Shown piece after piece: positions 1-64,000 of a DNA stretch of 64,000 nt. The notes beneath the pieces were generated by a model. It saw only the letters and a list, made by a program, of their open reading frames with translations, searched no databases and was not told where the DNA came from. The stretch spans positions 96,001 to 160,000 of the forward strand of contig JBDRCO010000023.1 in assembly GCA_043821645.1 (NCBI GenBank), given 5' to 3'. How positions within the stretch are numbered: position 1 is the stretch's first letter; every line of letters begins with the position of its first letter. The stretch is from Pseudomonadota bacterium (GTDB lineage Bacteria > Myxococcota > JACRCW01 > JAFGSX01). Both the position numbers and the translations under genes were made by a program.

Positions 1-1
1 G

Positions 2-1876
2 GTGTGTGGCAACAACGTCCGCGAGGGCGTCGAGACCTGCGACCTGTTCGATCTGGACGGCGAGAGCTGCGAGTCCCTGGGCTGGGGAGCGGGCTTGCTC
101 GCCTGTCGCCAGAACTGCGGCGAGTTCGACGTATCCATGTGCGGTCCACCGCCGGACTGCGGCGACGGCAACCAGGGCGGCATCGAGATCTGCGACGGCG
201 CTGACTTCGGCGGGCTCACCTGCCAGCGCCTGGGCTACCAGGGCGGCGAGCTGAGCTGCGCGGTCAACTGCATGGCCATCGATCGCTCGGGCTGCATCGA
301 GGAGTGCACCCCGAACTGCTCGGGCCGGGTCTGCGGCACCGACCCCGTGTGCGGCATCTCCTGCGGCACCTGCTCGTCGGGCACCTGCAACGCCAGCGGC
401 CAGTGTGAGAGCAGCACCGACGGCGGGCCCTCCTGCCCCGCCAGCCGGGACTGCAGCGGACGCGTGTGCGGTCCGGATCCCGTGTGCGGTACCTCGTGTG
501 GCACCTGCTCGTCGGGGAGCTGCAACACGAGTGGCCAGTGCGTGGGCACCACGTCCTGCACCCAGGGATCGACGCGCTGCTCCACCGACAGCTATGGCGT
601 CGAGGCCTGCGGGGTCAACCTGGCCACCAGTAACACCGAGTACGGGCCGCGGGTGCCCTGCCCGGCGGGCTACAGCTGCTCCTCCGGGGTCTGCGGACAC
701 GGGGCGTGCGTGCGCACCGAGGTGGCCCTGCTCGTCGACCGCTCGTCGAGCATGCTCGACGGGGACACCTGGATCTGGGTCAAGAACGCCACTCTCGCGG
801 CGGCGTACTACTACGATGGACTGAATGCGCTCGGCTTCAAACCTTTTCCGGGTTCGAGCGGTTGCACCGCCGGCACGCTGTCGGCCATGGCCACAGGCAG
901 CGCCAGCACCATCGAGGGTCGGCTGACCGATCCCACGACCAACGCCTCGACGCCGATGGAAGATGCCCTGAGCAACCTCGCCTCGGCCTATGGCGACCCC
1001 AATGCAGGCCAGGCCGTGATCCTGGTCAGCGACGGCGACGAGACCTGCGGTACCGCGACCGGTGCCGTGGCGCAGGCCAGCAACCTGTTCCGGACTGGCG
1101 TCAAGGTCTACACCATCGCGGTCACTACAACGGCCAACCGCACCCTGCTCAATCAGATCGCGCAGGTGGGCGGCACAGGGACCAGCCGCCTGGTCACCAG
1201 CGCCCAGACCCTGTTCGACACCTACAAGGCCATCTTCGCCGAGCTCGGCGCCTGCGCCGACTGCGACGGCAGCAAGCCCAGCTGCAGCAGCAGCACCATG
1301 ATCCGCTTCTGCGACGGCGACACCATGCAGGACTATGACTGCAGCCAGGATTCCAGCGTGTGCGGAACTTACAGCAGTACCGTGGGCGCGCGTTGCCTGG
1401 GCGGACCGGGCTCCTACTGCAGCACCGACATCGAGAGGTACATCAACGTGTGCGATCCCGCGCAGAGCGATCTGTTTTGCTCGACGGACAGCAATCAGTG
1501 TGAGTCCACCTGCCCGTCAACGGACCTGGGCAACGTGGTGGATCCTTATGCCGGCTACTACGCCCCCAGCGGCAGCTCCCAGCAGAGTGGCAGCTGCGGC
1601 GGCTCGAGCTCGGCCGAAGCGGTGTTCACCTGGACGGCGCCGAGCAGCGCCAGCTTCACCTTCAGCACCGAGCAGAATTCCTACGACACGGTGCTGTACA
1701 TTCGCGACAGCTCCTGCACCGGCTCCGAGCTGGGCTGCAACGACAATGTGAGCGCCTCGGTCCTGTCCTCGACCCTCACGCTGTACCTGTACCAGGATGA
1801 CATCGTCACCATCTTCGTCGACGGAAAGACCGCCTCGGGTCCCGGGTCTGGCTACCTCTCGATCACCCAGAACTGA
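2..1876 (+). CDS. Cys-rich surface/secreted protein with vWA domain and C-terminal PPC-like beta domain (5' truncated)
   Basis: Myxobacterial-type CG[DN]G..E.CD repeats; two CSGRVCGxDPVCGxSCGTCSSGxCNxSGQC repeats; vWA MIDAS motif LLVDRSSSM and ILVSDGDETC; YDTVLYIR..C.G.ELGCND PPC-like tail; the ORF is open at the window start. Confidence 0.8.
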   Translation: MCGNNVREGVETCDLFDLDGESCESLGWGAGLLACRQNCGEFDVSMCGPPPDCGDGNQGGIEICDGADFGGLTCQRLGYQGGELSCAVNCMAIDRSGCIEECTPNCSGRVCGTDPVCGISCGTCSSGTCNASGQCESSTDGGPSCPASRDCSGRVCGPDPVCGTSCGTCSSGSCNTSGQCVGTTSCTQGSTRCSTDSYGVEACGVNLATSNTEYGPRVPCPAGYSCSSGVCGHGACVRTEVALLVDRSSSMLDGDTWIWVKNATLAAAYYYDGLNALGFKPFPGSSGCTAGTLSAMATGSASTIEGRLTDPTTNASTPMEDALSNLASAYGDPNAGQAVILVSDGDETCGTATGAVAQASNLFRTGVKVYTIAVTTTANRTLLNQIAQVGGTGTSRLVTSAQTLFDTYKAIFAELGACADCDGSKPSCSSSTMIRFCDGDTMQDYDCSQDSSVCGTYSSTVGARCLGGPGSYCSTDIERYINVCDPAQSDLFCSTDSNQCESTCPSTDLGNVVDPYAGYYAPSGSSQQSGSCGGSSSAEAVFTWTAPSSASFTFSTEQNSYDTVLYIRDSSCTGSELGCNDNVSASVLSSTLTLYLYQDDIVTIFVDGKTASGPGSGYLSITQN

Positions 1877-2022
1877 CAGCCTCCCGTCCTGGCGAATCGC
1901 GAGGTTCGCGCAGCCCTTGTGGCGCCTCTCCCCGCGATGGATAGTGCTCGCAACCGACACGATCTGCCGTGGTTCCAGGCAACGCTCCATCCACGCGATC
2001 GAGGAGGGTGAGGTCGCAGCGC

Positions 2023-3504
2023 ATGATCGACGTGCTCGACATGGTCCTGCTGGTCGCCGGCGTGGCACTGGGCGCCGCGATCGCCACCTGGATCGCCCGT
2101 TCCCAGCGTGCGACCCTGCAGGCCCAGTGGCGCGCCGAGGCCGAGACCGCACGGGCCAGCGCCGAGGGCCGAGCCACCGCTGCCGCCGCCGAGGTCGTCC
2201 AGCTGCGCCAGGATCTCGAGCGGGAGCGCACTCAGGGGCGCGCGGATCGCCAGGCCAAGGAGCAGCAGGAGATCGCGCTGCGCGATCAGCTCGCGGCCCT
2301 GGGCGCCAGCGAGTCCGAACTGCGCGCGGAGCTGGACAACGAACGCGCGAGACTGCAGGAGCAACACACCCTGCTCGACGACGCGAGACGACAACTCGGC
2401 GACGCCTTCAAGGCCCTGAGCGCCGACGCCCTCAAGAGCAACAACCAGGCCTTTCTCGAGCTGGCGCGAACGTCCCTCGAGGCCTTTCAGGAGGGCGCGC
2501 GCGGCGACCTGGAAAAACGCCAGCTTGCCATCGTCGAGCTGGTGAACCCGGTGCGCGAGAGCCTGCAACGCGTCGACGAAAAATTGAACCAGGTGGAGAA
2601 GGAGCGCGAGAGTGCCTACGGCGCGATCCGTCAGCAGCTGGTCGAGATGCAGCAGACTGGCCGCGCCCTGCAGGGAGAAACGGCCAACCTGGTCAAGGCC
2701 CTGCGCGCTCCCCAGGTGCGCGGGCGCTGGGGCGAGATACAGCTCAAGCGCGTGGTCGAGCTGGCCGGCATGCTCGATCACTGCGACTTCGCGGAGCAGC
2801 AGAGCACGCCCACCGAGGACGGCCGGCTGCGGCCGGACCTGATCGTACGGCTGCCCGGTGGCAAACAGATCGTGGTCGATGCCAAGACCCCCCTCGGCGC
2901 CTATCTCGAGGCGGTCGAGGCCACGGACGACGCCCAGCGGGAGCACCACCTGACCGAGCACGCGCGGCAGGTGCGCGATCACGTGACCAAGCTATCCCGA
3001 AAGGCTTACTGGGATCAGTTCGAGCATAGCCCCGAGTTCGTGGTGCTGTTTCTTCCCGGCGAGACCTTCTTCAGCGCGGCCCTGCAAAAGGACCCCTCGC
3101 TCATCGAGATGGGCGTGGAGCAGCGCGTGATCCTGGCCACCCCGACGACGCTCATCGCCTTGCTCCGCGCCGTCGCCTACGGCTGGCGCCAGGAGCGCCT
3201 GGCGGACAACGCGCAGCGCATCAGCAATCTGGGCCGTGAGCTGTACGATCGCGTGGCCACGCTGGCAGACCACTTCTCCGACGTGGGCAAGCATCTGGGC
3301 CGGTCCGTGGAGGCCTACAACAAGGTCGTGGGCTCGCTGGAATCGCGGGTGCTGGTCAGCGCGCGCAAGTTCAAGGAGCTGGACGCAGCTCCCGGTGATC
3401 GCGACATCCCTGCGCCTGCACCCATCGAGAAACAGATCCGCACGGCGCAAGCCCCCGAGCTGCCCTTGCTCGACGTCAGCACGCGATCTCGCAGTTCCTC
3501 GTAA
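2023..3504 (+). CDS. rmuC: DNA recombination protein RmuC
   Basis: N-terminal TM, coiled coil, [47 protein letters not shown] motifs. Confidence 0.93.
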
Positions 3505-3819
3505 CCTTCGACGCGCGCCTCGTTTCCCCTCGTGCTGCGAAGAAGCCGCGCCGAGGCTGGTGTGCACGCACGGATTCACCCTGAGAGATCGTCTCGCCTC
3601 AGGCCGGGCGGGGCACGCAGGCCGGGCGCTGGCAGGGCCGCCGGCGCTCGTAGTATTCTGATGCGCGTCGGGTTGTCGTCCTCTCGTGGCTGGCTCAGCC
3701 GAGGTTCTCGGTGAACCTGAGACGACGCGAACCGTCGCGGACGAGGGCGGGGCGCCAGGTCCAATCTGGAGTCACGCGATCCCGCAGGAGAGCGCGCTCA
3801 ACGGCGAGAGGCGGTCCCG

Positions 3820-4122
3820 GTGACAGACTCACGGTTCAAGCAAGACTCGCTGATCATGCGCGAGGCTCACTTCAAGAACCTGCATCCCACACCGATCGCG
3901 GAACGCATCCACGAGATCCTGTCCAGCGAGATGGGACCCATCATCGCCACCGCAGCCATACGCCGGGCCTCGGATCATGCTCACATCGCCATCGACGTCA
4001 TGGCCGCATCCGACATGCGCGAGGTCATCCCAGTGATCCTGAACTCGCTCAAGCCCTACCGGACGTCGGAGCTGCTCCGACAGCAGCTGCAGACGCTGCT
4101 CGAGGAACTGGCACCACGCTGA
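3820..4122 (+). CDS. small helical hypothetical protein
   Basis: 100-aa ORF with typical codon usage and a GAGAGG RBS; no family recognised. Confidence 0.65.
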   Translation: MTDSRFKQDSLIMREAHFKNLHPTPIAERIHEILSSEMGPIIATAAIRRASDHAHIAIDVMAASDMREVIPVILNSLKPYRTSELLRQQLQTLLEELAPR

Positions 4123-4134
4123 GCCGGACCAGGT

Positions 4135-6594
4135 TCAGCGCGACGTGTCGTCGAGAATGGTGATCTGGCGTGGCGTCTTGACCACGATCTCGGGGCTGCC
4201 AAAGGCGCGAATGACGCCCGTGATGGCCACATTCTTGCCGGTCAGACCACGCTCCAGGTCTATGCCCTGCCGCGTGAACGCGTCGGCCTGGTGCGCGAAG
4301 ATCACGGCCACGAAGCCTTGGCCATGGGTGAAGTGGAGCCGGATGACCTTGTCGGTGGTGTCGACCCGGAGCACCCGCCCCTCGACGCGAGCGGTGCGCC
4401 CGATGTGCAGGTTGGCCTCGAGAGGGGTGACGATGGGGTCCCCCACCAGCTTGGCCGAGAGGTAGCCGCTCTTGCCGCCGGGCAGTGCCACCTCGAGGAA
4501 GGCGGGGCCGCGTCCCTGGCTACCGCCGACCTCGCTGATCACACTCACACGGTCACCCCTGGCAAGCTGGCGCAACTTGCGCGCACGCGCGGCGGGTTTG
4601 TCGCCCACCACGGCCCGGCTCGCGGCGATGGCAACCTGGTACAACCTGGATTGGCGCCAGTCCTCGACGAAGAGGTCGCGGTAATAGCCCGCCACCTTGG
4701 GGTGGCGAACGATGGTTCCGACCTCACGGTTGCCCTTGAAACTGTTCTCGCTCCAGTTGATCGAACCCACAAACACCTGTTCACCATCGACGATCACACC
4801 CTTGGCGTGCACCTTCTCGACCTGGGTCGACGCCAGGTTGATGACCTTGGCCTCGAGGTCGAGATGCTCGACCCGTGCCAGCTCGTTCAGGTAGGCCACG
4901 GAGTCGTCGTTGTCGCGGTCATCACTGGCCTCGGCGTTGTACCAGGTACCGTCGACCAGGACACGGGTTCGCACACCGCGCCGAGCCGTCTCCACCACCG
5001 CGGCTAGCGCGAGGTTGGGCGCGGTCTCCAGGGTGTCGCCGCGCTTGCCCCAGTGCAGCGGGATGCTGTTCTGCAGCACCAGCAGCTCCTTCTTCGCGCT
5101 GCGAACCAGACCGAGCAGCGAGCTGTTCTCGTTGAGGCTGTTGTCCGGAGACAGCACGAGAGCGAGATCCATGCGGCCCTGAACCTCGAGCGGCGTCGCG
5201 GTGCGCGTGAAGTTGCCGCGGATCACAGTGCGGTCGGGCTGGAAGCGAGGGTTGCGGAAAGGGCGGCCGTAGGCATCGTCGCTGCTGGCGTCGATGGAGC
5301 GCACGTCGCTGGAGCGGCCTGGCGCCATGTCGGCGTTCCACACGTCGCGCAGTTGCTGCACGAAGCCGGGGTGTTCGATCTGGATCTCCCAGCCGCGATT
5401 GCCGAAGCTGGGATCCGCGGGATGACCGGTACGACCGTAGTTCTCGGTGCCGATGACGGCGATCCTGTCATCGATGATGGCGTACTTGCTGTGATCAAAA
5501 CGATAGCGCGCACTCACCTGCGCCTTTTTGTCCCTGACCAGGAAGTAGATCTTGGCACCACCCGTGTGCAGCCGGTCCAGGATGTAACGCGACTGGTCTT
5601 CGAGTCCGCCCACAGGCGAGCCCTCGGTCCAGATGGTCACGGCCACGCCGCGCTTGAGCGCGTTCTCGAGATGATCGGCGAGCAGATCGTTGGTGAACTT
5701 GTACACCGAGACATCGATGCTGCGCTGTGCGAGGTCAAAGGCGGAGGCCAGGGCCGCAAAATTGTTCTCGGGGGCCGAGGAACAAACCACCCGGGCTTCG
5801 ACATTGTGCAGCGGGTGAAAGGGAAATCGCGTCTGCCCGGGGAGCTCGACGCGATGGGAGGGATCCGTCCCCAGCTGCGTCCGGCTGAAGCCGCTGTTCC
5901 AATCCGCCGCGGTGTTGGTGTCCGCCAGCAGGTGGCCGGCCTCGTCGCGGTCGCGCGCCAGGATCTGGCCGGTCCAGCCAAAGATGGTGGCGTCTGCAAG
6001 CCTCAGCGGGGACCCCGTCCAGCTCCGGGGCGGCACGGTGGACAGATCCAGGGGACGATCGCGGTGCCTGTCGTACGCGACCAGGTCGACCAGCTCGCCT
6101 GCGCGATCGTGCAGGCTGACCACTCCGTGCTGGGCGAAGAGATCGAGCCAGCCGTTGATGACATGCAGATTGGGCACCTCGGGATCCGTATCCACCGCCT
6201 CGTAGGCTGGCTTGAATCCAAACACACTCTGAAAGCCGCGAGCGGTGTGTGCCACCCAGATGTCGCCCAGGGGCGGAATGGTCGCCCCCGAGGGGAGCAT
6301 CACCGTGTGCGCCGAGCCTCCCGGATCCTGGTCAAGAGGCGCGCGGTCCTCTTGCCCACGCTGACGTCGAGGACCGTAGCGATCCGAGAGCTTGAAGTCG
6401 CCCACGTCAAGGTCTCCCTCGGCGCGGGTGCTGGTGAGACGTATCGCCTCCTCGGGCTCGGGGTCGCCCTTGAGCCGCCCGTCAAACAACACGCCGGAGA
6501 TGCGCACCGCCTGGGCCGTGGCGTCGGGACGCGCGGGACCCGCCATGACCAGCAGCGCTGCGATCAGGCTGCACCACGTCGACACGTTCTTCAT
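4135..6594 (-). CDS. secreted phospholipase D-family protein (lamin-tail-like N-terminus, two HKD motifs, SH3-like and OB-fold C-terminus)
   Basis: Signal peptide; HSKYAIID and HAKGVIVD HKD motifs; GSINWS..S..GNREVG. Confidence 0.85.
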   Translation of the reverse strand: MKNVSTWCSLIAALLVMAGPARPDATAQAVRISGVLFDGRLKGDPEPEEAIRLTSTRAEGDLDVGDFKLSDRYGPRRQRGQEDRAPLDQDPGGSAHTVMLPSGATIPPLGDIWVAHTARGFQSVFGFKPAYEAVDTDPEVPNLHVINGWLDLFAQHGVVSLHDRAGELVDLVAYDRHRDRPLDLSTVPPRSWTGSPLRLADATIFGWTGQILARDRDEAGHLLADTNTAADWNSGFSRTQLGTDPSHRVELPGQTRFPFHPLHNVEARVVCSSAPENNFAALASAFDLAQRSIDVSVYKFTNDLLADHLENALKRGVAVTIWTEGSPVGGLEDQSRYILDRLHTGGAKIYFLVRDKKAQVSARYRFDHSKYAIIDDRIAVIGTENYGRTGHPADPSFGNRGWEIQIEHPGFVQQLRDVWNADMAPGRSSDVRSIDASSDDAYGRPFRNPRFQPDRTVIRGNFTRTATPLEVQGRMDLALVLSPDNSLNENSSLLGLVRSAKKELLVLQNSIPLHWGKRGDTLETAPNLALAAVVETARRGVRTRVLVDGTWYNAEASDDRDNDDSVAYLNELARVEHLDLEAKVINLASTQVEKVHAKGVIVDGEQVFVGSINWSENSFKGNREVGTIVRHPKVAGYYRDLFVEDWRQSRLYQVAIAASRAVVGDKPAARARKLRQLARGDRVSVISEVGGSQGRGPAFLEVALPGGKSGYLSAKLVGDPIVTPLEANLHIGRTARVEGRVLRVDTTDKVIRLHFTHGQGFVAVIFAHQADAFTRQGIDLERGLTGKNVAITGVIRAFGSPEIVVKTPRQITILDDTSR

Positions 6595-6659
6595 CAGTGT
6601 TCCTGGGGCTGGTTCGCCGTTCGCCGACGGTGAGGGGTGCACATGCCCGACTATAGGCT

Positions 6660-7721
6660 CTAGCGCGGCTCGCGATCCATGGCTGGCATACCGGGGATGG
6701 TCGTGGGCTCGCCGAGGCTGGCCTGGCGCATCCCGGGACCGGGAGGGGGCATGGACACCGGTACCACGCCGGTCTTGACGGCGGCCACGGCCAGCACGGG
6801 CTCCGACGCACCGGGGATGGCCAGACCCAGGCCTCCAAGGACCTGATCCATGTTCGAGAGGTCGTTCGGCAGCAGCACACGCGTGCCGGGGTTGGCCAGG
6901 GCCGACATCTTGGAGATGTAAGCCTCACCGAGGCGCAGGCTCACGGCCTCGACGCCACCGGGTTGCGACAGCACCTTGCCCATCTTGCGGATCGACTCGG
7001 CGGTGGCCTGGGCCACGGCCAGGATCTCCTCTGCGCGTCCCTGGGCCTCGTTGATGCACCGCTGCTTCTCGCCTTCGCTGCGGTTGATGGCCTCGGTGCG
7101 GCTGGCCTCGCTGACGTTGATGCGAGCCTGCCGCTCGCCCTCGCTGCGCGCGAGCAGGGCGCGGCGGTCTCGCTCGGCGCCCATCTGGCGCTCCATGCTG
7201 TTGCGCACACTCCCGGGCACCACGATGTTCTTGACCTCGTACCGGTGCACCTTGATGCCCCAGGCCTCGCTGACCTCGTTGAGCACGCTGACCACCCGCG
7301 AGCTGATGGCGTCGCGCTCCTCGAAGGTGCGATCCAGCTCGAGGGTGCCGATGACGGACCGGGTCGTGGTCTGGGCAAGCTGGATGGCCGCCCACTTGTA
7401 GTTGGTGACGCCGTAACTCGCGTTCACCGGGTTCATCACGCTCAGGTACAGGACACCGTCGACCTCGACCTTGACGTTGTCCTTGGTGAAGCAGTCCTGC
7501 GGCGGGACATCGATGGTCTCCTCGCGCAGATCTTGCTGGTAGGCCACCCGATCGATGAAGGGCAGCAGCATGTGAAAGCCCGCGTTCCAGGTCTGGTGAT
7601 AGCGTCCGAGCCGCTCGACGATGTGCGCTCGACGGTTCGGCACCAACCGGAAGCAGCGGGCCAGGTTGAAGACCACGATCAGGGCCAGCAGCACCCAGAT
7701 TCCGACGGCGATGTAGAACAT
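6660..7721 (-). CDS. SPFH/band 7 (QmcA/paraslipin-like) protein
   Basis: N-terminal TM; IVERLGRY, PPQDCFTKDNVKVEVDGVLY, AQTTTRSVIG. Confidence 0.92.
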   Translation of the reverse strand: MFYIAVGIWVLLALIVVFNLARCFRLVPNRRAHIVERLGRYHQTWNAGFHMLLPFIDRVAYQQDLREETIDVPPQDCFTKDNVKVEVDGVLYLSVMNPVNASYGVTNYKWAAIQLAQTTTRSVIGTLELDRTFEERDAISSRVVSVLNEVSEAWGIKVHRYEVKNIVVPGSVRNSMERQMGAERDRRALLARSEGERQARINVSEASRTEAINRSEGEKQRCINEAQGRAEEILAVAQATAESIRKMGKVLSQPGGVEAVSLRLGEAYISKMSALANPGTRVLLPNDLSNMDQVLGGLGLAIPGASEPVLAVAAVKTGVVPVSMPPPGPGMRQASLGEPTTIPGMPAMDREPR

Positions 7722-7802
7722 GGCACTCTCCTTGTCTTCACACGGGCGGGCGGCCTGCCCGTTGCCACCGGGACCCGTCCCGGCAGCATCCTCCTGCAGC
7801 GT

Positions 7803-8777
7803 CTAGCGACTTGGCCGCGTGGCCGGTGACGCCGTTCGAGCAGGCGCCGCGGGCCCGTTTTCGACGCTGCTCGCCACCTCACCCAGCCCCCGGAAGAAGC
7901 CCTGCATCTCGGCCAGGCGCGTTGGCACGACCGACACCCGGGCGGCTTCCATGATTCGGCCGAACTCGTCGATGTACTGCTCGACCAGCTGCGTGCGCAC
8001 GGCCAGCCGCCCACCAGGTGCGTGAATGGCCTCGGAGACGATGCGAATGCCCTCGGAGGTGGCCTCGGCGAGCAGTCGGATCTCCTCGGCGCGACCGCTG
8101 GCCACGTTGATGCGGCGCTGCTTTTCGCCCTCGGACAGGTTGACCGCCTCTTGTCGCTCGCCCTCGCTGATCGCGATCTTGCTCTCCTTCTGCCCGGTGG
8201 AGAGCGTGATCTCGGCGCGCTTATTGCGCTCGGCCTCCATCTGCTTCTCCATGGTGTCGATGACCCGCTTGGACGGGTTGATGTTCATGATCTCGTAGCG
8301 GATCATCTTGATGCCCCAGGGCTCCGAGGCCTTGTCGATCTCGCGCACGATGGACTCGTTGACCTTGTCGCGCTCGCTGAAGGTGTCCTCGAGGTCCAGC
8401 TTGCCTATCTCCGACCGCATGGTGGTCTGGGCCAGGTTGATGGTGGCGGCCCTGTAGTCACCGATGCCGTAGCTCGCCTTGTGGGCGTTCATCACCTTGA
8501 GGTAGACGATGCCGTCGACATCGACCTGGATGTTGTCGCGGGTGATGCAGGACTGCGCCGGGATATCGATGACCTGCTCGCGCATCTCGTTGCGGTAGGC
8601 CGCGCGATCGATAAACGGCACCATGAAATGAAAGCCTGGGCTCAGGGTTCCGGCGTACTTGCCCAGGCGCTCCTTCACCACGTTCTCGCGCATGGGTACG
8701 ATGACGAAGGTCTTCCAGATGAAGAGCATCAGCACCAGGCAGCTGATGGTCAGCACAAAGAACAGGGTTTCGCCCAT
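7803..8777 (-). CDS. SPFH/band 7 (QmcA/paraslipin-like) protein, paralogue
   Basis: ERLGKY, PAQSCITRDNIQVDVDG, AQTTMRSEIG, MEKQMEAER; start set at MGETL after a GGAGGG RBS. Confidence 0.92.
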   Translation of the reverse strand: MGETLFFVLTISCLVLMLFIWKTFVIVPMRENVVKERLGKYAGTLSPGFHFMVPFIDRAAYRNEMREQVIDIPAQSCITRDNIQVDVDGIVYLKVMNAHKASYGIGDYRAATINLAQTTMRSEIGKLDLEDTFSERDKVNESIVREIDKASEPWGIKMIRYEIMNINPSKRVIDTMEKQMEAERNKRAEITLSTGQKESKIAISEGERQEAVNLSEGEKQRRINVASGRAEEIRLLAEATSEGIRIVSEAIHAPGGRLAVRTQLVEQYIDEFGRIMEAARVSVVPTRLAEMQGFFRGLGEVASSVENGPAAPARTASPATRPSR

Positions 8778-8778
8778 C

Positions 8779-9273
8779 TCAGTTCCCTCCTTTTTTGTCG
8801 GCACCTTCGAGCGCGTTCACGGGCTCGACGACCCAGCCCAGACCATCCTTTTCCTGGTACAGCAGGCGCGCATGTTCTCCCTCGTCGACCCGCCCCTCGA
8901 GACAGCGTGCCGGCCAGGATGTCCCCTGGTAGCGAATGCGACCAACCAGCTGGTCGTCGTCGCAGGGCTCCAGCACCTCGACCAGAGTGCCGTAGGCACT
9001 CAGCGCCTCGTCCGTGTTCTCGCGGGTGAATTCCGCGGGCAGGAACTTCCTGGCCACACGACGCAGTGCAGCAACCAGCGCCAGGGAGCACACCACCCAC
9101 ACCCCCAGCGCCGCCGGCACGCTGGCCACCACCCCCAGCCACACCACCGCGGCCACGATCAGGGCCGCTCCCCCCAGAAACACCGCGACCAGACCCGGGA
9201 TCAGCATCTCGCTGGCCACCAGACCTATCCCGGCAACCAACCAGATCAAGGCATGAATATCGCTTCCGCTCAC
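8779..9273 (-). CDS. NfeD-family membrane protein
   Basis: WLVAGIGLVASE TM segments plus C-terminal OB fold GRIRYQGTSW; adjacent to SPFH genes as is typical. Confidence 0.85.
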   Translation of the reverse strand: MSGSDIHALIWLVAGIGLVASEMLIPGLVAVFLGGAALIVAAVVWLGVVASVPAALGVWVVCSLALVAALRRVARKFLPAEFTRENTDEALSAYGTLVEVLEPCDDDQLVGRIRYQGTSWPARCLEGRVDEGEHARLLYQEKDGLGWVVEPVNALEGADKKGGN

Positions 9274-9426
9274 GACCCTCTCCCCGTCGAGCTCTGCGCT
9301 CTCGTCGTCGACCATAGCGCCGGGTCTTCCTCACGTGCAACAGCCCCTCCGTGAGGCAGCAGAATGTTTGGGCCTCGGATGCGTCCAAGGGACGAAGCTG
9401 GATTGCCCGTGGATGGAGTCTGGGTG

Positions 9427-10311
9427 ATGATGCACCTCATGCGCGTTCATCGATCGCTCCCGGGCAGCCTGGTCCGTGCCACTCGTGATGAGGTCGAGCC
9501 GATCGCACGGCTCCGGGGCCTGCTGATTCCGGCAGTTCTGATCGCGCTGTGCACCGGCGCCAGCCAGCCTGCCTCGCAGGACGCCGCGACAGACTCGTCG
9601 ACGGCGGCGGGAAGCTGGACGGAGCTGCCCCGAATCGGCGAGGAGTTCACCTACGCGGTGGACTACAGCGGCGTTGTGGGGGCCTACATCAAGGTCAAGG
9701 TGGGCGAGGGCCCCAAGAACCAGCCGGGCAGCCGCGTGCTCACGGCCTACCTCGCCACCACGCCCCTGGTGCAGCAGATCTGGCGCATTCGCGACAAGCT
9801 GATGTCGCTGTACGTGCCCGATCAGGGACGTACCGTGGCGACTCGCCTGTGGGAGGACGAGAACGGCAAGCGCATGTTCCGCGAGGAGAAATATCACGAC
9901 GGTGGGGTGCAGGTGGTCGAGAAGCGGCCCGATCAGGAGCGCGCCTTCGACGTCCAATCACAGCCTCCGCTGCTCGACGGCTTCTCGGCGCTGTTCGAGC
10001 TACGCCGGCGTCCGCTGCAGCCGGACACGGTGGAGCCAGCGCGCATCTACCTCAATCGCAAGATCTACGACTGCGCCGCCGCGGTCCGCCGCGACACCAT
10101 CACCTACCAGGGTCAGGACGTGCCGGTGCTGCGTGTGGATCCTGTGCTGACCTACCAGGGCAAGGCCGTCAACGACGTGAGCTTCAGCTTCTGGCTCAGT
10201 GACGACGACAAGCGCGTGCCCCTCAAGATCGAAGCCGACGTGCGCTACGGCAAGCTTGCCGGGACACTGCTCCCCCCGAAGGAGAGCGCTGCGGTGGCCA
10301 CGGACGGGTGA
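9427..10311 (+). CDS. DUF3108-like exported protein
   Basis: GEEFTYAVDYSG N-terminal motif and WLSDDDKRVPLKIEADVRYG C-terminal motif; start uncertain. Confidence 0.7.
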   Translation: MMHLMRVHRSLPGSLVRATRDEVEPIARLRGLLIPAVLIALCTGASQPASQDAATDSSTAAGSWTELPRIGEEFTYAVDYSGVVGAYIKVKVGEGPKNQPGSRVLTAYLATTPLVQQIWRIRDKLMSLYVPDQGRTVATRLWEDENGKRMFREEKYHDGGVQVVEKRPDQERAFDVQSQPPLLDGFSALFELRRRPLQPDTVEPARIYLNRKIYDCAAAVRRDTITYQGQDVPVLRVDPVLTYQGKAVNDVSFSFWLSDDDKRVPLKIEADVRYGKLAGTLLPPKESAAVATDG

Positions 10312-10341
10312 GCGCGTGTTCGCTGCAGGCGGTGTGGCAGC

Positions 10342-10845
10342 TCAGGCGCGCGCGTCCCGGCGCTCGAGCGTGACGAAGCTCAGGGCATGGGCATTGCGGT
10401 CGTCCGGCTCGCGCTCGCGGCGTTCGATCTCGGTCCACGCCGCGCTGTCAAAGTCCGGAAATCTGACATCTCCACCGACGTGCGCATGGACAATGGTCAG
10501 CAGTATGCGTTCGGCTCGGGGGAGGAACTGCCGGTACAGCTCTGCACCTCCCGCCACCATGACCTCTTCGGCGCCAGTGGCCCGCGCGACGGCCAGGGCC
10601 TGGTCCACATCATGGACGACGGTGCAGCCCTCGGCCATCCAGTCCGCTTGCCGGGTGAGCACGATGGTGGTGCGGTCGGGCAAGGGCTTGCCGATGGAGG
10701 CGTAGGTGCGCCGGCCCAGGATCACGGGCTTGCCCAGCGTGCTGCGCTTGAAATGCTTGAGGTCGGCAGGGAGACGCCAGGGAAGCTGACCCGCACGGCC
10801 AATCGCGTTGTCCTCGTCCAGCGCTGCAATCAGGGTAATACGCAT
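10342..10845 (-). CDS. folA: dihydrofolate reductase
   Basis: LIAALDEDNAIG, LPWRLPADLKHFK, GRRTYASIGKPLPDR, GGAELY. Confidence 0.96.
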   Translation of the reverse strand: MRITLIAALDEDNAIGRAGQLPWRLPADLKHFKRSTLGKPVILGRRTYASIGKPLPDRTTIVLTRQADWMAEGCTVVHDVDQALAVARATGAEEVMVAGGAELYRQFLPRAERILLTIVHAHVGGDVRFPDFDSAAWTEIERREREPDDRNAHALSFVTLERRDARA

Positions 10846-11003
10846 GATCTGTCGCTCGCCGCGCGATGCGCCGTTTCAGCGCCCAGGATAGCGTGAGATG
10901 CCGTCCGGAGGTCTGCCTTCTGCCTCACCTTGCATGCCTGCTGCGCCCCCCATACATTGTTGCGGCGCGCCAGGACACAGGATCTGTCATCGAGGAGATC
11001 GCG

Positions 11004-11450
11004 GTGGCACAGCACAGACCAGGATCTCCTCCAGGGAACCCCATGGGTGATCTTCAGACTGGCTCCTTCTCGGCCGACGATGAGTTCGGGATGCCGACAA
11101 CCTTGGTAAACGAAAAAGACCCCCTGGACACCCCGGCAGAGCAGATTCCTCCTGGTGTCCAGGCCTCGCTCGAGGGCATCAAAGGTTCGTTGACTGATCA
11201 GAGCCTCGCCCTCAGGCAGCCCGTGACCACCCTGGGCCGGACCGAATCCAACCAGCTTGTGATCCCGGGAGCCGCGGTGTCGTCCCAGCACTGCGTCCTG
11301 TACTTCACGCGGCGCCTGACCTGGCGCCTCGAGGACTGCCACAGCACCAACGGTACCTTTATCAACGGCTCGCGCATCGAGGATGCCCTGCTGCGCAGCG
11401 GCGACGAGGTGCAGATCGGCGACCACACCTTCCTCTTCGTCGGCGCCTGA
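11004..11450 (+). CDS. stand-alone FHA domain protein
   Basis: LGR, VSSQH, STNGTFING, LRSGDEVQIG FHA motifs; GTG start after GAGGAG. Confidence 0.85.
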   Translation: MAQHRPGSPPGNPMGDLQTGSFSADDEFGMPTTLVNEKDPLDTPAEQIPPGVQASLEGIKGSLTDQSLALRQPVTTLGRTESNQLVIPGAAVSSQHCVLYFTRRLTWRLEDCHSTNGTFINGSRIEDALLRSGDEVQIGDHTFLFVGA

Positions 11451-11487
11451 GCTCGGACACCAGGAACCCACCGTTTCTGAGCAAAGG

Positions 11488-12282
11488 TCAGACCGCGATG
11501 GGTGCGCGGATGGCAGGATGTGACTGGTAGCCGCTCAGCTCGAAGTCCTCGTACACGAAATCATCGATGGCCCGCCGCGCCGGGTTCAGGTGCATGCGCG
11601 GCAGCGCGTGGGGTACGCGGGAGAGCTGCAGGTCCGCTTGCTCCAGGTGGTTGAGATACAGGTGGGCATCGCCGATGCTGTGCACGAATTCGCCAGGCCT
11701 CAGGTCACAGACTTGCGCCACCATCATCGTGAGCAGGGCGTAGGACGCGATGTTGAAGGGCACACCAAGAAAGAAGTCCGCAGAGCGCTGGTAGAGCTGG
11801 CAGGACAGCGCGCCGTCGGCCACGTAGAACTGAAACAGGATGTGGCAGGGCGGCAAGCGCATGCGGTCGAGTTCGCCCACGTTCCACGCACTGACGATGT
11901 GGCGACGGGATTCTGGGTTGTTGCGAATCTGCTCAATGACCTGGGTGAGCTGGTCGACACCCTCGCCGCTCGCCGTTCCCCAGCGACGCCACTGGGCCCC
12001 GTAGATGGGCCCGAGGTCGCCGTTGTCGTCGGCCCACTCGTCCCAGATCGTGACCTTGTGCGCATGCAGAGAGCGCACACTGGTGTCGCCCCGCACGAAC
12101 CACAGGAGTTCGTGGATCACGGACTTCAGGTGAAGTTTCTTGGTGGTGACGACGGGAAATCCCAGTTGCAGGTCGAAGCGCAGCTGGACCCCGAACAGGC
12201 TGAGGGTGCCTGTGCCCGTGCGATCACCACGCCGGTTGCCCCGCTCGCGAATTTGCTGCATCACGTCGAGATACTGCTGCAT
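11488..12282 (-). CDS. thyA: thymidylate synthase
   Basis: [35 protein letters not shown]. Confidence 0.97.
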
Positions 12283-12376
12283 CCGCTTGGGTCCTTTCGC
12301 CCTTGAGCTGGTCTGCCACGAGGCGGGATGCTCGGAGCGGATCCCGACCCGCACCCGCGGCCACCTCGAGGTGGAG

Positions 12377-12829
12377 TCAGTTCGGGAGCTTGTGGAGCAT
12401 GCGCCAGACAAAGCGATGGATGCGGTGCGGGACCCCGGCGGGCTCCGCGAACATCAGGATGCACTCACCGTGCACCACATCGATCCCACGCTCATGGCAC
12501 AGCGCCACCGCGCGATCGGACTCGGCCCCCTGCTGCATCCACACCCGGCGGATGCCGACCTGGGCCACCTCCTCGACCACCTTCTCGGTCTGGGCCGGCG
12601 GCACGACCAGCACCACACCATCGACGCGCTCGGCCAGCTCACCGAGGCTGTGGGCGCAGGCATGACCGTCGATGTTCTCCGCCGTGGGGTGCACGGGGGT
12701 CACCTGGTAGCCCTTGCCTGACAGTTCCTTCAGGATCACGTTGCCAAACTTCTTGCCGCCAGACGACGCTCCCACGAGGGCCAGGCGCTTGCTCCCGAGG
12801 AAGGTCTCGACGGTTGCCTTGCGAGTCAT
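12377..12829 (-). CDS. CoA-binding protein (YccU-like)
   Basis: [25 protein letters not shown]; start overlaps the upstream BMC-P stop (ATGA). Confidence 0.88.
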
Positions 12830-13173
12830 GTTGCCTCCGGATGATCGACCAGGGCTTCCGGATCGACCTGCATGCCATCCACCACCGCGACCACGGCAGC
12901 GTCCACCGCGAACCGAGTGATCTCCTCGGGACCCATCACCTGTTGCAGCGCCACCCTGGCCGCGTGCCCGAAAGCCACGACCACCTGATCCCCCTCGCCA
13001 GCATCGAGCACATCGGCGCAGATCACGAGCTCGTCGCACGCGGCCTGTGGTCTCGACCCCTCGGGTCCCAGATCGGAGACATGCAAGGGTTGCACGGCCA
13101 GCAGCTTGAGACCCTGGATCTGCGGCCACTTGACCGTCGACCACACAGCACCGACAACGCGTCCAACAAACAT
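12826..13173 (-). CDS. EutN/CcmL family microcompartment vertex protein (BMC-P)
   Basis: MFVGRVVGAVWSTVK...D.LDAGEGDQVVV..G.AAR...VDAAVVAVVD. Confidence 0.9.
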   Translation of the reverse strand: MFVGRVVGAVWSTVKWPQIQGLKLLAVQPLHVSDLGPEGSRPQAACDELVICADVLDAGEGDQVVVAFGHAARVALQQVMGPEEITRFAVDAAVVAVVDGMQVDPEALVDHPEAT

Positions 13174-13460
13174 CACGGACTCCCTGGGGCAGCCTGATCT
13201 GTGCTGCCGTCGACGATCTGCGCCACTGCCGCGTCGCACAACAGGTGCCGGTTGTGTGGACCGGGCTGCAACACATTGCGCGCACCGCTCCCCAGGGCCA
13301 CCAGCACGTGGTCACCGATGCGCGCATCGAGCGTATCCATCGCCACCAGCAGTCTGTCCCCGGGCTCCGCCGCCACCAGCAACAGGGTGCGGCCTTTCAG
13401 GCCAGGTACCTGACGGGTGCCCCAGACCTGTCCCACCACCCGACCGCGGATCATGTCCAC
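13173..13460 (-). CDS. EutN/CcmL family microcompartment vertex protein (BMC-P)
   Basis: MIRGRVVGQVWGT...VAMDTLDARIGDHVLV..GSGAR...DAAVAQIVD. Confidence 0.88.
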   Translation of the reverse strand: MDMIRGRVVGQVWGTRQVPGLKGRTLLLVAAEPGDRLLVAMDTLDARIGDHVLVALGSGARNVLQPGPHNRHLLCDAAVAQIVDGSTDQAAPGSP

Positions 13461-13798
13461 TCCACGGCTCGAGGTCCGTCACTTCGGGCGAACCGAAGGG
13501 GCCGCTGCGCGCCGGGCGCGAAGGCGTCGCGACGGAACTGGCAGCGATCGACCACCGCCATGATGGCCGCGTCGACGGGAAAGTTGGCATGACCCAGGGC
13601 CTCGCGTGCGGGAGCGCCCAGGCACACCACCACGTCGTCACCCACGCCGGCCTGCACCGTGTCCACGACCACCAGGTGATCGACGTCCGGGGCCAGCTCG
13701 AAAGCGGCGTGAGGCCGCACCAGCATCAGCTTGTGCTGCCCTAGCCGCGGGTGCTTCCGCGTGGCCCACAGGGTGCCGATGACACGCGCCAAGATCAT
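13451..13798 (-). CDS. EutN/CcmL family microcompartment vertex protein (BMC-P)
   Basis: MILARVIGTLWATRKHP.L...KLMLV...DTVQAGVGDDVVV..G.PAR...PVDAAIMAVVD. Confidence 0.92.
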   Translation of the reverse strand: MILARVIGTLWATRKHPRLGQHKLMLVRPHAAFELAPDVDHLVVVDTVQAGVGDDVVVCLGAPAREALGHANFPVDAAIMAVVDRCQFRRDAFAPGAQRPLRFARSDGPRAVEWT

Positions 13799-14094
13799 CG
13801 TGCGCCACCTCGGCCACACAGATCGACAGCATCGACGATAGCCAGCACCACAGCCTTGGTCGGGAGGTCGTCGCCCACGGTCAGATCGCGGGCACGGCTG
13901 GAATGCGCGACCAGTACCAGCTCGCCCGGCCCCGCCCCCAGGCGGTCCAGCGCCACCACGGCGTCGCCCCGCTCCACCAGGCCACACCCGGCCAGGTCTC
14001 GACGGACCGGGCGCACGGTCAACAGGCGTTGCCCTTCCAGCTTCGGCGCCTGGCGCGCACCCCACACGTTTCCGACGACACGTCCGAGCAACAT
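13795..14094 (-). CDS. EutN/CcmL family microcompartment vertex protein (BMC-P)
   Basis: MLLGRVVGNVWG...VALDRLGAGPGELVLV..SSRAR...VVLAIVD. Confidence 0.9.
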   Translation of the reverse strand: MLLGRVVGNVWGARQAPKLEGQRLLTVRPVRRDLAGCGLVERGDAVVALDRLGAGPGELVLVAHSSRARDLTVGDDLPTKAVVLAIVDAVDLCGRGGAR

Positions 14095-14216
14095 GGTGGC
14101 CTCAACGGAGGGCAGCATACACCGTCGGGCGCCCGGGATGAACTGGCCAGAGACAGTACAGCTGCCGGGATGTCCTGCGCCGGATGGTTGCCCGGACTGC
14201 ACTTCTAGCGGGATGT

Positions 14217-15254
14217 TCAGGCTGCCTTGTCCTGGTGTTCCTCGCCCATGAAGCGGTCGACACCGAGGTTGGCCATCAGCGCGCGCTCGATCTCCTCGCG
14301 GAGGGCGGGATCTGCCTTGAGAGCATCGCGCGCCTTGTCGCGCCCCTGCCCCAGCCGGCGCTCACCGCAGGCGAACCAGGCGCCACTCTTCTGGATCAGC
14401 CCGCAGCGCTCACCGAGATCGATCAGCTCGCCCTCGTGGCTGACGCCCTCGCCGAACAGGATGTCGAACTCGGCCTCGCGGAAGGGAGGCGCCATCTTGT
14501 TCTTGACGACCTTGACCCGGGTCCGGTTTCCGGTCACCCCACTCTCGTCCTTGATCGCCTGACCACGGCGGATGTCGAGCCGGACCGAAGCGTAGAACTT
14601 GAGCGCCATGCCACCGCTGGTGGTCTCGGGGTTGCCGTAGACCACACCGATCTTCATCCGGGTCTGGTTGATGAATACCACCAGGGCCCGCTGCTTGTGG
14701 ACGGTCGCGGTGAGCTTGCGCAGGGCCTGGCTCATCAGCCGCGCTTGCAGGCCGACATGTGCATCGCCCATCTCGCCCTCGATCTCGGCGCGCGGCGTCA
14801 GGGCTGCGACGCTGTCGACCACGATGATGTCGACGGCACCAGAGCGCACCAGCGTCTCGACGATCTCCAGCGCCTGCTCGCCGGTGTCGGGCTGCGATAC
14901 CAGCAAGCTGGCAAGGTCCACCCCGAGATGCTGGGCATAGCTGGCATCAAAGGCGTGCTCCGCGTCGACGAAGGCCGCCACCCCTCCCAGCTTCTGGGCC
15001 TGGGCGATGGCATGCAGGGTCAGGGTGGTCTTGCCGCTGGACTCGGCGCCGTAGATCTCGATGATGCGCCCGCGAGGCAGGCCGCCGATACCGAGGGCCG
15101 TATCCAGGGTCAGGGAGCCCGAGGGGATGACGGGCACACGGTGCTCGACCGTGGTGTCATCGCCAAGGCACATGATCGAACCCTTCCCGAATTGCTTCTC
15201 GATGGCGGCAACAGCCGCCGTGATGGCCTTCAGCTTGTCCTTGACGGTGCTCAT
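14217..15254 (-). CDS. recA: recombinase RecA
   Basis: [46 protein letters not shown]. Confidence 0.98.
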
Positions 15255-15318
15255 GGTTCCTCCGCGCGCTGTCAAGCGCCTGTGTGTTGTTGTCGCGGTG
15301 GGCGACAAAAACGGAGGG

Positions 15319-15334
15319 AGCAAGGACCTTGCCA
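15319..15334 (-). promoter_or_regulatory. putative sigma54 (-24/-12) promoter of recA
   Basis: Minus strand reads TGGCAA-GGTCC-TTGCT, with the exact spacing of TGGCAC-N5-TTGCW, about 65 nt upstream of the ATG. Confidence 0.55.
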
Positions 15335-15425
15335 GCGCGAACCCGGCCTCTGGCGCTTGCTTTTCGGAGCGCAGCCTCATCTTTGTTGAATCGTGATGAC
15401 GCACAATGCGACAGTGCGCTGCAGG

Positions 15426-15857
15426 ATGCATCAGCCTGAGCTTCAGAGACTGGCCAACCGCGCCGAACTCGCCCTGCAGGATCGCCACGCGGATGGCCTC
15501 AAGCCGGGAGAGCGTTTCGCCGTGCGCTTGCTGCACCACGGCGACGCTCGGCGCGTGCAAGTGCAGATCATCGATCCGACGCAGGACCGGGTCCTCGAGC
15601 TGGTGGCTGATGTTCCGGAGCTGGTGGATGAGGAAGCCATCCCCCTGGCCCTCGATTTCCTGGATCGCGTGCTCGATGAGGTCCTGCAAAATGACCGCGA
15701 GGCCTATCCCCCTTTAGACCCCACGCCCTACACGTTCGAGGACCAGGTCGTGTACCTGTCCGGGGGGGTGCGACGACCGGGGCTGGAGAAGCAGGCCGAC
15801 GAGCTGCTGCGGCAAGCCGGCTTCGATCCCGACGACGTGCCCGACGATCCGAACTGA
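15426..15857 (+). CDS. hypothetical protein
   Basis: Acidic ~143-aa ORF divergent from recA with coding-like codon usage. Confidence 0.6.
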
Positions 15858-15891
15858 TGCCCATTAGGCTCGTGGTCCGACGCGATGCCCC

Positions 15892-17028
15892 TCAGGGCGA
15901 GAACAGACCCAGGTAGATGCCGAGCAAGGACTCGCGTGCACTGCCACTCTGCGGCACGCGGGGTGCCGAGAACACGGGTCGCGCTCCGGCGTAGGCGCGC
16001 AGCTCTTCCAGCGCCCGGCCATGCAGGCTGACGGTCTCGTGAAAGGACTGGCGGTGGCTCTCCAGCCGCTCCACGAAGGCGCGCACTCTGTCCTCGCTTT
16101 CGCCGATGAGGGCGGCGGCGCGGGTCGTGCTGGCGTCGAGGTCGAGCCACTCCGGGGCATAGGCCTGGTCGACGCGGTTGACGATGAAGGCCCGGGGTGC
16201 ACAGCCCGCTTCGCTCAGGCGCCTGTCGATCTCCCGCGCCTCGTCGATGCGCGAAGGGTCTGGCGAGGTGACGACGATGAACACGCTCCGGGGATCGCGC
16301 AGCAGGGCGCCGATGCGCTCCCCTCGGGCCCGGAAGGCGCCGAACAGGTCGCCAAAGGCCGAGAAGAAGCCCGTCATGTCCTCGACGAACTGCTCGCCGG
16401 CCAGGCGCGCCATCAAACCCAGCACCCTGCTACCTGCCCGGTCGAACAGCCGGGCAGTCCAGCCGCTGTTCGGGGTGGTGGGCATGAACCAGCGCAGCAC
16501 CTTCTCGTGAAAGAAGCGCGCCGCTCGGTCCGGGGCCTCAAGAAAGTCCAGAGCGTTGGTCGTGGGCGGCGTGTCGAGGACGATGCTGTCGAATGCTCCC
16601 GAGTTCGAGAGGTCGTGCAGCCGCTCGATGGCCATGTACTCGAGGGTGCCAGACAGGCTTCGCGACAGATGGACGTAGAAACGATTCTCGAGCAGCCCCC
16701 GCCGACGGTCCGCATCGGGAACCAGCATGGAGATCAGATGGTCGAAGGTCACCGCGGGGTCCAGCATCAACGCCGACAGGCTGCCCTGCTGGTGCATCTT
16801 GTCGAAGGCGGTGACCGGGGTCGGGTCGTTGGTCAGGCCGGCCACACCCAGGGCGTCGGCCAGACGCCGTGCGGGGTCGATGGTCAGCACCAGCGAACGC
16901 CGTCCTGCCACGGCAGTGCGCAGGGCCAGCACGGCCGACACCGTGGTTTTGCCCACACCGCCGGGTCCCAGGCAGATCACGAGCGGTGCATCGTCCACCA
17001 GATCCTGAAGTGTCGTTTTCGCGCTCAC
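15892..17028 (-). CDS. ArsA/Get3-like P-loop ATPase
   Basis: GPGGVGKTT, LTIDPARRLADALG, DTPPTTNALDFL. Confidence 0.88.
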   Translation of the reverse strand: MSAKTTLQDLVDDAPLVICLGPGGVGKTTVSAVLALRTAVAGRRSLVLTIDPARRLADALGVAGLTNDPTPVTAFDKMHQQGSLSALMLDPAVTFDHLISMLVPDADRRRGLLENRFYVHLSRSLSGTLEYMAIERLHDLSNSGAFDSIVLDTPPTTNALDFLEAPDRAARFFHEKVLRWFMPTTPNSGWTARLFDRAGSRVLGLMARLAGEQFVEDMTGFFSAFGDLFGAFRARGERIGALLRDPRSVFIVVTSPDPSRIDEAREIDRRLSEAGCAPRAFIVNRVDQAYAPEWLDLDASTTRAAALIGESEDRVRAFVERLESHRQSFHETVSLHGRALEELRAYAGARPVFSAPRVPQSGSARESLLGIYLGLFSP

Positions 17029-17924
17029 GTGGCCAGTGCCTGCACCAGGCCATCGACCTGCCGGCGAGCGTCGAGGTCCACGTGCTGAGGCAGCTCGATC
17101 ACGGTCCCGTCGACGGAGCGGCGCAGGCGATCGATCTGGGCGCGTGCTTCATCCGCACCGTCGAGCTCGCTGCGCGCAGCCCGGGCGATGCGACCAAGCT
17201 CGGCGTCGGCGCTCTGGCGGATCTGCTCGAGCCAGGCGCGCTCGGAGTCCTCCACCGGTGGCCGCGGCACCTGGTTGACGACGACATGGCTGCAGGCCAT
17301 GCCCAGCTCGGCGGCCCGCTGCACGAGTTCGATGGTCTCGTTGACGGGCAGCTCCTCGGGAAGCGCCACCACCACCAGCTCGCAGCGGCGGCGATCGAAG
17401 AACAGGGTCTCGAGGCGCTCGGCCATGCGCGCCACCGGCCCGACCCTCAGCATGCGCTGCACGGCATTCGGCGTCCCGAGCAGGGTCAAGGCGTGACCGG
17501 TGGCAGGCAGGTCGACGATGACGGGACAGCGCGGCGCATTTCTCTCGACCAGCTCGCGCACCTCGTCGAGCAACACCAGCTCGCTGACCGCAGGGGCCGT
17601 GCGCATGAACAGCCGGATGATCCGGTTCGAGAGCAGGACATTCAGCATCTGCGGCAGACGCAACAGCCGCCCGAGCACTGCGGGCAGCACCTGCTCGATG
17701 TCGATATTGACGAGCTGCAAGCCCGGACTGTCATCGACCATGCTCGTCAGGCGCGGATGTGCGGAGCTCTCCACGGCGACGGCTCCACCACGCACGCGCA
17801 CCGCCAGCTCGGCCAGGGCTGCGGTCACGGTGCTCTTGCCCACACCGCCCTTGCCCGTGACCAGGATCAGGTCGCGCTGTCGCACCAGCGCGGTCAGGGC
17901 GTTCTCGGCTCGACCTTGTTCCAC
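17025..17924 (-). CDS. ArsA/Get3-like P-loop ATPase (partner subunit)
   Basis: TGKGGVGKST, DLPATGHAL, LPEELPVNET; GTG start after GAGGGAG; stop overlaps the next start. Confidence 0.85.
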   Translation of the reverse strand: MEQGRAENALTALVRQRDLILVTGKGGVGKSTVTAALAELAVRVRGGAVAVESSAHPRLTSMVDDSPGLQLVNIDIEQVLPAVLGRLLRLPQMLNVLLSNRIIRLFMRTAPAVSELVLLDEVRELVERNAPRCPVIVDLPATGHALTLLGTPNAVQRMLRVGPVARMAERLETLFFDRRRCELVVVALPEELPVNETIELVQRAAELGMACSHVVVNQVPRPPVEDSERAWLEQIRQSADAELGRIARAARSELDGADEARAQIDRLRRSVDGTVIELPQHVDLDARRQVDGLVQALAT

Positions 17925-18035
17925 GTTCTCCCTCGTCGCCCTGGCCCCCGGCCTCCGGCGAGGCTGCACATCTAGCAACCTCGGCACCTGCTTGACAAGG
18001 GCGGCAGGCTCCCGGCGCTGCGCTATAGTCCGAAT

Positions 18036-18935
18036 ATGCAACCCCATCCCGGCTACCGCGAAGGCCTGTGCCGCTCGGTCGATGGAACCGAGATCTTTTA
18101 CAACACCACCGGTGCCGGCGAGACCATCGTGATGTGCGATGGCATTGGCTGCGACCAGTACGCCTGGACCTACCTGGCCCCCTACCTGGCCACGCGCTTC
18201 CAGGTTGTGCGCTGGAACTACCGGGGTCACGGACGCAGCGGTCCCCCGCCCTCGCTCGATGCCATGACCCTGGACCGCCTATGCGACGACCTGGACGCCG
18301 TGCTCGATGCCGTCGGGGCGCGCCACGCCATCCTGGTCGGCCACTCGATGGGTGTCCAGGTCCTGCTCGAGCAGTGGCAGCGCCGCCCGTCGACTGTGCG
18401 CGGGCTGGTCACCATCTGTGGCGCATACGGCCGCCCCCTGGACACCTTGCGCGGCAGCGCCCTGGCGATGACGCTCTTTCCACACCTGCGCGCCCTTGCG
18501 GGGATCTTCCCCAACCTGACCCAGCTGGCCTGGGAGCACCTGGTGCCGACTCGCCTCGCACTGGCCCTGGCGGGCTGGGTCGAGGTGAACATGGACCTGG
18601 TTCGCGTGGTCGATTTCATCCCCTACCTCGACCACCTGGGGCACATCGACGTTCAGGTCTTTTTGGCCTTGCTGGGTGACATCTCCGAGCGAAGCGCCGA
18701 GGATGCCCTGTCCCGGATCGCCGTGCCGACCCTGGTCCTGGCCGGCGAGAGGGACACCTTCACCCCGGCCCGCCTGGCCGAGCGCATGCACCAGCTGATC
18801 CCGAACAGCGAGTACCTGCTGGTCCCGCTCGGCAGCCACACCATGCCCATCGAGATGCCGGACCTGGTCAACCTGCGTGTCGAGAAGTTCCTGCGCGAAC
18901 GTGTCGAGCCCTTGCTCGACGAGCGCGCTGCCTGA
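18036..18935 (+). CDS. alpha/beta fold hydrolase
   Basis: YRGHGRS, GHSMG nucleophile elbow, GERDTFTP, GSH. Confidence 0.9.
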   Translation: MQPHPGYREGLCRSVDGTEIFYNTTGAGETIVMCDGIGCDQYAWTYLAPYLATRFQVVRWNYRGHGRSGPPPSLDAMTLDRLCDDLDAVLDAVGARHAILVGHSMGVQVLLEQWQRRPSTVRGLVTICGAYGRPLDTLRGSALAMTLFPHLRALAGIFPNLTQLAWEHLVPTRLALALAGWVEVNMDLVRVVDFIPYLDHLGHIDVQVFLALLGDISERSAEDALSRIAVPTLVLAGERDTFTPARLAERMHQLIPNSEYLLVPLGSHTMPIEMPDLVNLRVEKFLRERVEPLLDERAA

Positions 18936-18939
18936 GTGC

Positions 18940-21792
18940 ATGCGCGCCGGTATCGCCATGGCACTCCTGCTCTGCACTGCCCCGGCGCGAGCTGTTGCCC
19001 CGCTCCAGGACTGGCACAGCCTGCCCAGCGCGTGTTGCGACGTGCACTACCCCGCGCGCCTGGAGGCGCTGGCGCGCCGGGTGGCCGTGATCGCCGACGA
19101 GGCCGACACCGCGGTCGCGGGGCTGCTCGGTGCCCGGCCCAGCGATCGCGTCCAGATCGTCCTCGAGGACGAGTCTGACTACGCCAATGGCTGGGCGCTC
19201 ACGGTTCCGTACAACACCCTGCACGTCTATGCCGTGGCACCCGACGATCTTTCTCCCCTCGGCGACAGCGACGACTGGCTGCGTGGCCTGGTGCTGCACG
19301 AGTACACCCACATCGTGCACATGGACACCGTGGGCGGCGTGCCCCGCGCCGTGCAGCGCATCATCGGCAAGCAGTGGTCGCCCAACCAGGTGCAGCCCAG
19401 GTGGTTCATCGAGGGCCTGGCCATCTACGTCGAGTCGCGCTTCTCGACGGGTGGCCGCGTGCGAAGTTCGGTCTATGACATGTACCTGCGCGCGGCAGCC
19501 CTCGAGGACAGATTGTGGTCCCTGAACGCCCTGAGCAGTGAGGGGCGGGCGTTTCCACGAGGCTCGGCGCCCTATCTGTACGGCGGTCGCTTTCTCGCCT
19601 ACCTGGCGGAACGCCGGGGCGAGGCCATCTTCGCGGACATCTCGGCACGCTACGGCGCGCAGCTGGTGCCCTTCGGTCTCAATCGCGCCGGCGCGGAGGC
19701 TCTGGGTGAAAGCTACGACGTGCTGTACCAGGACTTCCTGAACGCTCTGCGCGAGCGTGCCGGGCAGGTCCGCGACCGTGTGCAGTCCCTGGGCCCCGAC
19801 GCCAGCGTGCGCCGCACGCACCTCGGCGAGACCGTGTCCGATCCCGTGCGCCTTCCCTCCGGTGAGGTGCTGTTCTTTGCCGCTCCTGCGGACGACAGCG
19901 CCGGCCTGTACAGGCTTCGACCCGGTCAGGCAGAGCCCGAGCGCCTGCTCGAGCTCCAGGGCGATGGCGGCATGAGCGTGCTTCCCGACGGGCGACTGCT
20001 GCTGTCACAGCCAGAGATCTTCGACGACCACTATGCCTTTCATGACCTGTACCTGGTGGACCCCGCCAGCGGACACCAGCAGCGCCTGACCCACGGTCTG
20101 CGTGCCGTCGAACCCGCGGCCTTTGCCGACGGGCGTCGCGCGCTGTTCGTGCGCCGGGACGCGAACCAGAGCGCCCTGGCCGAGATCGACCTGGAGCGGG
20201 GCACCGTGCGCGAGTTGCATCGCTTCGATGACGGCAGCCAGTTCTACACGCCGGCGATTGCGCCCGATGGCCGTTTCGCGGTGGTCAGCCTGTGGCGGCC
20301 GGGTGGCAACCGCGACCTGTGGCGCGTCGACCTGAACAGCGGGCAGCTGCTCGCCCTCACGGCGGATCGCGCCGCGGATCTGCATCCTGCGTTCTCTTCG
20401 AGCGGACGGCATGTCCTGTTCAGCAGCGACCGGGACGGCGTGTTCAACATCCACGCCCTGGAGCTGGCCAGCGGTCAGGTTCACCAGGTCACCAACGTCG
20501 TCACCGGAGCCTTCTTCCCACGTCCCAGCGCCAACGGTCGACTGCTCACCTTCGTGGGTTTCACCGCGGACGGTTTCGACCTGTACCAACTTGATGCCGA
20601 CAAGATCCTGGGCTACCCGTCGCCACCGAGCTATGACCGCGCGCTGTCGGTGCGCCAGCTCGGCAGCTCAGACAACGAGAGCAGCGGCTACAATCCACTC
20701 CCCACCCTGTGGCCCCACGCCTGGTATCCACTTTTCACCGGAGACCTCAGCGGGCCAGCGTTCGGTGCCGCGGTTGCAGGATCCGACGCGGTCGGCCTGC
20801 ACGAGGCCGCCGTGCAGGTGACCTGGGGCGCGAGCTCTGGACACCTCAATGCCGACCTCGGCTACGGCTACAACGATCTGCCGCTTCCCCTGCGGCTGAC
20901 CCTGCGCCGCACCGAGTACACCCAGAACGTCCGTCCCAACGTCGAGCTCGATGCCGTGCCCTCCACGATCCAGGGCTACGGTGTCGAGGTCACCACGCTG
21001 TGGCCCCGGGTACGCTGGCTGCGCAGCCACGTGTTCGGAGCCAGCTATGGCCTGACCTGGACACTGCGCCCCGATCCCCTGCCCTTCGAGCCAGACCTGG
21101 GTCGGCCCCTGGTCTCATGGACGGGCCGTACCGCAGCGCTCCGCCTGTTCTGGAGCTACCGCGACACTCGCCGCTTCGCCGACTCGGTGTCGACGGAGAG
21201 GGGCGTGGCGCTCGCCGCGTCGCTGCGCGTGGCCCATCCCTATCTTGGCTCGCAGGCCGAGTTCATCGAGGTCAGCGGCGACGCCCGGCTCTACCTTCAG
21301 GTGCCAGGCCTGCGGGGCCACGTGGTGGCGGTGCTGGCCCAGGGTGGGTATGCCGCGGGGCCTCGCGAGCAGCGTCGGCTGTATGCCGCAGGAGGCATCC
21401 CACAGCGCAATATCGTCGACGATCTGCTGCTGGGAGGTGGCGTCGGCGGAGGCTACCTTCGGGGCTATCCGGTGGCGGCCTTCGTCGGCGACGGCGCCCT
21501 CACTGGAAGTGTCGAGTACCGCTGGCCGCTGTGGACCGCGCAGTGGGGTTACTCGACGCTGCCGCTGTTCCTGGACCGCTTCTCGGCGGTCGCGTTTGGA
21601 GACCTTGGAGGTGCCTTCCTCGAGGTGCCGCGGGCCCAGGATCTCCTGCACCGGTCGGTGGGTGGTGAGCTGCGCGCGCGCGTCGTTCTTGGCTACCGCC
21701 TGCCCCTGGAACTCCGGCTGGGGCTGGCGCGTGGTCTTGATGAGCGAGGACTGGAGATCCAGCCCTATGCCGTGGTCGGTGCCAGCTACTGA
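18940..21792 (+). CDS. exported protein: gluzincin-like peptidase + TolB/PD40 propeller + Omp85-like beta-barrel
   Basis: Signal peptide; HEYTH...WFIEGLA; PAFSSSGR/PAIAPDGR repeats; YLRGYP, SVEYRWPL, AFGDLG barrel motifs; terminal aromatic residue. Confidence 0.8.
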   Translation: MRAGIAMALLLCTAPARAVAPLQDWHSLPSACCDVHYPARLEALARRVAVIADEADTAVAGLLGARPSDRVQIVLEDESDYANGWALTVPYNTLHVYAVAPDDLSPLGDSDDWLRGLVLHEYTHIVHMDTVGGVPRAVQRIIGKQWSPNQVQPRWFIEGLAIYVESRFSTGGRVRSSVYDMYLRAAALEDRLWSLNALSSEGRAFPRGSAPYLYGGRFLAYLAERRGEAIFADISARYGAQLVPFGLNRAGAEALGESYDVLYQDFLNALRERAGQVRDRVQSLGPDASVRRTHLGETVSDPVRLPSGEVLFFAAPADDSAGLYRLRPGQAEPERLLELQGDGGMSVLPDGRLLLSQPEIFDDHYAFHDLYLVDPASGHQQRLTHGLRAVEPAAFADGRRALFVRRDANQSALAEIDLERGTVRELHRFDDGSQFYTPAIAPDGRFAVVSLWRPGGNRDLWRVDLNSGQLLALTADRAADLHPAFSSSGRHVLFSSDRDGVFNIHALELASGQVHQVTNVVTGAFFPRPSANGRLLTFVGFTADGFDLYQLDADKILGYPSPPSYDRALSVRQLGSSDNESSGYNPLPTLWPHAWYPLFTGDLSGPAFGAAVAGSDAVGLHEAAVQVTWGASSGHLNADLGYGYNDLPLPLRLTLRRTEYTQNVRPNVELDAVPSTIQGYGVEVTTLWPRVRWLRSHVFGASYGLTWTLRPDPLPFEPDLGRPLVSWTGRTAALRLFWSYRDTRRFADSVSTERGVALAASLRVAHPYLGSQAEFIEVSGDARLYLQVPGLRGHVVAVLAQGGYAAGPREQRRLYAAGGIPQRNIVDDLLLGGGVGGGYLRGYPVAAFVGDGALTGSVEYRWPLWTAQWGYSTLPLFLDRFSAVAFGDLGGAFLEVPRAQDLLHRSVGGELRARVVLGYRLPLELRLGLARGLDERGLEIQPYAVVGASY

Positions 21793-21970
21793 AGGCATGC
21801 CAGGGGCGCAGATCGGCGCAGCCACGTCTTTGCCGCGACCAATGTCCGCGCTACACTGCCCGAGCATCGTGAGCGCTCAGCTGTGGAGGCCAGAGCACCG
21901 CGGTGATGTGGTCGGCGCGGCCACCCGGCCAGTGCCGGGGAGCCGAACGCCCCTGGGAGAGGATGCAACG

Positions 21971-22450
21971 ATGACAATGGGCGTTCTGGAGAGCATCACC
22001 GGCCACCTCAGCACTCTTCTCGACGAGAGGGCGAGTTTCGAGGCGCGCTACGGCAAGAAGGCTGTGGTGTTTCTCGAGCACCTGCCCGCCCTGTTCCGGC
22101 TGTTCCACCGGCTGACCTTCGAGTTCGCGCTAACCACACAGGCACGCCAGAAATCCGCATCGGTGGCGGTGTACATCGCCGAGCATCAGGACTTCGTGGG
22201 CGAGGCCACCCGTGGCGCCGAGGGCCTCATCGACGACGTCTGGATCGCCTACACCGTGCTTGCGCAGTTGCTCGAGACGGTCCCGGACGAGGTCCTGCGC
22301 GCACACTGGCGGTCCGAGGCATCGTTTGACGAGGTCACGGCCCTGGCTCCCAATGTGGGAACCCTCGACGACCTCGTTCCGTCACGGGTGCTGACCCTGG
22401 CTCGCCAGTTCCTGGGGCTCGAGGATCCCGAGGTCAGCGCCGAAGCGTGA
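21971..22450 (+). CDS. YkvA/DUF1232-like protein (divergent)
   Basis: YIAEHQDFVGE...GAEGLIDD resembles the Y..SP.D.IP...G.G..DD motif. Confidence 0.55.
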   Translation: MTMGVLESITGHLSTLLDERASFEARYGKKAVVFLEHLPALFRLFHRLTFEFALTTQARQKSASVAVYIAEHQDFVGEATRGAEGLIDDVWIAYTVLAQLLETVPDEVLRAHWRSEASFDEVTALAPNVGTLDDLVPSRVLTLARQFLGLEDPEVSAEA

Positions 22451-23468
22451 GGACCTCGTAGCGCGCACCCTTCTTCTCGAAGCTCACCACCATGGCCAGG
22501 CCCCGCGAGGTGCGGCCATCCAGCATGCCCCAGGGTGTGGCGGAGGCTGAGCCGACGTTGACGTGAAGCGTGCTGTGCACGGCGCCAGGCTTGGCAGCAT
22601 CGCCGCGTGTCAGGTTCGAGCAGCCGCGTCCCCCCGCCTCGAGGATGTGCCCGAAAAGTCCATAGTGTATCCCCGCGTCCTCGAGCATCTGAGCCAGGAG
22701 GGGATCTCCGACATGGCCTGCCTCGTGCGCGAGGTCAATGGCAGCAGGGCCGGTGGAACGTGGTGGCCCATGCCCGACCAGGACAGGCGTCCGCCCCTCC
22801 TGGTGCAGTGTCCCAGCAAGCTGGGCGAGTTCCTCGAGCGCCGAGGTCTTGTACTGGCAGCCCGAGCGCTGAGGCATGAAGACCCGGTCGTGGTAGCCGG
22901 GGAGGGAGAGGAGGTCGACACGCCCGAGGTCGACATGCCTCTGCCAGTTGAGGTTGAACAGGTTGGGGTGGTCTTTCTCCGCCGCCACAAAAGCGCGATT
23001 GAAACCTCCGCGGCCCTCGGAGTTGCCGATGAGCACGAACACGGGCAAGCCGCTGGCCCCGAGCTGTCGCATGACATCCTCGAGGTCAAACTGGTCCAGG
23101 GCCAGGTCGCCGTTCACCACGATGACATCGACCTGGCGCTGGCGGAACTGAGCCAGCGCCGTCTGCAGGTTGGCGCGGGTGTCGTCGTCGACCTCCTTGA
23201 TGGCGGAGAGCAGGCCGATCACCACCCGATCTGGAACGGGCCCGACCCGGCGCACCGAGCTGCCCTCGAGGACGAAGATCTGTTGTCCGATCTTGCGTTC
23301 GAGGGGTCGCGTCCGGGCCTCCAGGGCGGACGCACAGGTCAAGAGCTGATCTTTCTCGAACTCTGCCCAGCTCGGCAGGGCGGGAGCGGGAGTCGGTGCC
23401 GGCGACGACGTCGGCGCCTGTGACGGAGCCTGAGCCCACAGGGCAGCAGCGATGAGCGACGCGAGCAT
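22434..23468 (-). CDS. exported calcineurin-like metallophosphoesterase
   Basis: Signal peptide; NGDL, GNSE, HGPP, GHILE, NVGS motifs (first DxH motif degenerate). Confidence 0.72.
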   Translation of the reverse strand: MLASLIAAALWAQAPSQAPTSSPAPTPAPALPSWAEFEKDQLLTCASALEARTRPLERKIGQQIFVLEGSSVRRVGPVPDRVVIGLLSAIKEVDDDTRANLQTALAQFRQRQVDVIVVNGDLALDQFDLEDVMRQLGASGLPVFVLIGNSEGRGGFNRAFVAAEKDHPNLFNLNWQRHVDLGRVDLLSLPGYHDRVFMPQRSGCQYKTSALEELAQLAGTLHQEGRTPVLVGHGPPRSTGPAAIDLAHEAGHVGDPLLAQMLEDAGIHYGLFGHILEAGGRGCSNLTRGDAAKPGAVHSTLHVNVGSASATPWGMLDGRTSRGLAMVVSFEKKGARYEVLTLRR

Positions 23469-23496
23469 GAAGTCCTCCAGTACCGATCGCCGGGAG

Positions 23497-24081
23497 TCAG
23501 CTGCTCTTGTGCAGCAAGGGAAGGAGCTCGTTGAGAATCCAGGCGGTCAGCCCCCAGATCGGCGCAGGTCCGCCGGAGAACACCGGGAACACGAGTTCAC
23601 CCAGCGGCGTCTGGCGCGTTGTGGTCTCGACCCGCGAGGCCGGATCCGCCAGGTGGGCCAGGGGGACGCGAAACACCCGCGCGACCTCCCTGTCGTCGAG
23701 GACAGGCACAAATACGCCGTGCACCACCCCCACCACCGGAGTCACGTGGATGTGCGTGATCGAGACCGCGTCGTTGGCCAGGCCGAGCACCTGCACCTGG
23801 TGCGGGGGCAGGCCCACCTCCTCGTGCGCCTCGCGCAGGGCGGCCTCGACGACACCAGCATCCGAGGGTTCCACATGACCCCCGGGAAAGGCTACCTGAC
23901 CCTGGTGGGTATCCACCTGGTCCGTGCGCTGGGTGAACACAAGGGACCAGGCACCCTCCTCGTCGACAAGTGGCACCAGCACCGCGGCGCGCGGAAGCGC
24001 AGGAAGGTCCAGCTCGCGGCGTGCATGCTCGCGCAGACGTCGCGCCAGCAGTTCCTCGTCGCCGGGACCCAGTACTTCCAT
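23497..24081 (-). CDS. Nudix hydrolase, CoA pyrophosphatase family
   Basis: AAVLVPL, HQGQVAFPGG..E......AALREAHEEVGL, IWGLTA. Confidence 0.9.
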   Translation of the reverse strand: MEVLGPGDEELLARRLREHARRELDLPALPRAAVLVPLVDEEGAWSLVFTQRTDQVDTHQGQVAFPGGHVEPSDAGVVEAALREAHEEVGLPPHQVQVLGLANDAVSITHIHVTPVVGVVHGVFVPVLDDREVARVFRVPLAHLADPASRVETTTRQTPLGELVFPVFSGGPAPIWGLTAWILNELLPLLHKSS

Positions 24082-24147
24082 GGTGGCGAGGATGGCAAGG
24101 GGAACCCTGCCTGTCCAGGGCGGGGGGCCGCGGGTGGAGTCCCGGGC

Positions 24148-24993
24148 TCAGGTCAGCCAGAGCAGACCTGCCAGCCCGGCAACCACGCAGTACAGTCCAA
24201 ACACCCAGAAACCCTGCCAGCGCAGGACACGCAGCACCACAAGGATGGCGATCACTCCCGAGACAAAGGCCACCGCTGCGCCGGTGCCGACCGCGACCAG
24301 GTCCAGGGAGCTCAGCACCGCATGCCGGGCTTCGAGGATCACCGCCCCCAGGATCGCGGGAAGGCTCATCAAAAAAGAGATCCGCGCCGCACGCCCGGCG
24401 TCGATGCCGCGCCACAGCGCTGCCGCGATGGTGCTCCCCGAGCGCGATATCCCGGGCACGATGGCTAGGCCCTGCACCGTTCCGACGACCAGCGCGTCGA
24501 CCAGGGTGAGCCCGGTGCGACCCTTGCGATGGCGCAACGGCCAGGTGGAAAGCAGGATGGCCGCGGTGATCAGCAGCGCACCGGCCACCAGGCGTGGGCT
24601 CGCGAAGAGCGACTCGAACCACTCCTTGCCCAGGACGCCGATCAGGCCCGTCGGCAGTGTGGCCACCGCCACGAACAGAAACAGCTGCGCGTCCTCCTGC
24701 TCGGATCCGGGCGCCTCGGGCTGCCCCAGACCAAAGGCGGCCAGTCCCCGGGATGGCAGGGCGAGGCAGGCGCGCAGCCCGGCGGCCAGAGCCCGCCCCA
24801 GATCCCGAGCAAAGACCACCACCACCGCCAGCAAGGTGGCCAGATGCAGGATCAGGTCAAACAACACGTCCGAGGCTGCGGCCTCGAGACCGAGCAGCTG
24901 CCCGAACAGGACCAGGTGCCCGGACGACGAGACAGGCAGGAACTCGGTGAGACCTTGCACCAGGCCCAGGATGGCCGCGTCGAGGATGGTCAT
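24148..24993 (-). CDS. uppP: undecaprenyl-diphosphate phosphatase
   Basis: QGLTEFLPVSSSGHL, PGISRSGSTI; multiple TM segments. Confidence 0.95.
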   Translation of the reverse strand: MTILDAAILGLVQGLTEFLPVSSSGHLVLFGQLLGLEAAASDVLFDLILHLATLLAVVVVFARDLGRALAAGLRACLALPSRGLAAFGLGQPEAPGSEQEDAQLFLFVAVATLPTGLIGVLGKEWFESLFASPRLVAGALLITAAILLSTWPLRHRKGRTGLTLVDALVVGTVQGLAIVPGISRSGSTIAAALWRGIDAGRAARISFLMSLPAILGAVILEARHAVLSSLDLVAVGTGAAVAFVSGVIAILVVLRVLRWQGFWVFGLYCVVAGLAGLLWLT

Positions 24994-25048
24994 GGCTGGC
25001 TCGCGACCTGGACCTCACGCCCGGGCGAGAGGGAGGGGTCGGCCGAGA

Positions 25049-26323
25049 TCAGGCGTGCAGGGTGGTGGACGCCGTGAAGCCCATGGACTTCTTGTTCAGG
25101 CCATTGCCCTTCTTGGGAGAACGCTGCTTGGAGACTCTCTTTTTGCTACCGCCCTTGCCCAGGCCCGCGTCCGCACGCAGCGCCTTGGCGCGATGCGTCT
25201 TCTCCCAGCTGAACTCCTTTTCGCTGCGGCCGAAGTGGCCGTAGGCCGCGGTCTTCTCGTAAATAGGGCGAAGCAGGTTGAGGTCGCGGATGATGCCCTT
25301 GGGGGTCATGGGGACGTGCGCGCGCACGAGCTCGGCCAGGCGTGCCTCGTCGACGAGGCCCGTGCCGAAGGTCTCGACCATCACGCTCACGGGCTCGGCC
25401 ACACCGATGGCGTAGGCGAGCTGGACCTCGGCGCGTCGGGCCAGCCCTGCTGCGACGATGTTCTTGGCGATGTGGCGAGCCATGTAGGCCGCCGAGCGGT
25501 CCACCTTGGAGGGGTCCTTGCCACTGAAGCAGCCACCGCCGTGGCGACCCATGCCACCGTAGGTATCGACGATGATCTTGCGACCGGTGAGGCCGCAATC
25601 GCCCTGGGGACCACCGACCACGAAGCGCCCGGTGGGATTGACATACAGCTTGGTGTTCTTGTCTATCATGTGTGCTGGGATGATCTTTTTGATCACCTCG
25701 TCGATGATCGCCTCCTTGAGCACCCGGTACTTGACGTCGGGGGTGTGCTGCGTGGACACCACCACGGCATCGGCACGCACCGGCTTGCCGTCGACGTACT
25801 GCAAGGTCACCTGGCTCTTGCCGTCTGGGCGCAAGAAATCCAGGGAACCTGTCTTGCGGACCTCGGCCAGGCGCTGCGCGAGGCGGTGTGCGTAGTGAAT
25901 GGGCGCAGGCATGAGCTCGGGTGTCTCGTCGCAGGCGAAGCCAAACATCAGGCCCTGATCACCCGCGCCTTGCTCCTTGTACAGGCCGGCGCCCTCGCTC
26001 ACACCCTGGCTGATGTCCGGTGACTGCTTGTCGATGGCAACCAGCACACCGCAGGTCTCCCAATCGAAACCCATGTTGCTGTCGCTGTAGCCAATGCGCT
26101 TGATCGTGTTGCGCACGATCTCGGGCATGTCGACGTAGCATTTTGTGGTGATCTCGCCCGCGATCATGACGAAGCCGGTCTTGGCGATGGCCTCGCACGC
26201 CACGCGCGCCGCCTTGTCCTTGGCCAGGATGGCGTCGAGCACCGCATCGGAGATCTGGTCACAAACTTTGTCCGGGTGCCCCTCGGTGACCGACTCGGAC
26301 GTGAAAAGAAAATCCTTCAGCAT
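25049..26323 (-). CDS. metK: S-adenosylmethionine synthetase
   Basis: [35 protein letters not shown]. Confidence 0.98.
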
Positions 26324-26538
26324 TGTTCACTCTCCTCGGAGCCCCCGGCTCCGGATGGATGACATCAAGCGAACGGCTCACATGCCATCGCGCGCGGCCA
26401 GGTGTCAACCCACGCACCCCGGGCTGACGTGAAAAATCCCGTCTGAAACGAGAGCTCTATCCCCTGAGGCCAGGTGCCGGAATCCTTAGCAGCGCCGGAC
26501 CCACGACCGGTACCTGGGACCACCACGCGGGGCGCGGA

Positions 26539-27324
26539 TCAGCCATCGCTTGCGGGTGTACCCGGCACAGGGTCCCTCAGGCCGGCGCGCACGATGCGAA
26601 CAGCCGCGCATGCCGCACCAAAGCCATTGTCGATGTTAACCACGACCACGCCTTGGGCGCAGGAGTTGAGCATCCCCAGCAGAGCTGCAACGCCCCCGAA
26701 GGCCGCGCCGTACCCGACGCTGGTGGGAACGGCGATCACGGGTGCCGCGATCAAGCCTCCGACGACACTGGGCAGGGCTCCCTCCATGCCGGCGACGGCG
26801 ATCACGACCCGGGCGCGCTCGAGAACATCGAGGTGCGCCGTCAGCCGGTGCAGACCCGCCACACCGCAGTCCTCGATGCGCAAGACCTCGTGACCGAAGT
26901 GCTCGAGGGTCCGCTGCGCCTCCGCGGCCACGGGCCGATCCGAGGTGCCGGCCACCACCACGGCCACAGGCGGCTGCACGGCCACGGGCACGCGACGAGC
27001 GCAGAAGGTGCGCGCCTCGCTGTCGTGATGTCCCTCGGGGATCTCGTGCTGCAGGGCGGCTGCCTGGGCGCTGCTGACGCGGGTGGCGATCACGGAGCCA
27101 CTGCGTTGCCACATGGCCCGGGCTATTCCTGTGACCTGCTCGACGCTCTTGGGGCCAGCCAGGATGGCCTCGTCCAGTCCCCGGAACACCCCCCGGTGGT
27201 GATCCACCTGCGCATAACCCAGGTCTTCGTAGGGCAAGTGGTGCAGGCGTTCGAGGACGTGCTCCTCGTCGACGTCGCCTGCCCGCAGACGAGCCAGGAG
27301 TCCGCGCAGGTCGTCACGATTCAT
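26539..27324 (-). CDS. larB: nickel-pincer cofactor biosynthesis carboxylase/hydrolase LarB
   Basis: AGTSD, DCGVAGLHRL, AGMEGALPSVV, PTSVGYGA, VNIDNGFGAA. Confidence 0.92.
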   Translation of the reverse strand: MNRDDLRGLLARLRAGDVDEEHVLERLHHLPYEDLGYAQVDHHRGVFRGLDEAILAGPKSVEQVTGIARAMWQRSGSVIATRVSSAQAAALQHEIPEGHHDSEARTFCARRVPVAVQPPVAVVVAGTSDRPVAAEAQRTLEHFGHEVLRIEDCGVAGLHRLTAHLDVLERARVVIAVAGMEGALPSVVGGLIAAPVIAVPTSVGYGAAFGGVAALLGMLNSCAQGVVVVNIDNGFGAACAAVRIVRAGLRDPVPGTPASDG

Positions 27325-28180
27325 CGTGCACCTCGGCGACCGGCGACAGCGCCGGCACCACCTCGTTGAGACGACCCGAGCGAAAGCCCTCGAGATCGAC
27401 GGTGACGAAGGCGAAACCCGCGGCGCGCACGCCCTCCACCACGGCGCGGCGAAGGGTGGGTTCGAGCAGCCGCGACAGCTCCTCCATCCCCAGCTCCAGC
27501 CTGGCCACATCGCCGTGATAGCGAACGCGCACATCGAAAAAGCCCTGGTCCCGGACCACCGCCTCGGCCCGCTCGATCTGCTGCAGACGCTCCGCGTTGA
27601 TGATGGTCCCGTAGGGAAACCGCGAGGCGAGACATGCGAGTTGAGGTTTGTTCCACGTCGACAATCCAAGTTGACGCGAGGCCTCACGCACCTCGAACTT
27701 GGTGAACCCGGCCTCCGCCAGAGGAGCTCGCGCACCCAGCTCCGCCGCCGCGCGCTGGCCCGGGCGATGGGTGGCCAGCAGGTCATCCACATTGGCGCCG
27801 TAGAGCATGGTGGCCCCCCCGGCTTCCTCGGCGATCCGCCGCAGGACCGAGAACAGCTCGGTCTTGCAGTGATAGCAGCGGTCCGTGGCATTCGCGGTGT
27901 AGCCGGTGCGTTCGAGTTCGTGGGTCTGCACCACGACGTGGCGCGCTCCCATCTCGGCGGCCACCCGAACCGCGTCGTCCAGCTCGGCCTGTGCCAGCGA
28001 GGGAGAGCGCGCGGTGACGGCCAGACAGGGGCCAGCTCCGGAGGCCACAGCCAGGCGGAGCAACAGGGCCGAGTCCACCCCGCCCGAGAAGGCCACCACC
28101 ACCGGACCAAGGTCCGCGATGATGCGTCGGGCAGCTTCCATCTTCCGCTGCAACGTTCCGTCCGCAGTGTCCTGGGTCAT
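27314..28180 (-). CDS. larE: ATP-dependent sulfur transferase LarE
   Basis: PP-loop SGGVDS, RCYHCK, CLASRFPYG, RVRYHG, GFRSGRLN. Confidence 0.92.
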   Translation of the reverse strand: MTQDTADGTLQRKMEAARRIIADLGPVVVAFSGGVDSALLLRLAVASGAGPCLAVTARSPSLAQAELDDAVRVAAEMGARHVVVQTHELERTGYTANATDRCYHCKTELFSVLRRIAEEAGGATMLYGANVDDLLATHRPGQRAAAELGARAPLAEAGFTKFEVREASRQLGLSTWNKPQLACLASRFPYGTIINAERLQQIERAEAVVRDQGFFDVRVRYHGDVARLELGMEELSRLLEPTLRRAVVEGVRAAGFAFVTVDLEGFRSGRLNEVVPALSPVAEVHDES

Positions 28181-28288
28181 GTTTCTCTTGGTAGCGGTCT
28201 TGAGACCGTCCCGCAACTCCCCTCTCGAGCAATCTTGACCTTCATGCCCGGCTCTCTCGATAATGCAGGAACTCCCGGAGGGGGCGGC

Positions 28289-29092
28289 ATGCCAGGCATG
28301 GACGAACGGCAGAAGGCACTGGGCCAGGCACTGGTCAAGGCCACCAAGATGACCGAGCTCGGCGACGTCCTCAAGGGGCCCGAGCTGCTGTTTCTGTTCT
28401 CCAAAAAATTCAAGCAGCTCTATTCGGAGGACATCCTCAATCTCGAGCTGCTGTACCAGGAACTGCGCACGACCAAGGGTGTCGAGCTGGAGGTGCTGCA
28501 GGGATTCATGCTGTGGTTCAAGGATCAGGAAGGGAGTCTCAACGTTGGCATGCAGTTGCCCGCCGACCTCCTGATCATGAAGCCCGACAAGAAAGCGGCC
28601 CTCAAGAGCAAGATCTCCAAGCAGGTGGAGCAGCGGCTCGCGCTCAGCAGACCCGAAGCTCCCGTCCAGGCCCAGAAGGCCGAGAAGATCGTCTTCTCGG
28701 GGAGCGGGAAAAAATCGAGGTTCAGGCCCATTGGCGTGGCGATCGTGGGCATCCTGGCGCTCGCCTCGGTCTTCATCAACATCCAGCAGCGCATTCCTCC
28801 AAAACCAGAGCTCATACCGGTCACCGAAATCGATCTGGCGGCGCTCGGGCTGCCCGGCACGCTGAACCACAAGCAAGAGATTTACGTGCTCAAGGTGCCG
28901 CGCACCGATTGGGACCTGATCCCCAGGGAGCTGCAGAAGACCCGTCTGCGAGCGCTGCAGGCCTCCCTCGTCGGACTGGGTTTGGAGATCATCGTGGTCA
29001 CGGACGCCGTGACCTGGCGGACCCTGGTTGTCGGCGGCACGAACGACCTGGTGTTCCTGGCGAGCACTGGAGATGGATCCACCGGTCCCTAG
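28289..29092 (+). CDS. hypothetical single-TM membrane protein
   Basis: GGAGG RBS; coding-like codon usage; TM IGVAIVGILALASVFI. Confidence 0.7.
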   Translation: MPGMDERQKALGQALVKATKMTELGDVLKGPELLFLFSKKFKQLYSEDILNLELLYQELRTTKGVELEVLQGFMLWFKDQEGSLNVGMQLPADLLIMKPDKKAALKSKISKQVEQRLALSRPEAPVQAQKAEKIVFSGSGKKSRFRPIGVAIVGILALASVFINIQQRIPPKPELIPVTEIDLAALGLPGTLNHKQEIYVLKVPRTDWDLIPRELQKTRLRALQASLVGLGLEIIVVTDAVTWRTLVVGGTNDLVFLASTGDGSTGP

Positions 29093-30885
29093 ATCAGCGC
29101 GCGCGGGATCAGAGGCAAGACCCGCTGTTCGAGCACGGCCTCGGTATCCTTGACCGTGGGCAGCCGCAGCAGCTCGTCGACCAGCTGGGTACAGATCTCA
29201 ACCTGCAAGTTTCGAATGACGCTCTTGATGCGCGGCACCGCCAGTGCATGCATGGACAGCTCGCGAAATCCAAGGCCGATCAAGATGGGTGCGTACATGG
29301 GTTCACTGGCCATCTCGCCGCACACGGCCAGCCCGATCCCGGCCTGGGACGCCGCGGTCGCGACACTCCTGAGGGCGCGCAGCACGGAGGTGTGCAAAGG
29401 ACGGTACAGGTAGGCGACCTGGTCGTTGCCCCGATCTGCAGCCAGGATGTACTGCACGAGGTCGTTGGTGCCGACCGAGAAGAAGTCCACCTCGCGAGCC
29501 AGCAGGTCGGCCACCCACACCGCCGAGGGCACCTCGATCATGATGCCCACTGGCACCTTCTCGTCAAAGGGGACACCCTCGCTGCGCAATTGCATCCGGG
29601 TTTGCTCGAGCAGGTCCAGCGCCTCGCGCAGCTCGCCGACACCCGAGATCATGGGGAGCAAGACCCGCACCGGTCCGTGGGCACTGGCCTCGAGGATCCC
29701 TCGAAGTTGATCCATGAACATGGCGTGTTCGCTCAGGGCGTAGCGGATGGCCCGCAGTCCCAGGGCCGGGTTGGCCTCGTGGGGCATGGGGCGCGCGCCA
29801 TGGACCTTGTCACCGCCCATGTCGAAAGTGCGGATGGTCAGCGGCCGTCCCGCGAGATGAGAGATGACGTCGATATAGGCATCCCGATGCGCGCTCGCAC
29901 CCGGGAGTTCGCCGCGCATGAACAGGAATTCGGTGCGCAGCAGGCCCACCCCCTCGACGCCGTGGTGGAGGAGCGACTCCAGTTCTTCACCCAGCTCGAC
30001 GTTGGCCATCAGTGTGACCGGCTCGCCGCAGGCTGTCTCCGTGGGCAGGTACAGATCCCGGTGTAGCTCTTCATCGATGCGGGCGCGCTCCCGGGCCACC
30101 GAGCGGTAGCGCGACAGCACCAGCCGGCCCGGGTGCAGCACGACCTCGCCACTGGAACCGTCCAGGGCAATGATGTCGTTCTGACCCGCGATATCGGCCA
30201 CGTTTCCCGCCGCCACGACGGCGGGAAGCCCGAGGGCACGCGCGAGGATGGCAGTGTGCGAGGTGCGGGCCCCGGCATCCGTGACGAAGCCCACGAGGTG
30301 GTGGCGGATCAGATGCAAGGTGTCCGTGGGACTCAGCTCGTGGGCCACCACGACGGCGTTCTCGGGCACCTCGCGCTCGAGGTCGTCCTGGTCCCCGGAC
30401 AGGGCGCGCAGGATGCGATCGCCCACGAAGTCGATATCGGATCGCCGCTCGCGGAAGTAGTTATCTGCCAGCTCATCGAGCAGGCTGCGGATGTCGCGGA
30501 TGGTGAGTCGGAGCGCCCACTCCGCGCACAGATGCTCGCGCTGGATGCGTGCCGTGGTGCCATCGATGAGCATGGGGTCGCGCAGCATCAGGCGATGGGC
30601 GTCGAGAATGGAAAGGGGCTCGCTCGAGGTCTGGGGTTCCACATCGAGAGCGCCCGGGCGCCGACCACGTTCCTCGATGGTGGCACGGAGTCGCGCGGCC
30701 AGCTCCTCGAGCTGCCCCTCGCTGGCCAGCACCGCGTCGAGAAAGCGCTGGAGTTCCTTCTCGACCTGGCGCGGTCCGATCCGCTGCTTGACGAAGCTGA
30801 CGCGGCGGCGGTCCACCAGAAAGACGCGCCCGATGCCGATGCCCGGAGCCGCACCGACGCCATGAAAGACTGTCCTGCGCGTCAC
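29089..30885 (-). CDS. ptsI: PTS enzyme I (PEP-protein phosphotransferase)
   Basis: TSHTAILARALG phospho-His motif, GVGLLRTEFLF, IRTFDMGGDK, FFSVGTNDL, CGEMA. Confidence 0.95.
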   Translation of the reverse strand: MTRRTVFHGVGAAPGIGIGRVFLVDRRRVSFVKQRIGPRQVEKELQRFLDAVLASEGQLEELAARLRATIEERGRRPGALDVEPQTSSEPLSILDAHRLMLRDPMLIDGTTARIQREHLCAEWALRLTIRDIRSLLDELADNYFRERRSDIDFVGDRILRALSGDQDDLEREVPENAVVVAHELSPTDTLHLIRHHLVGFVTDAGARTSHTAILARALGLPAVVAAGNVADIAGQNDIIALDGSSGEVVLHPGRLVLSRYRSVARERARIDEELHRDLYLPTETACGEPVTLMANVELGEELESLLHHGVEGVGLLRTEFLFMRGELPGASAHRDAYIDVISHLAGRPLTIRTFDMGGDKVHGARPMPHEANPALGLRAIRYALSEHAMFMDQLRGILEASAHGPVRVLLPMISGVGELREALDLLEQTRMQLRSEGVPFDEKVPVGIMIEVPSAVWVADLLAREVDFFSVGTNDLVQYILAADRGNDQVAYLYRPLHTSVLRALRSVATAASQAGIGLAVCGEMASEPMYAPILIGLGFRELSMHALAVPRIKSVIRNLQVEICTQLVDELLRLPTVKDTEAVLEQRVLPLIPRALI

Positions 30886-30887
30886 GA

Positions 30888-31184
30888 CTAGCGGCCTTCT
30901 CCGAAGCGGTTTCGTACCAGGCTTTCGATCGCATCCAGCAGCGCCTCGCGATCGGCTGCGTCGGCACCCACGGCCCGCATCTCGATGTTGGAGCCCTGGC
31001 TGGCGGCCAACATCAGCACACCCATGATGCTCTTGCCATTGACCTCGAGGTCATCGCGGCGCACGAAGAGATCACAGGCATGGCGATTGGCGATCTGCAC
31101 CAGCTGGGCCGCCGCGCGGGCATGCAGCCCCAGTTCGTTGATGATGGTCATCGTCCTGCGGCTCTCGGTCTCGATCTCTGCCAT
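30888..31184 (-). CDS. ptsH: phosphocarrier HPr
   Basis: GLHARAA (His15) and NGKSIMG (Ser46) motifs. Confidence 0.95.
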   Translation of the reverse strand: MAEIETESRRTMTIINELGLHARAAAQLVQIANRHACDLFVRRDDLEVNGKSIMGVLMLAASQGSNIEMRAVGADAADREALLDAIESLVRNRFGEGR

Positions 31185-31242
31185 TCACCCGACTCCTTCC
31201 CCCGGGTGCGTGCGACACTCTGGCGACGGTCAGCCGCCAGCG

Positions 31243-31665
31243 TCAACTCGCCTTGGTTTCGCCGCTCTCGCCGAGCAACTCGCCCGCGATCACCACGTTC
31301 TTGCGTCCGCTGGCAGCCGTGCTTTGCGCCAGAGCCGCCAGGGACTCCACGCGCGCGCGCTGGTTGAGGGCATGCAGGAGCATGGGCATGTTGACGCCGC
31401 TGACCACCTCGACCCGGGTGGGCTCCAGCAAGGTCAGGCTGACGTTGGAGGGTGTCCCGCCGAACATGTCCGTCAATACCAGGACGCCAGAGTTCTCGCC
31501 GAGCTCGGTCATCGCGTCGCGAATGCGCTGCAGGGCCTCATCATGGTTGTCATTCGCGTTGATGGTGACCGCTCGCACCCCCTCCACCTGGCCGAGGATG
31601 CTCTCCGCGCAGCGCAGCAGGGCCGCACCAACATCCCCGTGGGTGACGATCAGGATACCGTGCAT
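31243..31665 (-). CDS. PTS EIIA component, mannose/fructose type
   Basis: ILIVTHG, LTDMFGGTPSN, GVNMPML. Confidence 0.92.
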   Translation of the reverse strand: MHGILIVTHGDVGAALLRCAESILGQVEGVRAVTINANDNHDEALQRIRDAMTELGENSGVLVLTDMFGGTPSNVSLTLLEPTRVEVVSGVNMPMLLHALNQRARVESLAALAQSTAASGRKNVVIAGELLGESGETKAS

Positions 31666-31789
31666 GGTCTTCGTGCCTCGCTCTGCATCTTGGCTCAGGA
31701 TGGCGTGGGTTTCAACGAGGGAACCGGCCTCGACGTGAGGTCCTCACTCCCGGTCCGTACCACGGCCCGGCTCTGCCCCGGCCGCTTCG

Positions 31790-32641
31790 CTACCCATCGG
31801 TCGCTTGCGGCGCCAGGCCGCCTCCGGGTTCAAGCTCCCGGATCCGCACCGGAACGGAGCCCGCCCGCAGCTCCTGGACCAGGGTCCGTGCGAGCTGCAG
31901 AGCTGATCCCTGGCCGTCCGCATTGCCGATGCCCACGCTGAGATAGGCCCTGCCCTCCCGCTGCGCCCTGGGGTGCAGGAATCCGAGCAAGCCGGCCAGA
32001 CGACCGGCCAGGGCCCCGACGTCCTCAATCGAACCTGGCAGGGCCCGGACATCGATCAGGACGCTCGCCTCCGCGGGCAGACCGTCGCCGTAGGCAAAGG
32101 GCACCACGTCGATCGCCAGGGCATCGTCCGTGGTGACTCCGAGCGCGCGCCGGATCGCGCGCCGCAGCTCGTGGACATTGAGATGCGTGGTATCGATGAC
32201 GACGCTGGCCCGTTCGCGGAGGGGAGCCAGGACCTGGCGCTCCCGGACCAGCGCAGCCGCCAGGTCGGTCACTCCGTCGACCAGGGGGTGAGGCCGCCCG
32301 GTGCCCGCGAAGCGGTGATCGAGCTCCGCGTCGTCGGCCTCGAGGAACAGCAGATCCACCCCGTACCCGCGCATGCGCAAGGCGTCGACGAGCGTGGGCA
32401 GCATGGGGACCAGGGCAGGATCCCGCACATCACAGACCGCCGCCAGCCGCTGCAGGGCTCCACCCGCGCGCTGTGCCAGCTCGAGCAACTTCTCAAGCAA
32501 AGGCAGGGGCAGGTTGTCGACGCTCCAGAACTGCAAGTCCTCGAGTGCGTGCATGGCGGTGGACTTGCCAGCGCCCGACAGACCCGTGACGAACACGAAC
32601 CGTGGCATCGGGCGGGACCTCTCCGGTGGGTCGGGGCTCAA
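31790..32641 (-). CDS. rapZ: RapZ/YvcJ-family P-loop protein with degenerate C-terminal domain
   Basis: VTGLSGAGKS, LEDL.F..VDNLP, DVR, RPHPL, IDTT; located in the hprK-PTS operon. Confidence 0.8.
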   Translation of the reverse strand: MSPDPPERSRPMPRFVFVTGLSGAGKSTAMHALEDLQFWSVDNLPLPLLEKLLELAQRAGGALQRLAAVCDVRDPALVPMLPTLVDALRMRGYGVDLLFLEADDAELDHRFAGTGRPHPLVDGVTDLAAALVRERQVLAPLRERASVVIDTTHLNVHELRRAIRRALGVTTDDALAIDVVPFAYGDGLPAEASVLIDVRALPGSIEDVGALAGRLAGLLGFLHPRAQREGRAYLSVGIGNADGQGSALQLARTLVQELRAGSVPVRIRELEPGGGLAPQATDG

Positions 32642-33603
32642 TCGATATCCGTCGCCATGTAGCGTGCCAGACGGTGCGAGGCGAGCACCTTGTTCAGGCG
32701 CTCCTCGAACTCCCGTGCCGAATTGTGGCCCTCGAACTTGAGCAGCTGGTTGCGCGCCGCCACTTCGACGATGGAGGCGATGTTGCGCCCGGGCTGCACG
32801 GGAATGGTGATCAGCGGTACTTCCACGTCGAGGATGGGAAAGCTGCGCTCCTCGATCCCCAGGCGTTCATACTCCTCGTCCTCGCGCCACTGCACCAGCT
32901 CGACCACCAGCTCGATGCGCTTGCGATCCCGGACCGCGGCGATGCCAAGCAGATCCTTGAGATTGAGGATCCCAAGGCCACGAACCTCGATGTGGTGCTT
33001 GACCAGCTCGGCACCCGAGCCGTAGATGATGCTGGGGCCGCGGCGCTTCACGTGCACGACGTCATCCGCCACGAGGCGGTGCCCGCGCATCACCAGATCG
33101 AGGGCGCACTCACTCTTGCCTATACCGCTGCGCCCGAGCAGAAGAACCCCCACACTGAACACCTCGAGCAGCACGCCATGCATGCTGGTCGATGGTGCCA
33201 GGTGTTCGCCCAGAAAAGCTTGCAGGTTGCTGATGAAGGCGCTGGTGAGCAAGGTCGACGAGAACAGCGGGACCGTCTCGCGTTCACAGGCCTCGCGCAG
33301 CTCCGGGGGGACGGTGAGGCCCTTGGTGACCACGACGCAGGCGAGACCCAGGCCGGCGAAGGTATCGCAGGCCCTGCGGCGTGCCTCGACGTCGAGCGAA
33401 CGCAGGTAGGATATCTCGGTGTTGCCAAGAATCTGCACCCGCCGCCGGTGCACGAAGCCGGTGAACCCGGCCAGGGCCAGGCCGTACTTCTGCACGCGGG
33501 TGTGATCGATCACTCGGTCCAGACCCGTGGCGCCGGCGAGCTGGTGCAGGTCCAGGTTGAACTCCCGGTCTCTGGCCAGCTCCTCGACACGAATGGTCAT
33601 CAT
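32638..33603 (-). CDS. hprK: HPr(Ser) kinase/phosphorylase
   Basis: HGVLLEV, GRSGIGKSECALDL, HRLVADD, IEVRGLGI, PGRN. Confidence 0.96.
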   Translation of the reverse strand: MMTIRVEELARDREFNLDLHQLAGATGLDRVIDHTRVQKYGLALAGFTGFVHRRRVQILGNTEISYLRSLDVEARRRACDTFAGLGLACVVVTKGLTVPPELREACERETVPLFSSTLLTSAFISNLQAFLGEHLAPSTSMHGVLLEVFSVGVLLLGRSGIGKSECALDLVMRGHRLVADDVVHVKRRGPSIIYGSGAELVKHHIEVRGLGILNLKDLLGIAAVRDRKRIELVVELVQWREDEEYERLGIEERSFPILDVEVPLITIPVQPGRNIASIVEVAARNQLLKFEGHNSAREFEERLNKVLASHRLARYMATDID

Positions 33604-33673
33604 GCGTGCTGCTCTCCGCTCGACGTCGCCGGCAGCATAGCATCGGCGGCACGCGCCTGACCATGCACAGCCA

Positions 33674-34936
33674 TCAGCGGTGGCGCCCGACCCGGCGCAG
33701 GCCGGGTGCCATGCCTCGCCACAGCGCCAGCGCCAGGGGCGTCCGCGAGCGCTGATCGGCCCCGAGGCACAGCACGTCCACCTGCCCTGCGGTCTCGTCT
33801 CTGTCCGCCATGGCAACGAGGATCTCCTCGCAGCCCAGGGCGGCAGCATAGGCCCCACCGTCCACCGCATCACAGCTTTCAAGCAGCGCAGTGCGGACGT
33901 CGGCGCGCAGGTGCTGCCAGGCCGGGACCGAGCACTGGCGAGCGACCTCGTGGCGGGGCACCTCGCGGGGCAACAGGGCAGACACGGGATCTTCCACGTC
34001 GGGATCCAGGGCCAGGCGATGCCCTTCGGCGTGTCTGAGCAGCGTGGACCTCCAGACGCCGGGCCGCCGGGCCTGCCCCAGAGTCGCGATGACCACCCGC
34101 AGGGGCGGTTCCCGGCCACTCCGAGCCACAGCCTGCAACGCGAGGCGGTGGGGAGGACACACCAGGATCTGGGTGCCATCACGCCGCAGCGCGGTGAGGA
34201 CATTGCGAAGTCGAAGATCCACCGCGGACAGGTCGAGCGCAGCGGGATCGATACGCACGACGGACGCCGGGCCGCGGGTGACGCCACAGAGCGCCTCCTG
34301 GTCGGCACGCTCCTCGCGCAGCCGTGGCTCCAGGGCCAGCAGGTCATCCAGAACGTCGTAGCGATCATCGTCGTCCCGCAGGCTGTCACCGCGCTGAGCC
34401 GCGAAGGCATCGAGGTTCCCGGCCACGTCGCGGACGTAGGGCGACACCACATCGACCACCGGGATGCCCTGGGCAACGAGGAGCAGCCAGCGGCCACGGG
34501 TCGGCACCAGCCCGTCGAGCACGGGCGGTGAAAAGCGCGCACGCAGCGTCGTGCCCTGCACCAGGTCCGCACAGAGCTCGGGGGTCAAGCCGAGGTGAGA
34601 CGTGAGCACACCCACCCGATCGGCGGGCAGGACTTGCAGGGCGTGACTCAGGAGACCCACTGCCTCCGCGGCACGCGCCACCACGGTCGCCGTATCTTCG
34701 GGCCCGCAGTGCCAGGTCACCTCCGCGTCGCCGTGCGCTCCCAGCACCAGGTGCCCCGCGGGCAGTCTCCCCTCGGGCTGGGCGCAGCTGCGGATGCGCT
34801 CCACCAGCGCCTCGACGGCGACAGGTGGCGTTTCCACGAAGAGCGGCGCCAACCTTGCCAGCTCGGTGGCGGTCAGCGCATCGCCATCGACGACGGCCTC
34901 CACCAGGCGCTGCAGTCGGATCAGGGGATCAGACAT
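33674..34936 (-). CDS. hypothetical protein upstream of hprK
   Basis: 420-aa ORF with a GGAG RBS, co-oriented with the PTS operon; no family confidently recognised. Confidence 0.6.
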   Translation of the reverse strand: MSDPLIRLQRLVEAVVDGDALTATELARLAPLFVETPPVAVEALVERIRSCAQPEGRLPAGHLVLGAHGDAEVTWHCGPEDTATVVARAAEAVGLLSHALQVLPADRVGVLTSHLGLTPELCADLVQGTTLRARFSPPVLDGLVPTRGRWLLLVAQGIPVVDVVSPYVRDVAGNLDAFAAQRGDSLRDDDDRYDVLDDLLALEPRLREERADQEALCGVTRGPASVVRIDPAALDLSAVDLRLRNVLTALRRDGTQILVCPPHRLALQAVARSGREPPLRVVIATLGQARRPGVWRSTLLRHAEGHRLALDPDVEDPVSALLPREVPRHEVARQCSVPAWQHLRADVRTALLESCDAVDGGAYAAALGCEEILVAMADRDETAGQVDVLCLGADQRSRTPLALALWRGMAPGLRRVGRHR

Positions 34937-35190
34937 CGCACGCTCCGTGCTGCGCCCGCCGCGAGTGGCTTGACCCGTGCGCAGGGCGCGTGCAGTAATC
35001 TCTCAGGCTCCCGTCGGTGGTGCAAGCTGGCAGGTTTCCACATGGCACGGCCCCCTCAGGTCGTGTCGAGGGACGGGTGGATCCTGGCCAGGCCGGGGTC
35101 AAGCCGGAAGCGCATCGGGACCACCCTCGGTGCTCCCAGGTTCGGTGGCGTCGGCGATGTTGACTGGCGCTCGCGTGAAAGGAGTTCCTC

Positions 35191-36237
35191 ATGGGGGAGC
35201 GGATCGCCGTTTTTGGTGCCGGTAGCTTTGGCACGGCCCTGGCCAAGCTGCTCGCGGAAAACGGCCACACGGTCACGGTGTGGAGCATCGAGGCGGATGT
35301 GGTCGAGGGGATCAACCGCGAGCACAGGAATCCGACCTATCTGAGTCAGGTCAAGCTACCGACGGGGCTGACCGCCACCGGCGAACTCGCCGAGGCTCTC
35401 GACGGCGCGCGTTATGTGGTCTCGGTCGTGCCCTCACACGTGACCCGCGTGACCCTGGAGAAGGCGCTGCCGCACCTGCCGCCCGACGTCATCGTGGTCA
35501 ACGCCGCCAAGGGTATCGAGAACGACTCCCTGATGACCATGGCCGAGGTGTTCGAGTCCCTGCTCCCCCCGGAGTTCCACGAACGAATCGCGCACCTCTC
35601 CGGCCCCACCTTTGCCCTGGAGCTGGCACGACGGATTCCCACCGCGGTGACCGTCGCGTCGCGTCACGAACCCACGGCCGAGAAGGTTCAGCAGCTCATC
35701 AGCACGGACTACTTCCGTGCCTACACCACCACCGATGTGATCGGCGTCGAGCTGTGCGGCTCGGTCAAGAATGTCATCGCCATCGCGGCAGGGTGCGCCG
35801 ACGGCCTGGGCTTCGGCCACAACACGCGAGCGGCACTCATCACCCGAGGCCTCGCCGAGATCACCAGGCTGGCCATCAAGCTCGGTGCCCACCCGTTGAC
35901 CATGGCGGGCCTCGCCGGTGTCGGCGACCTGTTCCTCACCTGCTCGGCTTCGCTGTCACGCAACCGCACGGTGGGCTTCGAACTCGGACAGGGCAAGACC
36001 CTGGACGATATCCTCAAAAATCTCGGCCAGGTGGCAGAGGGCGTGCGCACCGCGCGCAGTGTCCACGATCTGTGCGCCCGCGAGCAGGTGGAAATGCCCA
36101 TCAGCGAGGCCGTCTTCACCTTGCTGTTCGAGCACAAGGATGCCAAGGACGTGGTCTACGAGCTCATGGGGCGCCGCCTCAAGTCCGAGGCCGCGGACCT
36201 GATGGGCGCCCTGCGCCCGGAGACGGCCCCGGCGTGA
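35191..36237 (+). CDS. gpsA: NAD(P)H-dependent glycerol-3-phosphate dehydrogenase
   Basis: GAGSFGTALA, KGIE, SGPTFA, KNVIAIAAG, GLAGVGDL, SRNR. Confidence 0.96.
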   Translation: MGERIAVFGAGSFGTALAKLLAENGHTVTVWSIEADVVEGINREHRNPTYLSQVKLPTGLTATGELAEALDGARYVVSVVPSHVTRVTLEKALPHLPPDVIVVNAAKGIENDSLMTMAEVFESLLPPEFHERIAHLSGPTFALELARRIPTAVTVASRHEPTAEKVQQLISTDYFRAYTTTDVIGVELCGSVKNVIAIAAGCADGLGFGHNTRAALITRGLAEITRLAIKLGAHPLTMAGLAGVGDLFLTCSASLSRNRTVGFELGQGKTLDDILKNLGQVAEGVRTARSVHDLCAREQVEMPISEAVFTLLFEHKDAKDVVYELMGRRLKSEAADLMGALRPETAPA

Positions 36238-36286
36238 GTCGATGGCAGCAGGCGGTATCGACCGGTGCGCCTGCGCGGGAGGTCAC

Positions 36287-36883
36287 ATGACGACACTGTT
36301 GTGCGCGGTTCTGGTCCTGGCAGCGAAACCCGCGCCAAGCTTCGAGACACTCAAGGATGGCGCCGCAGTGCTGGAGAGACCCGGCGCTGCCACCGCAGCC
36401 CTGGTCGGCGAGTGCTCCCAGGACGATCCCGAACTCCAGATCCAGTGCCAGGAAAACATCAAGACAGCGCGCCAGGATCACCTGGACAAGCGTTACTACA
36501 TCGACCTCGGAGCCGGACACCAGGATCTGCTCGCCTTCGAGGCCCTTCGAGGCAGCAGTGCACGCTTCTTGTGGGTTCCCATGTATGACCCCGGCAATGG
36601 TCTGGCGCTGACCGCCGTCAAGCCGGGTGCGCTCACCAAGGACGGATGGCCGGTCCTCAAGAAGAAGGTGCTCGACGGCGCCGCACCCAAGGGACAGCTC
36701 GCTTCCGACCTGACCAGGCTCGCGCGGCTGGGTCAGATCAACATCGAGATCATCGGCCGCTTCGGCAAGACCTGGGCTCTGACCCACAAGGGCAAGAAGG
36801 TCCAGGGCGTGGTTTTCGAGATCCAGGCGGTGCGGCTTTCGCAGGCACGCACCGGCGAGACTGTCATCGAGACGCTATATTGA
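36287..36883 (+). CDS. exported hypothetical protein (resembles myxobacterial DUF6066-type proteins)
   Basis: Signal peptide and a Cys pair (VGEC...QC); family assignment is from memory only. Confidence 0.6.
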   Translation: MTTLLCAVLVLAAKPAPSFETLKDGAAVLERPGAATAALVGECSQDDPELQIQCQENIKTARQDHLDKRYYIDLGAGHQDLLAFEALRGSSARFLWVPMYDPGNGLALTAVKPGALTKDGWPVLKKKVLDGAAPKGQLASDLTRLARLGQINIEIIGRFGKTWALTHKGKKVQGVVFEIQAVRLSQARTGETVIETLY

Positions 36884-36949
36884 CCCGTGTCGCGTCGCCC
36901 CGAAGAGGACGACGCCTTGTTCCATTCCTAGCGGGGGAGAGGCCGCCTC

Positions 36950-37489
36950 ATGGCCCAGCGTGAGATCTTGATCTGGCCGGACCCGCGTCTCAAAAAAGTC
37001 TCCGAGCCTGTACGTGTCTTCGACGACGAGTTGCATGCGCTGGCCGATGACATGTTGCAGACCATGTACAGCGAGGACGGCATCGGTCTCGCCGCGCCGC
37101 AAATCGGGGTGCACCGGCGGATGATCGTCATCGACATCTTCGCCGGTCGCGAGGAGCGTCCCGCGGATGCGGTTCCCCTGGTCGTGATCAACCCCGAGTT
37201 CCTGGACAAGAGCGGCACCATCGTGTGGGAGGAGGGTTGTCTGTCTGTCCCCGGCGAGACCGGCGAGATCAAGCGGGCCCGTCAGGTCCGGGTGCGCTAT
37301 CAGGATCTGGAGGGTGCCACCCAGGAGATCGAGGCCCAGGACCTGCTGGCGGTGGCCCTCCAGCACGAGACCGATCACCTCGACGGTCTGCTGTTCGTGG
37401 ATCACCTGTCCAAGCTCAAGCGCGACGTCATCCGCCGCAAGATGCAGCGCCTGAAAGAAGAGCTGGAAGAAGAGCAGGCCGCGGGCTGA
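36950..37489 (+). CDS. def: peptide deformylase
   Basis: GIGLAAPQIG, EGCLS, QHETDHL. Confidence 0.97.
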   Translation: MAQREILIWPDPRLKKVSEPVRVFDDELHALADDMLQTMYSEDGIGLAAPQIGVHRRMIVIDIFAGREERPADAVPLVVINPEFLDKSGTIVWEEGCLSVPGETGEIKRARQVRVRYQDLEGATQEIEAQDLLAVALQHETDHLDGLLFVDHLSKLKRDVIRRKMQRLKEELEEEQAAG

Positions 37490-37499
37490 CAGCCCTGAC

Positions 37500-38339
37500 T
37501 CACATCACCACGAGTTCCATGGAGCTGTCGATGATCAGCGCCGACCCCTTCTCGAGGCGCTGCCAGCTCTCGGGAAAGTCGTGCACATCCGAGGCCACGA
37601 AGATGCCGCGGAAGCGCTGGTGGGATTCCCGCACACCAAAGGACACGTCCTCGTCGCGGCCACCGGCATAGCACAGCTCGCAATCCGGAATGCTGTCGCG
37701 CTGGGAATAGGCCACAGGCTCGCCCTGCCGCAGCACGAACATGCGGTGGCCATCCGTGGTGATCACGTTGGGCCCGCACACTTCCTGGATGCCGAGTTCG
37801 CCGGCCATGGCGTGGGCCTCCTCCAGGGTCGAGCGCAGGGCGGCCAGGGCGCCACTCGGATCACGGCTCCCATCCAGCTGATCCGCCTCGTGCAGACGCC
37901 ACAGAAACCGGTGAAAGAGTGCTTCCGCGCAGGTGTACCCCTGCACATCACGACGCAGGAAGTCGGGTATGCCGTCGAGCAGCCGCAAGCGGACTTCCTC
38001 CTGCTGACCCTCGCCCGGTGGCAGGCCACCGGTCATGGCCATCGCCCACTGCCGCAACTTGAAGGGCTGCAGGTCCCGCGCCGGAACCTTGGGCGGCTCC
38101 TCGGGGAAGGTGTGTGCCAGCACAACGCGGGAGTGCAGACCACCCACAAAGGACGCAAAGGGCTGCGCCTGGGTCGTCACGCTCGGCCGGCGATTGAGAA
38201 GCACGGCGTCGTCGGTGTAGTGGGCCACACCGTATCCCTGGCCCTGACCTGCCACGAGGGTCGTGCGCAGCTGATGCAGGGCACAGGCGAGGCGCTCGCG
38301 GTCGGTTCCGACATAGCCGACCATCCGACAGCTGACCAT
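37500..38339 (-). CDS. class II glutamine amidotransferase-like (EgtC/YafJ-type Ntn fold) protein
   Basis: CRMVGY, GYGVAHY, LAH, QPFK..W, G.T..E..F motifs, several of them degenerate. Confidence 0.7.
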   Translation of the reverse strand: MVSCRMVGYVGTDRERLACALHQLRTTLVAGQGQGYGVAHYTDDAVLLNRRPSVTTQAQPFASFVGGLHSRVVLAHTFPEEPPKVPARDLQPFKLRQWAMAMTGGLPPGEGQQEEVRLRLLDGIPDFLRRDVQGYTCAEALFHRFLWRLHEADQLDGSRDPSGALAALRSTLEEAHAMAGELGIQEVCGPNVITTDGHRMFVLRQGEPVAYSQRDSIPDCELCYAGGRDEDVSFGVRESHQRFRGIFVASDVHDFPESWQRLEKGSALIIDSSMELVVM

Positions 38340-38619
38340 CTCGCATCCTCTTGTCCGGTGTCACTGGCGCGTCGACCGTGACAGCGTACTCTCACTCATG
38401 GTAGCGCGCACGATGCAGGGCCGCAATACAAGCTCCGGCACCCTTCCGCGTGCCAGGACCTTTTGCTAGCATGCGCCGGCGAGGGGAAACCTGCCCGCGA
38501 ACCACCACACGCGTGGGCGGGTTCACGGATTCCCGTGAAGCTCTTTGCTCGCACGAGCGACCGCCGGCGGCGGCACAGAGTGTGACCAGCAGGACGCGCC
38601 ACCGAGAACGAGGGTGACT

Positions 38620-40341
38620 ATGGGTGAGATCACGATGGGTATCGACCTCGGCACCTCCAACTCCTGCGTCGCCATTGTCGAGGAGGGACAGCCGACTGTC
38701 GTGGCCAACGAGTGGGGTGAGTTCATCCATGCCTCGGTGATCAGCTTTCTCGAGGACGGAACGGTCCTGGTCGGCAACGACGCCAAGCGACAGATGGTGG
38801 CCAACTACGACAACACCGTGTTCTCGGCCAAGCGTCTCATCGGACGCTTCTTCTTCTCGGAAGAGGTCAAGAAGGCGCTGGCGCTGGTGCCCTACCACAT
38901 CGTCGAGGGCCCCAATAACAGTGTACGCATCGCGGTGCGCGAGCAGGTCTACAGCCTGCCCGAACTCTCGGCGCTGATCCTCAAGGAGATGCGAGCCATC
39001 GTCGAGGGTCACGTCGGCAAGCGCGTGCGCAAGGCGGTGGTCACGGTCCCGGCCTACTTCAATGACAACCAGCGGCAAGCGACCAAGGACTCGGGCCGCA
39101 TCGCCGGTCTCGAGGTCATGCGCATCCTCAACGAGCCCACGGCAGCAGCCCTGGCCTACGGCTTTGGCCAGAACATCGCGCAGAACGTGGTGGTCTACGA
39201 CCTCGGTGGAGGGACCTTCGACGTCTCCATCCTCGAGATCGGCGCCGACGTGTTCGAGGTGATCTCCACCGCCGGCGACACCTACCTGGGTGGTGACGAC
39301 TTCGACGAGCGCATCGTGATGTGGCTGTGCGACCAGTTTCAGCAGGCCTTCCAGGTCGACCTGCGCCAGGATCGCTACGCCCTGGCCAAGATCAAGGAAG
39401 CCGCCGAGCGCGCCAAGATCGAGCTCAGCGAGGCCGAGACCGCACACATCCACGTTCCTCTGGTCTTCACCGACGCCGAGGGCTTCAGCTACGACCTCGA
39501 GGCCGACCTGCCGCGCACCCAGTTCAACCAGATGGTGATGGACATGGTGCAGCGCACGTTCAAGGTCTGCGACGAAGCCCTGCAGTCCGCCCGCCTGACG
39601 GCCAACGACATCGACGGCGTGATCCTGGTTGGCGGCCCGACCCGTCTACCCGTGGTGCGCAATTCGGTGCGTCACTACTTCCAGCGCGAGCCCAACGCCG
39701 AGATCGACCCCGATGTGGTGGTGGCCCTGGGCGCCGCCATCCAGGCCAACGCGCTCCTCGATGAGGGGACCTCGACCTTCTTGCTCGATGTCACGCCCTT
39801 GACCCTGCGCCTGGGCACCGTGGGCGGCTACTCCGAGTCCATCATCGAGAAGAACACTCCGATTCCCATCGACCGCACCCGCACCTTCACCACTGCGCGC
39901 GACAATCAGGACCGCGTGGTGATCAAGATCTTCCAGGGCGAGAGCCGGCGGACCGACGAGTGCACCCTCCTGGGGCAGTTCGAATTCTCGGGCCTGCGCC
40001 GGGCAGCCCGCGGCCTGGTCAAGATCGAGGTGACCTTCGAGATCGACACCGACGGCATCGTCAACGTGTCCGCGCGCGACGTGGACACGGGCCAGGAAGC
40101 CTCGACCACCATCAGTCTGTCGTCAGGCTTGACCGAGCAGGACATCGTGCAGGCCACCGAGAGGCAGGAGCAGATCCAGGTCGTGGATCGCTCCCCGGCG
40201 GATGGGAGCGCGCCCACGGCCCAGCTGCCCGCCCAGGGTGACAACGAGCTCACGGCGATGCTACCGGGTCAGGATGCCGGGGACGAACTCACGGCGCTGA
40301 TGGCGCAGGTGGCTGCGAGCCCCGACGTCGACGACGAATAG
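38620..40341 (+). CDS. Hsp70 family protein (DnaK-like, short lid)
   Basis: [47 protein letters not shown] linker. Confidence 0.93.
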
Positions 40342-40364
40342 CCCACCGCCAGGAGAAGCAGGCC

Positions 40365-40913
40365 ATGGACTACACGCATCCCCAGTACCATCCCCAGCTC
40401 AAGCAGCTGGCCGCGCAGATCGACCAGCTCGACTACTTCGAGATCCTCAACCTCGCGCAGGATGCGACGCCTGCAGAGATCAAGTTGTCCTATTTTGATC
40501 AATCGCGCTCCCTGCATCCGGACCGTTTCTACCACCTGGCCGACGAGGAGCTGAAGCTGGCCATCCACAAGATCTACAAGCGGATCACCGAGTCCTACAT
40601 GGTGCTCAAGGATCCGGTGAAGCGCGTGAAGTACGCCCAGGATGTGAGTGGCCCCGAGCGGCTGTCGCGCCTGCGCTTCACCGAGGTGGCCGAGGAAGAG
40701 GTCAAAAAGGAGCGGGAGGACGCGCGCGAGGTCTGCAAGACGCCCAAGGGCCGCCAGCTGTGGCGGCAGGTCGATTCGGACATGCGCGCCGAGAAATGGG
40801 ACGCCGCCTTCCGCAACCTGCAGACCATCTCGCTGTGGGAGCCTCAGAACGAGGTCGTCCAGAAGCTCAAGGGCGAGGTGGACCGCAAGCGAAAAGGTCT
40901 CCCGCCGCTGTAG
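40365..40913 (+). CDS. J-domain protein
   Basis: DYFEIL...EIK..Y...LHPDRF...ITESY.VL.DP..R..Y. Confidence 0.88.
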   Translation: MDYTHPQYHPQLKQLAAQIDQLDYFEILNLAQDATPAEIKLSYFDQSRSLHPDRFYHLADEELKLAIHKIYKRITESYMVLKDPVKRVKYAQDVSGPERLSRLRFTEVAEEEVKKEREDAREVCKTPKGRQLWRQVDSDMRAEKWDAAFRNLQTISLWEPQNEVVQKLKGEVDRKRKGLPPL

Positions 40914-40920
40914 TGCCAGC

Positions 40921-43236
40921 CTAGTACTGGGCCTCGCGCAGCCTCAGCAGCATCAGGTTCATGGTGCTGTTCACCTTGACCAGCTTGGCGGGATCGCTGC
41001 CCGCAGCCCGGTACTCCAGCAACATGCTGCGCAGCTGTGCCTCGAGCCCCTTGAACAACTCCGAGCTATCGTCGAGCCTGGGGCGAATCCGGTAGTAGGA
41101 CGTCTGCACGCGGTTGAGTTTGTTGTTGATGAAGGTCTTGCGGAAGGTGAAGCCGTCGATCTTGCCCTTGAGCCGGCCTACCAGCTCGCGGCGAACGCCA
41201 TCGTCGGTGTTTGGATTCTTGGCGGCCTTGTACTCCTCCGGCCACAGATCCACCGCGTCGTCTGGCAACAGGCCCTTGCTCCCGAGCGCCCGGTCGAGCT
41301 CGCGGATCATGTTGGTCGCGGCGGCGCTCAGCTCGTTGCTCCTGGCCGGCCTGGGCACCGCAGGAGGCTTCACGGGCTTGGGATCGACGACAGGCGGTGC
41401 CACCGTGGTCACCGGGGGGGGCTTGACCGGCGGAGGCCGTACAGGGTCCGCCCGGGGTGGTTTCTTGGGCTGTCTCGGGTGGCCGGGTGTGGTGCCCGGC
41501 GGCGGCTTGACCGGGTTGTCGACCCGCGCCTGAGGCGGGGTGTCCCTTTCAGGCCGCGGCGGCTTGTCGACGCGTGGCTTGCGGGGTGGAGGATCGAGAT
41601 CGTCCTCTCCGCTGGCTGCCTGCGCAAGTTCAGGTATCCCGGCGTCCGCGCTCGCCGGCGTGTCCGCCGCTGCCAGGACGACCGTGTCGGTCGTGTTCCC
41701 GGGTTGCGAATCCGGCCCACCCAGCATGGCCCAGAGCAGGACCACTCCCAGCAGCGCACCGCTCGCCGCCACACCGCCGAGGACCAGCAAGCGCGGCCTG
41801 GCCCGTCCCGCGAACATGGAGCGCTCGGCCTCGTCGCGTCCGTGCTGCGACCCCTGGGCTGCGATGGCTTGCGCTGCCGGGTGGCCAGTCTTCTGCACCT
41901 CCCTGGGCATCCGGTCTCCGCCCACCGCGGGCGCGGGCAGGGGGTGCTCACCAGTGCGCGGCACAATGAAGGTCTGCTCGCCGTGAATGGCGGCTGCCGG
42001 CCGGATGGCGGGCACCTCCGCCGGGAGAGCGATGGGCGCTGCAAACTCAACTTTCGCCGGTGTGGCTGCGGGCAAGGGGGCCGTGGGCTCGCGCGGGTCC
42101 ACAGGCTCCGGGATCGCCGGCGTGTCCTCCCCGACCGCGGTGCGGACAGCGGTCGCTGCCTCGAATACCGCTGCAGGACCGTCGGACATCAAGGTTGATT
42201 CCGGGACGGCCGCGGTCGGATCTGCCAGGCTGACGGAGTGCGTGGACTCGTCGGTGGACAGATCGAAGGGAGCCATGCGTCCGAGCTGCTGCATGAACTC
42301 CTTCTCGAGTTTGAGATCCACCTCGAACAGGTCGGCCAGCAGGCCCACCAGCTCCTGTCGTGCCTGCTCGTGCGTCCAGTGCGACTGTGCTCTGAGGTCC
42401 GCAAGCAGGGCCGCAGCGTCGGGGTAGCGGTCGTCGGGCTGCACCGCCAGGGCGCGCTCGACCACTGGCACCATGGCCGGCGGCAGGCGCTCGCGACGGA
42501 CGCCCTCGAGAGCCTGGCCGCGGGCGACAATGGACCACAGCTGGTTGGGATCCACGTCGTCATAGAGGCGGCGACCGCTGAGCAACTCGTACAGCATCAC
42601 CCCCGCGGCGAACAGATCGACGCGGTGATCGATGTCGTGCCCGCGGGCTTGCTCGGGAGCCATGTAGCGAAGCTTGCCCAGCACCATGCCGGGCTCGGTC
42701 GCGGTGGTGCGCGCCGCGAAGCGCGCCAGGCCGAAATCGATGAGCCGCACGTCGCCCTGCCAGCTCACCATGAGGTTCTGCGGACTGACATCGCGGTGGA
42801 TCAGGTTGAGAGTGGCGCCGCTCAGGTCCCTGGCCTGGTGCAGGTAGCCCAGGGCGTCGAGCAGCTCACCCACGACGTAGTAGGCGATCTCGGGAGGGAT
42901 CTGTCGTTCGAGGTCGCGCGCGCGCTCCAGGACGCTCCGGGCATCGCGGCCAGAGATGTACTCGAGCTCGAGGAAGTAGGTGCCCTCGGCAAAGCCGATA
43001 TCGAACACCTTGTTGATGACCGGGTGCTTGAGCACGATGGCAACGCGCGCCTCGTCGAGGAAGCGCGTCACGTATTCCTCGTCGCGGGTCAGGTCCTGGC
43101 GCAGGGTCTTGAGCGCGACGTAGCGCTGCTCCCCGGCCACCGCGGCCTTCTGGCCAAGGAAGATCTCGCCCATGCCGCCGCGCGCCAGGCGCTCCAGCAG
43201 CATGTAGTTTCCGAACCGTCTGGGCAGCGTGGACAC
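40921..43236 (-). CDS. membrane Ser/Thr (Hanks-type) protein kinase
   Basis: LARGGMGEIF, VALK, IHRDVSPQN, DFG, YMAPE; TM, Pro-rich linker, helical C-terminal domain. Confidence 0.93.
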   Translation of the reverse strand: MSTLPRRFGNYMLLERLARGGMGEIFLGQKAAVAGEQRYVALKTLRQDLTRDEEYVTRFLDEARVAIVLKHPVINKVFDIGFAEGTYFLELEYISGRDARSVLERARDLERQIPPEIAYYVVGELLDALGYLHQARDLSGATLNLIHRDVSPQNLMVSWQGDVRLIDFGLARFAARTTATEPGMVLGKLRYMAPEQARGHDIDHRVDLFAAGVMLYELLSGRRLYDDVDPNQLWSIVARGQALEGVRRERLPPAMVPVVERALAVQPDDRYPDAAALLADLRAQSHWTHEQARQELVGLLADLFEVDLKLEKEFMQQLGRMAPFDLSTDESTHSVSLADPTAAVPESTLMSDGPAAVFEAATAVRTAVGEDTPAIPEPVDPREPTAPLPAATPAKVEFAAPIALPAEVPAIRPAAAIHGEQTFIVPRTGEHPLPAPAVGGDRMPREVQKTGHPAAQAIAAQGSQHGRDEAERSMFAGRARPRLLVLGGVAASGALLGVVLLWAMLGGPDSQPGNTTDTVVLAAADTPASADAGIPELAQAASGEDDLDPPPRKPRVDKPPRPERDTPPQARVDNPVKPPPGTTPGHPRQPKKPPRADPVRPPPVKPPPVTTVAPPVVDPKPVKPPAVPRPARSNELSAAATNMIRELDRALGSKGLLPDDAVDLWPEEYKAAKNPNTDDGVRRELVGRLKGKIDGFTFRKTFINNKLNRVQTSYYRIRPRLDDSSELFKGLEAQLRSMLLEYRAAGSDPAKLVKVNSTMNLMLLRLREAQY

Positions 43237-43253
43237 GTGCGCCTGTCACCACC

Positions 43254-45056
43254 TCAGCGGGTGCTGATCGGTCCGGCGCTCACGACCTCGAACGCCTCGA
43301 CCGGTTCCGCCTTGCCCTTGAGCGGTATCGCACCGCGCGGTTGTATCAGGAACTGCCCTTGCACCAGCTCCATGGTGCGCGGACCGATCAGGATCTGGCC
43401 GGGTTCGGCGGCCTCCTCGAGCCGGGCCGCGACGTTGACCGCGTCGCCCAGCGCCGTGTATTCGAGTCGCATGCGGGAGCCGATGAGGCCGGCCACCACG
43501 GGACCGGTGTTGAGCCCGATGCGAAGTCGCAGCCGCTCGGCAGGTGGCCGCTCTGCAATCACGGCATTGAAAGCCGAGCGCATGGCCAGGGCGCAAGCCA
43601 CAGCCCGCTCGGCATCGTTGTCGCCGGGGAAGGGTGCGCCGAACAGCGCCATGACGGCGTCGCCGATGTACTTGTCGACCGTGCCGCGGTGCTGGAACAC
43701 GACCTCGGTCATTCGCGCCAGGTAGGCATTGAGCAGGTCCGCGACGCGCGAGGGCGGGTGGCGCTCCGCGAACGCGGTGAAGGAACTGAGGTCGCAGAAC
43801 AGCACCGTGGCTTCGAGCGGTTCGAGAAAGGGCTCCAGTCCGCCGGAGGAATCGGAGCCGCGGTTGAGCATGATCTTCTCGACCACCTCGGGCGTATGAA
43901 AGCGCTCGAGGGCTGACCGCAGCGAGGCCTCGGCCTGAACCTGTTCGCGCAGCCTGGACTGCTCGATGCCCAGGCCCACCAGGTGTCCCAGGGCGCCGAC
44001 CAGGTCATTCTCGGGAGGCAGGAAGGGGCGCTCGCGGGTCAGGTAGATGGCGCCCTCGGCGGCCTCGTCCCGCAGCAGGGGCACGCACAGCACCGCCTTG
44101 AGATCCAGGCGCATCACGCTCTCGCCGCTCGCGAAGCGCATGTCCGAGGCTGCGTTGGCCGCCACCACCGCCGAGCGATCGCGCACAGCGCGCTCGACCA
44201 CCGTCTGCGACAGGTGCAGGGAGCGGATGCGCTTGGCCAGCCGGACCACCCGTGGCTTCATCTCGCCAAAGGACCCCTCGGGAAGCAGCACGGCGACACC
44301 CTGGGACTGGGTGGCGTTGAGCAGGGCGTCGGCGATCTTGCCCAGGAAGTCATCGAGGGTGAGCGCCAGATGCGACTCCGCCATGACCCGGTACAGCAAG
44401 CTCAGGGCCAGGGTCTCGATGGACTCGGCGGTGGGCTGGCGGTCCAGGGTCATCGCCACGGACTTGAAGTCGCCGACCTCGCTGATGTCGACCTTGCCGC
44501 TGGAACGCGAACGCAGGTGCTGCACCAGCGGATTGCTGGCAATGGGCGTCAACCGCAGGCGCTCGGCGTCCACCTTGGGGTCGGGCTCCCAGCTCCACGC
44601 CAGATCCTTGCTGATCTGGGCCGGGACGACCGGAGCGCGCGCGCGGAGCGGATCCGTGAAATCGAGGGTGAGATCATCCTCGGCGAAATCATCGGTGATG
44701 ACGGGCAGGCTGGCGTCGACAGGCTCGGCCTTGCGGCGGTCGGGCAAGAAGCTCAGGGTCCACTCCCCGGCCTGCACCTTCTCGCCACCGTTGAGCACGA
44801 TCTCGCTGATGCGCTTGCCGTCGAAATGCGTGCCGTTATGACTCTGCAGGTCAGAGATCTTCAGCTGCTCCTCGCCCTCGGCGGCGATGCTGAAGTGGCG
44901 GCGGGAGATCTTGCGCCCCTCGAGACAGATGTCGCAGGTAGGATCCCGCCCCACCAGGGAGGGACGCGACAGGATGAACTCTCGCGTTCGCCCACCTGGC
45001 CCCTCGGCCATCACGCGCCACTTGCGGAGGAGCTGCTGTCCCGCCTCTGCGCTCAA
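43254..45056 (-). CDS. FHA-GAF-class III adenylate cyclase
   Basis: FHA (VGR, SRRH, SHNGT); GAF (AVLCVPL); cyclase VLFCDL, DKYIGDAVMA, EYTALGDAVNVAARLE with ATP-specifying K/T. Confidence 0.92.
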   Translation of the reverse strand: MSAEAGQQLLRKWRVMAEGPGGRTREFILSRPSLVGRDPTCDICLEGRKISRRHFSIAAEGEEQLKISDLQSHNGTHFDGKRISEIVLNGGEKVQAGEWTLSFLPDRRKAEPVDASLPVITDDFAEDDLTLDFTDPLRARAPVVPAQISKDLAWSWEPDPKVDAERLRLTPIASNPLVQHLRSRSSGKVDISEVGDFKSVAMTLDRQPTAESIETLALSLLYRVMAESHLALTLDDFLGKIADALLNATQSQGVAVLLPEGSFGEMKPRVVRLAKRIRSLHLSQTVVERAVRDRSAVVAANAASDMRFASGESVMRLDLKAVLCVPLLRDEAAEGAIYLTRERPFLPPENDLVGALGHLVGLGIEQSRLREQVQAEASLRSALERFHTPEVVEKIMLNRGSDSSGGLEPFLEPLEATVLFCDLSSFTAFAERHPPSRVADLLNAYLARMTEVVFQHRGTVDKYIGDAVMALFGAPFPGDNDAERAVACALAMRSAFNAVIAERPPAERLRLRIGLNTGPVVAGLIGSRMRLEYTALGDAVNVAARLEEAAEPGQILIGPRTMELVQGQFLIQPRGAIPLKGKAEPVEAFEVVSAGPISTR

Positions 45057-45309
45057 TTCAAACTCCCTGCCCCCTTGGCAATCGCGACTTTGCTCCCTTA
45101 TATCGCATTATCGCCAGAGCATGCGCCCGCATGCACTCGCATCGTCTGGCGAGCCGACCCCGAGGCCGCGACAGGTCAAAAACTTGAACAATCTAGACCA
45201 GCTTCGTATCCTAGCCAACATGAAACGGTCGTTCCAGTCTCCGCTCACACACAGCTCGCAGCAGCATGAGGGCCGGAGCAGAGCCTCCAGGTCACCCGGG
45301 CTCCACGGC

Positions 45310-46290
45310 ATGGGCCAAAGCTGGTTGTGGTGGGTTGGCCTGTGCACCGCGGGCGTCCTCCTCGCTGCGGGCTGCCCGGACAAGCGGCCCGAGGAAGAGC
45401 TGACCATCGTCGTACGCGAGGACACCCGGCGCATCGACGAGAAGAAGCAGCAACTCGAGGCCGAGCGCCTGCGCATCTTCGAGGATCAGAAGAAACTCGA
45501 CGAGAGCCTGCAGAAACTCAAGGATGGTTTCGGCGATCAGACAGATGACAAGTCGCGCGAGTTTGTCGACGTCATCAAGCGCTTGCAGGCGGAGAACAGC
45601 AGGCTGTCCAAGCGCCTGGGCGAGGAGATGGTCCAGCACAGCAGCCTGCTCGACCAGCAGAAGCAGCAGGCGACTGGCGGCGGGCGAGTCTCGAGCAGGG
45701 GCGGCGAGAGCAGTGGGGAATGGAAAGCCGAGATCTCCGAGGTCAAGCAGCAGCAGGATGCGCTGTCCAGAGATCTGGCCTCGGTGCGCGTCTCCCTGGG
45801 CGGCATCGATGCCCAGCTCCGGGCCGTGCTCGCCAAGCTGGACAACCTGCCTGCCGGGTCGGCTCCCATGGTCGCAGCGCCGGTCATCTCGTCGGGGAAG
45901 GTGGTTTCCAAGAAAGCCCTGGACAGGGCTAACAAGAAGCTGAGTTCGAGCATGAGCCGCAAGGGCATCCTCGTCATGGACCTACCCGAGGCCTACAGGA
46001 ACCACCCGCGCGACATCCGCAAGGCGCTCAACAGCGGTGACAACGCCATGGCCTACGAGCTGATCTCGCAACAGCAGTCCGTGGTGGACGGCATCGCCAT
46101 CGACAGCGCGTTCATCCAGGCCAAGATGGTCAGGGTCAACAGCCTGGTCGGCGGCAGCCGCCTCAGCGACGAGAAAAAGGCTGCGGCAGCCGACAAGCTC
46201 AAGGACGCGACCTCTGCCTTCTCCGACGGCAAGTACAAGCAGGCCAATCTCCTGATCAATGAGATCGTGGGGCTGATGGGCTCGAGCTGA
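45310..46290 (+). CDS. coiled-coil lipoprotein
   Basis: Lipobox LLAAG-C; long coiled coil; helical C-terminal domain resembling the kinase C-terminus. Confidence 0.8.
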   Translation: MGQSWLWWVGLCTAGVLLAAGCPDKRPEEELTIVVREDTRRIDEKKQQLEAERLRIFEDQKKLDESLQKLKDGFGDQTDDKSREFVDVIKRLQAENSRLSKRLGEEMVQHSSLLDQQKQQATGGGRVSSRGGESSGEWKAEISEVKQQQDALSRDLASVRVSLGGIDAQLRAVLAKLDNLPAGSAPMVAAPVISSGKVVSKKALDRANKKLSSSMSRKGILVMDLPEAYRNHPRDIRKALNSGDNAMAYELISQQQSVVDGIAIDSAFIQAKMVRVNSLVGGSRLSDEKKAAAADKLKDATSAFSDGKYKQANLLINEIVGLMGSS

Positions 46291-47275
46291 GCCTCGAGCG
46301 TTCGGCCTCGCCCCCCTCCAGAAAGATAGATTCCTGAGGAATTTCGGGCAGATCCGTTGGCCAGGGTGCCACAAAGAACTGCGGAGCCACGCCGAGGTCC
46401 GGGTCAAGCTCGAGCGCCCGGGCATGCAGACACTGGCGCGGCCAACCGAGCTCGTCCACGGAGGCGGCGGCCTCGCCCCCTTCAGCCCAGCGCAGAAACC
46501 AGTCCTCGCCCTGCCCGCCGTAGATCTTGTCGCCTACGATGGGGTGACCGATGAGCGACAGGTGTGCCCGGATCTGGTGGGTGCGGCCAGTCCGCGGGTA
46601 GCACGCCACCAGGCTGCGATCGCCCAGCGCAGCCAGGAGGCGGACCTCGGTGCGCGCCGGGGGCGCATCCGGCACGGCCCCCATGCGGATGCGGATGGCT
46701 CCGCCCAGGGGACCCAGCGGGATGTCGATGCGCTGCGGGGTGGCGGACACGCTGCCCTCGACCAGAGCCCAGTAAGTCTTGTGCACCTGGCCGTGGGCGA
46801 AGGCGCGCTTGAGCCGCCGCTCCACGTCGAGAGTGCGCGCCAGTAGCAGCACGCCGCTGGTCTCGCGATCCAGGCGGTGGCAGATCCTCGGCACGACCGC
46901 GTCGGCGGACCCCGCCTGACGCCGGAGCAATTGCGTCAAGGTGGTGCGGAAGTAGCGCGCCGAGGGGTGCACGGCGAGACCCGCGGGTTTGTCGATGACC
47001 AGCAGGTGATCGTCGTCGTGAAGCACCTCGAAGGATTCGGGTGCCGCGGGCTCCTCGGGTGGGGTCCGCCACAGCGACAGGATCTCATCACCCCGCACCC
47101 GGCTCGCGGGTCTGAGAGCACGGCCGTCCCGGCGCAGGTCCCCGTTCTTCACGATGGCCGAGGCGCGGCTTCGCGACAGGCGGCGAATCTTGGTCGCCAG
47201 GAACTGGTCCGCGCGCTGGCCGTCCAGCTGCGGGTCCACGTGCAAGCTTAGGCAGATGCGTGCGTCGTCGGCCAT
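46256..47275 (-). CDS. RluA-family pseudouridine synthase (S4 domain)
   Basis: DKPAGLAVHP, HRLDRETSG, TGRTHQIRAH, GHPIVGDKIY. Confidence 0.94.
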   Translation of the reverse strand: MADDARICLSLHVDPQLDGQRADQFLATKIRRLSRSRASAIVKNGDLRRDGRALRPASRVRGDEILSLWRTPPEEPAAPESFEVLHDDDHLLVIDKPAGLAVHPSARYFRTTLTQLLRRQAGSADAVVPRICHRLDRETSGVLLLARTLDVERRLKRAFAHGQVHKTYWALVEGSVSATPQRIDIPLGPLGGAIRIRMGAVPDAPPARTEVRLLAALGDRSLVACYPRTGRTHQIRAHLSLIGHPIVGDKIYGGQGEDWFLRWAEGGEAAASVDELGWPRQCLHARALELDPDLGVAPQFFVAPWPTDLPEIPQESIFLEGGEAERSRLSSSPSAPRSH

Positions 47276-47325
47276 GGCGCCCCGGGGTACCACGGGTACC
47301 TCCGGTGAGCATCCTAGCGCGCGCT

Positions 47326-47607
47326 TCAGAATCCCGCGCCCACCATGTGCTCGGCGAGGGCGCGAATCAGGCGGCGGCGCAGCTCCTGCTGCATGAAGAT
47401 CACCGTCGCTCGCGTGGCGGGACGCCCAGTGCGCAGCTCGAGCCAGCTCGCGGCGAGGCTCACGGCCTGCCGGATCTTGTCCGGGTCGAGGCGGAAGTCC
47501 TCGTCCTCACGGCCGAGCAAGAAGCTCTCGACTCCGAAGCGATCGACCAGCAGGGCAAACAGCCTGCGAGAACGACGGATGTGGCAGAGATCGATCACGT
47601 GTCCCAT
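47326..47607 (-). CDS. small hypothetical protein
   Basis: 93-aa helical C-terminal part of ORF 47326..48690 (MGHVIDL...); the rest of that ORF is antisense to the porin gene. Confidence 0.55.
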   Translation of the reverse strand: MGHVIDLCHIRRSRRLFALLVDRFGVESFLLGREDEDFRLDPDKIRQAVSLAASWLELRTGRPATRATVIFMQQELRRRLIRALAEHMVGAGF

Positions 47608-47718
47608 GTGATCGTCGATGCTAGTCGCTCCGTCGACGACGATCCATTTTTCGGACCGGGTTTTTGCTCGACCTTGTCTGCTGTTTCGTGTCATCAGATC
47701 GCGCCACAGGAGCCCCGC

Positions 47719-48966
47719 ATGAAATTCTTGACGCCTTGTGCCCTGCTGCTCCTCGGCCTGGCCACCGGCGCCCGTGCCGAGCCGAGCGCGCTCCCCGACG
47801 CTGCTTCGTCCCTGCCGTCCAGCGCCCCGGCGACGATGGACGGCGAGGACCCGGCCGCGGCGGTCGACGATCCGTTCTTCAGCGGCGATCTGGATCACGC
47901 GTTTGACGACGTCGACACCGAGTGGAAGGACGACCAGGAGGTGGCCACAGAGACCCGGACCTTCGTCGGTCCGCCCTCCCCCCTCGCCGCCTACCGCGCG
48001 CTGGTCAAGCACGACGCCATCTCGCTCCTGCTCAAGACGCGGATCCTTGCCAGCGTGCAGGAGGTGCCGGACACCCGCAGCGATGGATTTCAGATCCGGC
48101 AGCTGCGCGCGGTGGTCTCGGGCAAGCTCGGCCATGGCTTCGACTACTACACCCAGATCGACGCGGCCAGCTCGCGACCCCTGATCGACGCCATCATCGG
48201 CTGGGGGCCCATCGACGCCCTCAAGCTCTCGCTCGGCCAGATGAAGACGCCCTTCTCGGGCGAGTTTTTGATCTCGCGACCGGATCTGAGCTTCATCGAG
48301 CGCTCCGAGGCCCAGCTGGCCATCTCGGCAAATCGCTCGGTGGGCGCGCAGCTGTCGGGACACTTTCTCGACCAGCACCTGTCCTACCGCGCCGGTGTCT
48401 TCAACGGCGAGGGTTTCGATGCCCTGGAGTGGGGACGCAGCCTGCTCTACGTGGGCCGCGTCCAGGCCGTGCCGCTGGACCTGCACCTGCGCAGCCAGAA
48501 CTTTCAGTGGACCGTGGCCATCAATGCCGCCTACGGACCCCGCGCCATCCTCGAGCTGGGAGACATCCGGCCCCTGTCCCTGGCTGGCACCCTCGACGGC
48601 TCGCGCCTCCTCGCAGGAGCCGACAGCCGCCTGCAGCTCGGGCCCGTGTGGTTGGCCGGGGAATGGCTGTACGGCCTGTACGACGGGCACTCGAGCACGC
48701 GAGGGACTACCAGCTTCTTCGCCACCGGAGGCTATGGCGAGGCCGGCATGTCGCTGGTACCAGGTACCGTCGACATCATGGTTCGTTACGACGCCCTGTA
48801 CGCCTCGGTGAGCGAGGTCTACACCCAGTTCATCCTGTTCGGTGTGCGCGTGTTCGCGACCGATTTCCTGCGCATCCAGCTCAACTACGCCTGGGGTCCG
48901 GGCTACGGCACGAGCTCCTACTGGTCACCCAACCAGCTCCAGGCCGCGTTTCAGCTGCTGCTCTAG
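47719..48966 (+). CDS. outer-membrane porin, OprO/OprP-like
   Basis: Signal peptide; F.IRQLR, GQMKTPFS.E, L.FIERS, R.VG, GVFNG motifs. Confidence 0.78.
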   Translation: MKFLTPCALLLLGLATGARAEPSALPDAASSLPSSAPATMDGEDPAAAVDDPFFSGDLDHAFDDVDTEWKDDQEVATETRTFVGPPSPLAAYRALVKHDAISLLLKTRILASVQEVPDTRSDGFQIRQLRAVVSGKLGHGFDYYTQIDAASSRPLIDAIIGWGPIDALKLSLGQMKTPFSGEFLISRPDLSFIERSEAQLAISANRSVGAQLSGHFLDQHLSYRAGVFNGEGFDALEWGRSLLYVGRVQAVPLDLHLRSQNFQWTVAINAAYGPRAILELGDIRPLSLAGTLDGSRLLAGADSRLQLGPVWLAGEWLYGLYDGHSSTRGTTSFFATGGYGEAGMSLVPGTVDIMVRYDALYASVSEVYTQFILFGVRVFATDFLRIQLNYAWGPGYGTSSYWSPNQLQAAFQLLL

Positions 48967-49087
48967 CTCGCCAGCGCCACAAAGGCCGAGCACGGCCGCT
49001 GCTCCCGGCGAGGTTGTCAAAACCTCGGTCTGTCCCCGGCTTTTGTTCGCGGCAGGTTTATGCCAAGGTCTGGCCACGGAGGAGAGT

Positions 49088-50203
49088 TTGAGCGAGCCCC
49101 CCCACCCCACCGAGTTTCCCAGGAAAGCCATGGTACTGGCCGCGGGGCTGGGCACGCGCCTGCTTCCCCTGACCCAGTTTGTTCCCAAGCCCATGCTCCC
49201 CGTCGCCTCGGTGCCCTTGATTCGCTATGCGCTGCGACTGCTCGCCTCCGCTGGCTGCCAGGAGGTCATGGTCAACCTGCATCACCTGCCCGAGCAGATC
49301 GAGGAGGAGGTCGGGCGCAAGGCCGAGGGCCTCAAGATCCAGTACTCGCACGAAGCCACCATCCTGGGGACCGGCGGCGGCCTGCGCAAGGTGGCGGGAT
49401 TCTTCGACCAGACCTTCTTTTTGCTCAATGCCGACTCCATCATCGACCTCGATCTGGCAGCGGCCCTTGCCACGCACCGCGCTCACGACGCCCTCGCCAC
49501 CATGGTGCTGCGCAGCCGCGTCAAGGGGGACACCTACACGGTGATCGGTGTGGACGACGCGGGGCTGGTGCGGCAGATCGGCGAGCGCGTCAAGTACCAA
49601 GGTCCCGATCTGCATCCCTACCTGTTCACCGGCGTCCATGTGCTCGAGCCCGAGTTCCTGGACTACATCCCGCCGGACATCGAGAGCTGCATCAACGGCT
49701 ACGCCTACCCCAAGGTCATCGAGGACGGCCGCACGGTGGCGGCCCACATCCAGGAGGGCTACTGGGCCGACGTGGGCACGCTCGAGCGCTACTGGCAGAC
49801 CAACGTCGATCTGTTGACCCGTCGGGCCCAGCTGAGCTTCTTCGATCCCCTGGCCAGTTTCGCCCATGGACCGAGCAAGGACGTCGACACCGTGATTCGC
49901 CTGGGTGAGAAGTGCAGCCTGGGTACCTCGGTGCGCCTGGACCCTCCCGTGCTCCTGGGCGACGGCGTGCGCGTGGGCGACGAGGTCGCGGTGGGCCCGG
50001 AGGTGGTGGTAGGTGCGGGCTGCATCCTCGGCAAGAACTGCCGTGTGCGGCGCGCCATCCTGCTGCCAGGGGCCCGTATCGAGCCCGGGGAGGTCGTGGA
50101 TTCCGAGGTGGTCACGCGAAAGATTCGCGTTCCCTTCGGAACACGCAGCGAGGCGGCCGATGCGCCGCATCCACCGGCAACAGCTCGACCCATTTCGCGC
50201 TGA
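49088..50203 (+). CDS. NDP-sugar synthase / mannose-1-phosphate guanylyltransferase-like
   Basis: AMVLAAGLGTRLLPLT..PKP, GTGGGL, W.DVGT; C-terminal left-handed beta-helix. Confidence 0.9.
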   Translation: MSEPPHPTEFPRKAMVLAAGLGTRLLPLTQFVPKPMLPVASVPLIRYALRLLASAGCQEVMVNLHHLPEQIEEEVGRKAEGLKIQYSHEATILGTGGGLRKVAGFFDQTFFLLNADSIIDLDLAAALATHRAHDALATMVLRSRVKGDTYTVIGVDDAGLVRQIGERVKYQGPDLHPYLFTGVHVLEPEFLDYIPPDIESCINGYAYPKVIEDGRTVAAHIQEGYWADVGTLERYWQTNVDLLTRRAQLSFFDPLASFAHGPSKDVDTVIRLGEKCSLGTSVRLDPPVLLGDGVRVGDEVAVGPEVVVGAGCILGKNCRVRRAILLPGARIEPGEVVDSEVVTRKIRVPFGTRSEAADAPHPPATARPISR

Positions 50204-50353
50204 ACCCTCGGAGCATGAGGCGCGAGGGGGCGAGCCCCCCGCCAGAACACCCTTCCGTCCGCAGCGTGCGACAACCCCAGGACGCCTCTTCCGGAAAGAC
50301 CTGCCCGTCGCGGGGAGCACCGTTAAGGAAAGCGCAGGGAAGGCAGGGGGGGG

Positions 50354-50716
50354 CTAGTGCTTGGGCGCCGGCTTCTCGAAGGGCGATTCCAGGGCCTGGT
50401 GCAACGCCTCGCGCTCGGCCACCGCGTCCACCAGATCGACCCCCGCGGTCCTGTTGACGAAGTTTGCGAAGTGCCGCAGCACCTCGTCGAGGTGATCATC
50501 CGCCCACAGGCGCATGGCTTGAAACACGTACTCGTCGACGAACCACTGCGGGATCACGTCCGCGTGCTTGTCGCAGAACGCTCGGAATCCGTCCTCGACC
50601 GCTTCCCAGTCGCAGGCCGTGACGCCCTTGCGAAGCAGCCCGAAGGTGCGCTGGAGCTCGCCATGAAGCGCGGTCTGCTCGGGCGCAGGAGCGATGTCAT
50701 CCCCTTGTCGTGCCAT
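50354..50716 (-). CDS. hypothetical protein
   Basis: ~120-aa helical ORF; start uncertain. Confidence 0.55.
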   Translation of the reverse strand: MARQGDDIAPAPEQTALHGELQRTFGLLRKGVTACDWEAVEDGFRAFCDKHADVIPQWFVDEYVFQAMRLWADDHLDEVLRHFANFVNRTAGVDLVDAVAEREALHQALESPFEKPAPKH

Positions 50717-50814
50717 GGCTGTCCATGATGCCACGGTCCCGGACCGGCGGTCCATGGCCCATCGACGTGAGCGCGCCTTGACAGCCAACTATTCGTGTGT
50801 TTGTTCCTGACTCC

Positions 50815-51060
50815 ATGAGGATGTGGTCCATTATCCTACTCGGGGCCATCGCCGTGGCTCCGCTGGCTCAGGCCCGGGTGGCGGCGCCTCAGGCACGCCC
50901 CGGGACCAGCTCTGCTGCAGACCTTCAGCCCCAGCGTGGTCGTTTGATCCTGCAGCCCGTGCGGGACCTGCAACCCAAGATCCGCCCGCAGCCTGCGCCT
51001 GGAAGCTCCTCGCAACCCGGCGATTTCCCCACGCCCACACGCACCCTTCGGGCCTGCTGA
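50815..51060 (+). CDS. small exported hypothetical protein
   Basis: Signal peptide-like N-terminus (…APLAQA); TTGACA upstream. Confidence 0.4.
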   Translation: MRMWSIILLGAIAVAPLAQARVAAPQARPGTSSAADLQPQRGRLILQPVRDLQPKIRPQPAPGSSSQPGDFPTPTRTLRAC

Positions 51061-51151
51061 GCGACCGCCCTCGCGGAGGCCCGCCCTGGTCCTGCATCTG
51101 CACTGCTGCATCGCCTGCGCCCTTGGAGCCTCGGCTGCCCTGGCCGCGTAT

Positions 51152-51676
51152 GTGCCGCTGGCCGCCGTGCCAAGGATCTGGCAGCGCATGGCAGTGGTGA
51201 GCGCGACCTTGCTGGCTGCGCTGGTCCTGGCGCCGACGGGTGCCTACCTCGCTTACCGCTTTCCAGACTGGTACGTGATGTACACCCTGCCCTTGTCGAC
51301 CTGGCCGAGCTGGCAGCAGCTCGCCCTCGGCGCGGCCCCGGCCCTCCTCGCCCCGCTGGCGGCGATGCTCAGTGCCCTGTTGTTGCAGCGGCGGCTGGTC
51401 ACTCTGGCCTGGTCCGTGATGGCCCTGGGTGCAGCTGGCACCGCGGGCATCCTGGTGTGGGGAGGCAATCGTCTGTGGTGGGTGGGAAGCGCAGAGGCCT
51501 TCTCCAGCGAGACCCGCTCGCTCATGCCGCAGCTCGGCGAACACCGCCTGCTGGCGGGCATGATCATCATGCTTGCGGGCCTTGGTGCATGCTGGCTATG
51601 GACGCTGCACACGCTGCGTCGCCAGCGTCGCGCCATGCGTGCCAGCCCCGGGGGAGACACGATAGTCCCTGGTTGA
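51152..51676 (+). CDS. hypothetical membrane protein (about 4 TM)
   Basis: Hydrophobic segments; YLAYRFPDWYVMY motif. Confidence 0.65.
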   Translation: MPLAAVPRIWQRMAVVSATLLAALVLAPTGAYLAYRFPDWYVMYTLPLSTWPSWQQLALGAAPALLAPLAAMLSALLLQRRLVTLAWSVMALGAAGTAGILVWGGNRLWWVGSAEAFSSETRSLMPQLGEHRLLAGMIIMLAGLGACWLWTLHTLRRQRRAMRASPGGDTIVPG

Positions 51677-51778
51677 CCAACCGCTCCGGGCAGGATTTTC
51701 TCCCCAGCTACCGACGCCAGAATCGGCCGGCCGGTTCGGGCACCCAGATCGACACCCATCCCTGGCAGGGAGTCCCTG

Positions 51779-52981
51779 ATGAAAGCTGCTTCGAACGTCC
51801 CCCTGTTGCCCGCCCTCAAGCTCATGAGCTCGGACCTCCAGGTCACCGGCAAGGTGGTGTGGGGCCTGGCGATGCGCAAGATCATGCCCTTCTTGATCGA
51901 CCACGAGTTCGTGCGCGACGACAACGCCGAGATCGGGCTGGTCAGCATCAAGCTCACCGACATGTGCAACCTGCGCTGCCGCCCCTGCGCACAGTGGGGC
52001 GAGAACGGCTACAATCTTGGCCTGTCGATCAAGGACCTCAAGAAGAAGGAACTCCCCGCCGACGTGTACGCCAAGCTCGTCGACGACGTGGCGGCCTGGG
52101 GCACCAAGCCGCTATGGTACATCTGGGGCGGCGAGCCCTTCATGCACCGCGAGATCCTCGACATCACGGGATCCATCCGTCGCGCCGGCATGCACGGCGC
52201 CATCGTCACCAATGGCTACAAGGTCAAGGAGTCGGCGCGCACCCTGGTCGAGCAGGGCTGGGACCTGATGTACATGTCCCAGGACGGCACCCACGAGATC
52301 CACCGCGAGAACCGCCCCGGCGCCAACAGCAAGTTCGACAGCTACCAGATGATGCAGGACGGCGTGACCGAGCTGGTCGCCGAGCGCGGGCGCCTGGACA
52401 AGAAGTTCCCGGTGGTGCTGACCCTGACCTGCATCACCAGCATCAACCAGCACGATCTGCTCGAGACCATCCTCGATGCCCAGGCCATGGGCACCGACGC
52501 CATGGTCATGTACCCGGCCTGGTTCACCACCCTCGAGGACGGCCGCAAGCACGAGGCCGAGTTCGAGCGCCGCTTCGGCTTCAAACCTTTCATGTGGAAG
52601 GGCTACGTGGCCGATTGCCACGACGTGGATGTGCCGGCCCTGGTCGAGGAGCTCAAGCGCATCCAGGCCGATCCGCGGGTCAAGATCCCCTGGACGCTGA
52701 TGCCCGACATCTCCTTCGATCAGCTGGAGACCTACTACAAGGACCACGCGGATTTCCTGGGCTACGGCCAGTGCTTCTACCCGTGGACCTACGTCGAGAT
52801 CCAGCCCAACGGCGACGTGTCGACCTGCCGCGACTACGGCGACTACATCTGCGGCAACATCACCGAGGACAGCCTGGCCTCCATCTTCAACAACGAGAAG
52901 TACCAGGCCTTCCGCAAGTCCTTGCGCAAGGACGGCATGATGCCCATCTGTTCGCGCTGCTGCGGTCTGATGGGCTTCTAG
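51779..52981 (+). CDS. radical SAM protein with SPASM/twitch-type C-terminal domain
   Basis: CNLRCRPC, GGEPF, VTNG, S.DG; CFYPW...PNGDVSTC...CGNI...CSRCCG. Confidence 0.92.
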   Translation: MKAASNVPLLPALKLMSSDLQVTGKVVWGLAMRKIMPFLIDHEFVRDDNAEIGLVSIKLTDMCNLRCRPCAQWGENGYNLGLSIKDLKKKELPADVYAKLVDDVAAWGTKPLWYIWGGEPFMHREILDITGSIRRAGMHGAIVTNGYKVKESARTLVEQGWDLMYMSQDGTHEIHRENRPGANSKFDSYQMMQDGVTELVAERGRLDKKFPVVLTLTCITSINQHDLLETILDAQAMGTDAMVMYPAWFTTLEDGRKHEAEFERRFGFKPFMWKGYVADCHDVDVPALVEELKRIQADPRVKIPWTLMPDISFDQLETYYKDHADFLGYGQCFYPWTYVEIQPNGDVSTCRDYGDYICGNITEDSLASIFNNEKYQAFRKSLRKDGMMPICSRCCGLMGF

Positions 52982-52990
52982 TTTTCTTGG

Positions 52991-53110
52991 GGGGCGTTCG
53001 GCACGCCCCCTTGGGCGCCGGAGTGAATCCGTCGCCATTCACCCCCTGGCAGCAGCTGCTCTTCTCGAAGGGGCGTTCGGCACGCGCCCTTGGGCGCCGG
53101 AATGAATCCG
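52991..53110. repeat. two 41-bp direct repeats (39/41 identical) with internal hairpin, REP-like
   Basis: GGGGCGTTCGGCACGC[C/G]CCCTTGGGCGCCGGA[G/A]TGAATCCG at 52991-53031 and 53070-53110, between convergent genes. Confidence 0.8.
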
Positions 53111-53134
53111 GCAGGGGCCCCTCTCCGGCAGCCG

Positions 53135-54040
53135 CTAGTGCCTCTGGTGCACCTTCAAGAACGCGATCAGAGCCTCGGGGTCGTCGGTGATGATGCCGTC
53201 GACGTCGAGCTCGAGCATACGACGCCAGCTTTTCTCCTCGTTGACGGTCCAGGGGATCACGCGCAGACCCGCGGCGTGACAGGCGTGCACCTCGGTCGCC
53301 GTGATCCAGTCCTGGTGCGGGGACACGATGGCCGCCCCGGCAGCCCTGGCCACGGCCACCAGGTCGGGCAAGGTCTCGTCGATCAGAACCGCGGTGGTCA
53401 GGGCAGGTTCAAATTTCTTGGCTTCGATCAGGATGCGGTGATCGAAGCTCTGCAGCACCGCGCGCGAGACCATGCCGTGATCCTGCAGGCTGTCGACGAC
53501 GAGGCGCGCGAAGCGATCGGGCGGCGGGGAGAGATCCGTTCGGCCGGGCACGCTCTTGGCCTCGATGTTCAGGCGCACTGTTCTCGCGGCCGGAGCCGGG
53601 GAGGACCGCAGCAGCTCGAAGACCTGCACCAAGCTCGGGGGAGGCGTGCCGGGAGATGTGCTCTGGGCTGGAAAGCGCGGGTTCTGCACGGCGCCGCAGT
53701 CCAGGGCCTGCGCCTGCACCAGGCGAAGTGAGCGCAGCGCCGTGTCCGGCGCCACGGCCGTGCCATCGCGGTGGCGGCACAGCACCGTGCTGACCACGGG
53801 ATCATGCATCACCAGCAACTGGTCGTCGGCGGTGACCACCACGTCGAGTTCGAGCACGTCGACACCCACCTGAAGGGCGTGCGCGAAGGCCGGCAGAGTG
53901 TTCTCGGGAAAGCGCGCGCGGGCACCGCGGTGTCCCTGCACCTCGATGGCGCGCGGCCTGGACGTGGTCGCAGCATGCATGGTGTTGACCGTGGTCGCTG
54001 ATAGCAGCGTGGCGACAAGAAGGGGAGGCCCCAGACTCAT
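53135..54040 (-). CDS. glycerophosphodiester phosphodiesterase
   Basis: QGHRGA..PENT, LELDV, MHD, NIEAK, QSFD, WTVN, DGIITDDP. Confidence 0.93.
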   Translation of the reverse strand: MSLGPPLLVATLLSATTVNTMHAATTSRPRAIEVQGHRGARARFPENTLPAFAHALQVGVDVLELDVVVTADDQLLVMHDPVVSTVLCRHRDGTAVAPDTALRSLRLVQAQALDCGAVQNPRFPAQSTSPGTPPPSLVQVFELLRSSPAPAARTVRLNIEAKSVPGRTDLSPPPDRFARLVVDSLQDHGMVSRAVLQSFDHRILIEAKKFEPALTTAVLIDETLPDLVAVARAAGAAIVSPHQDWITATEVHACHAAGLRVIPWTVNEEKSWRRMLELDVDGIITDDPEALIAFLKVHQRH

Positions 54041-54044
54041 GGCT

Positions 54045-55001
54045 TCACCGCGCAGTCGCCGGAGCGGCAGAGGGCGCGCTGGCAGGTGTGGCCGGGCGCG
54101 AGGCTGGGTCGTGGCGAGGAGCTATCCCGGTCGTGTGGTCGAGGCAGTCCCGGTCCAGGTGCGCCACCACGTCCCGCAGCGAGAACCCAAGGCCCAGCGT
54201 GCCATCGAGCTGCAAGGCGCGGCCAAGCTGCTCGACCACGGTCGGCATGGCGCCATCCCGTCGACCGACCAGGATCACGTTGGCCGATTGCACGGCGCGG
54301 TAGCAGGCGGTGACCGGGAACACCGAGGTAAAAGAGGCGAGCAGCACCAGCTCCTCATCGGGATCTGCGGCCGCCACGTTGGCCACCACCGCACCGCCCG
54401 CCGCCAGGCGAGTTCGCACCGCCTTGAAGAACTCGACCGTGGTCAGGTGCCGCGGAATGCCGTCGCCACTGTAGGCATCGAGCACGATGAGGTCTCGCGG
54501 CACGCGGTCCTTCTCGATGAAAGCCCGGCCGTCGCCAAGGGAGATTCGGTGGCGCGCATCCTCGACCACGCCGAAGTGCGCCTTGGCCGCCTTGACGACG
54601 ACGGGGTCGATGTCAACCACGTCCATCTGCAGCCCGGGCATGGTCCGGTGCAGCAGCATGGTGAAGGTGCCACCCCCGAGACCCACCATGAGCAGGCTGC
54701 GCGGTTTGTCGACGTGAAGCAGGCCCGCGGCCATGTGCCGCACATAGTCCATGGGAACGGCCCGGGGATCGTCGAGGGAGATCATGCTCTGGTCGTCGCC
54801 ATCCAGGCTGTCAAAGCGCAGGTAGCGTCGCCGCCCCTCGTCGATGACCAGCACCCGCGCGTAGGGTGAACGCTCGTCGAAGACGATGTGCGGGATCGCT
54901 CCGGAGCGGGCGCCCAGCACCACCGCCCCGAGCAGGACGAGCGCACCGGCGTTCCGGCCATGTGTCCGCCAGGTCCTCGCCTCGGGCTGCTGGCTCACCA
55001 T
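54045..55001 (-). CDS. spermidine synthase-like SAM-dependent transferase
   Basis: SPY, DQS, LMVGLGGG, VDIDP.VV..A..HF, DGR.FI, DLIVLDAY. Confidence 0.82.
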   Translation of the reverse strand: MVSQQPEARTWRTHGRNAGALVLLGAVVLGARSGAIPHIVFDERSPYARVLVIDEGRRRYLRFDSLDGDDQSMISLDDPRAVPMDYVRHMAAGLLHVDKPRSLLMVGLGGGTFTMLLHRTMPGLQMDVVDIDPVVVKAAKAHFGVVEDARHRISLGDGRAFIEKDRVPRDLIVLDAYSGDGIPRHLTTVEFFKAVRTRLAAGGAVVANVAAADPDEELVLLASFTSVFPVTACYRAVQSANVILVGRRDGAMPTVVEQLGRALQLDGTLGLGFSLRDVVAHLDRDCLDHTTGIAPRHDPASRPATPASAPSAAPATAR

Positions 55002-55585
55002 CCGCTGTCCCACATCTTGAAGTACACGCCTATCACGACAACGTAGGACGTGTGCAGACCTCCGTCCGCCCAGTCCAGAGCGACCCCACCCTCGAGCTCG
55101 AGGTGAAATTTGTCAGCCAGCAGGTAGCCCAGCGCCACCATGGGCTCGACCGTCGGGGACCAGCGATCGAGATCGCGCACGTGGCGCAGGCCCGCAGCGT
55201 CCACGGAGGTGGTCTGCGCCATCACCAGATGCGAGCCACCCAGGCGCGCGCCGGCCAGGGCGTAGGCGTCCAGGAACAGCGGCACCTGACCCTCGAGCGA
55301 TACGAAGATCAGACTGCGCTTGAGGCTGCTCAGGTCGTCCTGCTCAAACTCGCCCTGCACCAGGCCGAGCTGCAGGCGCAGATGGTCGAACAGCCGCAGC
55401 ATGAGCCGACCCGAGATGCCAAGCCCCACGCCCTCGTGCAGGCGCCCGGCGAGGGGCTGCGCCTGCGGCCACACGGTCAGGCCCATGCCGCCGGTGAGGC
55501 GGAAGGTCGAGGCTGCGGCCGGCGTCGCCGCCACCAGGAGAGCCAGACCAGCCGCAAAGACCAGGGCGTGACGACGTGCAATCAC
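54995..55585 (-). CDS. outer-membrane beta-barrel-like hypothetical protein
   Basis: Signal peptide (…PAAA), alternating amphipathic beta strands; GAGGAG RBS. Confidence 0.6.
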   Translation of the reverse strand: MIARRHALVFAAGLALLVAATPAAASTFRLTGGMGLTVWPQAQPLAGRLHEGVGLGISGRLMLRLFDHLRLQLGLVQGEFEQDDLSSLKRSLIFVSLEGQVPLFLDAYALAGARLGGSHLVMAQTTSVDAAGLRHVRDLDRWSPTVEPMVALGYLLADKFHLELEGGVALDWADGGLHTSYVVVIGVYFKMWDSGW

Positions 55586-55803
55586 CAGCACTCCTCGGTG
55601 CGAGCAGCACATGTACGCGATGGCTGCCGCAGGGGCAAGTCTGCACGAAGCGGCAATGTGAGCTGCCACACAGGTGTCACCGGGTGCCTTATGGGGCAGC
55701 GGCGGGACGTGCGTGCGCCATCCTGGATCACCTGGCTGCAGAAGATTGCGCCGTTCAACCCAGGATCCCGCATTCCGCGGGCCGCAAGGGCCTGGGAGAG
55801 AGG

Positions 55804-55819
55804 TGGCATGAAGCTCGCT
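55804..55819 (+). promoter_or_regulatory. putative sigma54 promoter
   Basis: TGGCAT-GAAGC-TCGCT with exact -24/-12 spacing, about 40 nt before ATG 55861 (AGGAGG RBS). Confidence 0.55.
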
Positions 55820-55860
55820 ATACCAGTTCCCGAGCGCGCAACAGCGCTCAGGAGGTCCTG

Positions 55861-58068
55861 ATGAGCCATGCAACATCCACCACCATCGAGATCGTGCACG
55901 TGATGTCCGGCGCCGACATCCTGCGCGCCGGCGAGGTGCAGCTGGCCCTGGGCTTTCCCGAGGAGGTGGTCAAGGCCTGGATGCGCGCGGGTCACAGCCC
56001 CAACGCCTGGCTGGTGCCAGACCGGCGCAGCGCCGACGGAGTGGTGCAGTGGGCCTTCGAGTTTCCGCTGTACTACGCGCTGTTCGTGCAGGGCCTGTTC
56101 ACCCGCGGAGAGAAGATCCCGGTGCTGGTCAAGGAACGCGACTGGACGGACCTGGTCGAATACCTGCGCCTGACCTTGCTCGGGCTCCGTGGCGACGAGA
56201 TGAAGCGCGAAGGCGTGCGCGCCCAGGTGGTGGAGCAGCTGACCCGAGAAGGAGCGGCCATGGCGCTCAAGCGCAGCGATGGCGAGATCGCGGGGATCGA
56301 GGATTTTCTGGAGCCACACTTCTTCGACGCCGAGGGCGTGGTCGAATACCTCGGCCTGCGCGTCAAGGCCCATGGCGACAACGTCTACTCCTACTACACC
56401 GAGGCTGATCGCCTGGAGGAGGTGCTGTTGCAGACGGGAGGGGCCGAGGCGCCGCCCTACAGCACGCCGCTGGCGCCGGCCACGGTACCGGTCATGCCGC
56501 AGCCCTTCGAGGTCATCACCCTGGGTTCATCGTCGGGCTTCGATCCGGCCAACCCCTGCACCAGCGTGCTGGTTCAGGCCCATGGCCGGTTCGTGCTGGT
56601 GGACTGCGGGCCCTACGTGCGAGCCCTGCTCCGCCACGCAGGTGTCAGCTTGCAGCAGATCCAGGCGCTCGTCGTCACCCATGCGCACGAGGATCATGCG
56701 GTGGGGCTGAGCGCCCTGCTCGACCTGACGCACCGCCTGCAGCTGTTCGTGACCCGCGAGACCGCAGCCATCTTGCGCCGCAAGCTGGCCATCCTGAACC
56801 CGCAGGTGAGCCGTCCCGAGCGCCTGCTCGACGACGCCTTTGACCTGGTCTACGTGGAACCGGGCCGGGAGGTGAGTTTTCTCGGACTCACGCTGCGCTT
56901 TCACTACACCATGCACGCCATCCCCTGCACCGGCGTCGAGCTCAGCATGCGAGTCGGCACGGAGATCAAGCGCGTCCTCGTGGTCGGCGACAACAACGCC
57001 CGCGCCAACATCGAGCAAGCCGCGACCCAGGGCGTGATCGATGCTGCCCGTCGCGACGAACTGCTGGCGCTGTACGCGTGGCAGGGTGATCTGCTCATCG
57101 CCGACGCCGGTGGCGGCCTGATTCACGGTGTTCCGGCCGACTTCGCGGGCAATCCATCGAGGGACGTGGTCTGCGTGCATACCGGCGCGCTCAAGCCAGA
57201 AGAAAGACACCTGTATACCCTGGCCGCACCAGGTCTCCGCTACACCCTGGTGTCGGAGCAGCGTGGTCCGACCCCCCTTGAGCGCGGGCTCGCCCATCGC
57301 GCCCTGAACGAGGCTTTCACCCAGAGCGCCTCGGCCTGGCTGGACGCCATGCTCGACGCTGCCGAGCCCCTGAGCGTCAACCGCGGCCAGATCGTGGTGC
57401 GCAACGGCGACAGCGGTCAGGACCTGTACGTCGCCTTGACCGGTGAACTGGCCGTGTTGATCGAGGAAGACGGCACGTCGCGCCAGGTCGCCACCGTGAA
57501 CGCCGGCGAGGTCTTTGGCGAGATGGCGGTCGTCAACAGCGCGCCGCGCTCTGCCACGGTGATGGCTCAGACACCGGCGCGCCTGCTGCGCATCCCGGGG
57601 GAGCTGTTCCACTGCTTCGTGGCCGACGCCAAGCTGACCGGAAGCCTGCCCGAGCTGTGGTCCAAGCGCCACGACCTCGAGCGCGTGACCGTGCTCTCCA
57701 ACGCCTCGGTGACGACCCGCAACCTGCTGGCGCGTGCGGCGGTTCGGCGGCAGGTGGAGCCCGGTGCCACCCTCATTCGCGAGGGTTCCCAGAGCGACAC
57801 GGTGTTCATCCTGGTGCAGGGCCGGGTCCAGGTCTACAAGGGCGCCGCGCCTCTGCTCGCGGGAGGCACGCCCATCATCGTCGAGCCGGGCTCCCTGATC
57901 GGTGAGACCGCGCCCTTTCTCAAGCAAGCGCGCAACGCCAGCATCGTGGCACTCGACGCGTGCGAGGTGCTGGCCATTCGCGGCAGTGACTTCAAGCGCG
58001 TGGTGCAGTGTGCTCCGCAACTGTTCCTGGCCATCTCGCGCGTGGTGCGCTCGCGCCAGGCAGCCTGA
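55861..58068 (+). CDS. MBL-fold metallo-hydrolase with two C-terminal cyclic-nucleotide-binding domains (putative cNMP-regulated phosphodiesterase)
   Basis: LGSSSGFDP, LVDCG, THAHEDH (HxHxDH), HAIPC, GD, IHG, VH; cNMP motifs FGEMA…PRSATV and IGETA…RNASIV. Confidence 0.87.
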   Translation: MSHATSTTIEIVHVMSGADILRAGEVQLALGFPEEVVKAWMRAGHSPNAWLVPDRRSADGVVQWAFEFPLYYALFVQGLFTRGEKIPVLVKERDWTDLVEYLRLTLLGLRGDEMKREGVRAQVVEQLTREGAAMALKRSDGEIAGIEDFLEPHFFDAEGVVEYLGLRVKAHGDNVYSYYTEADRLEEVLLQTGGAEAPPYSTPLAPATVPVMPQPFEVITLGSSSGFDPANPCTSVLVQAHGRFVLVDCGPYVRALLRHAGVSLQQIQALVVTHAHEDHAVGLSALLDLTHRLQLFVTRETAAILRRKLAILNPQVSRPERLLDDAFDLVYVEPGREVSFLGLTLRFHYTMHAIPCTGVELSMRVGTEIKRVLVVGDNNARANIEQAATQGVIDAARRDELLALYAWQGDLLIADAGGGLIHGVPADFAGNPSRDVVCVHTGALKPEERHLYTLAAPGLRYTLVSEQRGPTPLERGLAHRALNEAFTQSASAWLDAMLDAAEPLSVNRGQIVVRNGDSGQDLYVALTGELAVLIEEDGTSRQVATVNAGEVFGEMAVVNSAPRSATVMAQTPARLLRIPGELFHCFVADAKLTGSLPELWSKRHDLERVTVLSNASVTTRNLLARAAVRRQVEPGATLIREGSQSDTVFILVQGRVQVYKGAAPLLAGGTPIIVEPGSLIGETAPFLKQARNASIVALDACEVLAIRGSDFKRVVQCAPQLFLAISRVVRSRQAA

Positions 58069-58100
58069 CGCCCGTCCAGATCAGCCCCGGGAGGTCCTCC

Positions 58101-59327
58101 ATGCAAACCGTGACCGCCGAACACGCCCTGGCTGTGACCACACAGGTCCAGATCCCGGGCGACGGAGAGGTGCTGCTACGCTGGCAGGCCTCGGGCTCGC
58201 CGTCCTCTTTGTGCGTGCTCATCATCCGCAGCGGCGCGGTGCCTGCTTACACCTCGATCGGTCTCACCGCGCAGAACACGTGTTACCACCTGCGCAACCT
58301 GAGCCGGCATCAGCGCTACATGGTTGCGGTGGCGGCCCTGGGTGGTGGACAGGTGGCTCTCAGTACCTGGACCTCGGTGACACCGCGCGCAGGCCTGCAC
58401 GCCCTGTGCAGCGACGACGGAAACGCTCTGACGCCACACCTCGCGCATGTGACCTCACTCTCCGCCATGCCTCAGGATCGCCGTCTCACCGCCTACTGGA
58501 AACTCTCGAGGGGCTTCGTCGACGGAGTGGTGGTCTCGCTGCACAGTGCAGGGCGCTGCCTCCACCGCTTCGAGCTGGAACCCGAAGTGGTCAGCCTGTC
58601 CCTGGACCAGGGTCGAGGTGTGGCGCTGCGCAATGGCGTGGACTACGAACTCCGCGTGCACAGCCGCTTCGCGGGTGTCGACGTACCTGGGCCCGAGGCG
58701 GTGACCTGCACACCCGCGGCCCAGGGTGAGGAGCGACAGGCGAACCGGAAGCACCCGCAGGCGAACCTGTTTTTCCCCTTTCTCTCCATCGACGCGGAGC
58801 TCAAGGTCTTCGACGACGACGGTTCCGATGAGGCCACGGCGCCGGCTCCTTTGCTGTGCCAGCACTGCCGCAAGCCTGTCTCCTGGGAGCGCTACGAACT
58901 GCGCTGCGTGGGCTGTGGTGCCGAGTACATCCCCAACAGCCTGGGCTCGGTCCTGGAGGTGCGCCGTCTGCGCTTTGGCACCTGCGCCTGTTGCTTGCCG
59001 CGGAGCATCCTGATCCAGAAGCGCGGCAGCACATCACTGACCTGCGCACAGTCCGGCAAGGAACACATCCGTACAGGCAGCGCGGGCTTTTCTCTCATCG
59101 AGGATCTCCCCCACGGCCTGTGCCAGTGCTGCCGGCCGCGCAGGCCCTTGCAGCGCAAGAGTGGAAAGGTGACCTGCAGCAAGACCGGCGAGCCGCACAG
59201 CAACCAGGACGGACGCTATGTGTTGGCGCCGACCCAGCCCGTCTTCGACGCTGCAGCCATCGACGCACTGCTCGATCAGGGGCTGGCGGAGATCTGCTCG
59301 ACGGGTGTCACGCGCGGTCGCCGCTGA
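58101..59327 (+). CDS. cytoplasmic protein: 2x fibronectin type III-like + CxxC Zn ribbon + 2x CxCC..C..H Zn-finger repeats
   Basis: PGDGEVLLRW…LRNL…Y.VAVAA and PQDRRLTAYW…LRNGVDYELRV; CQHC-x12-CVGC; CACC…C…H and CQCC…C…H; no signal peptide. Confidence 0.78.
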   Translation: MQTVTAEHALAVTTQVQIPGDGEVLLRWQASGSPSSLCVLIIRSGAVPAYTSIGLTAQNTCYHLRNLSRHQRYMVAVAALGGGQVALSTWTSVTPRAGLHALCSDDGNALTPHLAHVTSLSAMPQDRRLTAYWKLSRGFVDGVVVSLHSAGRCLHRFELEPEVVSLSLDQGRGVALRNGVDYELRVHSRFAGVDVPGPEAVTCTPAAQGEERQANRKHPQANLFFPFLSIDAELKVFDDDGSDEATAPAPLLCQHCRKPVSWERYELRCVGCGAEYIPNSLGSVLEVRRLRFGTCACCLPRSILIQKRGSTSLTCAQSGKEHIRTGSAGFSLIEDLPHGLCQCCRPRRPLQRKSGKVTCSKTGEPHSNQDGRYVLAPTQPVFDAAAIDALLDQGLAEICSTGVTRGRR

Positions 59328-59340
59328 ACAGCGCGGGGAG

Positions 59341-60849
59341 CTAAATGGGAGGAGGCAGGATGGGGAGGTCGAGTCGCCGGCGCTCGCTCCGCGCCACCGA
59401 GGCCTTGAGCGAGAAGTCTTGCTCGACCACCAGCTCGAGCTGGAGCGGGCCTGGGTTCTGCTGCAACCAGTCCGCCGGCACGCGAAGCAGGCCGACCAGC
59501 TCACGCTCGACGCTGTGCAGCTCGACAGCCTGGATCAGCCCCATCACCAGGTCCTGACCACGGGCCACCGGGGGGGATACGCTGGTGCCACGGCGGCAGG
59601 GCACACCCGTGTTTCGCGGTATGACCTCGTGCATGGCCCCACCTGGCAGCACCACGCCGATGGGTATCGAGACCACGTCGACCAGGTCAGGCCCAGCGGG
59701 CAGATCCATGGAGTGACCGAGGATGGCCGCACCGACGGCCACCGCGAGCTCGGGGTTGATGGCCTTCGTGGGATCGTTCTTGAACGCTGCAGACAGGCGG
59801 CGCTTGAGGGGCAGCATGCGCGTCTGGCCACCCACGAAGACCAGCTCATCCACGTCGTCACGCGTCATCCCGGCGTGCTTGAGCGCCTCGTCACAGGCGC
59901 CCAGGGTCCGCTCGATGAGGTTGGAAGTCAGGGTCTCCAGCGCATCGCGGATCAGCGTGTACTCGAAGTCCACGAACTGGCCATCAGCGCCGCTGCACAC
60001 GAAGGGGACGCGCAGCGTGGTCTCCTCCTGTGTCGACAGCGCGATCTTGGCGGCCTCGGCGGCCAGGAACACACGCTGCATGACCACCTTGTTGGACTGC
60101 ACATCCAGACCGCGAGCGACCTCGAAGCGCTCGATGAGCCTGCGACCTATCTGCTCGTCGAAGTCAGCGCCGCCCAGGAACGCGTCCCCACCTGTGGCGA
60201 GCACGCTGGCCAGGGCGCCGCGCACGGCCACCACGCTGACATCGAAGGTGCCACCTCCCAGATCGTAGATGAGCAGGGTTTGCTCTATTCCGCGCTTCTT
60301 GGCGGCGAACAGGGCAGCAGCGGTGGGCTCATTCACCAGGGCGCGGACCCGCAACCCCGCATCGCTGGCAGCTCGCGCCAGCTCTCGACGCTGGGTATAG
60401 CCGTAGTGCGCCGGCACCGTCAGCACGCAGTCCTCGAAGGGCGCGCCAGCGGCGGCCTGGGCCAGCTCGGCGATGCGGCGCAGCACCAGCGTGGCCACCT
60501 CTCGTAGATGGACCACCTGGCCATAGATCTCCACCGCGCACAGTCCGAGCTCATCTGGGACGAGGGGGTACAGGAAACGCTCGCGATGCCGCTGTACGAA
60601 GCTCGACTTGAGGGAGCGCCCGAGGAACCTTTTGAAGCCGTGGATGGTGTGCGTGGGGTCGTCGATGAGCTGGGTCCGTGCGTTGCTCCCGACGACGTGC
60701 TTGTCGCGTGCGCGGAACCAGACCACGGTGGGCAACACGGCGCTGCGCTCGCTCACAGGGACGACGCGCAAGGTGCGCTTGTGATCGATCCACGCGGCAC
60801 TGGTATTGGTGGTGCCGAAGTCGATACCCAGCACCGGTCGCGGCATCAT
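59341..60849 (-). CDS. atypical Hsp70-family protein (lidless, divergent substrate-binding domain)
   Basis: [45 protein letters not shown]. Confidence 0.88.
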   Translation of the reverse strand: MMPRPVLGIDFGTTNTSAAWIDHKRTLRVVPVSERSAVLPTVVWFRARDKHVVGSNARTQLIDDPTHTIHGFKRFLGRSLKSSFVQRHRERFLYPLVPDELGLCAVEIYGQVVHLREVATLVLRRIAELAQAAAGAPFEDCVLTVPAHYGYTQRRELARAASDAGLRVRALVNEPTAAALFAAKKRGIEQTLLIYDLGGGTFDVSVVAVRGALASVLATGGDAFLGGADFDEQIGRRLIERFEVARGLDVQSNKVVMQRVFLAAEAAKIALSTQEETTLRVPFVCSGADGQFVDFEYTLIRDALETLTSNLIERTLGACDEALKHAGMTRDDVDELVFVGGQTRMLPLKRRLSAAFKNDPTKAINPELAVAVGAAILGHSMDLPAGPDLVDVVSIPIGVVLPGGAMHEVIPRNTGVPCRRGTSVSPPVARGQDLVMGLIQAVELHSVERELVGLLRVPADWLQQNPGPLQLELVVEQDFSLKASVARSERRRLDLPILPPPI

Positions 60850-61065
60850 GGCGGGCTCAAGCTCCCTTCCAGAAACAAGTTCTCCCCGCGACAGCAGCGC
60901 CGGGACACACTCCCCTCCGTCGAGAATCGAACGCAGGGCCAAGGCCCGTCAACGTATTTCCCTCTTTCGGTGCAGCTGCACCCCGCTTCTGATCCACCCT
61001 GGCGCAGAGTGCCCGCAGGAGGCTCCGGTCCACGCGATGGCCCCTGCTTTTTTCTGCAACGGCGC

Positions 61066-61081
61066 TGGCACGACTCTCGCT
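61066..61081 (+). promoter_or_regulatory. putative sigma54 promoter of the E2-JAB-E1 operon
   Basis: TGGCAC-GACTC-TCGCT with exact -24/-12 spacing upstream of ATG 61208. Confidence 0.6.
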
Positions 61082-61207
61082 TCACCTGAATGCGAGGACA
61101 GCAGGAGAGCCGACAGCATCGTCGTCCTCCTGGCGAGGCGCCGCGAGTCTGGAGCGCCTGTCCCGCACAGCGCGCGCTCGACCTGGGTCGACGCCGAGGA
61201 GGATGCC

Positions 61208-61546
61208 ATGTCGCAAACCCTGACAACCCTGGAGCCTATGATCGCTGGCCTGGTTCGCGCGATCTGCACGTGCTGCACCGAGGCGCAGCCGTTGACAGGT
61301 CACCCCGACCTCGACGCCACACAGCTTCTCTGTCCCTCGACACGCTTGACCTACCTCGACCGTGGCGACGGCCTGTTCGAGCCCGATGGGGGACAGTTCA
61401 GCGTGACGGTCGTGCCTACCCAGGGAGCCACCGCGCAGACCGGCGCCGAACCCGATGTGCTGAGCGATAGACCGCGACGCACAGGCAGCAAGGTCAGGAT
61501 CGAGCTGGAACGCGCGACCTTTGCTGGTTTCCGCCGCGCGCGCTGA
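61208..61546 (+). CDS. small CxCC Zn-finger protein, candidate conjugated modifier or substrate
   Basis: GAGGAGG RBS; AICTCC…PL…LLCPST; flexible tail ending RATFAG-FRRAR. Confidence 0.72.
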   Translation: MSQTLTTLEPMIAGLVRAICTCCTEAQPLTGHPDLDATQLLCPSTRLTYLDRGDGLFEPDGGQFSVTVVPTQGATAQTGAEPDVLSDRPRRTGSKVRIELERATFAGFRRAR

Positions 61547-61573
61547 AGACCCCATCGGGGTGAGGAGGACGCC

Positions 61574-62284
61574 ATGGCCGACAAGCTGACCCAGCTCTTC
61601 CCGCGCCGCGTCGACGGGCAGATCACACACCGGACCTGGAGCGTGGACCTGGGCACGGCGCTTCACGTCAACGACCTCGGGGATGGCGGTGGGAGCAGAC
61701 TCCATCGTGAGGTGCAAGAGATGGCCGAGCACTTGCCTCGCTGGGTGCTCACCGTCGCCGAGAACAGCCAGCGGATACCCTGCCCCTCCTGTGGCGGCGT
61801 CCTAGTATTCGACCGGGGAATCCGCTGTGCCGAGTGCGAGCGGGCGCTGGCCAGCCGGCAGATCAAGCGCGGCTTCCTGCTGGCATGGTTCGGGCTGATG
61901 CCGCCCATCGGCATTGACGGTCTGGGCCGGCTCAAGGCTGCGGTGATCAAGCGCGCCCCGCCCCAGCACGTCGTCGGACAGCAGGCTGGAATCGGCCACT
62001 TCTTGCTGGTACCCCTGACCGCGATCTACCCGCCGGGTTTTCCGCACCGCCAGGTCAAGGTGGCCTACCTGCCGGGCTTCTTCAGCATGCCGGGTGTCCC
62101 GTCGACAGGCATGCGTCACGACATCCACATGCTGGACCAGGGTTTCATGTGTCTTTTCGCCGGAGGCCAGTGGCAACCCGAGATGAGTTGCCGCGAGGTG
62201 CTGCAGCAGCGCGCCTACGCGCACGTGGTCAAGCTTCTCAATTTCGGCAATGGCAAGAAGAACGCCTTTGCCAAGGTGAGCTGA
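61574..62284 (+). CDS. Zn-ribbon + E2/UBC-like (ubiquitin-conjugating-type) protein
   Basis: GAGGAGG RBS; CPSC-x11-CAEC; YPPGFP…V…HMLDQGFMCL…WQP…REVL matches the E2 core, with Cys at codon 62150-62152. Confidence 0.75.
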   Translation: MADKLTQLFPRRVDGQITHRTWSVDLGTALHVNDLGDGGGSRLHREVQEMAEHLPRWVLTVAENSQRIPCPSCGGVLVFDRGIRCAECERALASRQIKRGFLLAWFGLMPPIGIDGLGRLKAAVIKRAPPQHVVGQQAGIGHFLLVPLTAIYPPGFPHRQVKVAYLPGFFSMPGVPSTGMRHDIHMLDQGFMCLFAGGQWQPEMSCREVLQQRAYAHVVKLLNFGNGKKNAFAKVS

Positions 62285-63186
62285 TGCGTGCTCTGCCGCG
62301 AATGGAGATCGGGCGCCAGGTGTGGCGGCGCGTGGCGCGCGAACTGGACCGGGTTGCACCCGCCGAAGGGCTGGCCGTGCCCCTGCTCGCGCTGACACCG
62401 CGGGATGTGCAACGCAATCCGTGCACGACACTGCGCCTGGAAGATCTCGAAGTGGTCACCATTGCCCGTGCGGTTCTCGTGCCGCCCGAGCTCCAGCGCA
62501 ACCACCTGATGAGCGTGCGCGCACTGGGCAGTGCTGACGAGCGTGTCAATCGGGAGGTGGTCGGACTCGGACTTCGCTATCCCAGGCTACGGCCCGCTGG
62601 CCACCTTCACTCGCACCCCTTTGCCCGGGGGAACACCTGGCCGTCGAGCGGCCTCAGCGGGGATATCGACGGCCACATGCGGCCCCTGCTGGTGCACAAC
62701 AGCGACGCGGGCGTCGAGGTCAGCTTCAGCTTCATCGCCTGCCGCGATCAAACAGGCCAGAGCTGGGTACTGCAGGCCTTCTCCCTGGATGGCTCCGGGC
62801 AGGTGCACGACCTTGGCCCCTGCCAGGTCGTCGAGGATGAGGCACTGATCGCGCGCGGTCTCTTCACGCCAGGGACGGAGCGTCAGCCCTTGCTGCGAGG
62901 TCTCTGGCAATGCTGGGTCAGGGACCTGAGACGGCAGGGGTGGGCCTGCCGCTGCGCCACGCTCCTCGAAGGCTGGCAACGCTGCATCGTCGAGATGGGT
63001 CAGGGTCTGTGCGCCGTGTTCCTGCTCCCGATCGACTTCCCGGACCGGCCATGCCAGGTCCACGTGGTCATGGCGGGTTCCTCGCGGAGTGAGCGCTTTT
63101 TCACGCCTCACCTGCGGAGTCTGGACACCGATGCCTGGGTGCGGGTCGCCCTGGAAGTGGAGGTTGCCTGCCGTGCCGCAGCATGA
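62284..63186 (+). CDS. JAB/MPN+ (JAMM) metalloprotease fused to an E2/RWD-like C-terminal domain
   Basis: TGATG overlap with the upstream gene; PAEG (catalytic Glu), GHLHSHP…WPSS…GD; C-terminal FLLPIDFPDRP. Confidence 0.75.
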   Translation: MRALPRMEIGRQVWRRVARELDRVAPAEGLAVPLLALTPRDVQRNPCTTLRLEDLEVVTIARAVLVPPELQRNHLMSVRALGSADERVNREVVGLGLRYPRLRPAGHLHSHPFARGNTWPSSGLSGDIDGHMRPLLVHNSDAGVEVSFSFIACRDQTGQSWVLQAFSLDGSGQVHDLGPCQVVEDEALIARGLFTPGTERQPLLRGLWQCWVRDLRRQGWACRCATLLEGWQRCIVEMGQGLCAVFLLPIDFPDRPCQVHVVMAGSSRSERFFTPHLRSLDTDAWVRVALEVEVACRAAA

Positions 63187-64000
63187 CGACTACTTCGCCC
63201 GGGTTCGCCCCCTCCTCGGGGAGGGTCTTGCCAGGATGTGCATCGACGTCGACGACCTGTCCCTGTGCAGCAAGACCATCGCGCTGCTCGGCTCGTGCAT
63301 GCTGGGGTCCGTTCACGTCCGGGACACCCAGGAGGTGGCCAGATGGCCCCTCGTCGAACGGGCGCGATCCCCCTCGCCCGGTGCCGCACTCCCGCGTGCC
63401 ATCGACGTGCTGAAGACCGCTCTGGAGTGGAACAACCCGCAACACGCGGTGCATCTCGACGGAGATCCCGCATCGTCCATCCATCTTCGAGGGCAGCGCA
63501 CCGCAGCCGGGGGGACCTGTGCCGTGCACTGGGACCCCGAGGCTCGACGCTACACCCTGCTCGTTCCGGAAAAGGACACCTGGTCCTGGCACCTGGCCTC
63601 TTACCTGTCTGCCCTGGACCTCCGGGATCACCTTCTAAAAAGGCGAATCCTTCCCCCCGGGACACGTCACCTCGGACATCCATCCTGGCCCTTTGCGCAG
63701 TCCAGCGCGCCCGTGCCGTCGTGGTGGGGACCCCAGCTCCGCACCCAGACAGGCCATGTGATGGTGGTCGGCCTGGGCAGCGTGGGCAGCGAAGTGTTAC
63801 GGACCCTGTCGGGCGCCCCGCTGCGCTTCACCCTGGTCGACGACGGACACGTGAGCGCCTTCAATCTGGTCCGGCAGTGGTTCGGGGCCGAGGAGATCGG
63901 AGAGCACAAGGTCGAGGCGTTGGCCTCGCGCGTCGGTCGAGATCGTTGCCACGCCGTTCCGCTGGCGCTCGGACAGGGCAACCGGGTCCAGTTGCATCAG
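63173..64000 (+). CDS. ThiF/E1-like adenylating enzyme with a degenerate N-terminal ThiF-like domain (3' truncated)
   Basis: Not in the ORF track. GTG 63173 after GGAGGT, open to the window end; N-terminus DYFARVRPLLG; later HVMVVGLGSVGS…FTLVDDGHVSAFNLVRQ…IGEHKVEAL. Confidence 0.85.
   Translation, partial: MPQHDDYFARVRPLLGEGLARMCIDVDDLSLCSKTIALLGSCMLGSVHVRDTQEVARWPLVERARSPSPGAALPRAIDVLKTALEWNNPQHAVHLDGDPASSIHLRGQRTAAGGTCAVHWDPEARRYTLLVPEKDTWSWHLASYLSALDLRDHLLKRRILPPGTRHLGHPSWPFAQSSAPVPSWWGPQLRTQTGHVMVVGLGSVGSEVLRTLSGAPLRFTLVDDGHVSAFNLVRQWFGAEEIGEHKVEALASRVGRDRCHAVPLALGQGNRVQLHQ

Follow-up and report, generated by a model that had tools for sequence, protein, structure and literature searches.

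Why does a protein built of FN3 domains and cysteine-rich units stand beside the genes of a ubiquitin-like operon, and does it belong to that system? A sequence-only reading of the window, that is, of the whole 64,000-nucleotide stretch of DNA analysed, had proposed that an unfamiliar CxCC...C repeat links this protein, here called FN3-Zn, to a small protein of the operon, and that a common zinc ribbon links it to the E2. The CxCC strings are indeed present in both proteins where that reading had placed them (in FN3-Zn, F292 to H366 correspond to nt 58974-59198). The features that we recognised are collected in Table 1.

Table 1. Features of the operon, in coordinates of the window.
Feature	Coordinates	Strand	Basis or remark
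MBL-fold hydrolase with two cNMP-binding domains, first gene of the operon, Ala-Ala end	55861..58068	+	Pfam, synteny
FN3-Zn 'module' protein, 408 aa	58101..59327	+	two FN3, zinc ribbon, two CxCC units, C-terminal helix
Two tandem FN3 domains, residues about 8-97 and 109-210	58122..58730	+	Foldseek and VIA structure matches
Canonical zinc ribbon CxxC-x12-CxxC (C253, C256, C269, C272)	58857..58916	+	invariant, 99 sequences
CxCC unit A, residues 286-330 (C295, C297, C298, C315)	58956..59090	+	invariant Cys, homologous to unit B
CxCC unit B, residues 331-376 (C341, C343, C344, C359, H366)	59091..59228	+	invariant Cys
C-terminal helix and motif ..FDAAAID.LLD.GLAEI..TG[VI]S.., then variable basic tail	59229..59324	+	G402 invariant
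Small protein, 112 aa: CxCC unit, disordered linker, invariant C-terminal K.RI.LERATFA, tail GFRRAR	61208..61546	+	proposed modifier
CxCC unit of small protein, residues 10-62 (C20, C22, C23, C42; invariant DRGDG 51-55)	61235..61393	+	AF2, unit homology
Invariant C-terminal motif K95-A106 (KVRIELERATFA)	61490..61525	+	conserved in 54 unique sequences
E2-like protein, 236 aa	61574..62284	+	inserted zinc ribbon; invariant H182, H185, C193
JAMM/JAB-type peptidase	62284..63186	+	invariant JAMM motif; ATG overlaps E2 stop codon
ThiF-type E1, 522 aa	63089..64000, on to window coordinate 64657 in the contig	+	Pfam ThiF

The genes are strictly colinear, in the order MBL/cNMP, FN3-Zn, small protein, E2-like, JAMM and ThiF E1. 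FN3-Zn and the small gene adjoin in 15 of 15 other loci, which span several phyla; beside this pair we found the E2 in 14 of the 15, the JAB in 13, the MBL in 13 and the E1 in 12, all absences falling at contig ends. The MBL/cNMP gene always lies 5' of FN3-Zn in its 13 loci, and the other two contigs begin inside FN3-Zn. The segment small-E2-JAMM-E1 has the Bil order Ubl-E2-DUB-E1, the small gene holding the position of BilA, the Ubl. A second, divergent operon type (type II) was found in two metagenome loci, both on short contigs. In one of them, L017, the order is short module protein, 76-aa CxCC protein, Zn-ribbon E2 and ThiF E1, with no JAB gene seen; the contig of the other, L018, is shorter and stops after the E2, and no MBL gene was seen on either contig. 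Between the two types, BLASTP aligns the small proteins over their full length (3e-6) and the E2 proteins at 1e-22. Judged by these gene neighbourhoods, FN3-Zn and the small protein belong to the core of a bacterial E1/E2/JAMM conjugation operon.

The MBL/cNMP protein matches Pfam Lactamase_B_2 (4.4e-12) and cNMP_binding (9.7e-36, in two stretches). For the small, FN3-Zn and JAB proteins there is no matching model in PADLOC or NCBIfam; a PADLOC search with the E2 returned a single row, PDC-S64 (E 0.086). In the E2-like protein the zinc ribbon is formed by C70, C73, C85 and C88 (nt 61781-61837), and the two histidines and C193 (nt 62150-62152) are invariant in a 17-sequence alignment covering both operon types. 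The protein gave weak, colinear PDB matches to UBC9, E2 G2 and E2 D2 (best E 0.11), and Pfam UQ_con matches one of the 17 members (E 0.049); it is thus a putative E2, assigned by motifs, position and sub-threshold matches. The JAMM protein has no match in Pfam or among PDB sequences, and its E25, H106-S-H108-P, S118 and D124 (counted from nt 62293) are invariant in 12 sequences.

The E1 matches Pfam ThiF (4.9e-11, 42.7 bits, cut-off 28.1) and carries an extra N-terminal domain of ~200 aa before the adenylation domain. Its PDB profile matches are TcdA (7e-10), MoeB (3e-8), UBA7, ATG7, NAE1 and Cap2. Among solved structures, those nearest in sequence to the adenylation domain are TcdA, MoeB, ThiF and MccB, and MccB acts on a peptide C-terminus; the small protein might on these grounds be an acyl-adenylate or thiocarboxylate carrier (ThiS/MoaD-like, or a MccB-type peptide substrate), with no protein conjugation at all. 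We consider this very unlikely, since the operon keeps a JAMM peptidase together with a gene whose E2-like motif has an invariant Cys, its gene order agrees with Bil, and Pfam and NCBIfam/PADLOC models detected neither a rhodanese nor another sulfur-transfer domain on the E1.

By their sequences, units A and B of FN3-Zn are clearly duplicates: the HMM domain E-values were 1.6e-4 and 0.0095 among the 63,081 six-frame ORFs of the genome, and hhalign gave a probability of 97.6%. The unit of the small protein, compared with the window's own units, was not significant alone by HMM (E 2.3), and its hhalign score of 23.9 was matched by 8 of 100 shuffles that kept the Cys columns. Such values would suit convergent metal-binding chemistry, the FN3 gene being a mere neighbour without a functional link. 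This explanation is, however, hardly credible, because a third, divergent and independent family, that of the short module proteins, joins the two transitively. With an HMM of unit A from the short family, the small protein was the second match among all ORFs of the genome (E 3e-4) and no other ORF appeared at E<=10; hhalign of the small-protein unit against the short-family units gave a probability of 96.6% and a score of 43.7, which none of 100 Cys-keeping shuffles reached (maximum 23.1). The adjacency of the two genes in every locus, over several phyla, and the recurrence of the pair in the second operon type argue against convergence as well. The proposed kinship of the three units therefore stands, directly for A and B and through the short family for the small protein, though not from the window's units alone. 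Judged by these alignments, the CxCC...C units are copies of one zinc-ribbon-type domain, two following the canonical ribbon in FN3-Zn and one heading the small protein, and the domain is predicted to bind Zn. Neither a model nor a paper covering it was found in model libraries and the literature.

The parallel drawn earlier between the E2 and FN3 ribbons is real (hhalign probability 69.5%, score 22.3, reached by 0 of 60 Cys-keeping shuffles, maximum 21.4) but generic, as both are ordinary CxxC-x12/13-CxxC ribbons, and it gives no special link. The supposed tie of the CxCC units to E1/E2/JAB loci holds for the FN3-Zn/small operons and for the type II core, but not throughout: HEAT and HEAT-trypsin proteins encoded outside E1/E2 loci carry the Zn module too. 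The HEAT-CxCC-trypsin relatives adjoin MoxR-type AAA genes, and in both loci examined no E1, E2 or small gene lies nearby; the CxCC domain is therefore not conjugation-specific.

FN3-Zn has 96 homologs, and no family of Pfam, NCBIfam or PADLOC scored above its cut-off; Pfam fn3 reached E 0.075 at most (13.7 bits, cut-off 25). Its AF2 model (mean pLDDT 90.0, pTM 0.84) was matched by Foldseek, in the FN3 region, to fibronectin 12-14 (E 1.3e-8), and VIA recognised both FN3 domains, the first at residues 12-96 (Z 11.5, rmsd 1.9 over 85 residues) and the second at residues 111-208 (Z 11.6, rmsd 2.2 over 92 residues). In the model the ribbon has strands at 259-263 and 266-269. All the cysteines listed in Table 1 for the ribbon and for units A and B are invariant among 99 relatives, and H366, which does not vary in 26 sequences, is conserved to at least 90% in the 99. 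The part preceding the Zn module varies (FN3, HEAT or none); the C-terminal FDAAAID motif is found downstream of the module in every architecture seen, and the C-terminal helix is modelled at 384-392 with pLDDT 53-65.

The small protein has 40 homologs, among which C42 is invariant and C20, C22 and C23 are at least 90% conserved. In a set of 54 unique sequences, CxCC is present in 53, the sole exception being truncated at the N-terminus, and LE.ATFA in all. The sequence ends at the Ala in 22 of the 54; the others continue with tails of 1 to 45 residues, the next residue being G (14), A (11), C (2), N (2), S (2) or R (1). Both type II small proteins end in ..RIDLSRSGYA, without a tail. The suggestion that both CxCC proteins share a C-terminal Gly followed by a short basic tail did not survive these alignments: the conserved end of the small protein is LERATFA, and FN3-Zn has its invariant Gly at G402 (TGV), while the Gly position in 'RG-RR' may hold G, A, R or S. 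The pattern of ends in the small protein is the one of precursor and trimming that the available text on BilA reports, and we propose that Ala106 is its mature C-terminus. In the AF2 model residues 21-60 have pLDDT 86-90, with strands at 39-41, 47-51 and 57-63 in a folded head and no secondary structure beyond residue 63; from residue 61 the block means (64, 46, 65, 76, 61, 57) are low save in one block. The model shows a small Zn-ribbon head with a predicted disordered tail and no beta-grasp, so that the protein is not the ordinary Ubl-like substrate expected at first.

For residues 240-408 of FN3-Zn with the small protein, complex prediction gave a median score of 0.55 (runs 0.53, 0.56 and 0.55), the best of three controls being 0.00; the runs share at least 89% of contacts, and partner pLDDT is at least 63. 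Of 80 solved complexes 58 reach the mark used, as do 2 of 110 mismatched pairs, and the band up to 0.60 holds 7 of the 80 and both passing mismatches, so that passes in this band are more often wrong than right, barring prior likelihood. The prediction lends weak support to a contact between this region and the small protein. With the synteny and the divergent second operon type, it supports the claim that the FN3/Zn protein is part of the conjugation operon.

We infer a biological role in which the small protein is an Ala-terminated modifier that is not a Ubl and whose CxCC head docks on the homologous units of FN3-Zn; as a whole, we give this reading about an even chance. The small protein would stand in for the ubiquitin-like modifier, its disordered tail ending in the invariant ...LERATFA. 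The JAMM peptidase would trim residues beyond the Ala where present, as GFRRAR in the window; the ThiF E1 would adenylate the terminal Ala, and the small protein would be handed to Cys193 of the Zn-ribbon E2 and from there to a target. FN3-Zn, on which the head docks, may be a scaffold or E3-like adaptor, or else the first acceptor, and the partner would be picked by its variable N-terminal part, which is FN3 in this protein and HEAT or absent in others. In the type I operon the MBL/cNMP enzyme would be the regulated output or input.

Instead of an E3-like adaptor, FN3-Zn could be a dedicated acceptor, modified on a lysine of its own; the CxCC domain common to both proteins would then only unite substrate and tag. 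Synteny and the predicted complex serve this equally well; K320, in the SGKEH of unit A, does not vary in 26 sequences and is conserved to at least 90% in 99, and no RING- or HECT-like feature was seen in FN3-Zn by Pfam scan. We nevertheless find it unlikely, although worth keeping in view: the short family, in which unit A has the sequence CP.SG..YLLLPDG, does not conserve the position of K320, and the varying N-terminal domain better suits a recognition scaffold than a fixed target.

Several points count against the Ala-terminated modifier: the sub-threshold matches of the E2, the low band of the complex score, the Zn module in loci without E1 or E2, the non-significant similarity of the small-protein unit to the window's own units, and the small number of type II loci. 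An Ala terminus instead of Gly is also unusual for E1 substrates, and the MBL/cNMP protein, ending in ..R.AA without tails in 12 of 13 sequences (that of the window included), could be the true E1 substrate. It would then be conjugated via its Ala-Ala end as in Type II CBASS/6A-MBL, with the small and FN3-Zn proteins as targets or regulators. The best NCBIfam match of the E1 is indeed 6A-MBL cap2_3, at 35.7 bits, far under the cut-off of 320, and the portion of Ye et al. available describes Type II CBASS, Pycsar and MBL pathways as conjugating their own signalling enzymes. We hold this to be decidedly unlikely, given that type II keeps the small protein, the module and the E2 (with the E1 in L017) and no MBL on the contigs seen, that E2 and E1 are separate genes without a Cap2-type fusion, and that the tail/JAMM pattern fits the small protein and not the MBL protein.

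How does the locus compare with known systems? The best structural match of the small-protein head is the Trm112-like/UPF0434 zinc ribbon 2jny (Z 4.1, rmsd 4.2, 59 of 61 residues), Foldseek gives 2kpi, 2hf1, 2js4 and 2pk7 (E 5 to 8), and Pfam Trm112p matches the short module protein (E 0.049), all short of any significance line. The small protein has a CxCC knuckle, a DRGDG motif and a long conserved tail, which are not known as features of that family. COG0523 GTPases (CobW/ZigA/ZNG1) also have a Zn-binding CxCC motif according to the descriptions at hand, but in an unrelated fold and context (G3E GTPase), and Pfam found no GTPase domain here. The available text on Type II CBASS/6A-MBL (Cap2 E2-E1 fusion, Cap3 JAB) likewise describes a non-Ubl C-terminus as E1 substrate and an MBL-fold protein together with a JAB peptidase, 6a being an E2-E1-JAB fusion adjoining an MBL (PMC1779556, PMC11601596). 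Here, in contrast, E2, JAB and E1 are each encoded by a gene of their own, in another order, the MBL has two cNMP-binding domains, and the small CxCC and FN3-Zn proteins have no counterpart there.

The BilABCD (Type I/II Bil) antiphage operons, as far as the available text goes, share the order modifier-E2-JAB-E1 with separate E2 and E1 genes, an extra N-terminal domain of the E1 ahead of the adenylation domain, and a conserved C-terminal residue of the modifier followed by a variable tail removable by the JAB peptidase (PMC10557695). They differ in that the proposed modifier here is a predicted Zn-ribbon head with a disordered tail and no beta-grasp (AF2), its conserved end is Ala (..ATFA) and not Gly, the E2 has an inserted zinc ribbon, and two further conserved genes, FN3-Zn and MBL/cNMP, are present. 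For a shared adaptor there is precedent in the EADs of prokaryotic conflict systems: in the EAD1 systems of Kaur et al. (2020), by the text at hand, a Ubl carries an EAD1 at its N-terminus and the effector, too, is fused to EAD1, so that one small domain sits on two operon proteins, one of them the conjugated moiety (PMC7159879). The MoxR-type AAA neighbours of the HEAT-CxCC-trypsin relatives are a further likeness to the conflict systems. The CxCC unit, unlike these, is Cys-rich and of zinc-ribbon type, is apparently not an EAD named in that text, and its homotypic binding is weakly suggested by complex prediction. What looks new in the present locus is a CxCC zinc-ribbon domain common to two operon neighbours, the smaller of which appears to be a tag that is not built on ubiquitin.

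The FN3/Zn protein is encoded in an operon (Table) that recurs as a unit. When we scanned one genome per species for its relatives, we found 15 other loci, in Myxococcota and 'Deltaproteobacteria' MAGs, one Riflebacteria MAG and one Schekmanbacteria MAG, and in these type I operons all genes share one strand and a colinear order: MBL/cNMP, FN3/Zn, small protein, E2, JAB, E1. The gene of the small protein directly follows that of the FN3/Zn protein in all 15; E2 was found in 14, JAB in 13, E1 in 12 and MBL/cNMP in 13, all misses being at contig ends. Within the phylum the system is sparse, with 9 of 401 sampled genomes positive by the whole FN3/Zn protein and 10 of 401 by its Zn module. In the window, E2 and JAB overlap at the stop codon of the former and the start codon of the latter (62284-62286), and the E1 frame overlaps the end of JAB (about 63089-63186), which suggests that E2, JAB and E1 are translationally coupled. 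A radical SAM-like ORF of 400 aa with a CNLRCRPC motif also lies in the window (51779-52981, plus strand); we rejected it as a part of the operon, since tblastn found relatives of it in none of the 15 related loci.

Table. Genes of the operon region and HEAT-CxCC-trypsin genes of two other loci (window coordinates unless a locus is named)
Feature	Position	Strand	Remark
MBL-fold hydrolase with two cNMP-binding domains	55861-58068	+	
FN3/Zn protein, 408 aa	58101-59327	+	
Divergent Hsp70-like gene, 533 aa	59341-60942	-	Pfam HSP70 1.2e-99; under NCBIfam DnaK cut-offs
Small protein, 112 aa	61208-61546	+	
E2-like protein, 236 aa	61574-62284	+	
JAMM-type peptidase (JAB)	62284-63186	+	
ThiF-type E1	63089 onward, end at window coordinate 64657 in contig	+	
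HEAT-CxCC-trypsin protein, 824 aa	L016:7279-9753	-	
HEAT-CxCC-trypsin protein, 845 aa	L019:6267-8804	+	

The E1 carries an adenylation domain (Pfam ThiF, 42.7 bits for a cut-off of 28.1) and its profile matches in the PDB include TcdA, MoeB, UBA7, ATG7, NAE1 and Cap2. An invariant Cys, C453 in the E1 of the type I locus L003 (first row of alignment A5), is situated between two invariant CxxC pairs and may be the catalytic residue. In JAB, numbered from nt 62293, E25, H106-S-H108, S118 and D124 are invariant in 12 sequences and match the E...HxH...S..D metal-binding motif of JAMM peptidases, the sequences without a 3-residue insert showing Sx2D. Pfam, NCBIfam and PADLOC gave no match for JAB, and a profile search of the PDB returned only an unrelated one (E 0.24). 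The 236-aa protein is probably an E2, as judged from its residues: the 17 sequences aligned, which come from both types of operon described here, all share H182, H185, C193, F195, A196 and W200, and C193 would be the catalytic Cys after an HPN-like motif (H182, H185). E2 enzymes make up 13 of its 19 PDB matches at E<=10, all weak (best E 0.11), and Pfam UQ_con matches one of the 17 members (E 0.049); an ESM Atlas look-up was uninformative (pLDDT of its own model 0.31, feature hits 0.77).

The FN3/Zn protein was modelled by AF2 with 99 sequences (mean pLDDT 90.0, pTM 0.84). Its model contains two beta sandwiches which match FN3 (VIA: Z 11.6, rmsd 2.2 over 92 residues; Z 11.5, rmsd 1.9 over 85), each predicted to be of the seven-strand FN3 type. 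Foldseek matched the model to FN3 with E 1.3e-8, the fold search listed FN3 matches alone, and Pfam fn3 scored 13.7 bits, under its cut-off of 25. After a low-confidence linker comes the Zn region (pLDDT about 88-97), with short strands after each knuckle, and then a C-terminal helix (384-392) of lower confidence.

The sequence-only reading had proposed that this Zn region and the small protein share an unfamiliar CxCC unit, present twice in the former (units A and B) and once in the latter. The strings that it quoted were found exactly where it placed them, and the cysteines concerned are strongly conserved. A search at E<=0.01 gave 96 relatives of the FN3/Zn protein, and in the alignment of 99 sequences the ribbon cysteines C253, C256, C269 and C272 are invariant, as are C295, C297, C298 and C315 of unit A and C341, C343, C344 and C359 of unit B. 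Among 40 relatives of the small protein, C42 is invariant and C20, C22 and C23 are conserved in at least 90%; the CxCC is found in 53 of 54 unique small proteins, the lone exception being a truncated fragment. The regular expression proposed in that reading matched only the FN3/Zn and small-protein ORFs among the 63,081 six-frame ORFs of the genome; as it was derived from those two ORFs, its unique match speaks for rarity and not for significance.

We compared the units by profile. Units A and B, whose HMMs find one another among the genome ORFs (domain E 1.6e-4 and 0.0095) and align by hhalign with a probability of 97.6%, are clearly homologous. The unit of the small protein could not be joined to them in the same way. 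Its HMM comparison with the two units of the window was not significant (E 2.3), a direct BLASTP of the two proteins was too weak (E 0.04 across 19 residues), and hhalign of the whole alignments (A1 against A2) gave a probability of 2.7% and was replaced by domain-level tests. In the latter, the score of 23.9 against the window units was reached by 0 of 100 full column shuffles and by 8 of 100 shuffles that kept the four Cys columns, so that the likeness to these units goes little beyond the Cys pattern.

The link was provided by more distant relatives. We searched 1.84 billion representatives with a Zn-region profile (A6). Of the 96 proteins found at E<=1e-3, only six (E<1e-30) are of the FN3/Zn type; one group among the others is a short module family of about 230 aa. 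In the window's genome, the unit-A HMM of this short family found the FN3/Zn protein (1.3e-19) and, second, the small protein (E 3e-4), with nothing else at E<=10, and its unit-B HMM found the small protein at 0.0047, the next ORF being at 0.07. By hhalign, the head of the small protein aligned with the short-family unit A over 40 columns (probability 96.6%, score 43.7), a score reached by 0 of 100 Cys-keeping shuffles (maximum 23.1) and by 0 of 40 full shuffles (maximum 15.7). All three units are thus homologous, with the common pattern being roughly G.C.CC..P..L-(n)-CP.[ST]...YL...DG; the proposed kinship holds through the short family but not by direct comparison within the window. The candidate ligands in each unit are the CxCC and one downstream Cys, with a His or Tyr 7 residues beyond the last Cys. 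In the relative P0138, one unit is a plain CxxC...CxxC in the same frame. In the HEAT-CxCC-trypsin proteins one unit is CxCC and its neighbour a plain CxxC...CxxC ribbon in frame with it, which argues that the CxCC unit may be a variant zinc ribbon. A second parallel had been drawn, between the ribbon of the E2 and that of the FN3/Zn protein. It is detectable (hhalign probability 69.5%, score 22.3, reached by 0 of 60 Cys-keeping shuffles, maximum 21.4) but generic, both ribbons being ordinary CxxC-x12/13-CxxC, so that it carries nothing specific.

The C-termini turned out otherwise than first read. Both CxCC proteins had been thought to end in a Gly followed by a short basic tail. In the small protein the conserved element is in fact LE.ATFA, present in 54 of 54 unique sequences, 22 of which stop at that Ala; the remaining ones have tails of 1-45 residues that begin with A (11), C (2), N (2), S (2) or R (1), or with G in just 14 of the 54, so that the C-terminal Gly (Gly-Gly) of a Ubl is not a feature of the family. 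In the FN3/Zn protein, the Gly of 'RG-RR' varies and the invariant Gly is G402, inside TG[VI]S. We rejected G402 as a precursor processing site because the residues beyond it are themselves conserved within each family (GVSR; GLFD). A helix motif (I/L)(D/E/N).AL..G, then an invariant Gly, closes every full Zn-module architecture (window 59229-59324; also P0148, P0171, P0142, P0146, P0165 and P0198), this Gly being G402 in the window and that of GLFD in the short family. In the FN3/Zn model this end motif has a low pLDDT; there is often a basic tail after it.

We also modelled the small protein, with 40 sequences. AF2 predicted the head with confidence (residues 21-60, block-mean pLDDT 86-90), giving it strands at 39-41, 47-51 and 57-63 and no helix; past residue 63 there is no secondary structure and the block means (64, 46, 65, 76, 61, 57) are mostly low. 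Three short strands, no helix and an unstructured tail led us to reject a beta-grasp Ubl. Foldseek returned no match at E<=1e-3, and the closest solved folds are Trm112-like/UPF0434 zinc ribbons, with a best value under any safe line (2jny, VIA Z 4.1, rmsd 4.2, 59 aligned).

Through the short module family we reached two metagenome contigs, L017 and L018, the only loci seen of a second type of operon. In L017, one strand encodes an Hsp70-like protein, a protein of 267 aa, the short module protein, one of 76 aa (..ACTCCAEPRPL..C.VTG.LY.., ending in ..VRIDLSRSGYA), an E2-like protein in which the inserted ribbon and the H..H...C motif of type I recur, and a ThiF E1; no JAB was seen up to the contig end. 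L018, which is shorter and stops after E2, shows the same succession of genes up to that point. Between the two types, BLASTP aligns the small proteins along their entire length (3e-6), and the E2s match at 1e-22; hence the conserved core is a module protein, a small CxCC protein, a Zn-ribbon E2 and an E1, and the MBL/cNMP, JAB, Hsp70 and 267-aa genes are type-specific additions. The 267-aa protein, encoded just upstream of the short module gene (L017:3216-4019, plus strand; L018:1033-1818; 82% identity), has no Pfam family and no relative in the window's genome. The position of Hsp70 in L017 raised the idea that the window's Hsp70, encoded on the opposite strand between the FN3/Zn and small-protein genes, is a specific part of the system. 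We rejected it: the gene occurs in 0 of the 15 other type I loci, which makes it an insertion peculiar to the window's genome, its identity to the L017 protein is 32%, and it ranks 9th for the L017 Hsp70 in a genome with at least 10 Hsp70 paralogs, one of which, on contig C113, is 61% identical.

What, then, would be conjugated? In Bil operons the order is Ubl-E2-DUB-E1 and the Ubls have a conserved C-terminal residue followed by at most 9 non-conserved ones, according to the preprint of Chambers et al. (PMC10557695). The same gene order, together with a conserved C-terminal residue and a variable tail, leads us to take the small protein for the modifier. Its tail would be trimmed by the JAMM peptidase, exposing Ala106, the E1 would adenylate this residue, Cys193 of E2 would carry the small protein and the latter would be attached to targets. 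Trimming by JAMM fits the two type II small proteins, which are tail-less in operons without a visible JAB gene (n = 2, on short contigs). The main rival would make the MBL/cNMP enzyme itself the conjugated species, with its own C-terminus as E1 substrate. MBL/cNMP proteins do end in ..R.AA in 12 of 13 sequences, without a variable tail (window 58063-58065 and L001-L015), and conjugation of the signalling enzyme is stated for CBASS, Pycsar and MBL pathways in the portion consulted of Ye et al. (PMC11601596). Against that reading speak the type II operons, which show no MBL gene on the two contigs.

If the small protein is the modifier, its head may dock onto the tandem CxCC units of the FN3/Zn scaffold, as the shared domain suggests. 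Complex prediction with FN3/Zn residues 240-408 and the small protein gave a median score of 0.55 (0.53, 0.56, 0.55), the best of three controls being at 0.00; at least 89% of contacts agreed between runs and the partner pLDDT was at least 63. Among solved complexes, 58 of 80 reach the mark for this score, as do 2 of 110 mismatched pairs; with a score <=0.60, only 7 of the 80 and both passing mismatches do so. The prediction thus hints weakly that the head and the units bind. The scaffold may be an E3-like adaptor or a first acceptor. Taken as a whole, we would propose a 'ubiquitination' free of ubiquitin, in which E1 activates a protein of about 100 aa with a CxCC head and a disordered tail with the invariant end ...ATFA-COOH, a Zn-ribbon E2 carries it, JAMM trims or removes it, and it is attached to proteins, its head being read by tandem copies of the same domain on a scaffold (FN3, HEAT or the bare module); we hold this tentatively, at somewhat less than an even chance.

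The module is not confined to conjugation operons. Of the 90 representatives that are not of the FN3/Zn type, 40 were examined with Pfam: 16 have HEAT only, 7 have Trypsin_2 with or without HEAT, 4 have fn3 and 13 have no family, and one family consists of HEAT plus module over roughly 700 aa. In the two HEAT-CxCC-trypsin loci seen, L016 and L019, the protein has HEAT repeats, a CxCC unit, a plain CxxC..CxxC unit and, at its C-terminus, a trypsin-like peptidase; neither locus has an E1, E2, JAB or second CxCC gene within the fetched stretch. The L016 gene adjoins MoxR-AAA, DUF5682, DUF5691 and SWIM genes, which is a MoxR-type conflict-system setting. The Zn module is an unnamed domain family. 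It has 96 representatives at 50% identity and is combined with FN3, HEAT and trypsin-like domains; a name for it would allow many 'hypothetical' proteins to be annotated.

The Zn region of the FN3/Zn protein, the small protein, E2 and JAB have no covering model in Pfam, NCBIfam or PADLOC, and a full-text search of the literature outside subscription-only papers and supplements did not turn up this operon or the domain. Conjugation machinery of this kind is known; the modifier, the reader module and the make-up of the operon are undescribed in the texts covered. Bacterial E1/E2/JAB operons are actively studied as roots of ubiquitination and as antiphage systems. To our knowledge, all characterised cases conjugate either a beta-grasp Ubl (Bil, Bub) or the signalling enzyme of the operon (Type II CBASS; Pycsar and MBL by statement). 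With a disordered, Ala-terminated protein headed by a putative zinc ribbon in the 'Ubl slot', the cargo of E1/E2 cascades would be wider, and the scaffold encoded next to it, in which the head domain occurs twice, would extend the picture further. If our proposal is true, it would be a new class of prokaryotic protein modifier with a built-in reader domain, in at least two operon types and several phyla, the head domain and the reader module forming a compact, testable pair for target choice in bacterial conjugation.

Among known systems, Type II CBASS and 6A-MBL have a Cap2-type E2-E1 fusion, whereas E2 and E1 are separate genes here, and the E1 scores 35.7 bits against NCBIfam 6A-MBL cap2_3, for a cut-off of 320. 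Rows 6a-6e of Iyer et al. 2006 (PMC1779556), in the part of that work covered, are other architectures, the closest being 6a, an E2-E1-JAB fusion with MBL. BilABCD, as far as its source goes, shares with the window operon the order modifier-E2-JAB-E1 and separate E1 and E2. In EAD1 systems, the Ubl and a second protein from its operon carry one and the same adaptor domain (Kaur et al. 2020, PMC7159879), and here too, in both operon types, the same domain is found on two proteins of one operon.

Follow-up and report, generated by a model that had tools for sequence, protein, structure and literature searches.

A conserved six-gene bacterial cassette that may encode a ubiquitination-like conjugation pathway with a candidate zinc-ribbon modifier

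A six-gene cassette in a Pseudomonadota bacterium (GCA_043821645.1; JBDRCO010000023.1:96001-160000, a stretch of 64,000 nucleotides referred to here as the window) is reasonably likely to encode a variant of bacterial ubiquitination-like conjugation, in which a JAB peptidase would trim, and an E1 and an E2 would conjugate, a small zinc-ribbon modifier that does not have the beta-grasp fold. The original prediction concerned four genes in one orientation at the 3' end of the window, encoding a CxCC protein of 112 aa, an E2 with a Zn ribbon, a JAB peptidase joined to a UBC/RWD-like domain, and an E1 of the ThiF type, and proposed a distinct protein-tagging pathway, putatively for anti-phage defence or regulated stress/development. 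Our analysis supports this reading through the UBC fold predicted for the E2, the lack of a conventional Ubl gene directly downstream and the lack of a full match to a known system. The E2, the JAB peptidase and the small protein fall in no curated family, and all assignments other than ThiF therefore rest on predicted folds and motifs.

Organization and conservation of the cassette

All four genes lie on the forward strand, with the spacing originally described. The gene of the small CxCC protein, the candidate modifier (61208..61546), is followed after a gap of 27 bp by that of the 236-aa E2-like protein (61574..62284), whose TGA has one base in common with the ATG of the JAB gene (62284..63186) to give TGATG. 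The E1 gene begins with a GTG at 63173 that overlaps the JAB stop region by 14 bp; this start is backed by the N-termini of 11 homologs and by an identical ESM Atlas record. The operon had been thought to be cut by the window edge, with further components possibly following. The E1 gene (494 aa) is indeed cut, running from 63173 to 64000 in the window and for another 657 bp to the equivalent of position 64657, but it is the last gene of the operon: a convergent threonine synthase gene comes next, and the sequence examined past the window edge contained no Ubl gene 3' of the E1.

The earlier suggestion of a link to an FN3/Zn-finger protein and a cNMP-MBL was borne out, the four genes forming the 3' two-thirds of a conserved cassette in the order MBL-2xcNMP, FN3/Zn, small protein, E2, JAB, E1. 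The first gene (55861..58068, forward strand; 735 aa) encodes an N-terminal domain of unknown type of about 220 aa, an MBL-fold hydrolase (Pfam Lactamase_B_2, 4.4e-12) and two cNMP-binding domains (Pfam cNMP_binding, 9.7e-36 over two stretches). Among NCBIfam families RNase Z comes nearest, scoring 52 bits where the cut-off is 293, and identity is 53-66% in 11 loci. The protein ends in ...RQAA here, and the C-terminal AA, with no extension, recurs in 11 of 12 copies. The second gene (58101..59327, forward strand; about 408 aa, start uncertain), assigned from alignment and a Pfam fn3 match at 0.075, encodes an FN3-like/multi-Zn protein conserved in 13 loci, which has a single CxxC..CxxC ribbon and two CxCC..C repeats; its conserved C-terminal helix is followed by G[VI][ST]R[GA] and a basic tail.

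The cassette is co-oriented and contiguous in 14 other genomes. Ten of 15 related loci have all six genes contiguous and in the same orientation, and the remaining five are cut by contig ends; no deviating gene order occurs in any of the 15, and no flanking gene is conserved across them. In this genome only, the cassette is split by an Hsp70-like gene on the opposite strand (59341..60942, reverse strand; 533 aa, Pfam HSP70 1.2e-99), which is missing from the cassette of the other subfamily i loci and, in 12 of these, from the flanks that were scanned. Two loci of the sister subfamily ii have operonic Hsp70-like genes, with no specific orthology. At least three operon subfamilies occur; their MAGs bear the labels Myxococcota, Riflebacteria, Schekmanbacteria and Sericytochromatia. 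Subfamily ii lacks the JAB and, in the loci seen, any MBL-cNMP gene, and retains the small protein, E2 and E1; the JAB is present in subfamily iii.

A sigma54-type -24/-12 motif, TGGCATGAAGCTCGCT, lies at 55804..55819 on the forward strand, 57 bp before the start of the MBL-cNMP gene. The pattern TGGCA[CT]N5T[CGT]GC[ATC] occurs in the 400 bp preceding this start in the window and in eight of 11 other loci, at -28 to -73 in seven of the eight, and the core TGGCA.G....TCGCT is invariant across six aligned upstream regions. The motif originally reported ahead of the four genes, TGGCACGACTCTCGCT (61066..61081, forward strand; 127 bp ahead of the small gene), is present, but taken alone it is not significant (one match in the window versus 0.39 expected; at least one in 27 of 100 shuffles). 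Its core recurs ahead of the cassette in other genomes, and none occurs upstream of the small gene in 13 other loci, all with an uninterrupted cassette. The usual putative promoter motif of the cassette is the one upstream of the MBL-cNMP gene, and that at 61066 is a second copy. The cassette is a rare, conserved and self-contained predicted operon, usually behind a sigma54-type promoter motif.

Predicted conjugation enzymes

The protein starting at 61574 had been described as a Zn-ribbon protein with an E2 signature, and the reading hinged on a UBC fold, which is present in its predicted structure. In Pfam, E2 families gave no match to it at E<=1, no NCBIfam or PADLOC model covers it, and none of its 94 homologs carries precomputed Pfam domains. 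In the AF2 model (pLDDT 93), all 50 of the VIA matches listed were UBC, UEV or RWD domains, led by the Vps23 UEV (Z 8.9, rmsd 4.2, 133 residues aligned); bacterial structures included CdnG-E2 (Z 6.5) and BubB (Z 6.4), and the best Foldseek matches were UEV/UBC folds, at E 5.6e-3 only. A Zn ribbon (C70, C73, C85, C88) is inserted in the fold. The candidate catalytic Cys193 sits in H182..H185..G..MC193LF, an arrangement that we take to resemble the HPN..C motif, in a loop of the model between E162-165 and H206-225. C193, H182, H185 and the four ribbon cysteines are invariant in 30 aligned sequences out of the 94 matches; the E2 Cys is nearly invariant over the three subfamilies, and both it and the Zn ribbon are kept in the two of these that are more distant.

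The JAB protein matched nothing in Pfam or among PDB sequences and is covered by no NCBIfam or PADLOC model. Its predicted structure (pLDDT 95) agrees with the proposed fusion of a JAMM protease to an E2/RWD-like domain: residues 1-195 form an MPN/JAMM domain (VIA Z 13-15; Foldseek Rpn11, E 2.4e-7), and residues 196-300 a Cys-less UBC/UEV/RWD-like domain (Z 7.4-8.7, including FANCL at 8.7 and the Tsg101 UEV at 8.3). The JAMM set E28, H109-S-H111-P, S121 and D127 is invariant in 27 JAB sequences, with the canonical spacing HxHx10SxxD in shorter homologs. The nearest bacterial entry is Cap3 (9ild_A; Z 14.0, rmsd 2.4 over 140), compared with Z 12.2 for BubCD and 12.0 for BilC (8tyy_B).

The E1 combines an N-terminal domain of about 190 aa with the ThiF adenylation domain recognized from the outset (Pfam ThiF, 6.3e-11). 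Its features include GxGSxGS, R234-Q235, Zn cysteines C334, C337, C463 and C466, and Cys421; the adenylation motifs, both CxxC pairs and Cys421 are invariant in 12 sequences, and from its invariance and position Cys421 would be the catalytic residue. The description of this protein as a tandem ThiF is not borne out at the sequence level: its N-terminal and ThiF domains have no sequence likeness (hhalign probability 0.6%) and PF14463 (E1-N) has no match in it, which leaves Atlas likeness to BilD-type E1s as the sole basis for the term (neighbours in ThiF and BilD_N clusters; feature score 0.92, TM 0.66 over 413 aa). In Pfam, PADLOC and NCBIfam there was no match to a known Bil, Bub or CBASS model, save weak matches of Cap2-type E1-E2 models (PADLOC) to the E1 Rossmann region (4.7e-14, covering residues 216-370 only). 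The NCBIfam model NF058523 (6A-MBL cap2_3) matched residues 220-282 only, at 1.2e-9 and 37.2 bits versus a cut-off of 320. Profile matches to MoeB (2.3e-8), MccB (4.1e-7), ThiF (2.5e-6) and PaaA (1.2e-4) fall in the same range as those to Ubl E1s, and all NCBIfam ThiF/MoeB scores are far under their cut-offs.

The small CxCC protein as candidate modifier

The small gene occupies the Ubl position of a Bil-type gene order, and its product is probably the modifier itself, as suggested by sequence features. A CxCC..C Zn domain (CxCC at residues 20-23) is followed by a DRGDG motif and, after a variable linker, by the conserved tail DRPxRTxxKxRIxLERATFA. In this genome ATFA ends at Ala106 and is followed by the six-residue extension GFRRAR. 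Among the best 120 of 187 homologous matches, 117 have the ATFA tail, which is the end of the protein in 66 and is followed in 51 by unconserved extensions of 1-27 aa. The equivalent position, ...IDLSxxGY[AS], is the exact terminus of all four small proteins of the JAB-less subfamily ii, and the single copy seen in the JAB-bearing subfamily iii has a 13-aa extension past ...EFYG. Known Ubls end in Gly, as opposed to the Ala of the small protein.

The small protein matched no Pfam, NCBIfam, PADLOC or PDB profile, and its models are of low confidence (Atlas pLDDT 0.40; 48-56 in complex runs with the E1). The four-Cys motif and an ordered part of about 50 aa argue for a Zn ribbon; since no fold is confident, a beta-grasp could still be present. 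Aligned by hhalign with the first CxCC repeat of the FN3/Zn protein, it gave E 0.0011 at a probability of 20%. Complex prediction of the small protein with the E1 gave a median score of 0.40 (runs 0.14, 0.40 and 0.57; best of three controls 0.01), with at least 25% of contacts agreeing and partner pLDDT of at least 47, which amounts to weak support for docking. Of 80 solved complexes 58 reached this mark, as did two of 110 mismatched pairs; at scores of 0.60 or under it was reached by only seven of the 80 and by both of the mismatched pairs that passed, counts that hold only roughly because the author's own alignments were used. Judging by conserved small-residue C-termini, the MBL-cNMP (AA) and FN3/Zn (G[VI][ST]R[GA] plus basic tail) proteins could also be E1 substrates.

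Related systems and the proposed pathway

The nearest known system is Bil (BilABCD, types I and II; Chambers et al., 10.1101/2023.09.26.559546), with the gene order Ubl-E2-DUB-E1, Zn cysteines at 340/343/491/493 and a catalytic C417 in BilD, and up to nine residues beyond the conserved Gly of BilA, which the DUB exposes for adenylation. The cassette likewise has separate genes for a candidate modifier, E2, JAB and E1, with stand-alone E2 and E1; besides ThiF, the E1 includes a further domain at its N-terminus, with Atlas likeness to BilD-type E1s, and a four-Cys Zn site with a Cys between CxxC pairs, numbered almost as in BilD (334/337/463/466 and 421), and the candidate modifier has a short variable C-terminal extension. 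However, this candidate consists of a CxCC Zn-binding domain and a variable linker, has no recognisable beta-grasp Ubl and has Ala as its conserved terminal residue in place of the Gly of BilA. The E2 carries an inserted Zn ribbon and falls outside the Pfam Prok-E2 and CEHH-type BilB families, the JAB carries a fused UBC/RWD-like domain, and the MBL-2xcNMP and FN3/Zn genes and a sigma54-type promoter motif are additional.

Bub (types I and II) is also a bacterial operon of E1, E2, Ubl and peptidase, and BubB and BubCD are among our structural matches; it uses oxyester (Ser) intermediates, with an E1 that lacks a catalytic Cys (PMC11601596), whereas Cys is invariant in the cassette E2 (C193) and E1 (C421). 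A Pfam search of the cassette enzymes returned no DUF6527-type match.

An alternative that we consider unlikely is enzyme priming as in CBASS type II or 6A-MBL, in which the C-terminus of the MBL-2xcNMP protein (...R-x-A-A) or of the FN3/Zn protein would be conjugated to cellular targets and the protein thereby switched on, and JAB would reverse the reaction, leaving the small protein a role as adaptor, decoy or regulator. Type II CBASS shares the E1, E2 and JAB triad and sets a precedent for conjugation via the C-terminus of a non-Ubl protein, that of the CD-NTase (PMC11601603). In operon type 6a of Iyer et al. 2006 (PMC1779556), an MBL protein accompanies an E2-E1-JAB protein, and 6A-MBL is named as a defence component in a review (PMC13276650). 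Both it and the cassette couple an MBL-fold protein genomically to E1/E2/JAB. The unextended AA terminus of MBL-cNMP, the Cap2-type and 6A-MBL models as best sequence matches of the E1, and Cap3 as the closest bacterial structure to the JAB would be consistent with priming. It leaves unexplained, however, the invariant ATFA with its variable extensions, the exact ends in the JAB-less subfamily and the retention of the small protein, E2 and E1 in subfamily ii loci with no MBL-cNMP gene. The gene order is that of Bil rather than of Cap2/Cap3, and the 6A-MBL score of the E1 is far from its cut-off. Pfam and PADLOC found no CD-NTase among the six proteins, as had been noted for the four genes, and the cassette has no cyclic-oligonucleotide effector; its E2 and E1 are unfused, unlike the E2-E1 fusion of Cap2, and its three separate enzymes differ from the single 6A polypeptide described. 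The small and FN3/Zn proteins are additional to 6A-MBL as described, the cassette MBL is fused to two cNMP domains, and no 6A-type MBL model was among the best 25 of 43 NCBIfam families matching the first gene.

ThiF/MoeB sulfur-carrier pathways use a beta-grasp ThiS/MoaD carrier ending in GG and no E2, and JAB proteins act as maturation peptidases in CysO-Mec and QbsE-QbsD. A non-conjugating pathway of this kind, in which ThiF would adenylate the small-protein C-terminus for MccB/PaaA-like RiPP synthesis or ThiS/MoaD/CysO-like sulfur transfer after maturation by JAB, would accommodate the MccB, PaaA, MoeB and ThiF matches of the E1 and a small Cys-rich precursor or carrier with a trimmed C-terminus, but is very improbable: pathways of this kind have no E2, whereas a protein of UBC fold whose active-site-like Cys is invariant is conserved in every locus and across three subfamilies. 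Further points against it are the Bil-like E1 architecture and gene order, a carrier candidate that ends in Ala with no ThiS/MoaD match, and the lack of conserved sulfurtransferase, rhodanese, RiPP tailoring or export genes in the flanks compared.

Under the favoured reading of conjugation of a trimmed modifier, the JAB peptidase would cut off the variable residues past the conserved ...ERATFA of the small protein. The exposed C-terminal Ala would be adenylated by the BilD-like E1 and loaded on Cys421, and the tag would then be handed to the Zn-ribbon E2 at Cys193 and next to an amine on the target. JAB may also undo the conjugation, and a docking site for the E2/E1 or the modifier could be provided by its Cys-less UBC-like domain. 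The FN3/Zn protein, whose two CxCC Zn modules resemble that of the modifier, may be an adaptor or target, and the cNMP-gated MBL hydrolase a regulated effector or target.

More specifically, we tentatively propose, at somewhat less than even chances, a dedicated E1-E2-DUB cascade for a modifier that is not ubiquitin-fold, with a Zn-ribbon head, a disordered linker and a C-terminus resembling the ubiquitin tail, [KR]-I-[DE]-L-x4-[FY]-[AGS]. It would define a superfamily that comprises the three or more operon subfamilies, and in subfamily i its partners would be an MBL hydrolase gated by cyclic nucleotides and a promoter motif of the sigma54 type. No description of tagging by a small zinc-binding, C-terminally trimmed, non-ubiquitin-fold protein was found in the literature searched. 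If this reading is true, E1/E2 conjugation would have evolved or been re-used with a tag that is not a beta-grasp protein.

Gene order and promoter motif of the cassette

The four co-oriented genes of the original prediction are arranged as it described: the gene for a small 112-aa protein (61208-61546) is followed after a 27-bp gap by the E2-like gene (61574-62284), whose TGA shares one base with the ATG of the JAB-like gene (62284-63186), and the E1 gene, starting at a GTG at 63173, overlaps the JAB stop by 14 bp. Further components had been thought possible past the window edge, but the downstream sequence places the E1 stop at window-equivalent position 64657, followed by a convergent threonine synthase gene, so the operon ends with E1; no Ubl gene was present after E1 in this downstream DNA. 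The four genes instead belong to a larger six-gene cassette. Searches with the window proteins (tblastn) of 15 loci, identified by scanning a single genome of each species, recovered the fixed, contiguous and co-oriented order MBL-2xcNMP (gene 1), FN3/Zn (gene 2), small protein, E2, JAB and E1, and no other order occurred among these loci. The set was complete in ten and truncated by contig ends in the remaining five; L014 and L017, on separate contigs of the same MAG, hold the full set between them. A 794-aa ORF (L010:8696-11080) joins the JAB and E1 frames without a break in one Myxococcota MAG; it may be a genuine fusion of the kind found in BubCD and the 6a proteins, or an artefact of assembly or read-through.

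In 8 of 11 loci, the 400 bp preceding the MBL-cNMP start contained a sigma54-type motif (TGGCA[CT]-N5-T[CGT]GC[ATC]), located at -28 to -73 in seven of the eight; one further locus had a looser version and two had none. The window has it at 55804 (-57). By a rough hand calculation, chance alone would give the pattern about 0.002 times in 400 bp at the GC content of the region (65-68%), and its core was invariant in six aligned upstream regions in which the surrounding bases differed. We infer from sequence that the motif would act as a sigma54 promoter. The copy at 61066, before the small gene, which the original prediction had noted, does exist but is not significant alone. Only in the window genome is the cassette interrupted, by an Hsp70-like gene on the minus strand, opposite to the cassette (59341-60942), between the FN3/Zn and small genes, and because the motif is missing before the small gene in 13 uninterrupted loci, the 61066 copy looks like a second promoter motif for the part of the operon cut off by the insertion.

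The first two genes encode composite proteins. Gene 1 combines an uncharacterised N-terminal domain of about 220 aa, an MBL hydrolase domain whose nearest family, RNase Z, is matched far under its cut-off, and two cNMP-binding domains. Its product ends in ...R-x-A-A without extension in 11 of 12 copies (window 58054-58068; L003-L016), with RARA at L008. Such an end may serve E1 as an alternative substrate, in the manner of CD-NTases, or function as a C-terminal degron. In the product of gene 2 the N-terminal parts are FN3-like. It further carries a CxxC ribbon and a pair of CxCC...C repeats with weak resemblance to the zinc domain of the small protein (hhalign E 0.0011, probability 20%), and near its end a conserved helix precedes G[VI][ST]R[GA] and a basic tail. 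For both products, a role as effector, adaptor, target or alternative E1 substrate is conceivable.

The predicted conjugation enzymes

It is very probable that the cassette is an E1/E2/JAB conjugation-type system. For the E2-like protein, the AF2 model (pLDDT 93) gave weak top matches to UEV/UBC folds in Foldseek (E 5.6e-3), and in VIA, a Foldseek-independent structure search, all 50 listed chains were UBC, UEV or RWD domains, including Vps23 UEV (Z 8.9) and the bacterial CdnG-E2 (Z 6.5) and BubB (Z 6.4). Residues H182, H185 and C193 were invariant in 30 aligned homologs; together, the fold of the predicted model and the invariant C193 fit the E2 assignment of the original prediction. C70, C73, C85 and C88 were likewise invariant in the 30 homologs, in agreement with the proposed Zn ribbon, which is predicted to be inserted early in the UBC fold.

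The JAB-like protein was modeled with a pLDDT of 95. Residues 1-195 form an MPN/JAMM domain (Rpn11, Foldseek E 2.4e-7; VIA Z 13-15), with Cap3 (Z 14.0), BubCD (Z 12.2) and BilC (Z 12.0) as bacterial matches, and E28, H109, H111, S121 and D127 were invariant in 27 sequences. The suggested fusion to an E2/RWD-like domain was also recovered in the model, where residues 196-300 matched UBC/UEV/RWD domains (Z 7.4-8.7); because no Cys in this region was invariant across the 27 aligned sequences, it is predicted to be an inactive E2-like module. An hhalign match of this domain to the E2 over 17 columns, on a YP..FP..P motif (E 0.0016, probability 16%), may be a lead to paralogy, short of proof. The E2, JAB and small proteins had no meaningful family in Pfam, NCBIfam or PADLOC, and sequence-profile searches of the PDB returned nothing at E<=10 for JAB, nothing below 0.14 for E2 and one chance match (0.33) for the small protein.

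The E1 protein was described originally as a tandem-ThiF enzyme. Its ThiF adenylation domain was recovered by Pfam (6.3e-11), but a second ThiF domain was not supported by sequence, the N-domain aligning to the protein's own ThiF domain with an hhalign probability of 0.6%. In the defence library its best matches were Cap2-type E1-E2 models, limited to the Rossmann region, and PF14463 had no match in the genome. ESM Atlas contains the exact protein, and the nearest clusters carry ThiF and BilD_N (features 0.92; TM 0.66 over 413 residues). The nucleotide-binding motif, an Arg-Gln motif, two CxxC pairs and Cys421 were invariant in 12 E1 sequences, giving a cysteine layout of C334, C337, C421, C463 and C466.

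The small protein as candidate modifier

To our knowledge, characterised bacterial ubiquitination-like conjugation (CBASS Cap2/Cap3, Bil and Bub) uses a beta-grasp Ubl or an enzyme's own C-terminus as the tag. The small protein occupies the position of the Ubl in the Bil gene order, which the available portion of the Bil report gives as Ubl-E2-DUB-E1 (10.1101/2023.09.26.559546). It consists of an invariant C20-x-C22-C23...C42 arrangement, a DRGDG motif, a linker of variable length and the invariant tail DRP..K.RI.LE.ATFA. Among the best 120 of 187 matches, the terminal ATFA was conserved in 117, with TTFA or VTFA in two more and one divergent sequence; 66 of the 117 end at that Ala and 51 add 1-27 unconserved residues, beginning with G in 29 cases. 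An invariant ATFA with variable extensions is the pattern expected of a modifier with a peptidase-exposed C-terminus, and the small protein is the likely modifier. By comparison, BilA is described in the same portion of that report as having up to nine residues beyond a conserved Gly, which DUB pre-processing exposes (10.1101/2023.09.26.559546). The four conserved Cys within an ordered part of about 50 residues make it likely that the small protein is not a beta-grasp fold; an Atlas search with it gave scores of 0.84 or lower and no family, and was rejected as uninformative.

Complex prediction for the E1 and small proteins gave weak support (median 0.40, best control 0.01), with contacts agreeing by at least 25% between runs and a partner pLDDT of at least 47. 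The benchmark counts hold roughly, because custom alignments were used: 58 of 80 solved complexes passed the score mark, against 2 of 110 mismatched pairs, and among those passing, a score of 0.60 or under was seen for just 7 of the solved complexes and for both mismatches.

More distant sister operons bear on the proposed processing. Clusters from 1.84 billion representatives split into three subfamilies, all retaining the Zn ribbon and Cys of the E2. In subfamily ii (L027, L030, L031 and L032), the small protein, E2 and E1 are present, E1 adjoining E2 or lying elsewhere in the operon (L027, L031 and L032); no JAB occurs in the DNA seen at these four loci, and ...IDLS-x-x-G-Y-[AS] is the exact C-terminus of all four small proteins, which carry no extension. 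In subfamily iii (L028 and L029), JAB is present and the one small protein seen has 13 residues after ...EFYG. This match between JAB and small-protein extensions is, in a small sample, what a JAB processing role predicts, and we somewhat favor the specific model in which the small protein is a JAB-trimmed tag.

Other genes vary in these operons. The MBL-cNMP gene was not found in L027 and L031, and both carry an extra conserved-looking gene (about 235-267 aa; L027:5813-6520 and L031:3216-4019) between an Hsp70-like gene and the Zn protein gene, which by eye resembles isochorismatase-type hydrolases. The Hsp70-like genes of these two JAB-less loci are operonic, directly following E1 in L027 (4240-5790) and heading the operon in L031 (1481-3145). 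Orthology of the window Hsp70-like gene to them was rejected, as it ranks seventh of ten for the L027 protein, behind better-matching paralogs; the third-best match is a second Hsp70-family gene in the window (about 38635-40092; contig positions 134635-136092), in a genome with at least 10 such loci. The Hsp70-like genes could reflect independent recruitment or coincidence.

Relation to known systems, distribution and possible roles

The cassette would work most like Bil and, by the tests applied, belongs to none of Bil, CBASS type II, 6A-MBL or Bub. It keeps the Bil-type enzyme set, and its E1 cysteines closely parallel those of BilD, which, in the available portion of its description, has an inactive and an active adenylation domain, the active one with an insertion that bears a Cys (C417) and with zinc bound at C340, C343, C491 and C493 (10.1101/2023.09.26.559546). 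In contrast to Bil, the modifier candidate lacks a beta-grasp signature and does not end in Gly; the place of the Ubl is filled by a probable zinc-ribbon protein with a putatively trimmed tail, and the E2 falls outside every Pfam E2 family. The E1/E2/JAB triad is shared with CBASS type II and 6A-MBL; however, the cassette has no CD-NTase, as originally noted, and no E2-E1 fusion, and it lacks the E2-E1-JAB fusion of 6A-MBL (NF058523, 37 bits against a cut-off of 320). In contrast to Bub, the conserved residue is Cys and not Ser. No description of the cassette was found in the accessible parts of the literature searched, including PMC1779556 and PMC7159879; supplementary Bil/Bub operon lists could contain it.

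The family is rare, with about 70 clusters at 50% identity in 1.84 billion representatives (70 at E<=0.001, 47 at <=1e-10 and 15 at <=1e-30 by profile search). The E2-like protein has 94 homologs at E<=0.001, out of 529 candidates; each is unnamed or 'hypothetical' and lacks a Pfam domain. The 15 loci come from MAGs labelled Myxococcota or 'Deltaproteobacteria', plus Riflebacteria and Schekmanbacteria. The E2 was present in both genomes of the source order. Across the phylum, 9 of the 401 genomes sampled carried it (5 of the 316 of good quality); a subfamily-ii profile search of the phylum found the same nine and no others, and a metagenome scan with P0245 gave no match.

Two roles may be considered. 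Regulation of a cellular (stress or developmental) response would fit the conservation of the sigma54-type motif and the ordinary chromosomal surroundings: among 69 flanking ORFs at 12 loci, a Pfam scan identified mixed housekeeping genes, and no neighbor outside the six genes was conserved across the loci examined. Phage defence would fit the patchy spread over MAGs that carry different phylum labels, and also the cNMP-gated hydrolase, which resembles the sensor parts of Pycsar effectors. A defence-island context was rejected, since the flank matches in that scan were Uma2 (two), AAA_14/DUF4143 (one) and GT4-conflict (one), with no recurring neighbor. Nucleotide-signalling genes also occur in the flanks, namely a cNMP-binding histidine kinase, a GGDEF-EAL protein and an Apyc1-like MBL (8.9e-16) (L009:7289-8443; L010:1969-3897; L012:13579-14586), none conserved across the 12 loci scanned.

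The cassette family, which has no name in Pfam, NCBIfam or PADLOC, brings together several further features: a Zn-ribbon E2, a JAB-UEV fusion, a cNMP-gated hydrolase and a sigma54-type promoter motif in front. If the proposed chemistry is true, it would widen the range of possible E1/E2 modifiers, provide a small, simple tag for the study of E1 tail recognition, and connect protein tagging with signalling through cyclic nucleotides and sigma54 in social or developmental bacteria.
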